A stretch of DNA of 32,000 bases from Hyperthermus butylicus DSM 5456 (GTDB lineage Archaea; Thermoproteota; Thermoprotei_A; Sulfolobales; Pyrodictiaceae), in NCBI RefSeq assembly GCF_000015145.1, contig NC_008818.1, positions 1,080,001 to 1,112,000 of the forward strand, written 5' to 3'. The translations under genes were made by a program, and so were the position numbers. The notes under the pieces are model-generated. The model had not been told where the DNA came from. It did no database searches and saw only the letters and a program-made list of their open reading frames with translations. Shown here piece after piece: positions 1 through 32,000 of this stretch (within the stretch, counting starts at the first letter, position 1; each line of letters opens with the position of its first letter).

Positions 1-453
1 AAGCCAGGCCAGGGCTGCACCACCCGCCAAAGCGTAGGACGCCGATACCAGGAGAAGGCTGAGACCAACACTACCCCCGTCAACCCGGTTCGAGGCGAGA
101 AACGCTGTTAGGGAGGACACGGCAGTCACACCAACAACTGCCAACACGGCGGTCTCAACACTAAGCCATAGCCCCATAAACACAGCCAACACATAGGCTG
201 GAGCACTCAGCGCCATACAAGCAAGGCATAGCTTGACCACGAAGCTGCTTACCCGCACAGCGCCAGAAGCGACATAAGCTACAGCTACAGCGTGGGGAAA
301 GAGCATCAACACACCAAACAACATGAGGTACATATGGACGTGAACCTGGCCTAAAACCAGCAACAACAACCCCGCAACGAGGTAGACAAGACTGGCCACA
401 ACACCGATACGGGTGCACGTCTTCACAACAACGGTGGTTATGGCTGAAGGCAT
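1..453 (-). CDS. Polytopic membrane protein, N-terminal part only (gene runs off the left edge)
   Basis: Hand translation of the minus strand from ATG (453..451) is stop-free for all 151 codons down to position 1: MPSAITTVVVKTCTRIGVVASLVYLVAGLLLLVLGQVHVHMYLMLFGVLMLFPHAVAVAYVASGAVRVSSFVVKLCLACMALSAPAYVLAVFMGLWLSVETAVLAVVGVTAVSS... It has several ~20-residue hydrophobic stretches. It is absent from the ORF track because it has no stop inside the window. Confidence 0.5.
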   Translation of the reverse strand, partial: MPSAITTVVVKTCTRIGVVASLVYLVAGLLLLVLGQVHVHMYLMLFGVLMLFPHAVAVAYVASGAVRVSSFVVKLCLACMALSAPAYVLAVFMGLWLSVETAVLAVVGVTAVSSLTAFLASNRVDGGSVGLSLLLVSASYALAGGAALAWL

Positions 454-930
454 TCTCTCTAGGCCGGGCACCGGGACTGCAGCCTAGAGGATAAGTCTAG
501 TTGGCCGCACAAGACAGGCTGGGCTATGACTGTAACAGTCTAAGCTCACCCCCACACTTAGCCAGGTCTACCCCGGCTACATAACCCTGGAGCAAGGAAC
601 CGTCGGTACCTGCAAGCACCCCAACCTATTGTCGGTCATCCTGCCTGGAGCACCAATAACTGTACGGGGCATCCTATTATGCGCTGGGTCTGCAAGGTAG
701 CCTAGGAGGTGTAGCGTCTCCCCAAGCTCTAGACCCCGCTTCCCCGCAGCTCTACGGGGTTCCAGGATGAAGCCCAGCTGGTACATCGTGCAGTCTGGTT
801 GTTCTCCTCACACGAGCAAAATGTAGGCTAATGCTACAAAACATGAAGACCCAGATCCAGATATGGTATGTGACGACACATAATGTGTGTCGGGGCGTTT
901 TGCGGGCTAGTTTTATGTGTTAGTTGTTGC

Positions 931-940
931 ATATTAAATA
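931..940 (+). promoter_or_regulatory. TATA-box-like element upstream of the DUF77 gene
   Basis: 'atattaaata' lies in an AT-rich patch (911..940), about 20-28 nt upstream of GTG 959. The spacing fits a leaderless or short-leader archaeal transcript. Confidence 0.4.
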
Positions 941-958
941 GTCTTGGGTGGGTTGTCT

Positions 959-1303
959 GTGCCTACTGTTTCGATAAAAGTTATACCTATTGGTGTTGGG
1001 CCAAGTCTCTCCAGGTATATTGCTCGGGTTGTTGCACTGCTTGAGGCTAAGGGGTATAAGCCCCTGGTGACTCCCGATACGACTGTTATCCAGGTCAATG
1101 ATGTTAGTGAGATCGGGCCCCTGGTCAGGATGATCCATGACGAGCTTTACAGCATGGGTGTAGCTAGGGTGCTTACCATTATTATGATTGATGAGAGGAG
1201 GGATGTTGCTGAGGCTCCGCCTCAGGCTGCTGTTGAGAAGGTGCTTGCCCGGCTGCAGGAGGAGCGTAAGAAGTTTACGCGCGACGTGCACGGCGTGATC
1301 TAG
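959..1303 (+). CDS. MTH1187/YkoF-family (DUF77) small ligand/thiamine-binding protein
   Basis: 'SIKVIPIGVGPSLSRYIARVVALLEAKGYKPLVTPDTTVI...ARVLTIIMIDERRD' matches the family pattern (xxIPlG..svs.yv...i..l...G.....p.gT.iEG ... Rv...ikiD.R.d). The size is also typical. The track starts at TTG 944; GTG 959 gives the usual N-terminus. Confidence 0.75.
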   Translation: MPTVSIKVIPIGVGPSLSRYIARVVALLEAKGYKPLVTPDTTVIQVNDVSEIGPLVRMIHDELYSMGVARVLTIIMIDERRDVAEAPPQAAVEKVLARLQEERKKFTRDVHGVI

Positions 1304-2352
1304 TGTTTTGTCTTGGGGAGCAGGTAGTAGGTGTTATTGTACTGCAGTAGCCTAGCCTCACCTCCGATCTCTATCCTACCCTCTATCTTTACCCTTGACC
1401 TTGGGAGTTCCTCGTAGTTGTATGCTCCGTCAAGATACTGTATGTGTATCCAGCCGAGCTCCACGGCTGCTACTATGACGGGGTGTTCTTCTATATCTGG
1501 CTTTTTCAGCTTCTTCCATGCCTCTTCCACTGTTAGCCGGTGCTGGCGTCGGGTGCCGAGCCTGCGTATGTGTACATAGCCGTTTGCTATGCGCTCCACT
1601 ATTGCTAGTGATCCGTTGTAATCTACGAGGCTTCCCTCCCTGAAGAATGGGAGCCGTACGGATAGCGTGAGCCGCGAGAATCGTTTGCCGTCGCTCCTCC
1701 TGCCGACGACCTTGTGGCTCTCCTTGACCATTGCTGCCATCTGGCTCCTCATCTTTGCCGCTAGGTGCCTTGCAAGGTTTGCATCCAACATCTTATAGTC
1801 TATACCCTCCCTCAGCTCCTCAACAGAGATTATCGCGTCTACCACACCTGGCATTGTCTGCACCATGTCCTCTACCGCTACTCGGTCCTCCTCGCTTAGT
1901 CTTCCATCGTAGCCTCGTATCTGGACTATTGCCGCTGGCGTCCCAGCCGCACGCTGGAAGCACGCTGGGCACAGCTGCTTCTTCGTCTCGAGAGCTACAG
2001 TATATGTTACCCGATGCTCCCCTTGTATGCCGCGCAGCTTGCCGGTGACGACTAATATTGCCCGCTCGTTCTCATAGTCTACCTCAACGCTCTCGACGCG
2101 GTAGTACTCGACGTGCTCTGCCGGCTTGAAACTGGCCTGAGCTATGAGCAACACCACGTCCTCTATGCCGCCGTCGCCCGGCGGGGGGTACCAGCGGCCC
2201 TGGAACCGGTAGCTGCCACAGCGGGGGCAAATGGTTACTACTAGCTTCTGAGGCAGCCTGCCGAGACCGTATAGCTCCAGGTAACAGTCAGGACAGAGCC
2301 TTCCATCAACCAGTACCGCTACGTCGCGGCCACAGCGTATACACATAGGCAC
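1300..2352 (-). CDS. NMD3-family protein (archaeal homologue of the 60S export adaptor)
   Basis: The N-terminus has paired Cys motifs, 'CIRCGR...CPDC...CPRCGSYRFQGRW', plus a later 'CPAC'. At ~350 aa the length is typical of archaeal COG1499/NMD3 proteins. Confidence 0.7.
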   Translation of the reverse strand: MPMCIRCGRDVAVLVDGRLCPDCYLELYGLGRLPQKLVVTICPRCGSYRFQGRWYPPPGDGGIEDVVLLIAQASFKPAEHVEYYRVESVEVDYENERAILVVTGKLRGIQGEHRVTYTVALETKKQLCPACFQRAAGTPAAIVQIRGYDGRLSEEDRVAVEDMVQTMPGVVDAIISVEELREGIDYKMLDANLARHLAAKMRSQMAAMVKESHKVVGRRSDGKRFSRLTLSVRLPFFREGSLVDYNGSLAIVERIANGYVHIRRLGTRRQHRLTVEEAWKKLKKPDIEEHPVIVAAVELGWIHIQYLDGAYNYEELPRSRVKIEGRIEIGGEARLLQYNNTYYLLPKTKH

Positions 2353-2441
2353 TGCTCGGCGCCACCCGCCGGTGAAGGCTCTAGCCGAAGGGGGCGTATC
2401 TAGGCTACTCCTATCAAGGGCTCCCCGGGCCTTCCTAGGGT

Positions 2442-4004
2442 TTGGCGGGTGTCTGGGTGTTGTCTTGCCCTGTACTTGTTACTGCTAGGAGGATCTATGT
2501 AGGGTTTAAGCCTACGAGGCTTGTGGAGGCTATTGTCGCGGTTAACGGGCTCGTAGTCTACGCGGGGTCTAGGAACGATGCCGAACGGATTGCGCGTGGG
2601 CTCGCTGTGGCTGTTGGATGTAGCCGTCCACGGGTGCTAGAGTTCACTGACTCGTACGCGCTGCCGGGCTTCGTTGATGCTCATTTGCACTTGCGAGGCG
2701 TGGGGGCTAAGCTCTATGGTATCGACCTCTCCGATGTGAGGAGCATTGAGGAGTTCAAGGCTGTTGTTGCAAGGGAGGTTGCGCGGTTTGAGTCATGGAT
2801 TATTGGACGTGGCTGGGACCAGGAGAGAATGGGGGCATGGCCCACCCGCTATGACCTGGACGAGGTTGTACCAGATAAACCCGTCGTGCTGATGAGGATT
2901 TGTGGCCACGCAGCCGTGCTCAACACTGTTGCCCTCAAGGAGCTTGGGTTCCTCGGGCGGAGGAGCCCGGACATCGACGTTGGCTGCGACGGTGAGCCTA
3001 CAGGCCTAGTCTTCGAGAAGGCTGCTGAGGAGGCCTATAGGGAGGCTGTACGTAAGCTCGACCAGGTTAAGCTGATACTTGAGGCTGCGAGGCACGTGTT
3101 GTCCTACGGGGTTACCCTTGTCGGTGATATGGGTGTTGACAGCGAGGAGATTTACGGGCTTGTGAGGGCTAGGTTTATGGGCTTGCTGCCGCTGCGTGTC
3201 CGCATCTATCTCTCCCAGAGCCTCTTCGAGCAACTGGAGCGGGCTGGTGTTATCCCAATTTTTGGCGATACGTTTCTCGCTGTGAAGGGCGTCAAGATGT
3301 TTATGGATGGGAGCCTAGGCGCTAGGACTGCTTGGCTAAGGGAGCCCTATAGCGATGCATCGGAGACCAGGGGTAGGAGCCTAGCAGGCTGGAGGGACGT
3401 CGCGAGGCTCGCGGAGGCTGCGAAGCGGTGGGGCGCCGATGTAGCAGTCCACGCTATAGGTGATGCGGCTCTCGCGGAGGCTCTCCATGGCATGGAGGCT
3501 GCCAGGTGTCGCTGTAGGATAGAGCATGCGAGTCTCGCGCCTCCAGACCTGCTGAGTGTTGCTGCAAGGCTGGGGGTTAGGATTGCTGTTCAGCCACGGT
3601 TCCTAGTTAGTGACACATGGGCGGCAGACCGGCTTGGTGTTGAGAGGGTTCGATGGCTCTACCCGTTCAAGACAATGATATCCATGGGTATACAAGTGGG
3701 CTTCTCTAGCGACGCGCCTGTAGAGCCCGTGAACCCGTTCGAAGGCATCTACGCCGCGGCTACCCGCGGCGCGGTAGCAGGCTATACCCGGGATGAGGCG
3801 TTGGATGTGGAGACTGGACTCCACCTCTACACAGCTGGCTCCGCCGCGATACTTGGCGACCGGAGGGCGGGTTGCCTCGAGCCGGGCTGCTACGCGGACA
3901 TAGCCGTGGTCGACCATGACCCGTTGGAGGTTAGTGTCGAGGAGCTACCGGGGATAAGGTTCGAAGCGAGTATTGTTGGCGGGGAGCTTGTGTGGAGCCG
4001 GTAA
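2442..4004 (+). CDS. Amidohydrolase-3 (YtcJ-like, COG1574) metal-dependent hydrolase
   Basis: Intact 'LPGFVDAHLHL' (HxH metal motif), 'VKMFMDGSLGARTAWL', 'AVHAIGD' and 'RIEHAS' are present. The ~520 aa length fits. The start is ambiguous (TTG 2442, GTG 2457). Confidence 0.75.
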   Translation: MAGVWVLSCPVLVTARRIYVGFKPTRLVEAIVAVNGLVVYAGSRNDAERIARGLAVAVGCSRPRVLEFTDSYALPGFVDAHLHLRGVGAKLYGIDLSDVRSIEEFKAVVAREVARFESWIIGRGWDQERMGAWPTRYDLDEVVPDKPVVLMRICGHAAVLNTVALKELGFLGRRSPDIDVGCDGEPTGLVFEKAAEEAYREAVRKLDQVKLILEAARHVLSYGVTLVGDMGVDSEEIYGLVRARFMGLLPLRVRIYLSQSLFEQLERAGVIPIFGDTFLAVKGVKMFMDGSLGARTAWLREPYSDASETRGRSLAGWRDVARLAEAAKRWGADVAVHAIGDAALAEALHGMEAARCRCRIEHASLAPPDLLSVAARLGVRIAVQPRFLVSDTWAADRLGVERVRWLYPFKTMISMGIQVGFSSDAPVEPVNPFEGIYAAATRGAVAGYTRDEALDVETGLHLYTAGSAAILGDRRAGCLEPGCYADIAVVDHDPLEVSVEELPGIRFEASIVGGELVWSR

Positions 4005-4903
4005 CGGCGTGCCACCAGCAGGCATATGCTTGCGCCGAAGCCGTTGTCATTGATGCTGCTGTGACACGACCAGGGCTCACTAGCTTCTCTAGGCCGCGGA
4101 GCGACCTCGATCCGCTAGCATTCGCTGCCCTGGCGCCGAGAGCTTATGAGGCCTGTCTCTGTAGCTGCCTGAGGAGCACTGCGAAAGACCATACCGGCTG
4201 GCTTGGCTGCTGGCTAGACGCCATAGAGTCTCTCACCGCTGCCGAGTGGGGCAACCCCGGAATGGGCATGCTGTTCCTCTTGTCGCTACAAGCCGCCGCG
4301 CTCGGCTACACGGTGGAGAAGCTTGGCAGCGACGACGACATGCATGTTATGGGGGCCGCCCAGCTCCTCGTAGAACAGGCAGGGGTAGAGGGTGCCAAGG
4401 CTTTCTACAGGGCGCTGCAACTCGTAGCGCCAAGTTACCTTGGTAGGTTATCGTGGAACGGGCTACCAGACGCCACAACGGGAAGACTTGCACTGGCAGA
4501 GCTGTGGGAGAAGCAGGTCACACTACGCGAACTGCTTGCCGCCGCCTCTCTCTATGACCCCGTAGCCCGCGATGCCGCTACTGGTTTCTCGCTCAGCTTC
4601 GGCGAGATCATACCACTACTACTAGAGCACGCTGATGACCTAGCAACGGGTGTTAGGAGGGCCACGTACTATATTGCCGGGTTCCACGGCGACTTCCTCC
4701 TGAGAAGAAAACGTGGGGGCTTCCTCGGAGAGCTGTGGCGCCGCGCATACATGGGTGACCAGGCTGCCGAGGAGGAGCTGTACCGACTGCTAGAGGGGGC
4801 AGCGGGGCCAGGCTCCTCGGCCGACGTGGTAGCTAATGCTGTGGCAAGGCTCCTCTACCTCGCCGAGGCTGGGAGGATTACTGTCCGCCTCTACCCGCCC
4901 TAG
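3992..4903 (+). CDS. CitG/MdcB-like protein (triphosphoribosyl-dephospho-CoA synthase family)
   Basis: 'VTRPGLTSFSRPRSDLDPLAF' resembles the CitG 'tPKPGLVD...H.DMd...F' region, and 'GNPGMGMLFLLSLQAAALG' resembles the second conserved block. It overlaps the upstream amidohydrolase by 13 nt. Recognition is from memory only. Confidence 0.45.
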   Translation: MEPVTACHQQAYACAEAVVIDAAVTRPGLTSFSRPRSDLDPLAFAALAPRAYEACLCSCLRSTAKDHTGWLGCWLDAIESLTAAEWGNPGMGMLFLLSLQAAALGYTVEKLGSDDDMHVMGAAQLLVEQAGVEGAKAFYRALQLVAPSYLGRLSWNGLPDATTGRLALAELWEKQVTLRELLAAASLYDPVARDAATGFSLSFGEIIPLLLEHADDLATGVRRATYYIAGFHGDFLLRRKRGGFLGELWRRAYMGDQAAEEELYRLLEGAAGPGSSADVVANAVARLLYLAEAGRITVRLYPP

Positions 4904-5150
4904 ATATACGGCCCTTAGTTGCCGCAAGGGCTACTAAGTAGACGGCCCTAGCCATTGACTCCACGAGCACCTTAGAGGCCTCCTCCAACTCCTCTACGTC
5001 TCTCCTAGCCTTAGCCTTGTTTACCCATTCGAGGTAGCTCCTTAGCCTCGGCTCAACTAGCGTGAGCAGCGGCAGGGGACCCACACGCTTCTCAGCCTCC
5101 TCCGCCGCGTCACGCAGCCGACCATCTTGCTCAGCAGCCCTTAGAGCCAT
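4878..5150 (-). CDS. Small all-helical hypothetical protein, translationally coupled to the helicase
   Basis: ATG 5150..5148 shares its A with the helicase stop TAA (5152..5150), giving TAATG coupling. Product: MALRAAEQDGRLRDAAEEAEKRVGPLPLLTLVEPRLRSYLEWVNKAKARRDVEELEEASKVLVESMARAVYLVALAATKG... The track ORF extends to ATG 5177. No family recognised. Confidence 0.35.
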   Translation of the reverse strand: MALRAAEQDGRLRDAAEEAEKRVGPLPLLTLVEPRLRSYLEWVNKAKARRDVEELEEASKVLVESMARAVYLVALAATKGRISRAGRGGQ

Positions 5151-7969
5151 TACACCCATGTAGCTTCCCGCAAGCATTCTATGAGGAGGTCGCGCTGCTC
5201 CCTACCATAGTAGTATATCGTCATGCCCTGAGAAAGGGCACGGTCAATGTGGGCTAGTACTCGGTGAGCTATCTCCGACGCCGAATCGAGCGAAACCCTG
5301 CCCTTGATAACGTCTATTCGGGGTTCCTCGCCATCAAAGCTAGCCACAGCAGCCACAACAGCTGAGCCAGCACTGGAGTCTATGGTTTCGTATACGGCTG
5401 CTATACTGGTTATCCCGTGGCTCCTACTCGGCCTCGGGTACTCGACCACAACCTCGCCGGCACGTAGCACTTCGCTTCCAGCAATAACCCTTGCAACCTG
5501 GGCTGCCAGCCTCTTCGCGCTCTCGAGGCTTACCTCGCCACGCATAATCCTCAGCGCAGACACAGGGTCAACAGCAGCTATGAGGGGGAGCGCTATGCCG
5601 GGCAGCTCGTATCTCTCAACATTCTCAGCCACCTCCAGCCAGTCAAGCTTGTCAAGAAGCCCTGCCGCCTCCCTCTCCCAGAGGTGTACGAGTTTGATAG
5701 GTCCAGCTGACACGACGCGGTAGCGGAGGAGGCCTAGGGGTATCGAGTAGCGCTCGTCGAGCCGGAGGTAGACTATGAGTAGGGCTAGTCCGAGCCTCAA
5801 GTCCTCGGCCCGGAGGGTGCCCGGTGCCTCGAAGACGTAGCCATAGGTGTAGTCGCGGTAGCGGCCAGCCACCGGCGCGTTAAGCTCTATACTTGCAACC
5901 TCATGGTAGACCCTCACACCATTAGGTGTCCTCGACAGCCTCGGCCTTGCACTCTCAACGAGCCACTCGACCTCGATAGGCTCCTCTACAAGCTCACCAA
6001 AGCCAGACGTTGGTGCCGAAACATTGAGCACTATGGCTGCTGTAACTCTGCCATAGCGGATGTCATCAGCTAGCCTTGGTGCCTCGCCCCATGCCTTTTT
6101 AATATCCTCGTACCTAGCTGCCGCCCTCGCCAACCACTCGTGGCCAGCTACTGCATCCTCAACGGGCTCCTCGTAGACACGGTACTCCCGCGGCTCGACA
6201 CGCACCACTAGAGCCTCCGTCATTGGGTCGAAGGCTCCCGGCTGATACTTCTCCACAACATCGCGGAGCGATGCTTCCTCGCCGCGGAGTACTATTTCGC
6301 GGTCGCCACGCACGAGTACCTTCCGATACCCATACGGTGGGCCGTGCTCGTAGAAGCCTATGTCGTTCCAAAACGCCTTACCCCTCTTGCTCAGCGTTAG
6401 CCTCCGCTCGCCGAGCGCAGTAGTGTACTCCTCTACGAAACCGAATTTACGAAGAAGCTTCTCTTCATCACTGCTCAGCTCTAGACCGCGGAGAAGCCTC
6501 CACATAGCCTTGAATATCGTAGCGTAGGCGTTTGACGGGTTTATGTATAGCTTCTCGAGGGGCAAGCCAAGCCACTCGCGTAGCGCACTACTACCGGTCT
6601 CGAGGAGCTTTCTATCCCAGAGACCGGAGGGAATAACTATGGACTCCGTTACGCCTAGTTCTTTCCGGCGGCCCTTGCGGCCCTCCCTCTGCATGTACTC
6701 TCTCAGGTCGGCAGGAAGCCCTACATGTACGACCCGGTACACCGTACCTATGTCTATTCCCTGGGCTAGCGTCCTCACAGTAATTATCAGCGCTACCCGG
6801 CCCTCCCTCGCCGCCGCCTCCAGCTGTTCGCGTTTCTCCTTCGACACGAGGTGATGGTGTATGCCGACTAGGCCACGCTTCCCGGGGGGAAGCCTTTCAA
6901 GAAGGCTCCGGTAGAGCCTCTCAGCCATCCGGATACTCCTGGTGAACACCAGGGTAACCCTGCCTGGCTCAGAGGCATCCAACACGGCCTGGAGGATCTC
7001 CACTGGGTCCATGCCGGGCCTGGGCGGTCTAAGCCCTATGGCTTCCAGAGCCTCGTATATCTCGTACATGTGCTCCCTAAACTCTTCGTCGTCCCCCACA
7101 ATGTCTAGTATCCATGGAGCCCTAGAGGCTATGACTGACGCGTAAGCCCTCACATAGTCCCGTAGCGCCTCGAACCCCTTACCTAGGACTATTATGGTCC
7201 TATTCCGTGTCTTGAACGGCTTACCCTCTATGATGCTTGTATCCCTACCCGTAATGTCCGTGAGGAGTTTCGCCAACTCGCCAGGGTTGCCTAGGGTAGC
7301 TGAGAGCACTACTACTCGGGGAGACTTGGAAGCTAAGTGCTTTGAGACCAGCTCCACTATCGCTAGGAGGAGATGAGCACCGCGGGGCCCATAGAAGTCT
7401 AGCTCGTCGAAAACCATGAGGTCTACCGACGTAAGGAAGTCCTCTAGGAGGGCGCGGTTAGGGTGCATAGCTAGCCTCTTCATCTCCGCGAGGAGGAATG
7501 CTGGGTTTGTAACTACAACCATAGCCTTGGAGAGCTGGCGTAGCAGCTCGTCGCCGCGTCGCCCCCGCTTCTCGATACTAGGCCTATCAATACGCACTAC
7601 CGCATCCCGGTAGCCGGCGGCGCGATAGTATTCTTCGAGCCTCCTTATCTGGTCAGCTGCAAGTGCCAGGGTAGGGTAGACGGCGAGCACTCTCCAGCCG
7701 TGGCGGAGGGCTGCGAGAGCCCACGCCTCCGTTTTTCCGGAACCCGTGCGTGCCGTTAGTATTACGTTCCTACCCTGCTCGAGAGCCTCTATGGCCTCTA
7801 GCTGGTGGCGGTAGAGTTTCAGCCTGGCCTTTTCATGACCGGAGAGTCGCGGGACTATATCCGAGAAAGTCTTGTCGGACTGCTCGGGCTCCTCGGGAGG
7901 CTCCTCCCACACGAGAACCTCGTAGCCCAGGCTCCTTAGCAGCGATGCAATCCTTCCATGCCTTGCCAA
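5150..7969 (-). CDS. Superfamily-2 DExD/H helicase, COG1205 (YprA/MrfA-like) type core with a ~450-aa uncharacterised C-terminal region
   Basis: Motif I is 'TARTGSGKTEA' and Ia is 'VYPTLALAADQ' (compare MrfA-type 'PTKALAQDQ'). Motif II is 'VFDELDFYGPRGAH' (compare 'DELHxYxGxxGsH'), III is 'LSATLGNP', V is 'TLAQGIDIG' and VI is 'QREGRKGRR'. The TTG start at 7969 is uncertain. Confidence 0.8.
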   Translation of the reverse strand: MARHGRIASLLRSLGYEVLVWEEPPEEPEQSDKTFSDIVPRLSGHEKARLKLYRHQLEAIEALEQGRNVILTARTGSGKTEAWALAALRHGWRVLAVYPTLALAADQIRRLEEYYRAAGYRDAVVRIDRPSIEKRGRRGDELLRQLSKAMVVVTNPAFLLAEMKRLAMHPNRALLEDFLTSVDLMVFDELDFYGPRGAHLLLAIVELVSKHLASKSPRVVVLSATLGNPGELAKLLTDITGRDTSIIEGKPFKTRNRTIIVLGKGFEALRDYVRAYASVIASRAPWILDIVGDDEEFREHMYEIYEALEAIGLRPPRPGMDPVEILQAVLDASEPGRVTLVFTRSIRMAERLYRSLLERLPPGKRGLVGIHHHLVSKEKREQLEAAAREGRVALIITVRTLAQGIDIGTVYRVVHVGLPADLREYMQREGRKGRRKELGVTESIVIPSGLWDRKLLETGSSALREWLGLPLEKLYINPSNAYATIFKAMWRLLRGLELSSDEEKLLRKFGFVEEYTTALGERRLTLSKRGKAFWNDIGFYEHGPPYGYRKVLVRGDREIVLRGEEASLRDVVEKYQPGAFDPMTEALVVRVEPREYRVYEEPVEDAVAGHEWLARAAARYEDIKKAWGEAPRLADDIRYGRVTAAIVLNVSAPTSGFGELVEEPIEVEWLVESARPRLSRTPNGVRVYHEVASIELNAPVAGRYRDYTYGYVFEAPGTLRAEDLRLGLALLIVYLRLDERYSIPLGLLRYRVVSAGPIKLVHLWEREAAGLLDKLDWLEVAENVERYELPGIALPLIAAVDPVSALRIMRGEVSLESAKRLAAQVARVIAGSEVLRAGEVVVEYPRPSRSHGITSIAAVYETIDSSAGSAVVAAVASFDGEEPRIDVIKGRVSLDSASEIAHRVLAHIDRALSQGMTIYYYGREQRDLLIECLREATWV

Positions 7970-8119
7970 GGCCTACTTCATGCCCCTAGGCTCTCCTAGG
8001 CTTGAATACCATATGAACCCTACCCGTGCGAAAACCCGTGGCCAAAGGAGGGTCTAGGACAACAGGCCAGGCCGCCACCCGTGTATAGTGTTGCGTTGGC
8101 ATGTGAGGCTCCCGGATGC

Positions 8120-8557
8120 CTACTTCTCCACAGGTAACTTGACCGTGTAGGTGCTGCCATCACAGTACTGTATGACTATTGTGAGCATGTCTGGTAGTAC
8201 AGGCCTTGATATCAGCGTTATGGGTATTGGCTCAACGGTCTCGCTTATACCCGTCAGTGTTAGCCATCCCTCCATCCCGGCTGGAGCCGATATATAGACC
8301 TTGACTGGAAGCTTCATGTCCTGGAAGTATAGGCTGCAGATTCTCGCCTCGCCGCTACCTTCAACCCTTACGTGGAGGTAGATCTCGAGCGTGAAGGGAA
8401 CCTCGGACTTTACCCTTGCAAAGCTGGTATCAGCCATGACTATTATGTATGCCTTCTCCGTCGCCTGCTGGTGAAGGAGAACATTCGAGTATAGTAGAGG
8501 TATGAAGCTTATCAGTATAGCTGCAGCCAGCGCCAACACTATAGTCTTCATCCTCAT
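8120..8557 (-). CDS. Small N-terminally anchored/secreted hypothetical protein
   Basis: The N-terminus 'MRMKTIVLALAAAILISFIPLLY' is a signal or anchor helix. The remainder is beta-rich. No family recognised. Confidence 0.4.
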   Translation of the reverse strand: MRMKTIVLALAAAILISFIPLLYSNVLLHQQATEKAYIIVMADTSFARVKSEVPFTLEIYLHVRVEGSGEARICSLYFQDMKLPVKVYISAPAGMEGWLTLTGISETVEPIPITLISRPVLPDMLTIVIQYCDGSTYTVKLPVEK

Positions 8558-8697
8558 AGTTTCTCACCGCGTGGTTCACGCGTAGTATTGGGCCCAGCTA
8601 CTCTCTCATAGATTGATTGGGAGCTTTCATCCACTTATAAGCGGAGCTGCTTTAATCCTAACCCTGCCCTAGCGCTGGAGCTGCTGGTGGCTTGTTG

Positions 8698-9393
8698 ATG
8701 CCGCTTGCATGCAGCATGTTTAGCGGAGGCAAGGATAGCACCTACGCCTTGCACTGGGCTGTGCTACACGGCTACGATGTGTGCTGTCTTATCTCGATAA
8801 GGCCTAGGGCTGGCTGGGATAGTATGCTCCTCCATTACCCAGGCATAGAGCTTACAAGGCTCCAGGCTAGAGCGCTGCGGCTCCCGCTGCTTGAGTACGA
8901 GCTTAGCACTAGGGAGGAGGCGGATCTGGCTCGCGTGTTTAGAGATGTGCGTAGACATGGTTGCCGAATTCTCGTGGCTGGCGCGCTTCTAAGCGATTAC
9001 CAGAGACTGAGATTTGCAGCTGCTGCAGAGGAGGCTGGACTGGAGATTATGGCGCCGCTGTGGAGGAAGAACCAGGAGGAGTATATGAGGAGCCTTGTCC
9101 GCGAGGGGTTTAAGATCCTAGTGCAGAGCGTTCAGGCCTACGGACTTCCACCAAGTCTCGTGGGGAGGGTTCTCGACGAGGATACCGTCGAGGAGATTAT
9201 TAAGCTTGCTAGGCGCTACGGTTTCAACCCTGCCTTTGAGGGCGGAGAAGCCGAGACATTAGTCCTTGACGCTCCACTTTTCAGAGAAGAGCTTAGAGTC
9301 TATGGGAGGGTTATGAGGCTCGGCCCAGACCACTACTTCTACCAGATCGTGCGTGCAGAGCTTGTCCCTAAGCCCAGCCTCGGGGGGCAGTAG
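8698..9393 (+). CDS. MJ0570/Dph6-like PP-loop ATP pyrophosphatase (diphthine-ammonia ligase family)
   Basis: It carries the PP-loop 'SGGKDS' near the N-terminus ('ACSMFSGGKDSTYAL'), 'GALLSDYQRLR' and 'APLW'. The ~230 aa length fits. The track start is TTG 8692; ATG 8698 is preferred. Confidence 0.75.
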   Translation: MPLACSMFSGGKDSTYALHWAVLHGYDVCCLISIRPRAGWDSMLLHYPGIELTRLQARALRLPLLEYELSTREEADLARVFRDVRRHGCRILVAGALLSDYQRLRFAAAAEEAGLEIMAPLWRKNQEEYMRSLVREGFKILVQSVQAYGLPPSLVGRVLDEDTVEEIIKLARRYGFNPAFEGGEAETLVLDAPLFREELRVYGRVMRLGPDHYFYQIVRAELVPKPSLGGQ

Positions 9394-9939
9394 CTCGAAC
9401 AGCTTGCAAGTCAGTACTAATAGGCCTCGTAAGTGCCTCACAATGGTCGCCGGTAGCCCGATAACACTGACGCCTACCGTGTAGTCTCCCACGCTCAGCC
9501 CTAAGCCTCTACTAGCTGCCAGCTCCTCGACGCCCCTACGGAACCTCCTAGCCGACTCTGGCTCGTAGGCTGCTAGAACTGCATCACCTAGCTCTAATAG
9601 CCACCTGATATTGGCGAGGAGTAGTAGGCTTGCGACCGGCGGAGCTAAGATGGGTAACGTGAGCGAGACGGCCGGGCTCGTATAGGGTCTCGGAGGCGGA
9701 GTCTCCAAGGGTGGAACCTTTGAGAGTATGAGGCGTGCAAGCCTGTAGCTATAGAGTGTTGCAGGATACACTGCTGCTCCTGCAAAGGCTCCAGAGGCTA
9801 GCCAGGCTAGTAGAGCATAGTCTGTACGGCCTAGTAAAAGGCTGGCAAGCGAGACATAGAAAAGTACTCCTGCAACACCAGCGGCAGCTATGGACGCCTT
9901 AAACGCCGCGTGGAACGGCTGTATCGGCGTTCCCTTCAA
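9259..9939 (-). CDS. Hypothetical membrane protein (3 or more TM helices)
   Basis: Hydrophobic helices include 'ASIAAAGVAGVLFYVSLASLLLG', 'YALLAWLASGAFAGAAVYPATLY' and 'LTLPILAPPVASLLLLANI'. Its TTG start overlaps the stop of the upstream 77-aa ORF (TTGA). The last 135 nt are antisense to the Dph6-like gene. Confidence 0.45.
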   Translation of the reverse strand: MKGTPIQPFHAAFKASIAAAGVAGVLFYVSLASLLLGRTDYALLAWLASGAFAGAAVYPATLYSYRLARLILSKVPPLETPPPRPYTSPAVSLTLPILAPPVASLLLLANIRWLLELGDAVLAAYEPESARRFRRGVEELAASRGLGLSVGDYTVGVSVIGLPATIVRHLRGLLVLTCKLFELLPPEAGLRDKLCTHDLVEVVVWAEPHNPPIDSKLFSEKWSVKD

Positions 9940-10169
9940 CTCTGCACCTCCCTCGAACCCCCTACAGCGAGACCCGATGCTAGCCTCCTTATCTCCGCCA
10001 GCTCGTCCCTAAGCTGAACCATGAGTGTGTATATGTTGTAGGCCTGCCCTCTAACCCGACCACCACACTCCTCAACAGCTTGGAAGAACATGCCTAGCCT
10101 ACGCTCAAGCTCCTCTAGTATGGAGAACGCCTTGTCTACCCTCTCGTAGAGAGCATCAATATTCTCCAA
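9936..10169 (-). CDS. Small helical hypothetical protein
   Basis: This 77-aa ORF sits 12 nt downstream of the PNP-fold gene and has a 4-nt overlap with the following membrane-protein gene. The sequence is helical and charged ('MENIDALYERVDKAFSILEELERRL...'). Confidence 0.35.
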   Translation of the reverse strand: MENIDALYERVDKAFSILEELERRLGMFFQAVEECGGRVRGQAYNIYTLMVQLRDELAEIRRLASGLAVGGSREVQS

Positions 10170-10181
10170 TGCCGGGACACC

Positions 10182-11000
10182 CTAGAAACCGCTATTGAAG
10201 CCCTTGCCGTGCCCGGTACCAGCTCTCATTGACTGGAGGCTCTTCATCTTCTCGACGTGGAGTGTTAGTGACTCAAGTATCGGCTGTATCAGCTGCCCCA
10301 GAGCATCTAGAACCTTCCTTCGCAGTTCCTCCCGCTCCTCCTCGAGGAGTAGCGAGCCCCTCTCAACACCCTTTGGTAGACTCGACTCTATGACGAGAAC
10401 AGATGCCGCCATGAGCTTCTTGCTCATAGCTACAGTGAAGAGAGATGCCGTATCCATGTCTAGCGCGACAGCTATCTTGCCGTACTTCTTAACGCCCTGC
10501 TCTAAGACTTGCTCACTAGCATAGAACATATCCATGCTCCATACAACACCGGTTAGCGTCTTGATATTGTGTATCTCGAGGGACTGCTGGATGTGTCTTA
10601 GCAGGGTATAGTCGGGTATTGCTGGCACCTCTATTGGAGCATAAGCCTTTGAGACACCATCACCCTTTATTGCTGCTGTAGCTAGTACCACGTCGCCTAT
10701 GGCGAGGGATGGTGATAGTGCTAGGGCAGTGTCAAGATGTAGTATGACCTTTGCGCCAAGCCTAGCAAGCTCCTCAACGAGTATGGCTAGCGCAGAGGGC
10801 CCCACTGGGCGAAGTGCAATCGATATACTAACCTTGTGTATCAGCCCCGTGGCTAACTTGAAGCCATACCTGCCAGGCCTCTCGTTAACCTCGTGCAGCT
10901 TGCTAACAGCCTCCTCGTAGACTTCCTCAAGACTCGTTACAAGCACGTGTGTGGACACATCACCTTTTGATGCACGCGTAAACGGCTGGACACGCGGCAA
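10182..11000 (-). CDS. PNP_UDP_1-fold nucleoside phosphorylase/nucleosidase-like protein with a diverged active site
   Basis: It aligns by eye with hexameric PNP/MTAP: 'ISIALRPVGPSALAILVEELARLGAKVILHLDTALAL' against 'vsi.tHGiGgPS.ai...EL...Ga...iR.Gt.Ga', and 'KIAVALDMDTASLF' against 'avEMEaaal'. The phosphate-binding Arg/Gly positions are replaced. It also has a ~40-aa C-terminal helical extension. Confidence 0.55.
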   Translation of the reverse strand: MPRVQPFTRASKGDVSTHVLVTSLEEVYEEAVSKLHEVNERPGRYGFKLATGLIHKVSISIALRPVGPSALAILVEELARLGAKVILHLDTALALSPSLAIGDVVLATAAIKGDGVSKAYAPIEVPAIPDYTLLRHIQQSLEIHNIKTLTGVVWSMDMFYASEQVLEQGVKKYGKIAVALDMDTASLFTVAMSKKLMAASVLVIESSLPKGVERGSLLLEEEREELRRKVLDALGQLIQPILESLTLHVEKMKSLQSMRAGTGHGKGFNSGF

Positions 11001-11073
11001 ACGCTCCTACCCCTTCCGCTACCGCTCATACCCTCCCTGGGCCGCTGCCAGCGGTAACACTCCAAAAGACTAC

Positions 11074-11122
11074 CAGCTAATTAGCTGTTAGAGCCTACGA
11101 GCACCCCCCGAAGTAATTAGCT
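11074..11122. promoter_or_regulatory. Perfect 14-bp AT-centred palindrome plus a second TAATTAGCT copy in a divergent intergenic region
   Basis: CAGCTAATTAGCTG (11074..11087) is its own reverse complement. TAATTAGCT recurs at 11114..11122, 36 bp downstream of the first copy (11078..11086). Both lie between the divergent PNP-fold gene and speH. This could be a bidirectional TATA or an operator. Confidence 0.4.
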
Positions 11123-11242
11123 CTAAACCCTTGCCGAAACGGGGCAGGAGGGTCTTCGCGTTATACAACCATTACAAGGCTGAGGAGGGGGGGTAACCCT
11201 TAAAGCTGATGCATAGAAGTCCCCTCCCCCTCGGTGGGGGGT

Positions 11243-11638
11243 ATGAAGACTATAGCAACTATACGGCCAAGGCCTAAGCCTGCTGAGGGCGAGCCAAGAG
11301 TATACGGCATGCACGTGTTCGGCAACCTCTACGAGTGCAACGTAGAGACTCTCCGTGACGAGAAGCGGCTCCGCGAAATAGTCGTCGAGGCTGCCAAGGT
11401 TGGCAACATGACACTGCTAGATGTCAAGAGCTGGAAGATCGGGGAAGGCGTTAGCGTAGTAGCGATAGTCCTTGAAAGTCACATAACAATCCATACCTGG
11501 CCGGAGTACGCCTTTGCCACAGTTGACGTTTACAGCTGCGGCAAGCACACCAACCCGGAGAAGGCCTTCAACTACATAGTCTTCGCGCTCGGCGCTAAGA
11601 GGGTTGAAAGGCAGACCGCTACTAGGCATTTGGAATAG
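11243..11638 (+). CDS. speH: Pyruvoyl-dependent S-adenosylmethionine decarboxylase proenzyme (SpeH/class-1 type); an arginine decarboxylase paralogue cannot be excluded
   Basis: It contains '[31 protein letters not shown]', i.e. the E-S self-cleavage site and the HTWPE motif. It is ~130 aa. Candidate starts are GTG 11234, ATG 11243 and a later ATG. In Crenarchaeota one AdoMetDC paralogue is known to act as an arginine decarboxylase. Confidence 0.8.
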
Positions 11639-11652
11639 GATTCCCCTACCTC

Positions 11653-11663
11653 AAAACGTTTTT
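11653..11663. terminator. Bidirectional oligo-T terminator candidate between convergent genes
   Basis: 'aaaacgttttt' contains the palindrome AAAACGTTTT, which presents a T-run on both strands. It lies in the 45-nt gap between the speH stop (11638) and the stop of the minus-strand gene (11684). Confidence 0.45.
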
Positions 11664-11683
11664 ATAGTAGGTTGTTAGGCATA

Positions 11684-12691
11684 CTACCCCCCTCCTTCCC
11701 TCCTACAGCTGCCGAGCCTATCATAGGCCTCGGCTAGTACGCGAGCAGCCTTCCCGGCAGCATCAACACCTAATGCTAGGTGCTCCCCATTGTCGACTAC
11801 GAGTCTTCCGCCGGATAGCAGCGTCTCTATGCGCGGCCTAGAGGATCCTAGACGCCAAGGCTTAGCAGCTGCTGGCTGCGGTGCCCATCCAGGAGGCTCG
11901 GTGAGATCAACAACTTGTACGTGGGCCTGCCCCTGGAAAGCCTCATATCCACTATCCACAAGCCTATGCATATCGCTGACTAGTACCTTGTATACAGCCT
12001 CTCCTCCAAGGGCTATGAGGCTCCAGGGTGACACCCAGGGCTCCGGTGTCAACGTCGAGACATCAACCGCCGTGTTCCCTGCTAAGAGCTTACCGTTGGA
12101 TAGCCTTACAACCACGTCTAGATCTGCGCTTGACGGTGGCTCCCCCTCGCAGACAAGGACGCCTCGACGCAGCCTAGCACTTGAAGGTATCGAGTCTAGA
12201 GCATCGATTGGCTTATCTACGCTGACACCCCGGCAGCCAAGGGGGACGAGTATAACGCTGCTCATCTCGGCGGCCTCGGACGCCCTGGCAGCAGCCCGAG
12301 GGTTAGCAGTGACGATGACGGGTCTTGATACACCATTTAGTGCCGCCTCGTAGAGCCACATGAGTGCCGAATAGTAGGCCTCTTCCTCATCAATGTCGCT
12401 TAGTAGGCTTAGTAGGCAGCCCCCGCCAGCTGCGATGCTAGCATAGCTTATCCTCTCGTCGGAGAGGAAACGGAAACCATACAGCTCGGCTAGGACTGGT
12501 GGGGATGCAAACCCGGGCATGGCCAGTCTGTTATCGCCGCCAAGCACGAGCTCTGCTAGTGAAAGCTCCTCGGGCGGCTCGCCCTCACCGACAGCCTGGA
12601 TAGCACCGTCACGGATATATATGAAGCCTGGCCCCCGGATAGAGCCGTCTACATCAGCTATGTAGACCCCGTGTATGAGAAGCCTAACCAA
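11684..12691 (-). CDS. Amidohydrolase-fold protein lacking the HxH metal motif
   Basis: The N-terminus 'LLIHGVYIADVDGSIRGPGFIYIRDGAIQAVGEGE...RLAMPGFASPPV' follows the amidohydrolase pattern up to 'PGF', but 'SPP' replaces 'xHxH'. The C-terminal 'LLSGGRLVVDNGEHL' is typical. At 335 aa it is short. Confidence 0.5.
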   Translation of the reverse strand: MVRLLIHGVYIADVDGSIRGPGFIYIRDGAIQAVGEGEPPEELSLAELVLGGDNRLAMPGFASPPVLAELYGFRFLSDERISYASIAAGGGCLLSLLSDIDEEEAYYSALMWLYEAALNGVSRPVIVTANPRAAARASEAAEMSSVILVPLGCRGVSVDKPIDALDSIPSSARLRRGVLVCEGEPPSSADLDVVVRLSNGKLLAGNTAVDVSTLTPEPWVSPWSLIALGGEAVYKVLVSDMHRLVDSGYEAFQGQAHVQVVDLTEPPGWAPQPAAAKPWRLGSSRPRIETLLSGGRLVVDNGEHLALGVDAAGKAARVLAEAYDRLGSCRREGGG

Positions 12692-12771
12692 AACACGGCA
12701 CCCACAAAAAGCTAGAAGATGAGCAGGCAGAGGTTAAGTCTCCTCCCCAGGGCAGATCCAGTCCGAGACAA

Positions 12772-12990
12772 CTACCACCCTGCCGGGCCGCAGAGAGCCA
12801 TACAGACGAGACACACCAGGCACTTCGACGGGTCAGTCTCCACCCGTCCATCCCTAACTACTAGGGCTGAGGAGGGACAGACATCGCTACACTCCTCGTC
12901 TAGTACTCCACGCACAATTATTTCGCGCACAACAATCCTACACGGTGTTTCGGGCCGACCACGCCACGCCAAGGCTCTTATTCGCTCCAC
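12772..12990 (-). CDS. Small 4Fe-4S ferredoxin-like protein
   Basis: 'CLVCLVCMALCG' is a CxxCxxCxxxC motif, and there is an upstream 'CSDVCP'. The ORF is 72 aa with a GTG start. A short ORF in a GC-rich region is weak evidence on its own. Confidence 0.4.
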   Translation of the reverse strand: MERIRALAWRGRPETPCRIVVREIIVRGVLDEECSDVCPSSALVVRDGRVETDPSKCLVCLVCMALCGPAGW

Positions 12991-13146
12991 ACTAGTCCGA
13001 GGAGAGGAGGAGTTCTGGGAGGGTGTGTACCCGAGGTCGGACCCGGCGCCATGTCCCCCGGGGCTCCGGGTTCATCTTGTCCGCCGGGCCACCACCCCCG
13101 TGTAGAGGCCTTGTATCCTACTATTGGCTACTCTTATGTCCTCCCG

Positions 13147-13995
13147 TCATGCCGTGCTTACTGTTGCACTGGTCTGTGCCCTGAGCGCACTTTCTGCAGC
13201 TTGTATCATGGGTTTAATGTTTTCGACCACTGCTGCCCACTCGCCCTCCTTTACATTGACGTTTAGCGAGAGCGGCGTTATCGCTATTGCCTTCTCGACG
13301 TGGACTACATAGACGTCAGAGCCTGGTTCTGGCTCAACGAGAGTACCGTAAAGCCAGTAGTACTTCCGGCCACGGGGGTCATAGAGGACGCTAACCTTCT
13401 GGAGGAACTTAATCCGCGCCGCAGGGGCGATCTTCACCTTGGTGTCTTTGCGCACCTTTCTCGGGAAGTTAACACTAATTAGGTCAACCCCCTCTGGCAT
13501 GCCGTGCTCAAGTACCCAACTCGTAATAGCCCTTATCACCCTCTTCATATTCTCCCACGTCTCCCTATCCTCTTCCAGCTGGCTGGCCTCGTCTATGTCT
13601 GCCGAGAACGCTATGCCGGGTATTCCGAGTAGTGCGGCTTGTGCCGCCGCCCCAATGGTGCCCGATGAGAGTATGACTTGTATGCTTGTGTTATCGCCTA
13701 TGTTGACGCCAGAGACTACTACGTCAAACCTTGGAGAGAATTCCTCTATTGCTATGTAAATCACATCGCTTGGAGTACCATTAGTTATATATACCATGGT
13801 GTCGCCCCATATTTTAACCTTCCCGATACGGAGCGGCTTGTGCAATGTTATGCCGAGGCCACTGGCGCTCTTCGGGGTTTCCGGTGCAAGCACGTAGACG
13901 CGGCCAAGCTCCTTGACGGCCTCGTAGAGCAGCCTGAGGCCTGGGCTGTGAATGCCATCGTCATTAGTAACGAGTATCTTAGCAGTCGAAGCCAT
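13147..13995 (-). CDS. surE: 5'/3'-nucleotidase SurE
   Basis: The N-terminus 'KILVTNDDGIHSPGL' is the SurE signature, followed by 'SGVNIGDN' and 'SGTIGAA'. Confidence 0.9.
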   Translation of the reverse strand: MASTAKILVTNDDGIHSPGLRLLYEAVKELGRVYVLAPETPKSASGLGITLHKPLRIGKVKIWGDTMVYITNGTPSDVIYIAIEEFSPRFDVVVSGVNIGDNTSIQVILSSGTIGAAAQAALLGIPGIAFSADIDEASQLEEDRETWENMKRVIRAITSWVLEHGMPEGVDLISVNFPRKVRKDTKVKIAPAARIKFLQKVSVLYDPRGRKYYWLYGTLVEPEPGSDVYVVHVEKAIAITPLSLNVNVKEGEWAAVVENIKPMIQAAESALRAQTSATVSTA

Positions 13996-14053
13996 TACAT
14001 TACACCCTCGCAGTGCTGGGTAAGGGCATGAGAGTTGGATTTATCTCTACTGT

Positions 14054-15151
14054 CTACTGTTCGGGGGAGAGCTGCCCCCTATTAGCTATGCATGGAGCTA
14101 GCCTCTGGCGTCCCTCCTCCCGCACCTTCACCGGATCCGCCGCCTCCGGGTCGCCTCGGCCAGCCATGCGTAGGTCTTCCTCGAGGTCTAACTCCGTATA
14201 GACACCAGCCATGTTTAGCCTCCGTCTCGCCTCCTCGAGGCTCGTAGTGCCCCGGACAAGCTTTGCAAGGGTATACTCAGCAGCCACAACAGCGTCGAGG
14301 AAGAACGTTGCAGCTTGCACCAGGCTTATGCGCACCATCCGTGTACCCCGCCGGATACTAAGCCTGCCATAGTGACCCTTGACTGCTAGTAGTGGCATGC
14401 GACTTGCTTCAGTATATACAACGGTGATCAGTTTCTCAAGTAGCTCTACATCCTCCCCGTCAAGACCACGGATCCATCGGTAACCCTTTTGGCGCGCGAC
14501 CAGAGCCATTTTCTCTAGCAGCTCCTCCTCCGAGAGCTCTCCATCAGCTCCTAGACCATGTATAGCTAGTACTGCCGGGAGCCCAGACTCAAGCACACCA
14601 GCTAAACCCACACTATCGCCCAGGGGACTCCATAGGCCCTTCTCGCAGCCAGATGCAAGTATGTCACCACCAACATCGACTACTAGTGCTGCATCGCAAC
14701 CGTGAAGTCCTGCAAGCTCTTGAAGCGCCATTGCTATACCAAGCGAGCCTCTCCACATATCCACCGCATAGACTGTAGTATCGACAACCCTCAGCGCGTT
14801 ACATGCCGAGGGGAGTACATACCTTCCAGAGCGTATGGCATAGCAGCCCCTCAGCAGCCTCGCAACATGCTCTCCACGCTCTACACCAACGAGACTTTCA
14901 AGCGGTACGGGGCCCGGCTCTGGATCGCGTACAAATCGCTCCCAGACCCCAACAGCTGTCACCACCGCGACGCCAGTCCTCCCAAGTGCTCCGGCTAGCA
15001 CCAGTGCCGACGTTACATCACCACCGCCGCCCGTAGAGACTACGAGCACACAGTGTGGCTTGAATTCGAACAGGCTCTCAGCAATGCACAACCAGCCACA
15101 CCCAGAGCCAAGGGGCTCCAGTGCAAGGGTTGAGCACTGGAGGCTCAGCAT
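14054..15151 (-). CDS. Conserved archaeal hypothetical protein (possibly DUF1152 family)
   Basis: 'VLVVSTGGGGDVTSALVLAG' and a later 'VVDVGGDILASG' are reminiscent of DUF1152. The family assignment is from memory and uncertain. Confidence 0.35.
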   Translation of the reverse strand: MLSLQCSTLALEPLGSGCGWLCIAESLFEFKPHCVLVVSTGGGGDVTSALVLAGALGRTGVAVVTAVGVWERFVRDPEPGPVPLESLVGVERGEHVARLLRGCYAIRSGRYVLPSACNALRVVDTTVYAVDMWRGSLGIAMALQELAGLHGCDAALVVDVGGDILASGCEKGLWSPLGDSVGLAGVLESGLPAVLAIHGLGADGELSEEELLEKMALVARQKGYRWIRGLDGEDVELLEKLITVVYTEASRMPLLAVKGHYGRLSIRRGTRMVRISLVQAATFFLDAVVAAEYTLAKLVRGTTSLEEARRRLNMAGVYTELDLEEDLRMAGRGDPEAADPVKVREEGRQRLAPCIANRGQLSPEQ

Positions 15152-15206
15152 TAGGGCTTTCTAGGACGGTGAGGCAACATACCTATCTGGCCCGGGAATT
15201 CTGGGG

Positions 15207-16601
15207 GTGGAGACTCTGGGCAAGCTCTTCGGCACGGACGGTGTTAGGGGTGTTCTGAACCGGGAGCTTACGCCAGAGCTAGCGTTACGGCTTGGCCAGG
15301 CGATAGCTACGTACTTTGGTGAGGGAGCAACAGTTCTCGTCGCTAGGGACGCCCGTGCCGGCGGCGAGATGATACTAAATGCTGTTGTTGCAGGCCTGCT
15401 CTCTGCCGGAGCCAGGGTTCATGTCGCATGGCCGGACGGCTATGCTACCACGCCAGCCGTACAGTATGCCGTGAAGGAGCTGGGCTACGACTATGGCGTA
15501 ATAGTTACAGCTAGCCATAACCCGCCAGAGTATAATGGCGTCAAGGTCGTAGGCCCTCTAGGCATAGAGGTTGACCGGGAGACAGAGGCGAGGATAGAGG
15601 ATATATTCTTCTCAGAGAGGTTCCACAGAACACCGTGGCACCGGGCAGCCTACGAGGTGCCACGCGAACACCGCGTAATTGAAACCTACGTGAAGGGCGT
15701 TGTTGAGAAGGTTGATGCTCCCGCTATACGCAGGAGGGGGTTCCGCGTCCTCGTAGACTGCGCCAACAGCGTCTCATCGCTTACAACACCCAAGATACTG
15801 CGGGCGCTAGGCGTTAAGCCATACACGCTAGGCTGCAACCTAGATCCCTACCCATACCGGGAGCCCGAGCCTACGCCATCAAGCCTAGCAGAAGCGGCAG
15901 CTATCGTGCGGAGCCTAGGCCTAGACTTTGGTGTGGGCCACGACGGGGACGGCGACCGAGCAATAATCATAGATGAGAGGGGCGAGGTCTGGTGGGGCGA
16001 CAGGACGGGCACCATACTAGCAGAATTCATTGCCGAGCACAAGCTCCCAGCAGCACCTAAGAAGCTCTACACCGCTGTCTCTAGCAGCAAGCTGGTAGAG
16101 GATTACCTCCGGCCCAAGGGGATTGAGGTTGTCTGGGTTCCCGTAGGCACGATAAATATCAGCTATCGGATGCTCGAGGAGGGTGGCATAGCAGGCTTCG
16201 AGGAGAACGGCGGCTTCATATACCCAGCACATCTCCTGGCAAGAGATGGTGGCATGACCCTAGCACTATTCCTGGAGCTGCTAGCCAAGGAGGGCAAGCC
16301 AGCCTCAGAGGTCCTCGGCAGGTTGCCGCGGTACTATGCTGTTAAGCTCAAGGTGCCGATGGACCGGCAGAAGGCGCTAAGGGTTGTCGAGGCGCTGCGC
16401 GAGGAGTATAGCGGAAAACCAGGCTACCGCGTCATAACAATTGACGGTGTGCGAATCGAAGCGGAGGACTACTGGTTCCTTGTGAGGCCTAGTGGCACAG
16501 AGCCAGTGCTAAGGATAATGGTTGAAGCATCCACACCCGAAAAGGCTAAGGAGATAGCAGAGGCGCTTAGAGAGAAGGCTAGGAGGCTGGCAGGGGGATG
16601 A
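15207..16601 (+). CDS. glmM: Alpha-D-phosphohexomutase (phosphoglucosamine mutase / phosphomannomutase)
   Basis: It has 'FGTDGVRG', the active-site loop 'TASHNPPEYNGVK', the metal loop 'GVGHDGDGDR', and 'VRPSGTEPVLRIMVEA'. Substrate specificity (GlcN, Man or Glc) cannot be read from the sequence. Confidence 0.85.
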   Translation: METLGKLFGTDGVRGVLNRELTPELALRLGQAIATYFGEGATVLVARDARAGGEMILNAVVAGLLSAGARVHVAWPDGYATTPAVQYAVKELGYDYGVIVTASHNPPEYNGVKVVGPLGIEVDRETEARIEDIFFSERFHRTPWHRAAYEVPREHRVIETYVKGVVEKVDAPAIRRRGFRVLVDCANSVSSLTTPKILRALGVKPYTLGCNLDPYPYREPEPTPSSLAEAAAIVRSLGLDFGVGHDGDGDRAIIIDERGEVWWGDRTGTILAEFIAEHKLPAAPKKLYTAVSSSKLVEDYLRPKGIEVVWVPVGTINISYRMLEEGGIAGFEENGGFIYPAHLLARDGGMTLALFLELLAKEGKPASEVLGRLPRYYAVKLKVPMDRQKALRVVEALREEYSGKPGYRVITIDGVRIEAEDYWFLVRPSGTEPVLRIMVEASTPEKAKEIAEALREKARRLAGG

Positions 16602-17026
16602 AGTATAGGTTTATGGATCTCGCAGCCTGCCCCGTCTGCAAATACTTCCCCCTAGAACTCTACGTCATCGAGGAGCGGGTGTACCCGGAGCGCGAGCAGC
16701 AGATACGAGAACTGCTGGAGCGCTACAAGCCGCCGCTATGCGAGCTATACTGCTATCGCCTGCAAACACCAGTGGGCAAGAAGATAGAAGAGGTTAACGG
16801 TAATACTCCTTGCGCTGAATGCCTAAAAGTCGAGGTGGTTACGGGCATATTATACTGCCCTAATTGTGGCCGCTGGTACCCGATAATAGACGAGATACCC
16901 AGGATGCTACCCGACAACCTCCGCCGCAAAGACGAGGATCTGAGGTTCCTACGGAAGTACCAGGATAGGCTACCGGAGAAAATAGTGAAACACGGGAAGC
17001 CCTGGAACCTCGGCGAGAAGAGCTAG
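16598..17026 (+). CDS. Trm112-like zinc-ribbon protein with a ~60-aa insertion
   Basis: The N-terminal 'LAACPVCKYFPLEL' and C-terminal 'LYCPNCGRWYPIIDEIPRMLPD' match the split Trm112 pattern. Extra Cys pairs 'CELYC' and 'CAEC' lie in the insert. There is an ATGA overlap with the upstream mutase gene. Confidence 0.6.
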   Translation: MKYRFMDLAACPVCKYFPLELYVIEERVYPEREQQIRELLERYKPPLCELYCYRLQTPVGKKIEEVNGNTPCAECLKVEVVTGILYCPNCGRWYPIIDEIPRMLPDNLRRKDEDLRFLRKYQDRLPEKIVKHGKPWNLGEKS

Positions 17027-17034
17027 CCGGAGTC

Positions 17035-17193
17035 CTATTTGTACACCACTATTACCAGGCGGCCACGCCACTCACTCATCTCAATCTTTACCTTGTCACC
17101 CTCCTTCCACCTTAGGCTAGCCATAAGCTCGTCAGGGAGCCTTATCAGATAGCCTTTCTCATCCTTCTCAATCACACCTTCATAATGCGCCAT
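17035..17193 (-). CDS. AbrB/SpoVT (MazE/VapB-type swapped-hairpin) domain protein, 52 aa
   Basis: This ORF is not in the ORF track. Hand translation gives MAHYEGVIEKDEKGYLIRLPDELMASLRWKEGDKVKIEMSEWRGRLVIVVYK, running from ATG 17193 to TAG at 17037..17035. The 'G.l.iP.el...l....Gd.v.i......g.l.i' pattern is typical of the fold. 'gtttatc' about 45 nt upstream is TATA-like. Confidence 0.55.
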   Translation of the reverse strand: MAHYEGVIEKDEKGYLIRLPDELMASLRWKEGDKVKIEMSEWRGRLVIVVYK

Positions 17194-17259
17194 ATCGCGT
17201 CCACCACGGTAAGGCTTGCGGGGGGGAAGGTGATAAACATACTGGAGTACATACAGGGG

Positions 17260-17691
17260 CTACTGCCTCCTCTTCGGTATGATTATCTCAACTATCTTGT
17301 TTGGCCTCACTCTAACACTGATAGCTGAGGGATCAGCGTCTGGCGGTAGCGGTAGCTCATGGCGATAGTGGCGGAATGTTACACTCCTACCGAGGCTCGT
17401 ACCGTAGAGGTCGCTGAAACTCACCTCCCGCTCTAGCCTAGCCTCTATCACGAGCCTAGTCTCGGTAGCCTTTACCTCTAGGGAGGAGGTATCAGCAGCT
17501 GCTAGGTCGACAAGCACTATGTATCTGTCCGGGTACTCGTACATCGTGTAGAGGGGCTGTATGCTGCCATCGGGTGACCAGCTAAGCCTCATAACCTCCT
17601 CCATCTCCGAGAATGCCTGGTCTATCTCCCTAACAATCCTCTCACGTAGCCTTTCAAGCCTCCTTCTAATATCCTCGTAGACCGACATCAC
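17260..17691 (-). CDS. Small heat-shock protein (Hsp20/alpha-crystallin family)
   Basis: 'DRYIVLVDLAAADTSSLEVKATETRLVIEARL...FRHYRHELPLPPDADPSAISVRVRPNKIVEIIIPKR' fits the alpha-crystallin domain pattern. Confidence 0.7.
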   Translation of the reverse strand: MMSVYEDIRRRLERLRERIVREIDQAFSEMEEVMRLSWSPDGSIQPLYTMYEYPDRYIVLVDLAAADTSSLEVKATETRLVIEARLEREVSFSDLYGTSLGRSVTFRHYRHELPLPPDADPSAISVRVRPNKIVEIIIPKRRQ

Positions 17692-17709
17692 ATTCCACCC
17701 CCACCGCGT

Positions 17710-18477
17710 CTAGGTGTAAATGAGTGGTGATGGAGTTCTCATCTCGCTCATTGCCTGCTTTGTCTGCCTCATCAGGTTGCGTAGCCTGAGCCTTACCATC
17801 TCTGCTTGCTCGAGCAGCTTATTCACATCTATCGATACACCGGTTATCTTCGAGACTATTGAAAGTACTGCTGCCGCTGCCTCGGGGTCGGGGAACTCGA
17901 TGTAGGCGTCTGCTAGGAGTACCAGGTTTGCCACTCTACTCCTAATGGCGTTCTTGAGTATTAGGGCGTAGGGACCAACGAGGTATCCGTTGATGAATCC
18001 TTCGATTCCAATGTTTTCGACTAGCTTGCGTGCCTTTTCGTTGCTAGCTATCCAATAAACGTTCGGCTTCTCCATGTTAACCCTGTTTGGCGACGCTATG
18101 CCAACTATTGATATGAGGTAATCTATACCTCTCTTCAATGCGTAGTCTACTATGAGTTTTGAGAGAGGATAGACTGCTTGGGGCGGTACTGGTGTCTCAG
18201 CAGAGAGCGCCATGATGTTGTCCTTAACGTATATCCTTAGCGGCGGTCTAACAATCCCATTGGAAATAACCGCTACCGGTGGCATCATCGATGCGAGGTC
18301 GATCCCCGCAACCTCCTTCATCGATAGCACTTCTACAAGGTGGTTCGACGATATTACACCAACCAGGCCCGTGTCGGGCAGGCCTAGGATCAGGAAGCTC
18401 GGCTTCTTAACCTCAAACTCCTCGTACTCCACGAGTAGAAGACCGTCATACTCCTCCTCGTAGACCGGCCGTAACAA
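17710..18477 (-). CDS. PAC2-family proteasome assembly chaperone (PbaA-like, COG1938)
   Basis: 'FLILGLPDTGLVGVISSNHLVE' is the typical PAC2 N-terminal block. The protein ends in '...LIYT', which fits a C-terminal HbYX (hydrophobic-Tyr-X) proteasome-docking motif. Confidence 0.65.
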   Translation of the reverse strand: MLRPVYEEEYDGLLLVEYEEFEVKKPSFLILGLPDTGLVGVISSNHLVEVLSMKEVAGIDLASMMPPVAVISNGIVRPPLRIYVKDNIMALSAETPVPPQAVYPLSKLIVDYALKRGIDYLISIVGIASPNRVNMEKPNVYWIASNEKARKLVENIGIEGFINGYLVGPYALILKNAIRSRVANLVLLADAYIEFPDPEAAAAVLSIVSKITGVSIDVNKLLEQAEMVRLRLRNLMRQTKQAMSEMRTPSPLIYT

Positions 18478-18566
18478 GGGACTACTGCCCTCAGCTAGAG
18501 AGGGAGATCATGTCACGCCCCCTAATGGGTTTCCCCGAACAGCATCACGGAAGCGTGGGGTACTAG

Positions 18567-18917
18567 TTAGCCCAGTTCTTCCAGGAGGAGTCGTAGTGTG
18601 AGGCTTGCATCCCTAAGACCGTCTATCAGCCTTCCAGACCGGTATAGTGTTGCTAGCAGTGTAGCTGTCTTGGAGAGAGCCGTGGTTAGCGGTGCTCCGA
18701 GGGCTATGCTTGCTGCTGTAAGTGGTATGGTTGCAATGTTTGCTATTAGACTTGCTCTCTCGGAGGGCGTGAGGTGTACTACTCGGAGGCCATTGTGTAT
18801 CTCCCTAACAGCTCTACCCAGCTCCACAAGGCTTGCCCGGGCTTCGCGATAGCTATCGATCCTCTCTGAGAGCCTCCTTGCTAGCAGTCTTACACTAGTG
18901 TCTAGCTGTGCCTGCAT
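18567..18917 (-). CDS. Hypothetical helical protein
   Basis: A 116-aa ORF with an ATG start and Ala/Leu/Arg-rich helices. No family recognised. The antisense ORF 18598..18852 is less protein-like. Confidence 0.3.
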   Translation of the reverse strand: MQAQLDTSVRLLARRLSERIDSYREARASLVELGRAVREIHNGLRVVHLTPSERASLIANIATIPLTAASIALGAPLTTALSKTATLLATLYRSGRLIDGLRDASLTLRLLLEELG

Positions 18918-19074
18918 TTGCGGGCCCCACTACTGCTAGGTTCTGGTGCAAGGCTATTCCCAGCTGTGGGCCTGCTAATACCTGCTGTGTTTCATGGTCT
19001 CCCGGTGTTACTAGGGTCTGGGAGACGGGGGCGGGGGGCTGGTTGCTACCCGGCTCCCCGGAAATCATGTTGTA

Positions 19075-19500
19075 ATGTGGATGTCCACAATACATCTTTC
19101 AACCGTTAATACGTTTATATTCCCCCACAGGTATAGGTGGGAGCCGTGGGAGCCCCACTTGACCGAGGTAATTATAGTATCTAGCGAGGACGATGGAGCT
19201 GCATGGTTCAAGAAGGGCAAAATATACATCAACGTTAGGTGGCTAAATCTGGAGGAGGAGGCAGAGTGGTTTATCGATGAGAGCTTTATGCATGAGTATA
19301 TCGAACATCTCCTCGGTCTCGGCCACAACAGTGCTATCTACGTCGAGAAGGTGCTGAGGAAACTGCTCTACAGCGAGTGGTATGGGTTCAACCCAGTAAA
19401 CCTACTATACGGCCGCACTGTTAGGAGGCACCGCTGGGAGCAGGGAGTTAGTAGAGCATCCTCACGGCCTGTGCATGTGGCACCCCGGCAATCCTTATGA
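19075..19500 (+). CDS. Small hypothetical protein with a metzincin-like 'HEYIEHLLGLGH' motif
   Basis: The ORF is 141 aa from ATG 19075, or ~113 aa from the in-frame TTG at 19159. TATA-like 'tttatat' lies at 19114..19120. The motif at 19291..19326 equals HExxHxxGxxH with one extra residue between the first two His. The 3' end overlaps the DUF424 gene by 53 nt. Confidence 0.4.
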   Translation: MWMSTIHLSTVNTFIFPHRYRWEPWEPHLTEVIIVSSEDDGAAWFKKGKIYINVRWLNLEEEAEWFIDESFMHEYIEHLLGLGHNSAIYVEKVLRKLLYSEWYGFNPVNLLYGRTVRRHRWEQGVSRASSRPVHVAPRQSL

Positions 19501-19768
19501 CCGCGTCAGGGTGTATGAGGCCCTCTTTTATGGCAGCATTAACAGTGTTTTCGCCAACGAGGTTTAGAATCGTAGCCTCCCAAGCTCTTTGCATGGCATA
19601 GCTTAGCGGTACTAGCTGGCCACGGTAAAACTCCTCGTTAATGTGGAGCACTAGTTCCCCCTCGACAAACTTCTTGCCCAGAAGTTCCTCGTCACAGATG
19701 GCTACTATCTTCTCGCCATGAACCTCCATCACTTTCATGTAAACCATTGGCTCACCGCTAGACCCCAT
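19448..19768 (-). CDS. DUF424-family protein
   Basis: 'MKVMEVHGEKIVAICDEELLGKKFVEGELVLHINEEFYRGQ...NLVGENTV...GVPHAQ' matches my recollection of the archaeal DUF424 pattern. Confidence 0.55.
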   Translation of the reverse strand: MGSSGEPMVYMKVMEVHGEKIVAICDEELLGKKFVEGELVLHINEEFYRGQLVPLSYAMQRAWEATILNLVGENTVNAAIKEGLIHPDAVIRIAGVPHAQAVRMLY

Positions 19769-19886
19769 GACTGCTGCACACCCTTCCAGACAGGGGGTGG
19801 ATGGGGTCTCCTAATATTAGGGACGGGTGTCACACCCATTTTTAGGGATTGTAGCCAGTAGAGGAGGATCCTGGAGGGAGATAGGT

Positions 19887-20324
19887 GTGGTTGACCCGGA
19901 GGCTAAGCTGCTCTACGACTACGACCACCTGCTTAGCAGACTGTATAGTAGACTGCCAACTAGGACGGGTAAGGCTTCGAGATTCGAGCTTCCGAGACTG
20001 CAGGTAGAGCGCATAGGTTCGAAGACCATTATCAGGAACTTCAAACAGCTAGCAGATGTTATGAGGCGTGAGCCACGGATACTCATGCGCTACCTGCTAA
20101 AGGAGCTTGGCGCTAGTGGCAACTACGACGAGGAGAACGGTATGCTAGTGATAAACGTCAAAGTCTCAATCACGACACTCAATAACCTCATGCAAAGGTT
20201 CGTTAAGACCTACGTTATATGCCCAACCTGTGGCGCCCCTGACACCAGGCTTGAGAGGAGGGGTAAGGCCTGGGTACTCATCTGCGAAGCTTGTGGCGCA
20301 GAGCAGCCCGTACCACCACTATAG
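19887..20324 (+). CDS. eif2b: Translation initiation factor aIF2 beta subunit
   Basis: It has 'YDYDHLLSRLYSRLP...RFELPRLQVERIGSKTIIRNF' and the C-terminal zinc ribbon 'CPTCGAPDTRLERRGKAWVLICEACGA'. GTG 19887 is preceded by the SD-like GGAGGGAG (19873..19880) and by TATA-like 'taatatta' (about 19812..19819). The track start at 19827 would add 20 atypical residues. Confidence 0.9.
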   Translation: MVDPEAKLLYDYDHLLSRLYSRLPTRTGKASRFELPRLQVERIGSKTIIRNFKQLADVMRREPRILMRYLLKELGASGNYDEENGMLVINVKVSITTLNNLMQRFVKTYVICPTCGAPDTRLERRGKAWVLICEACGAEQPVPPL

Positions 20325-20358
20325 CCCGAGCCGCCCAGGCCTACGGGATGGAGTAGTC

Positions 20359-21093
20359 ATGCTTAGGAGTCTAGCTGCAAGGTTTCTAAGAGGCAAAGTT
20401 TCCAGGGGGAGACTCCCCCGCCACATAGCCATCATACCTGACGGCAATCGTAGGTGGGCGCGCAAGCAAGGCCTTCCAGTTTATGCCGGCCACGCTGCCG
20501 GGTATCGTGTGGCACGGCGTACCCTCGACCTCCTCTGGGAGCTAGGCGTGGACTACGTGACGTTCTATGCGCTCTCCCGTGAGAACTGCCTACGGAGGCC
20601 CCTTGAGGAGCGCGAGCACCTCTACAAGCTCCTGCTAAGGGCTATAGATGACCTTCTCACGGATCCCCGTGTAGTCAACGGTAGTGTCCGCGTATACTTT
20701 GTTGGCGACTTTACACTACTGCCGGGTCAGCTCGCTGAAAGGCTAGAGGAGGTTAATGCTGCCACAGCCACTAATGGACCCAATGTACTGACTATAGCGA
20801 CTTGTTATGGTGGCCGTTGGGAGGTTCTCGAGACACTACGCAGCCTAGCCACAAAGGGATTTGTGCCCAACGATGAGGAGGAGCTGCGGAAGCTTATGCC
20901 TCTCGGCTTGCTCCCAGAGCCGGATCTGCTCATAAGGACTGGTGGAGAGTTACGGCTTAGCGGCTTCCTGCTATACCACGTAGCCTATACGGAGCTATAC
21001 TTCACTCGGCGCTTGTGGCCCGAGTTTGACGAGTTTGAGCTTCTTCGTGCTCTCCGCTCTTACCAGATGAGGGAGCGTAGGTTCGGGCGATAG
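20359..21093 (+). CDS. uppS: cis-Prenyltransferase (undecaprenyl/dehydrodolichyl diphosphate synthase family)
   Basis: It has 'HIAIIPDGNRRWA', 'TFYALSRENCLRP' and 'LLIRTGGELRLSGFLLYHVAYTELYF'. ATG 20359 avoids the overlap with aIF2-beta implied by the track start at 20230. Confidence 0.9.
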   Translation: MLRSLAARFLRGKVSRGRLPRHIAIIPDGNRRWARKQGLPVYAGHAAGYRVARRTLDLLWELGVDYVTFYALSRENCLRRPLEEREHLYKLLLRAIDDLLTDPRVVNGSVRVYFVGDFTLLPGQLAERLEEVNAATATNGPNVLTIATCYGGRWEVLETLRSLATKGFVPNDEEELRKLMPLGLLPEPDLLIRTGGELRLSGFLLYHVAYTELYFTRRLWPEFDEFELLRALRSYQMRERRFGR

Positions 21094-22159
21094 CCTTCTC
21101 CAGGCTCTTGGCTAGCCTCCACGTCACCGCCACCGCTACCACTGAGCCTATCGCATACATATGGAAGTTAACCCTCACGAGAGAGGCTATGAACTCCGTC
21201 AGTGTAACGGTCTCAGTAGCTTCTAGCGCATCTGCGATACTGTCAGCTAGTGCGACAGCAGCGATTATGACCGCTATGGCTGTTATCTCGCGAGCGAGCC
21301 GGATACTGCCAGAGATAAACTTTGATGCAGCATGACCTAATATTGCGATGCTCGCAGAGAAGCCTAGAAGTGCAGTTACGCCACGCACAAGGGAAGCCAT
21401 ATCATGCGGCGTTAACTGCTCAGAAGCGTGTAGCTGAGCTGCTGTTAGCCCTACAGCTATTGCAGCCGAGATCCCTGCAACAACGTAGGCTACAAGGGTC
21501 ACCGGGGTCTCGGTTAGCGCATGCACTATCTTGTCCTCTATGTCGAAGCCCCGGACAACCATTGCAAGTCCGGCAATCATAAGACCTATGAGAAGTGCTT
21601 GGCGAAGCATGTTCATGAGGGCTAACATGGAGAATACCACGAGTATAACACCGGGAACGCCTAGGAAGAGCCGAGAGAACCTCGGCTCGGTAAACGCTTT
21701 CCTGATATACCTTGCCAATAGGACGTAGGTCTCCTCCACGCCTCGGTGCTGCTTTACAACCACCCGGTGGACCCCATAGACCGGCCGTATCGAGGATATC
21801 ATGTGTAGTAGCAACTCGTCCTCGGAGCCATCAGATACCAATACTATACCGTCAGGGTTATACTTAGAGACCAACTCCTCAAGCTGCGAGCGGGCGATAA
21901 GCGTAGCCTCAACACCGCCAAGCTCGCTTCCAGCCACAACGGCTGGTTCCGCCTCATAGCCCTGTCTCCTAAGTTCATCAGCCAGCTTTACCGCTGCGAA
22001 GAGGACATTTGCGTCAGAATCCTCCGGGTCGTAAAGGGCGAAGCGTACAGCTGTGTCTAAAACCTCTCTTCTACCCAGTATGGGGGTTTGTAGGCCAGCT
22101 TTGCCAAGGTCGTTGTCTATGTCAACTGCTAGCACTAGCAGCTTCTTCCTCTCCGGCAT
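21002..22159 (-). CDS. DUF373-family integral membrane protein (COG2237)
   Basis: The N-terminal soluble block is 'LLVLAVDIDNDLGKAGLQTPILGRREVLDTAVRFALYDPEDSDANVLFAAVKLADEL', followed by ~6 TM helices. The last 92 nt are antisense to the uppS 3' end. Confidence 0.6.
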   Translation of the reverse strand: MPERKKLLVLAVDIDNDLGKAGLQTPILGRREVLDTAVRFALYDPEDSDANVLFAAVKLADELRRQGYEAEPAVVAGSELGGVEATLIARSQLEELVSKYNPDGIVLVSDGSEDELLLHMISSIRPVYGVHRVVVKQHRGVEETYVLLARYIRKAFTEPRFSRLFLGVPGVILVVFSMLALMNMLRQALLIGLMIAGLAMVVRGFDIEDKIVHALTETPVTLVAYVVAGISAAIAVGLTAAQLHASEQLTPHDMASLVRGVTALLGFSASIAILGHAASKFISGSIRLAREITAIAVIIAAVALADSIADALEATETVTLTEFIASLVRVNFHMYAIGSVVAVAVTWRLAKSLEKAIARTYAPSSGKSGEHEEAQTRQTRATSAE

Positions 22160-23060
22160 TACCCTCTTCCTCTAGCTCCTCGGGGCTGCTAGCGTAGAGG
22201 AGCTTCAGCTCATCTATAGTGAGCGGCTCACCCCGTTTAAGCTTCTCCTCAACTATCTTCTTCCTCTCCCTCAGCACTTGTAGCGCTCTAGCCTTCTCAC
22301 GGTTCATCCTTAGCTCCTGCAGCTGCGTGAGAGCCTCTCTGAGAGCTGTCACACGGTCAGCTATTTCCTGGGATAGCTTGTCTATCTCGGCTGAGAGATC
22401 CTCAATCCTCTTTGTGAGCTGGTCTATTTCGGGGCTAAGCTTTTCTATCTCCCCCCTTATCGACGCTATTTTCTCGTCTATCCGTGATATAGCAGCGCTC
22501 CGCGACCTAATCTCCTGGCCATAGCTTCGAAGCTTAAGCCGAAGGGCTATCAGCTCAGCCCGCTTAGAGGCTAGCTCCTGGAGAACCTGCCTAGACTGCA
22601 GGGTCTTCTCTAGGAGTTCCTCGAGCCGTGCTATCTCGTCTATAATCTCCTTTTCCTCCTCCGGGGTGAGTATCTGTGTCTGCTGCCGCCACTCCAGCTC
22701 CTCTATACGACGCCTTATAGCAGCAATACTCTTCCTCGCCAGGGGCCTTAGCTCAGCAGCTATCCTACGTTGCTTCTCGAGTTCCACCACAGCCTGGTTG
22801 ATCTTAGCAAGGAGTTCACGGCGCTCCTGCCTCAGCCTCCGAACCTCCTCCACTAACTGCCTCCTTTCCTCCCTCAAGCTACGAAGCTCATCCCGCAGCT
22901 GCCTGACCCTCTCTATAAGCCCTCTCCGCTTCTGGCGTAGGCTGCGAACCTCCTCGATGAGATGATAGCGCTGCTCCTTTAGCCTCTTGATCTCCTCGCG
23001 TAGCGCCGTAATCCTCTGCAGCAACTCCTCCTCGCTTAGACCCATAAGCTCGCTGCTCAA
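22122..23060 (-). CDS. Archaeal coiled-coil protein (COG1340-like)
   Basis: This 312-aa protein is almost entirely heptad-like, charged helix ('LREEIKRLKEQRYHLIEEVRSLRQKRRGLIERVRQLRDELRSLREERRQLVEEVRRLRQERRELL...'). It has an acidic C-terminal tail 'EELEEEGNAGEEE'. Confidence 0.55.
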   Translation of the reverse strand: MSSELMGLSEEELLQRITALREEIKRLKEQRYHLIEEVRSLRQKRRGLIERVRQLRDELRSLREERRQLVEEVRRLRQERRELLAKINQAVVELEKQRRIAAELRPLARKSIAAIRRRIEELEWRQQTQILTPEEEKEIIDEIARLEELLEKTLQSRQVLQELASKRAELIALRLKLRSYGQEIRSRSAAISRIDEKIASIRGEIEKLSPEIDQLTKRIEDLSAEIDKLSQEIADRVTALREALTQLQELRMNREKARALQVLRERKKIVEEKLKRGEPLTIDELKLLYASSPEELEEEGNAGEEEAASASS

Positions 23061-23134
23061 GGCTTTCCCAACCCTTAACTGCTCAGGGGCTTGGTGTGCC
23101 GGGTCTCCGCGTGGGAGGAGGCTACAGCTATATT

Positions 23135-23590
23135 TTACTCCCGTTGCCTGCTCCGCTCGAAGCCGTAGAGGATGCGTCGCAGTGTTACCGTCCTAGCACC
23201 AGCCACTATTTCTAATACTATGTCAGCAAGCTTTTCGGGTAGCAAGGTCTCGGAGAGGTCGTGGAACCTACCGGTTCTCCTTGCAAGCTCTACTGCTACG
23301 AGGTGATAGCAAGGTTCCAGCTGACCCATGCCTAGAACATGGATCATGAAGTGGGGGCATGAACAATAAGTCCCCGGTACTACGAGGTAGTCGGACTCCC
23401 TGCCAAGCACAACCCACAGCTCAACAGGCATCCTTGCAAGCCTTACTACACGTAGCTCGCCCTGTGCTGCCCGCGCCTCGGGCGAGGGACTCTCGATTGC
23501 CCTGCGGAGCCTATCTCTCAGCTCTCCTAGCCTTCGCGCCAGCAGATAGCCTTGTGCGTCTACACCTCCACTCCTCGCTTCTACCGTCAC
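23135..23590 (-). CDS. SWIM zinc-finger domain protein
   Basis: 'YCSCPHFMIHVLGMGQLEPCYHLVAVELA' gives the CxCx(n)CxH SWIM signature. GTG 23590 is the only in-frame start before Met54, so the gene overlaps the rpiA 3' end by 80 nt. Confidence 0.6.
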   Translation of the reverse strand: MTVEARSGGVDAQGYLLARRLGELRDRLRRAIESPSPEARAAQGELRVVRLARMPVELWVVLGRESDYLVVPGTYCSCPHFMIHVLGMGQLEPCYHLVAVELARRTGRFHDLSETLLPEKLADIVLEIVAGARTVTLRRILYGFERSRQRE

Positions 23591-24275
23591 CGTAGCCCAC
23601 CACTATAGCGTCCATGTAGCCTATGAATAGACCGTGGCCCATTACGCCGGGAAGAGTGTCAAGCAGCGACTCATACTGTATGGGGCTCATAACGCCCCAG
23701 GGCCACGTGTCTATGACGATGCCATAGTTGTCAGTAAAGGCTGGGCCATCCCTACAGCTACAGTTTGTCCTCACTTCCGCACGTATACCCCTTGATTCGA
23801 ACTCCTCTACTATGGTTTCAACCGCTGGCGGTACAACCTCAACGGGTACCGGCTTCCCCTTGTCACCAAGGTTTCTCGAGACCTTAGACTCGTCGACCAC
23901 TAGCAGTGTATAGGCGCTGTTGAAAGCTAGTAGCTTCTCCCGCAACATGGCCGCCCCGCGGCCTTTAACGGCCATACACATATCCGAGACCCTTGCAACT
24001 TCGTCAGCCCCGTCAAAGTATACGTCTAGACCGTCCCGAGGCAGGAAATCATAGGCCTCAATGCCAAGTCTGCGTAGCTCGAGCAGCGTGTCGAAGCTCG
24101 AAGCGTATACCTTGGCGCGGCGCAACGCGGATGCAGCTGGCGACTCGATAAGGAATCTAAGAACGAGCCTCACTGTGGAGCCCGTACCAATTCCTATCCT
24201 TTCAGCTCTCTCTATGAGGGGTTCCAGAATCTCGGCTGCACGTCTAGCTGCCTCCACCTTTGCAAGTGCAGTCAA
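23511..24275 (-). CDS. rpiA: Ribose-5-phosphate isomerase A
   Basis: It has 'IGIGTGSTV', 'YFDGADEV' and 'AVKGRGAAMLREKL'. An Arg-rich ~18-aa C-terminal tail lies in the region that overlaps the SWIM gene. The start is TTG 24275 or GTG 24257. Confidence 0.9.
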   Translation of the reverse strand: MTALAKVEAARRAAEILEPLIERAERIGIGTGSTVRLVLRFLIESPAASALRRAKVYASSFDTLLELRRLGIEAYDFLPRDGLDVYFDGADEVARVSDMCMAVKGRGAAMLREKLLAFNSAYTLLVVDESKVSRNLGDKGKPVPVEVVPPAVETIVEEFESRGIRAEVRTNCSCRDGPAFTDNYGIVIDTWPWGVMSPIQYESLLDTLPGVMGHGLFIGYMDAIVVGYGDGRSEEWRCRRTRLSAGAKARRAER

Positions 24276-25569
24276 CCACGCGTCCCCGTAGGTCGTACCA
24301 GGTTGCGTCTACTACTTCAATGCACCTCCACTCACCCGGCCTAGCCGAGCCCTCTGGCAGTATTACTGGCATGTAGTTGTAGAGCTTAGCGTCTAGGCCG
24401 CCGCGCTCGCCCCGTGAGACAACCAGTGCGCAAGCACGGGAGCCTATGTAGCGTCGATGCTCCTCGAGCCCAATCCTCATCACAACCTCTGTGAGCCTCT
24501 TAGACCGCTTCTTCTTCACGGGATCCGGCACTTGTGGCAGACCTGCAGCTACCGTGCGCTGGCGCGGCGTATACTGTGCAAGGTGGACACGTTCAAACCT
24601 CAACTCCTCTATGAGGCGGACCGTGTTTTCAAACGCTTCCTCATCCTCGCCTGGATGACCAACAATAATGTCTGTAGCTATCATTACCCCGGGAACCTTG
24701 TTGCGGATCTCCCTCACGATAGCACGGTATTCGTCGACAGTATAGTTGCGCTTCATAATCCTTAGAACTCGGTCGTCACCACTCTGCACCGGAAGGTGGA
24801 CAAACTTGAACACCTTTGGATGGCGGAACACCTCCAGGAACTCGTCCAGTATCGGCTCCAGCTGATCCGGGCTCATCATGCCTATGCGAACCATGAAGTC
24901 ACCCTCAACCTCTATAACTCGCCGAACTAGCTCTGGCAGCAGCCTCTTACCGTAGAGGTCTATGCCGTAGACTGCGATATCCTGACCCGTAAGCCTTATC
25001 TCGACGGCTCCGAGCCGGACAAGCTCACGAACAAGCTTCACAATATTCTCCACGGGTCTACTGTATACTCTTCTCCTAGCAATTTTCGTGATGCAGAAGC
25101 TGCAGTCCCCGAGGCAGCCCTCTGCTATTGGTACTTCGGCTATTTTCCCGCGAAGCATTAGCCGAGGAGTTGGCTTGAAGAGCGGCTTCGGCTTCTCCCT
25201 CGGAGGGGTGAGAAGGTCTAGACCCCTCTCAACAGCTATGTCCACGAGGTGCACATTATAGGTTGAGACTAGCACTGCTTTCGGTGCTATACGCTTCACC
25301 GTATAGGGCTGAGCACTAGCCATGCATCCTGCAACAACTAGCCTCGCCCCGGTTTTCTCGGCTATTGCTGCCAGCTCTGCTATCCTCCTCTTCATCCTGG
25401 CTTCTGTATCCAGTCTCACCGTACACGTATTGATGATAATCACGTCTGCCTCATCAACACAATTGGTGAAGCTGTAGCCACGGCTACTCAACACACTCCG
25501 CATAATAGCCGTGTCAGCCATGTTTAAAGCACAGCCATAGGTTTCAATGTATACCCTGCCACGCTGCAT
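24244..25569 (-). CDS. mtaB: Radical-SAM methylthiotransferase, archaeal/eukaryotic MtaB (CDKAL1-like) type
   Basis: The N-terminal MTTase domain is 'YIETYGCALNMADT...INTCTV', the radical-SAM motif is 'CLGDCSFC' (CxxxCxxC), and there is a C-terminal TRAM-like region. Confidence 0.85.
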   Translation of the reverse strand: MQRGRVYIETYGCALNMADTAIMRSVLSSRGYSFTNCVDEADVIIINTCTVRLDTEARMKRRIAELAAIAEKTGARLVVAGCMASAQPYTVKRIAPKAVLVSTYNVHLVDIAVERGLDLLTPPREKPKPLFKPTPRLMLRGKIAEVPIAEGCLGDCSFCITKIARRRVYSRPVENIVKLVRELVRLGAVEIRLTGQDIAVYGIDLYGKRLLPELVRRVIEVEGDFMVRIGMMSPDQLEPILDEFLEVFRHPKVFKFVHLPVQSGDDRVLRIMKRNYTVDEYRAIVREIRNKVPGVMIATDIIVGHPGEDEEAFENTVRLIEELRFERVHLAQYTPRQRTVAAGLPQVPDPVKKKRSKRLTEVVMRIGLEEHRRYIGSRACALVVSRGERGGLDAKLYNYMPVILPEGSARPGEWRCIEVVDATWYDLRGRVVDCTCKGGGS

Positions 25570-25617
25570 AAGGCCCCCCGATAACCGCCGTAAACACGTG
25601 TTAAACCCTAATAGCTG

Positions 25618-25887
25618 CTACCCGCCCGAGGCAGGCGGCAAGATAACAATCTCGTCGCCATCACGGACTTGCTGGTCGAGCCCGGAGAACCTGCCATTAA
25701 CCAGGTATACAATGTCGAGACCACGAGCCTCCAGCTCCCGCACAAGCTTCTCGAGGCCCGGATAGCGGGTGAACAAGGTCTTCAGCACGTCACGTAGCGT
25801 AGCGTCCTCACCAACCTCAATAACCACCTCGCTGCCACCAACAGCTTCCCTTAGCAGCGAAACAAGTCTAACCCTCACCCGCACCAT
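25618..25887 (-). CDS. MoaD/ThiS-family ubiquitin-fold protein (SAMP-like) ending in Gly-Gly
   Basis: It is 89 aa, with '...VNGRFSGLDQQVRDGDEIVILPPASGG' ending directly in a stop. This is the typical beta-grasp sulfur-carrier C-terminus. Confidence 0.7.
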   Translation of the reverse strand: MVRVRVRLVSLLREAVGGSEVVIEVGEDATLRDVLKTLFTRYPGLEKLVRELEARGLDIVYLVNGRFSGLDQQVRDGDEIVILPPASGG

Positions 25888-26746
25888 GCCTACACCACCC
25901 AGGCCTGGAGACGGATAGCGTGAACCCTCTAATCAACTACACAGAGAACCAAACCAGCACACCTCCGCACCGGCATGTAGGGTGGGAAGGGGCTAGCACG
26001 AAGCTAGCTCGCTTTTAAGCATTAGAACCGCGGGAGCTGGTACTGAAGCTGCCACTGCAAGCTGAAGGGGCCGTATAGGCTTCGCCTAGAACAGCATGCT
26101 TACAGCCACCAGTTATGACAGTACTAGGCTTGCAGCTGGGAGACAAGTACCCCCAAAGACCGAGTATAGAGACGATACGGGACAGTTTCTATGCGCCGTT
26201 TGCCCCATACTGGGCGATGAGTACTCGAAAGAGCTAAAATACATCGTCTCGCTATAGCATGAAGCACGCTGCTACATATCCATACCCTCATGGAACTAGT
26301 GTGTCAACCTAGTTGTTTACTATGCACTTAACTTGCTCCCTGAGGGTGATGCTGCTTCCCGCCGAGAAGCTGCTTGCGAGGCTTATACGTATGCGGGTGG
26401 ATATGGGTTTAGAGATGCAATATTCCACGAAAGCTACGAGGCCTACAAGCTCTTGCTAGCTATGTACCTCTAACGTATACTCAGGACGGTCAACTTCTGG
26501 TGTCACAGACCGGTACGAGCTAATTGTCGGCAAATGTTACAAGCTACTTGCACAGCTACAGCAAGGAAATGGAAGCATCGTTACACACTATCATGCAGAG
26601 AATGGAGAAGTGATGCCGGTAGGGGACATAATCATCGAAACTACAAAACATCACCATGTCAGCTCTCCACCTCAAACTACCTACCATTTCTGTTAAGAAA
26701 CCCTAGAACAGGAATGACAGAACAACCCCTTGAGAATGGAGCTTTC

Positions 26747-27484
26747 TCAGTCCTGCCGACTTGCCTCCACATGTTGTGCCGCTTCGGATATTGTTACCAG
26801 CGTGTAGCCTTTCCCGCGGAGGTATCCTATGAGCTTCCTTAGCAGCTCTAGTGCAGCCTCCCCAGTGTTGTAGCGACAGTCTACTCTTACCCTCGCCCAG
26901 CTCATATCTATGTACTCCCAGGGATGGGCAAAGTATATCCTTAGTCCTCTTGGCAGCACGTCGTGTATCCTCTTTTGGATGCGCCACGGCAGCCGCAGCA
27001 TAGAGGATGTAACAGTCACTGGTAGCCTTACGATGCCATACTCTACCCTTGGCATGGCGCGGAACGGAGGCTTGTAGAGGGCTATCGACGAGTCCACCTG
27101 GTAGCCGAGTTTGTGGAGGACCGGTAAGAGGCTCTGTGGGAGCTTAAGGTTGGGGGCTCGAAAGCTTGTAAGCTGGTCCGTGAACCTTCTGAGCTTAGCT
27201 GTGGCCTTCTCAAGTAGGCTTGCCACAGTACTTCCGGGTAGCTTATCTAGGCGTTCGTGGGCATAGCTATGGCAACCCAGCTCATGGCCCTCATCTACTA
27301 TCCTGCGTATTAGCTGGGGGTACCTCTCAGCTACGCGCGCTGTTGAGAAGAAAGTTGCCCTAACCCTCTCCTGGGATAGTATGTCAAGGATGTATGGGAG
27401 CCCTTCCTCTACCCCGCGGTAGCTCTCGCCGAGGTATGGCGGACAGTCCTGCTCCACGTCAAAGCTGAGTACTGCTATGCGCAA
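26747..27484 (-). CDS. CE4/NodB-type polysaccharide (GlcNAc) deacetylase
   Basis: It has 'RIAVLSFDVEQD' (motif 1 Asp), 'ELGCHSYAHERL' (HSxxH metal motif) and 'SFRAPNLKL' (RxPxx motif). TTG 27484 sits 10 nt after the GT4 stop and is preceded by GGTGAG. The track start at 27595 would add 37 residues overlapping the GT4 gene. Confidence 0.7.
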   Translation of the reverse strand: MRIAVLSFDVEQDCPPYLGESYRGVEEGLPYILDILSQERVRATFFSTARVAERYPQLIRRIVDEGHELGCHSYAHERLDKLPGSTVASLLEKATAKLRRFTDQLTSFRAPNLKLPQSLLPVLHKLGYQVDSSIALYKPPFRAMPRVEYGIVRLPVTVTSSMLRLPWRIQKRIHDVLPRGLRIYFAHPWEYIDMSWARVRVDCRYNTGEAALELLRKLIGYLRGKGYTLVTISEAAQHVEASRQD

Positions 27485-27494
27485 ACCGGACTGC

Positions 27495-28742
27495 TCACCT
27501 TCCAAGAATCCTTGATACCCGGAGCCAGGCACGGTATAGGAGGTAGCGTTTATCGCTGTCCATAGCCGCGTCCATGGTAGCCCTATACACCTCAACGATG
27601 CTTCTGGCTATCCTCGTCCAGGAGAAGTTCTCTGCAGCATGTAGCGGGGCTGTCTCTGCGAGTCTACGGTGCAGGTTAGGATCTAGGGCTAGCTCGGCTA
27701 TCCTCTCCGATGCCTCCTCATCAGAGGATACAAGGAACCCGGTACGACCATCAGCTACAACGTCCTCTATTCCGCCATCACGGAACCCTATTACTGGTCT
27801 GCCACAAGCCATGGCCTCGAGGGCTGCTATCGAGAATGCCTCCAGCCTCGCCGGCACGAGTAGAAGATCCGAAGCCCAGTAAGCCTCTCGCAGCCCAGCA
27901 CGACCCATAAAACCGTGAACGGTTACCCTTACACCATCCAGGCCATAGAGGTGCTCCTCAACAGCTCGTAGAACCTTGCTGCGCAGCGGACCATCACCAA
28001 TAATGAGGAGGTGAAGTCGCCTCCTCCCAGCAACTATCTTGGCAGCGTAAGCCACGATTGCAGGAGCTTGGTGTATCCGTTTGCGCTCCGTAAACCTCCC
28101 AACCACTAGGACCACAAACTCGCGCTCATCTAGGCCAAGCTTTCTCCGGGCAGCCCTCTCCTCCTCAGCTTCTGGCGGCCTCCAGAACCCCGTGTTAACC
28201 CCATTGGGGATAATGTAGAGGGGAACCTTGCCATCGACTATGCCTAGGAGCCGCCTCGTATCCTCCGCTACCCGGCGGCTAACAGCTATGAATGCATCCA
28301 CCCGTTTCAGCGTATTACGAAGGAGCGGTATGAGGGGCTTAGTGACGGGAGACCAGTAGTAGAGGGAGTGGTTGGTAGCGACTACTGGTACGCCGCGGAT
28401 ACCCCTGGAGAGATTGGCCGCTGCAACAGCGAATGGCGAATATATGCTGTGTATATGCGTGATGTCAAAGCCTATAGTCTTGTAGAGCCGGTTGAGCTTG
28501 AAGAGCGTATCCACTCCGAGGCTTACATGGCTCTTGCGAAAGTAGAAGAAACCCTTAATCCTGTGCACAGCATAAGGGAAATCATCACGATAGGGCTTCA
28601 TGTAGCGATAGTCGTGGGTTATAACGTGAGGCTCATGACCCATCTCGAGGAGTTGGAGTGCAAGCTCGTGTATATGTGTCTCGATGCCTCCTATCTTTGG
28701 GTAGAACCAGTCTGACGCCAACGCAACCTTAAGAGCGTCCAA
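27495..28742 (-). CDS. GT4 (GT-B) glycosyltransferase, PIG-A/GPI3-like
   Basis: 'SDWFYPKIGGIETHIHELALQLLEMGHEPHVITH', 'ITHIHSIYSP...VVATNHSLY' and 'EAFSIAALEAMACGRPVIG' are present. The N- and C-terminal blocks resemble human PIG-A as I remember it ('[34 protein letters not shown]', 'FTDHSLF', 'TWRNVAERTEKVY...DKRL'). Confidence 0.8.
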   Translation of the reverse strand: MDALKVALASDWFYPKIGGIETHIHELALQLLEMGHEPHVITHDYRYMKPYRDDFPYAVHRIKGFFYFRKSHVSLGVDTLFKLNRLYKTIGFDITHIHSIYSPFAVAAANLSRGIRGVPVVATNHSLYYWSPVTKPLIPLLRNTLKRVDAFIAVSRRVAEDTRRLLGIVDGKVPLYIIPNGVNTGFWRPPEAEEERAARRKLGLDEREFVVLVVGRFTERKRIHQAPAIVAYAAKIVAGRRRLHLLIIGDGPLRSKVLRAVEEHLYGLDGVRVTVHGFMGRAGLREAYWASDLLLVPARLEAFSIAALEAMACGRPVIGFRDGGIEDVVADGRTGFLVSSDEEASERIAELALDPNLHRRLAETAPLHAAENFSWTRIARSIVEVYRATMDAAMDSDKRYLLYRAWLRVSRILGR

Positions 28743-29620
28743 GCTTGCCGGCCTCCACCAATAGCAACAGCCAGCCCGCCCAATAGCGAGGCAAATACAT
28801 AGGAAATAAGCCTCTCTACCATGACTATAGCTAGTGCAGTACTAGCCGGTGCACCCAACGCCGTAAATACCGCTGTAAGACCACCCTCGACTATCCCTAG
28901 TCCGCCTGGCGTAAAGGCTACAAGGCCGATAACGAGATACATTACCGAGGCCAACACTATCCTGTAGACAGACGTATCCCACCCAACAGCTACAGCGATA
29001 AAATAAAACCTAGCAACATCAAGTAGCCAGACACCCGAGCTAAGCAACGCAGAGACAATAACGGCGACGCGGTCGCCGAGAAGCTTGCTGAGCCCAACGC
29101 TATTGCCTAGCTGTAACTTTTCGCGTGCACGAAACTTGTCGGCAATATATTCGAGAATACGATCCCAGTACTTGACGCCGACGAAAACACCAACTACTAT
29201 GAGTATCAGCGCAAAAACAATACCAAGCGGTAGGTCACCAGCGGCAAGTTCACCCGTAAGTGCAACTACTGCAATCACTGCAACAGGTATAGCCTCCACA
29301 ACACGTTCAAAGACTATACTGTTAACAATTGTGGGTATCGGCGCCTTCGTCTGAAGGTAGGCATAGGTTACGCGGATAACCTCGCCGCCGGCACGCATGC
29401 TCGGCGTAATATTGTTCACTAGGAACCCCATAAGATACCCCAGGAACGAGTCTTTAACGGGAAACCTTACACCCATCCGTGACAGTATAAAGCTCCAGCG
29501 CAGGGCATAAAGTAGCACCGAGACGATATAGGATACGAATGCTAGCCCGACATAGCGATGGTCGGCGTTGAGCATGATCCTTAAGGACTCGCTGAGACCT
29601 TGCCATAGTTCCTCGAACAA
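28691..29620 (-). CDS. UPF0104 / LPG_synthase_TM-family membrane protein (MprF flippase-domain family)
   Basis: 'LLYALRWSFILSRMG', 'FLVNNITPSMRAGGEVIRVTY' and 'VFERVVEAIP' are present, with ~8 TM helices. The TTG start has an in-frame TGA two codons upstream. It overlaps the GT4 gene by 52 nt. Confidence 0.7.
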   Translation of the reverse strand: MFEELWQGLSESLRIMLNADHRYVGLAFVSYIVSVLLYALRWSFILSRMGVRFPVKDSFLGYLMGFLVNNITPSMRAGGEVIRVTYAYLQTKAPIPTIVNSIVFERVVEAIPVAVIAVVALTGELAAGDLPLGIVFALILIVVGVFVGVKYWDRILEYIADKFRAREKLQLGNSVGLSKLLGDRVAVIVSALLSSGVWLLDVARFYFIAVAVGWDTSVYRIVLASVMYLVIGLVAFTPGGLGIVEGGLTAVFTALGAPASTALAIVMVERLISYVFASLLGGLAVAIGGGRQAWTLLRLRWRQTGSTQR

Positions 29621-29750
29621 GGACCCTCATCCCACTGGAATCAATGGGGCAGTGCCTTCCCTTCGCCACCAGGCAGGCTGAGAAGTGGCGGTATTGCTTA
29701 TTTTAAACCTATCCTATGGGAAAAATAGCGGTTTTACCAGGGACACACGT

Positions 29751-30176
29751 TTACAGCGTTATTATCACTGCTTTTGGTATGTAGTCCTGGAAAATGACAC
29801 GTATACGTGTCTCCACATCTATCTGTGCAAGCCTCTCAAGGCCTCTGCGTATAGCATGTAGCCTGGTTATCTTAGCATTTATGCTTTCAGCTATCTCTTC
29901 AAGCACTTCAAGTTCTGTTTTTGCCGTCGGGTTTAGCATTATCTTAACCTTCTCTATCTCTATAACCGTCTCCTTGGCTATTGGACTCTCCTCTATGGTG
30001 CCCCCAGCAAGGAAAGCTATGAGCTTAAGTAGCTTCTCATCACGCTCGCTCTTCGCCCTAAGCTCCTCTATGAGCCTTAGCAGCTCGCCCAGCTTGCGCC
30101 TCAAATCGTTTAGCATGTTGTCTATGTACTTTAGTAGCTCCTGTGGCGAGGAAAACTCTTGAATACCAATAGTCAA
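29751..30176 (-). CDS. Hypothetical coiled-coil protein (low-GC gene)
   Basis: A 141-aa helical, charged ORF ('LLKYIDNMLNDLRRKLGELLRLIEELRAKSERDEKLLKLI...'). TATA-like 'tataag' lies ~50 nt upstream on the minus strand, and a T5 run (ctatttttc on the minus strand) follows the stop. No family recognised. Confidence 0.4.
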   Translation of the reverse strand: MTIGIQEFSSPQELLKYIDNMLNDLRRKLGELLRLIEELRAKSERDEKLLKLIAFLAGGTIEESPIAKETVIEIEKVKIMLNPTAKTELEVLEEIAESINAKITRLHAIRRGLERLAQIDVETRIRVIFQDYIPKAVIITL

Positions 30177-30282
30177 GATCCTTTACCCAGTGCACTTAGC
30201 TGGCGTCGGGCCTCCTAAAAACTTATAGCTCTACGGGTAAAAACATATAACGTAAGACCTACCAGTGGGCTTTTTAACGCTG

Positions 30283-32000
30283 CTAGAACTCCTCCTCTGC
30301 AGCAAGCCTCATCATTAGTTTGGATAGGTAGTGCCTTATCACTATGAGTATTACTGCCGAAATTACTATCATTATTATGACGTTGAGGTAGCGGAGTAGT
30401 AGCGTCTGTATCGTCGGCTGCAGGGCTAACGTTACCGTGTCATCGGTCGTCAGTAATATGCTGGTACATGCCTGCCGGTAGCCCTTAGCCACTGCACAGA
30501 CTTGGTAGTTCGCGTTAGATGGCAATACTGCGTCAACAGTTCCATCTACTCCTGTCATAAGGGTGGAGGAGAATACTACGTCCATACCAGCAATGTTTAC
30601 TGTTGCTGCTGCAAGGCCTTTACCCTGATCGTTTTCCACTACTATGTGCAGTGTCCGCGGGGTTCTGGCTAGAGCTATTTCTAGCGTAGTGTTTGAAGGC
30701 TTTATCGTTATATTTACTGGCTGGTAGAAGTTCCTAGCAGACTCTATTGTTAGTACGGACCCGTTAACGTGTACCAGCAGTGTTAGGGTCTGTGGGGGGC
30801 CCGGGCTTATTCTTGCTACCTCCACCCCGTCGAGACGGACCACTATGCTATCGACTATCCTGTTCTCGAGCGCCAACTTGTCTAGAATTTTCGCTGTGAC
30901 CGGCATCCTTACTGTTGGAAGCCTAATGTCTAGAACACTGTTATCCCTTGCAAGGTATACTTCTCTCTCAACAACATCGAATATCTTAAACCCAGTGTTG
31001 TCATACGGTAGTGGGTCTATATGCAAGCGATAAGTGCCCTTGACGAGTGTAATAGTTGCTGTTGCATTCAGTACTAGCACGCTGCGGATCTTTTCGTCCT
31101 CGACGCGGTCTATTGTAACCCTTGCTGTAACAGGTATGGTTTCATTGCCTACTACGCCGGTTAGTCGCAGCGTTAGCCTATATGTTACTGGTTCGAGCTG
31201 TATCTCGACTGCTGCACCATTGTCGGTTACGTTTACTGTCCTGGTTAGAGGCTTGAAGAATGGGTCCTCGCCCGCGGGGTGCAGCGGTGTTACCTCTATC
31301 GTCGCGCTGCCGCGGTGCTGTGTCTGGAAGGAGATCAAGTAGGGTCTATCAGCCTCAATACCGTAGAACTCTTGCTCGTATAGTACGCGGTTGTCGCCCA
31401 CCACCCTTAGCCTTATACCATCGCCTTTCGGTGTTGTATATTGCGATGCCAGTGTCACTATGACTGCAACGTTTATCCTTTCAAGGGTTACTATTACGTC
31501 CCTATCAGAGTCCATGCAGATTCTCGTTGTTGCCTCCCGGTAGAGTCCACCCCCGACTTCTCGCACGACGATAGTGTAGTTGCCGGGAAGTAGTTCGCTT
31601 AGCTCTATGCTCCTTGTGCCCGAGGGGTAGGTTGCGCTTATGGTTCTGGATCTCTTTTCGTCTATCAGCTGTACTGTGAGGTTGCGTATTGGCGGCTTAT
31701 TGGTATAGCTATCTACGAGGTGTAATACCAACGTGAACCTCTTATAGGGGACTGTGAGTGTTACATTACTCTTGCCCGCGCATAGTATTTTGTAGCTGCT
31801 TGGCTCGTAGATAGGCTCTTTAGGAGCTACAGTGATCTCTAGTATGCCTGGCTCCATGCATGGTGCTTCTATTGTTGGTCCGGCCTCCACGTATGATATG
31901 CTGTCTACAACCGTATTGTTTACGTAGAGTGTTGCCGCGACTGTGAGGTTTTCAAGTGGCTCGCCGTCTTCGTTAACGAAGCTTATTGACAGCGTTCTAA
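30283..32000 (-). CDS. Large extracellular beta-rich protein with a C-terminal TM anchor (partial; N-terminus beyond the right edge)
   Basis: The frame stays open from 31890 up to 32000: hand translation gives ...FVNEDGEPLENLTVAATLYVNNTVVDSISYVEAGP..., so the track's GTG at 31890 is internal. It contains repeated ~90-aa beta-sandwich-like segments and 9+2 N-x-S/T sequons. The C-terminal helix is 'LNVIIMIVISAVILIVI', followed by a charged tail. Confidence 0.6.
   Translation of the reverse strand, partial: RTLSISFVNEDGEPLENLTVAATLYVNNTVVDSISYVEAGPTIEAPCMEPGILEITVAPKEPIYEPSSYKILCAGKSNVTLTVPYKRFTLVLHLVDSYTNKPPIRNLTVQLIDEKRSRTISATYPSGTRSIELSELLPGNYTIVVREVGGGLYREATTRICMDSDRDVIVTLERINVAVIVTLASQYTTPKGDGIRLRVVGDNRVLYEQEFYGIEADRPYLISFQTQHRGSATIEVTPLHPAGEDPFFKPLTRTVNVTDNGAAVEIQLEPVTYRLTLRLTGVVGNETIPVTARVTIDRVEDEKIRSVLVLNATATITLVKGTYRLHIDPLPYDNTGFKIFDVVEREVYLARDNSVLDIRLPTVRMPVTAKILDKLALENRIVDSIVVRLDGVEVARISPGPPQTLTLLVHVNGSVLTIESARNFYQPVNITIKPSNTTLEIALARTPRTLHIVVENDQGKGLAAATVNIAGMDVVFSSTLMTGVDGTVDAVLPSNANYQVCAVAKGYRQACTSILLTTDDTVTLALQPTIQTLLLRYLNVIIMIVISAVILIVIRHYLSKLMMRLAAEEEF

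Follow-up and report, generated by a model that had tools for sequence, protein, structure and literature searches.

A flippase, glycosyltransferase and deacetylase gene cassette of Hyperthermus butylicus with a possible role in making an amino-sugar phospholipid

The gene cassette analysed here lies in a 32,000-nucleotide stretch of the Hyperthermus butylicus genome (hereafter the window) and consists, in this order, of genes for a flippase-like protein (F), a glycosyltransferase (S) and a deacetylase (D). Its closest characterised relatives are bacterial. GpgSDF of Pseudomonas aeruginosa makes GlcNAc-PG and then GlcN-PG, and GpgF is a predicted flippase according to its authors (PMC12713373). 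Like the cassette, GpgSDF comprises adjacent genes for a GT4 enzyme, a deacetylase and a UPF0104/COG0392 flippase-like protein, its transferase and deacetylase are predicted to be cytoplasmic, and its product logic is transfer of GlcNAc onto a phospholipid head group followed by deacetylation. It differs in gene order (S-D-F versus F-S-D in H. butylicus), in its deacetylase (COG3233/DUF2334 in GpgD versus PF01522 NodB in H. butylicus) and in using diacyl PG as acceptor in a bacterial host. HexSDF of Clostridioides difficile, which is needed for aminohexosyl-hexosyl-diradylglycerol (PMC10128005), is likewise a single operon encoding a glycosyltransferase, a polysaccharide-deacetylase-family (CE4) enzyme and an MprF-like flippase. 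HexS is, however, a predicted monogalactosyldiacylglycerol synthase and not a PIG-A-like GT4, the acceptor is a neutral glycolipid, and the operon is under the control of a two-component system. By analogy, the cassette corresponds in archaea to HexSDF and GpgSDF, two systems that provide experimentally characterised precedents for the sequence of GlcNAc transfer, de-N-acetylation and flipping that the initial annotation of the locus had proposed.

Three other pathways are comparable in part. In BshA/BshB and MshA/MshB, as envisaged for the cassette, UDP-GlcNAc is the donor and a GT4 enzyme is followed by a de-N-acetylase, but the acceptors are soluble (inositol phosphate for MshA), the deacetylases have the LmbE fold and there is no membrane partner. 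In the ArnC/ArnD/ArnEF pathway, deacylation is cytoplasmic and comes ahead of export of the sugar-lipid by a dedicated flippase. Like the predicted cassette deacetylase, ArnD acts on a lipid-linked amino sugar, from which it strips the N-acyl group; the pathway is unlike the cassette in its GT2 transferase, undecaprenyl phosphate carrier, deformylation step and SMR-family flippase. In eukaryotic GPI synthesis the transferase, PIG-A, is also a GT4 and shares the signature D-[FTW]-[FHY]-[YFCP]-[PS]-x-x-[GD]-G-[VI] with the window GT4, and deacetylation is cytoplasmic and precedes flipping, as the topology of the cassette proteins would suggest for them too. In contrast, PIG-L has the LmbE and not the CE4 fold, most eukaryotic PIG-A motifs are missing from the window GT4, the cassette lipid would be an isoprenoid ether unlike eukaryotic PI, and no GPI accessory-subunit genes recur among the conserved neighbours of the cassette. 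For efficient GPI biosynthesis eukaryotes are described as needing the scramblase CLPTM1L (PMC9169118), whereas the candidate flippase of the cassette is a UPF0104 protein.

The gene neighbourhood has been known since 2015, when Makarova, Galperin and Koonin gave the arCOG00899/arCOG02876/arCOG01403 combination with MA0797/MA0798 as the example; they assigned its context to no more than 'glycosylation pathways', taking lipid and/or S-layer glycan to be the substrate of the flippase, and linked it neither to a specific lipid nor to PIG-A (PMC5898192). That work predates the bacterial S-D-F systems and draws no link to them. MA0797/MA0798 appears to be the Methanosarcina acetivorans cassette found here, to which the H. 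butylicus locus is orthologous (34/31/45% identity).

The features of the locus are listed in Table 1. As first described, the three co-directional minus-strand genes abut or overlap, and both the 52-nt flippase/GT4 overlap (28691-28742) and the 10-nt gap between the GT4 and CE4 genes (27485-27494) can be read directly from the sequence. The longest deacetylase ORF in the ORF list (26747-27595) encodes 282 aa, but because the NCBI protein (P0121) has 245 aa, the start was placed at the TTG at 27484; the lengths of the NCBI H. butylicus proteins are exactly 309, 415 and 245 aa. The TATA-like element TTTAAAATA, 79 nt upstream of the flippase TTG start at 29620, is a possible promoter of the cassette.

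Table 1. Cassette genes and other features of the window
Feature	Position	Strand	Description
UPF0104/LPG_synthase_TM membrane protein, predicted flippase	28691-29620	minus	309 aa; first gene of the cassette
GT4 retaining glycosyltransferase	27495-28742	minus	415 aa; predicted UDP-GlcNAc:phospholipid head-group GlcNAc transferase
CE4/NodB-fold deacetylase	26747-27484	minus	245 aa; predicted cytoplasmic de-N-acetylase, GlcNAc-lipid to GlcN-lipid
TATA-box-like element TTTAAAATA	29699-29707	minus	read from the sequence; within the 130-nt spacer that precedes the flippase gene
uppS	20230-21093		nearby gene
Phosphohexomutase	15207-16601		nearby gene
Surface protein	30283-31890		nearby gene; 9 N-x-S/T sequons

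The family assignments made at the outset for all three proteins were borne out, and the strings quoted with them (SDWFYPKIGGIETHIHELALQLLEMGHEPHVITH, ATNHSLY, FSWTRIARSIVEVY...DKRYL, FDVE, HSYAH and RAPN) were all found in the ORF translations. The first protein belongs to the family of the MprF flippase domain: it matched PF03706 LPG_synthase_TM (E=6e-48, 164 bits, cutoff 33.4) and TIGR00374 'flippase-like domain' (138 bits, cutoff 43.2), has at least seven hydrophobic segments, which indicates a polytopic membrane topology, and is entered at NCBI as 'flippase-like domain-containing protein' (ABM80939.1). The protein is not a bifunctional MprF, since with its 309 aa it reached only 31 bits on NF033480, for which the cutoff is 600; thus the C-terminal aminoacyl-PG synthase domain is missing and the flippase-like domain stands alone.

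The glycosyltransferase has both GT4 domains, PF13439 (E=1e-34, 120 bits) and PF00534 (E=4e-30, 105 bits), and an intact E-x7-E motif, E301 and E309 being invariant in 56 sequences. Its AF2 model (pLDDT 96.5) shows a GT-B fold with TM scores of 0.74-0.87 to GT4 structures, the closest solved ones being BshA, MshA, GlgM and PimB'. BshA and MshA use UDP-GlcNAc, by analogy the probable donor here as well. BshA (TIGR03999) was also the top NCBIfam model (130 bits, cutoff 274), and MshA (TIGR03449) and the GlcN-PG synthase GpgS (NF053787) gave 97 bits (cutoff 462) and 63 bits (cutoff 480), respectively. All NCBIfam equivalog cutoffs were thus missed, and homology does not single out an acceptor. 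The C-terminal tail DKRYLLYRAWLRVSRILGR has a net charge of +5 and forms a helix (401-413) in the model; this basic helix is kept among the GT4 homologues, while proteins of BshA length are without it. No TM segment or signal peptide was found in the topology analysis of the GT4, and we take it to be a peripheral cytoplasmic enzyme.

The deacetylase matched PF01522 (E=5e-22, 78.6 bits, cutoff 23.1), and in its AF2 model (pLDDT 93.6) the fold agrees with CE4 structures including ArnD (TMq 0.70), a deformylase of lipid-linked sugar which has the CE4 fold and a polyprenyl-phosphate-linked substrate. The catalytic residues are intact: D9-V-E11, D13, H72...H76, R109-A-P-N112, D131 and H187-P-W-E190 are invariant in 20 orthologues, with DVE as motif 1 in place of the canonical DD. 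Topology analysis detected neither a TM segment nor a signal peptide in this protein.

How close the GT4 is to PIG-A was less clear. The initial annotation had called it PIG-A-like and had suggested an HMM search and a phylogeny. The search did not bear this out: Pfam PF08288 (PIGA) gave no match to the window GT4 even at E<=10, whereas human PIG-A, run as a control, scored 143 bits and a more distant relative (P0104) reached 32 bits. The identity of the human sequence used was checked only by this Pfam score and by its matches to 12 of 12 published eukaryotic motifs. For the N-terminal motif the outcome was mixed. The window GT4 matches four of the 27 published PIG-A motif variants, CM1a and CM1d (both at DWFYPKIGGIETH) and, among CM2 to CM12, only CM5e and CM9ar; the strict eukaryotic CM1, CM1b and CM1c are unmatched, with W for F and H for Y/F. 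BshA-like proteins match none of the N-terminal motifs, and, according to Oswal 2008 (PMC2446393), no motifs classify PIG-A more robustly than CM1, CM1a and CM1b. The Methanosarcina cassette GT4 matches eight 'ar' PIG-A motifs, and that of M. acetivorans (Q8TSJ8, 'N-acetylglucosaminyl-phosphatidylinositol biosynthetic protein') has long been annotated as an archaeal PIG-A.

Whole-protein comparisons gave a similarly divided answer. BLASTP aligned the window GT4 with human PIG-A end to end (26% identity, 410 aa), and human PIG-A scored 230 bits on an HMM of cassette GT4s versus 160 bits on one of BshA-like proteins. A neighbour-joining (NJ) tree placed human PIG-A with the cassette GT4s and not with the BshA-like proteins in 177 of 200 replicates. 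In a more widely sampled NJ tree, however, it grouped with a Methanoperedens-type CE4-linked GT4 (79/100 replicates) and the H. butylicus clade was elsewhere; both trees, made by NJ only, contain a single eukaryotic PIG-A, this human sequence, and their deep nodes are weakly supported. The link between this GT4 and PIG-A thus appears to be only partial.

The expectation that the trio would be conserved was amply confirmed. The flippase-GT4-CE4 order is kept in Pyrodictiaceae, Desulfurococcales, Thermococcus, Methanosarcina, Methanococcoides, Hydrothermarchaeota and other lineages. The CE4 gene adjoins the GT4 gene on its 3' side in 46 of 65 GT4 homologues, and in 28 of 41 CE4-linked loci the flippase gene is directly upstream of the GT4 gene (the other 13 have no adjoining flippase gene). 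Because the same trio occurs in the same order in dozens of loci and several archaeal phyla, the arrangement is far from chance. Two parts of this S-D-F-type set of adjacent, co-directional genes also occur fused: P0115 is a single 726-aa flippase-GT4 protein, followed 5 nt downstream by a PIG-L family gene whose best match is MshB, a GlcNAc-inositol deacetylase. This locus supports the earlier suggestion that the CE4 enzyme takes the place of a PIG-L-type one. In a paralogous cassette of Thermococci, flippase and GT4 genes are accompanied by a creatininase-family amidohydrolase gene, beside a UbiA prenyltransferase. Three unrelated hydrolases in one slot point to a common deacylation step.

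In the pathway that we infer, donor, acceptor, order of steps and flipping would be as follows. The cytoplasmic GT4 would transfer alpha-GlcNAc from UDP-GlcNAc to the head group of an archaeal ether phospholipid, most likely archaetidylinositol, yielding GlcNAc-archaetidylinositol. [quoted passage not shown] The general lipid logic of glycosyltransferase, deacetylase and flippase is probably correct. We see about an even chance that the three genes form one pathway making an amino-sugar phospholipid displayed on the outer membrane face, with archaetidylinositol as its likeliest acceptor; inositol as the acceptor head group is, taken by itself, a tentative assignment. Archaeal lipids that share the GPI-core head group have long lacked assigned genes, which the cassette may provide.

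The lipids of cassette-bearing archaea bear on the choice of acceptor. Methanosarcina, including M. acetivorans, carries the cassette, and for M. barkeri an ether lipid with a GPI-core (GlcN-inositol) head group, the same as in the eukaryotic GPI core, is mentioned in PMC2446393 with a citation of Nishihara 1992. T. barophilus MP also carries the cassette, and T. barophilus lipids include trace HexNAc-Hex-P-archaeol and 1.3% HexNH2-Hex-P-archaeol (PMC9294538), in agreement with the scarce N-acetyl intermediate and abundant amine product of GpgSDF. The co-occurrence of cassette and hexosaminyl lipids in T. barophilus and Methanosarcina is correlative. For the hexosamine lipid of T. barophilus, glucose is the tentative inner sugar (PGlcHexNH2), acid hydrolysis having freed glucose only (PMC9294538). 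This would fit an alternative which we consider rather unlikely, namely that the same three steps act on archaetidylglucose, archaetidylglycerol or a glycosyl-archaeol. The product would then be HexN-Glc-P-archaeol, an ether-lipid counterpart of GlcN-PG or a HexSDF-like glycolipid, in each case an amino-glycolipid that modifies charge and has no relation to the GPI core. The choice between inositol and glucose in T. barophilus is itself tentative, however, and the hydrolysis yielded no hexosamine either (PMC9294538); the Methanosarcina head group is GlcN-inositol. GpgSDF and HexSDF, which act on PG and a glycolipid and not on PI, favour another acceptor, as do the failure of the window GT4 to reach any equivalog cutoff and the position of its clade, which is not nearest to PIG-A in the NJ tree. 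Against this, the GT4 falls far below the cutoff of the GlcN-PG synthase model (63 versus 480 bits) and bears the PIG-A N-terminal motif, and the hydrolase of the fusion locus is like MshB, which is specific for GlcNAc-inositol.

Less probable still, and in our view improbable, is a function in S-layer protein glycosylation, in which the GT4 would extend a dolichyl-phosphate-linked glycan, the CE4 enzyme would de-N-acetylate the lipid-linked sugar and the UPF0104 protein would flip the oligosaccharide. UPF0104 domains do occur fused to the N-glycosylation enzyme AglD, the context was given as glycosylation in 2015 (PMC5898192), ArnD with its polyprenyl-phosphate-linked sugar is a structural match of the CE4 enzyme (TMq 0.70), and sequon-rich surface proteins are encoded near the cassette in Pyrodictiaceae and many Thermococcus loci. 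These surface proteins are, however, non-homologous between lineages, and in about 50 loci no AglB, GT2 Dol-P glycosyltransferase or other agl gene was a conserved neighbour, the trio alone travelling together. Moreover, the closest characterised three-part systems yield membrane lipids, and the nearest relatives of the GT4 use small, head-group-like acceptors (malate, inositol phosphate, PI).

A soluble bacillithiol- or mycothiol-type pathway, with GlcNAc-malate or GlcNAc-inositol phosphate deacetylated by the CE4 enzyme towards a thiol or compatible solute and the membrane protein an exporter or unrelated, is very improbable: BshA is the top NCBIfam and PDB match with MshA next, and a GT4 and a deacetylase go together in both pathways, but the scores are far under the equivalog cutoffs, BshB and MshB have the LmbE and not the CE4 fold, no BshC- or MshC-like ligase gene was found in any locus compared, the flippase-like gene, which overlaps the GT4 gene and is fused to it in P0115, is conserved, and the GT4 has the basic C-terminal helix missing from proteins of BshA length.

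Returning to the surroundings of the proposed lipid cassette, uppS, phosphohexomutase and sequon-rich surface protein genes are present nearby as had been noted, but only the surface protein gene is syntenic with the trio in relatives; uppS and the phosphohexomutase gene showed no linkage to it in the other genomes compared. Genes for large sequon-rich surface proteins, which vary by lineage, adjoin the cassette in Pyrodictiaceae and are found at a distance of two genes in many loci of Thermococcus.

The flippase-like, GT4 and CE4 genes lie head to tail on the minus strand (see the table of features below). The longest ORF of the third gene opens at 27595, but the 245-aa NCBI protein and all orthologues start at the TTG at 27484, and once this start is adopted the 52-nt overlap and the 10-nt gap described in the initial annotation are exact. 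Every peptide string quoted there was found in the window translations, scoring of the outer two genes against PF03706 and PF01522 gave the matches listed in the table, and the observation of a tightly packed, operon-like trio is confirmed. The GT4 product is 100% identical to NCBI protein ABM80938.1. The TTTAAAATA element upstream of the first gene may be the promoter of the cassette. At least seven hydrophobic segments were predicted in the flippase-like protein. None were found in the GT4 and CE4 proteins, which also lack a signal peptide; both enzymes should therefore act on the cytoplasmic side. Scans of the whole window for tRNA genes and Rfam families found nothing. No ORF in the ~860 nt that follow the CE4 gene makes a convincing gene: the two largest, of 94 and 102 aa, overlap the edge of this stretch or the CE4 gene, there is no similarity to cassette-flanking genes of other loci, and the G+C content (~0.50) is below that of the neighbouring sequence.

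Coordinates of the cassette genes and of other features mentioned in the text (positions without a locus number refer to the window)
Feature	Position	Strand	Remarks
Flippase-like gene	28691-29620	-	309 aa; PF03706 LPG_synthase_TM E=6e-48; TIGR00374 flippase-like domain
GT4 gene	27495-28742	-	415 aa; PF13439 + PF00534
CE4 gene	26747-27484	-	245 aa; PF01522 E=5e-22
TTTAAAATA element, candidate promoter	79 nt upstream of flippase-like gene		read from sequence
Stretch downstream of CE4 gene	25888-26746		no convincing gene, tRNA or Rfam match
Coiled-coil and surface protein genes	29751-31890		precede the cassette
P0115 fusion gene and PIG-L family gene	L084 794-3728		5 nt apart
Thermococci paralogous cassette	L054-L075, GT4 ~6001-7150	+	e.g. 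L055 5094-7860
UbiA prenyltransferase genes, M. acetivorans	L080 12836-14717		two, near cassette
GT2 gene, M. lacustris	L081 10554-11981		near cassette

One genome per prokaryotic species was scanned with a degenerate pattern, which yielded 79 loci with a GT4 relative; in each of them ORFs were called and searched with the three window proteins, and all neighbours were clustered. A CE4 gene was found directly downstream of 46 of the 65 GT4 homologues with room downstream, and a flippase-like gene directly upstream in 28 of the 41 CE4-linked loci with room upstream, a strong co-conservation of the trio. In nearly all surveyed loci the gene ends overlap or abut. The order flippase-GT4-CE4 occurs in Pyrodictiaceae, other Desulfurococcales, Thermococcus, Hydrothermarchaeota, Methanococcoides and several uncultured lineages, two complete genomes, those of Methanosarcina lacustris and of Thermococcus barophilus MP (CP002372.1, ~677.7-680.6 kb), show it, as does M. 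acetivorans in the locus with AAM04237.1, and it is kept in a relative at 33% identity. The H. butylicus flippase-like, GT4 and CE4 proteins are 33%, 42% and 52% identical to those of T. barophilus, and 34%, 31% and 45% identical to those of M. acetivorans. No other neighbour common to different lineages was found among the clustered loci. The uppS and phosphohexomutase genes, pointed out earlier as nearby, are separated from the trio by housekeeping genes over a distance of 6-11 kb and do not accompany it in other genomes; they were dropped as pathway partners. The AIR-synthase-like and radical SAM neighbours in Thermococcus are lineage-specific and were left out of the cassette.

GT4-CE4 pairs without an adjacent flippase-like gene were seen in four Thermococcus loci (L011, L013, L016 and L019), where it is missing between the AIR-synthase-like gene and the GT4, in Methanoperedens (L039-L043), and in L035 and L036. 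A full cassette (L033) is located on a contig binned as Thermodesulfobacteriaceae, and three close CE4 orthologues (P0166, P0251 and P0348), 44-51% identical to the window CE4, come from MAGs labelled Gammaproteobacteria or Deltaproteobacteria; these could reflect transfer to bacteria or mis-binning. Two UbiA prenyltransferases are encoded near the cassette of M. acetivorans, and near that of M. lacustris a GT2 protein with weak DUF2334/Polysacc_deac matches.

The locus belongs to a kind of system that is already known, the amino-lipid cassettes of glycosyltransferase, deacetylase and flippase, of which it is an archaeal variant. The gpgSDF operon of P. aeruginosa encodes a GT4, a deacetylase and a COG0392 flippase-like protein, which make GlcNAc-PG and then GlcN-PG; when the deacetylase is mutated the acetylated form builds up, and in E. 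coli the operon alone suffices (PMC12713373). In C. difficile an aminohexosyl glycolipid depends on hexSDF, which comprises genes for a glycosyltransferase, a polysaccharide deacetylase and an MprF-like flippase (PMC10128005). In the H. butylicus cassette a GT4 as in gpgSDF is joined to a CE4 as in hexSDF. All catalytic and metal-binding positions of the CE4 are kept across 20 orthologues, and its model has a confident NodB fold with structural matches that include ArnD, a CE4 enzyme that deformylates a lipid-linked amino sugar and acts before this is flipped. The closest solved relatives of the GT4 model (pLDDT 96.5) are BshA and MshA, both UDP-GlcNAc-dependent, the acceptor of MshA being inositol phosphate. 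A strongly basic C-terminal helix, conserved in the GT4 and absent from BshA-length proteins, fits work at the membrane surface. Against the NCBIfam equivalogs BshA, MshA, GpgS, Agl16 and MGlcDAG synthase the window GT4 scored far under every cutoff, thus none of these functions can be transferred to it. A PDB sequence search with the flippase-like protein returned nothing useful.

Additional arrangements link the transferase to the flippase. In L084 a single 726-aa protein (P0115) contains a flippase-like domain followed by a GT4, and the gene downstream belongs to the PIG-L family (PF02585) with MshB, a GlcNAc-inositol deacetylase, as best model (119 bits). The contig has a G+C content of 72% and is therefore probably bacterial; L084 may specify a lipid pathway of the GlcN-PI type in a bacterium of high G+C. 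Thermococci possess a second, paralogous cassette comprising a UbiA prenyltransferase, another UPF0104 protein (PF03706, E=1e-23), a GT4 paralogue and a creatininase-family amidohydrolase (PF02633, E=1e-63). This GT4 is 29-32% identical to the window GT4 and shares with it the N-terminal SDWYYPKIGG motif. Taking into account that the transferase and flippase pair is accompanied by three unrelated hydrolase folds (CE4, PIG-L and creatininase family) in one slot, the simplest reading is that a single step is conserved, and that all three enzymes would remove the N-acyl group from the transferred sugar. The Thermococci MAGs with the paralogous cassette also contain the CE4 cassette; in Sulfolobales MAGs the paralogue GT4 is present without the UbiA, UPF0104 and creatininase-family neighbours. 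A further GT4 (P0106, L086-L088; 30% identity, weak PIGA-domain match) adjoins a second GT4 and a convergent UPF0104 gene, a transferase-plus-flippase arrangement from which a deacetylase is absent within the short contig.

The likeness of the GT4 to PIG-A, claimed in the initial annotation, held in part. The window GT4 did not match the Pfam PIGA domain PF08288 even at a permissive threshold, and it matches 4 of 27 published PIG-A motif variants (PMC2446393); however, these include CM1a, which BshA-like proteins lack, and CM1, CM1a and CM1b are among the most robust PIG-A classifiers (PMC2446393). Human PIG-A was represented by one sequence, which on checking gave 143 bits over the full PIGA model and contained all twelve published eukaryotic motifs. 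Its alignment with the window GT4 covers both proteins over their full length (26% identity). The sequence scored 230 bits on an HMM of CE4-linked GT4s versus 160 bits on a BshA-like HMM, and as the single human PIG-A in neighbour-joining trees grouped with the cassette GT4s in 177 of 200 bootstrap replicates. A profile search with the GT4 alignment against 1.84 billion representatives gave 795,520 matches, the best 150 of which were dominated by multi-GT4 fusion proteins with summed scores; only the 38 single-domain ones were taken into the tree. With these added, human PIG-A paired in 79 of 100 replicates with the Methanoperedens-type GT4, which is CE4-linked and falls outside the H. butylicus clade. 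The cassette GT4 of M. acetivorans is UniProt Q8TSJ8, named 'N-acetylglucosaminyl-phosphatidylinositol biosynthetic protein'; this name and its matches to eight archaeal-plus-eukaryotic PIG-A motifs indicate that it is probably the protein that has been called archaeal PIG-A. The evidence on PIG-A membership is mixed: the window GT4 belongs to a PIG-A-like neighbourhood of GT4, where it is at most a putative PIG-A orthologue.

In the proposed pathway the cytoplasmic GT4 would transfer GlcNAc onto a phospholipid head group, with inositol favoured, the CE4 would de-N-acetylate the GlcNAc-lipid, and the UPF0104 protein would flip the resulting GlcN-lipid. This interpretation, offered earlier, is partly supported: the gpgSDF and hexSDF parallels and the conserved unit speak for it, while the GT4 gave no PF08288 match and its link to PIG-A is partial. 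The general lipid logic of glycosyltransferase, deacetylase and flippase probably applies to the cassette; inositol as the acceptor of its GT4 is a tentative choice. In T. barophilus, whose genome has the full cassette, HexNAc-Hex-P-archaeol occurs in traces and HexNH2-Hex-P-archaeol at 1.3% (PMC9294538), proportions that an intermediate and its product would be expected to show. Hydrolysis freed only glucose and no hexosamine, so the inner sugar was tentatively called glucose (PMC9294538), which favours the same three steps acting on another lipid acceptor; against this stands the ether phospholipid of M. barkeri, described in 1992, the head group of which is that of the GPI core, as PMC2446393 relates citing Nishihara 1992. 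Inositol and glucose head groups are thus both possible acceptors, and we regard an acceptor other than inositol as being on the unlikely side. Assembly of a lipid-linked glycan for protein glycosylation seems quite improbable. Thiol biosynthesis and exopolysaccharide synthesis were rejected because a flippase-GT4 fusion exists, the CE4 is cytoplasmic and no ligase or synthase partner occurs in the surveyed loci. An archaeal PIG-A activity has never been demonstrated (PMC2446393). Since the 1992 description, hexosaminyl phospholipids have been seen in several Thermococcales. One study detected the amine lipid in T. kodakarensis and not in P. furiosus and P. yayanosii (PMC7356043); the T. kodakarensis lipidome paper does not mention the cassette genes.

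The neighbourhood of arCOG00899 with a polysaccharide deacetylase and a glycosyltransferase was noted by Makarova, Galperin and Koonin (2015), with MA0797/MA0798 as example, and read as generic glycosylation (PMC5898192). A 2022 review on the biosynthesis of archaeal phospholipids makes no mention of glucosamine or of a flippase, and a literature search for genes of archaeal GlcN-inositol or hexosaminyl lipids found no assignment. Brought together here are the 2015 neighbourhood without a function, a 20-year-old 'PIG-A-like' annotation, two bacterial operon studies and published lipidomes; what is new is that a specific, testable lipid product is proposed for the cassette. Genetic tools exist for M. 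acetivorans and Thermococcus. If correct, the proposal would identify genes for archaeal amino-sugar phospholipids for the first time, assign a defined substrate to the UPF0104 family, which is large and uncharacterised in archaea, and show by a concrete prokaryotic model how the first GPI steps, flipping included, may have originated. The occurrence of CE4, PIG-L and creatininase-family enzymes in one slot is a clean case of non-orthologous displacement. It is conceivable, but unlikely, that the cassette represents a prokaryotic module ancestral to the first three eukaryotic GPI steps, in which archaea had already joined PIG-A-type GT4s to a de-N-acetylase and a dedicated GlcN-lipid flippase. 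UPF0104 proteins would then be archaeal GlcN-inositol-lipid flippases, and exported GlcN-archaetidylinositol a primitive GPI-like platform, maybe extended or tethering adjacent surface proteins.

The recurring nearness of the cassette to surface proteins, noted in the window and in loci L002, L003, L012, L022, L028 and L052, may be a coincidence or a functional link. In Pyrodictiaceae the cassette always follows genes for a coiled-coil protein of 141 aa and for a large surface protein, rich in sequons and with a transmembrane anchor at its C-terminus, which is ~1118 aa long in relatives versus 535 aa in the window ORF and has CarboxypepD_reg as its sole Pfam match. In many Thermococcus loci a different sequon-rich protein with a signal peptide (~618 aa) is encoded three genes downstream of the CE4.
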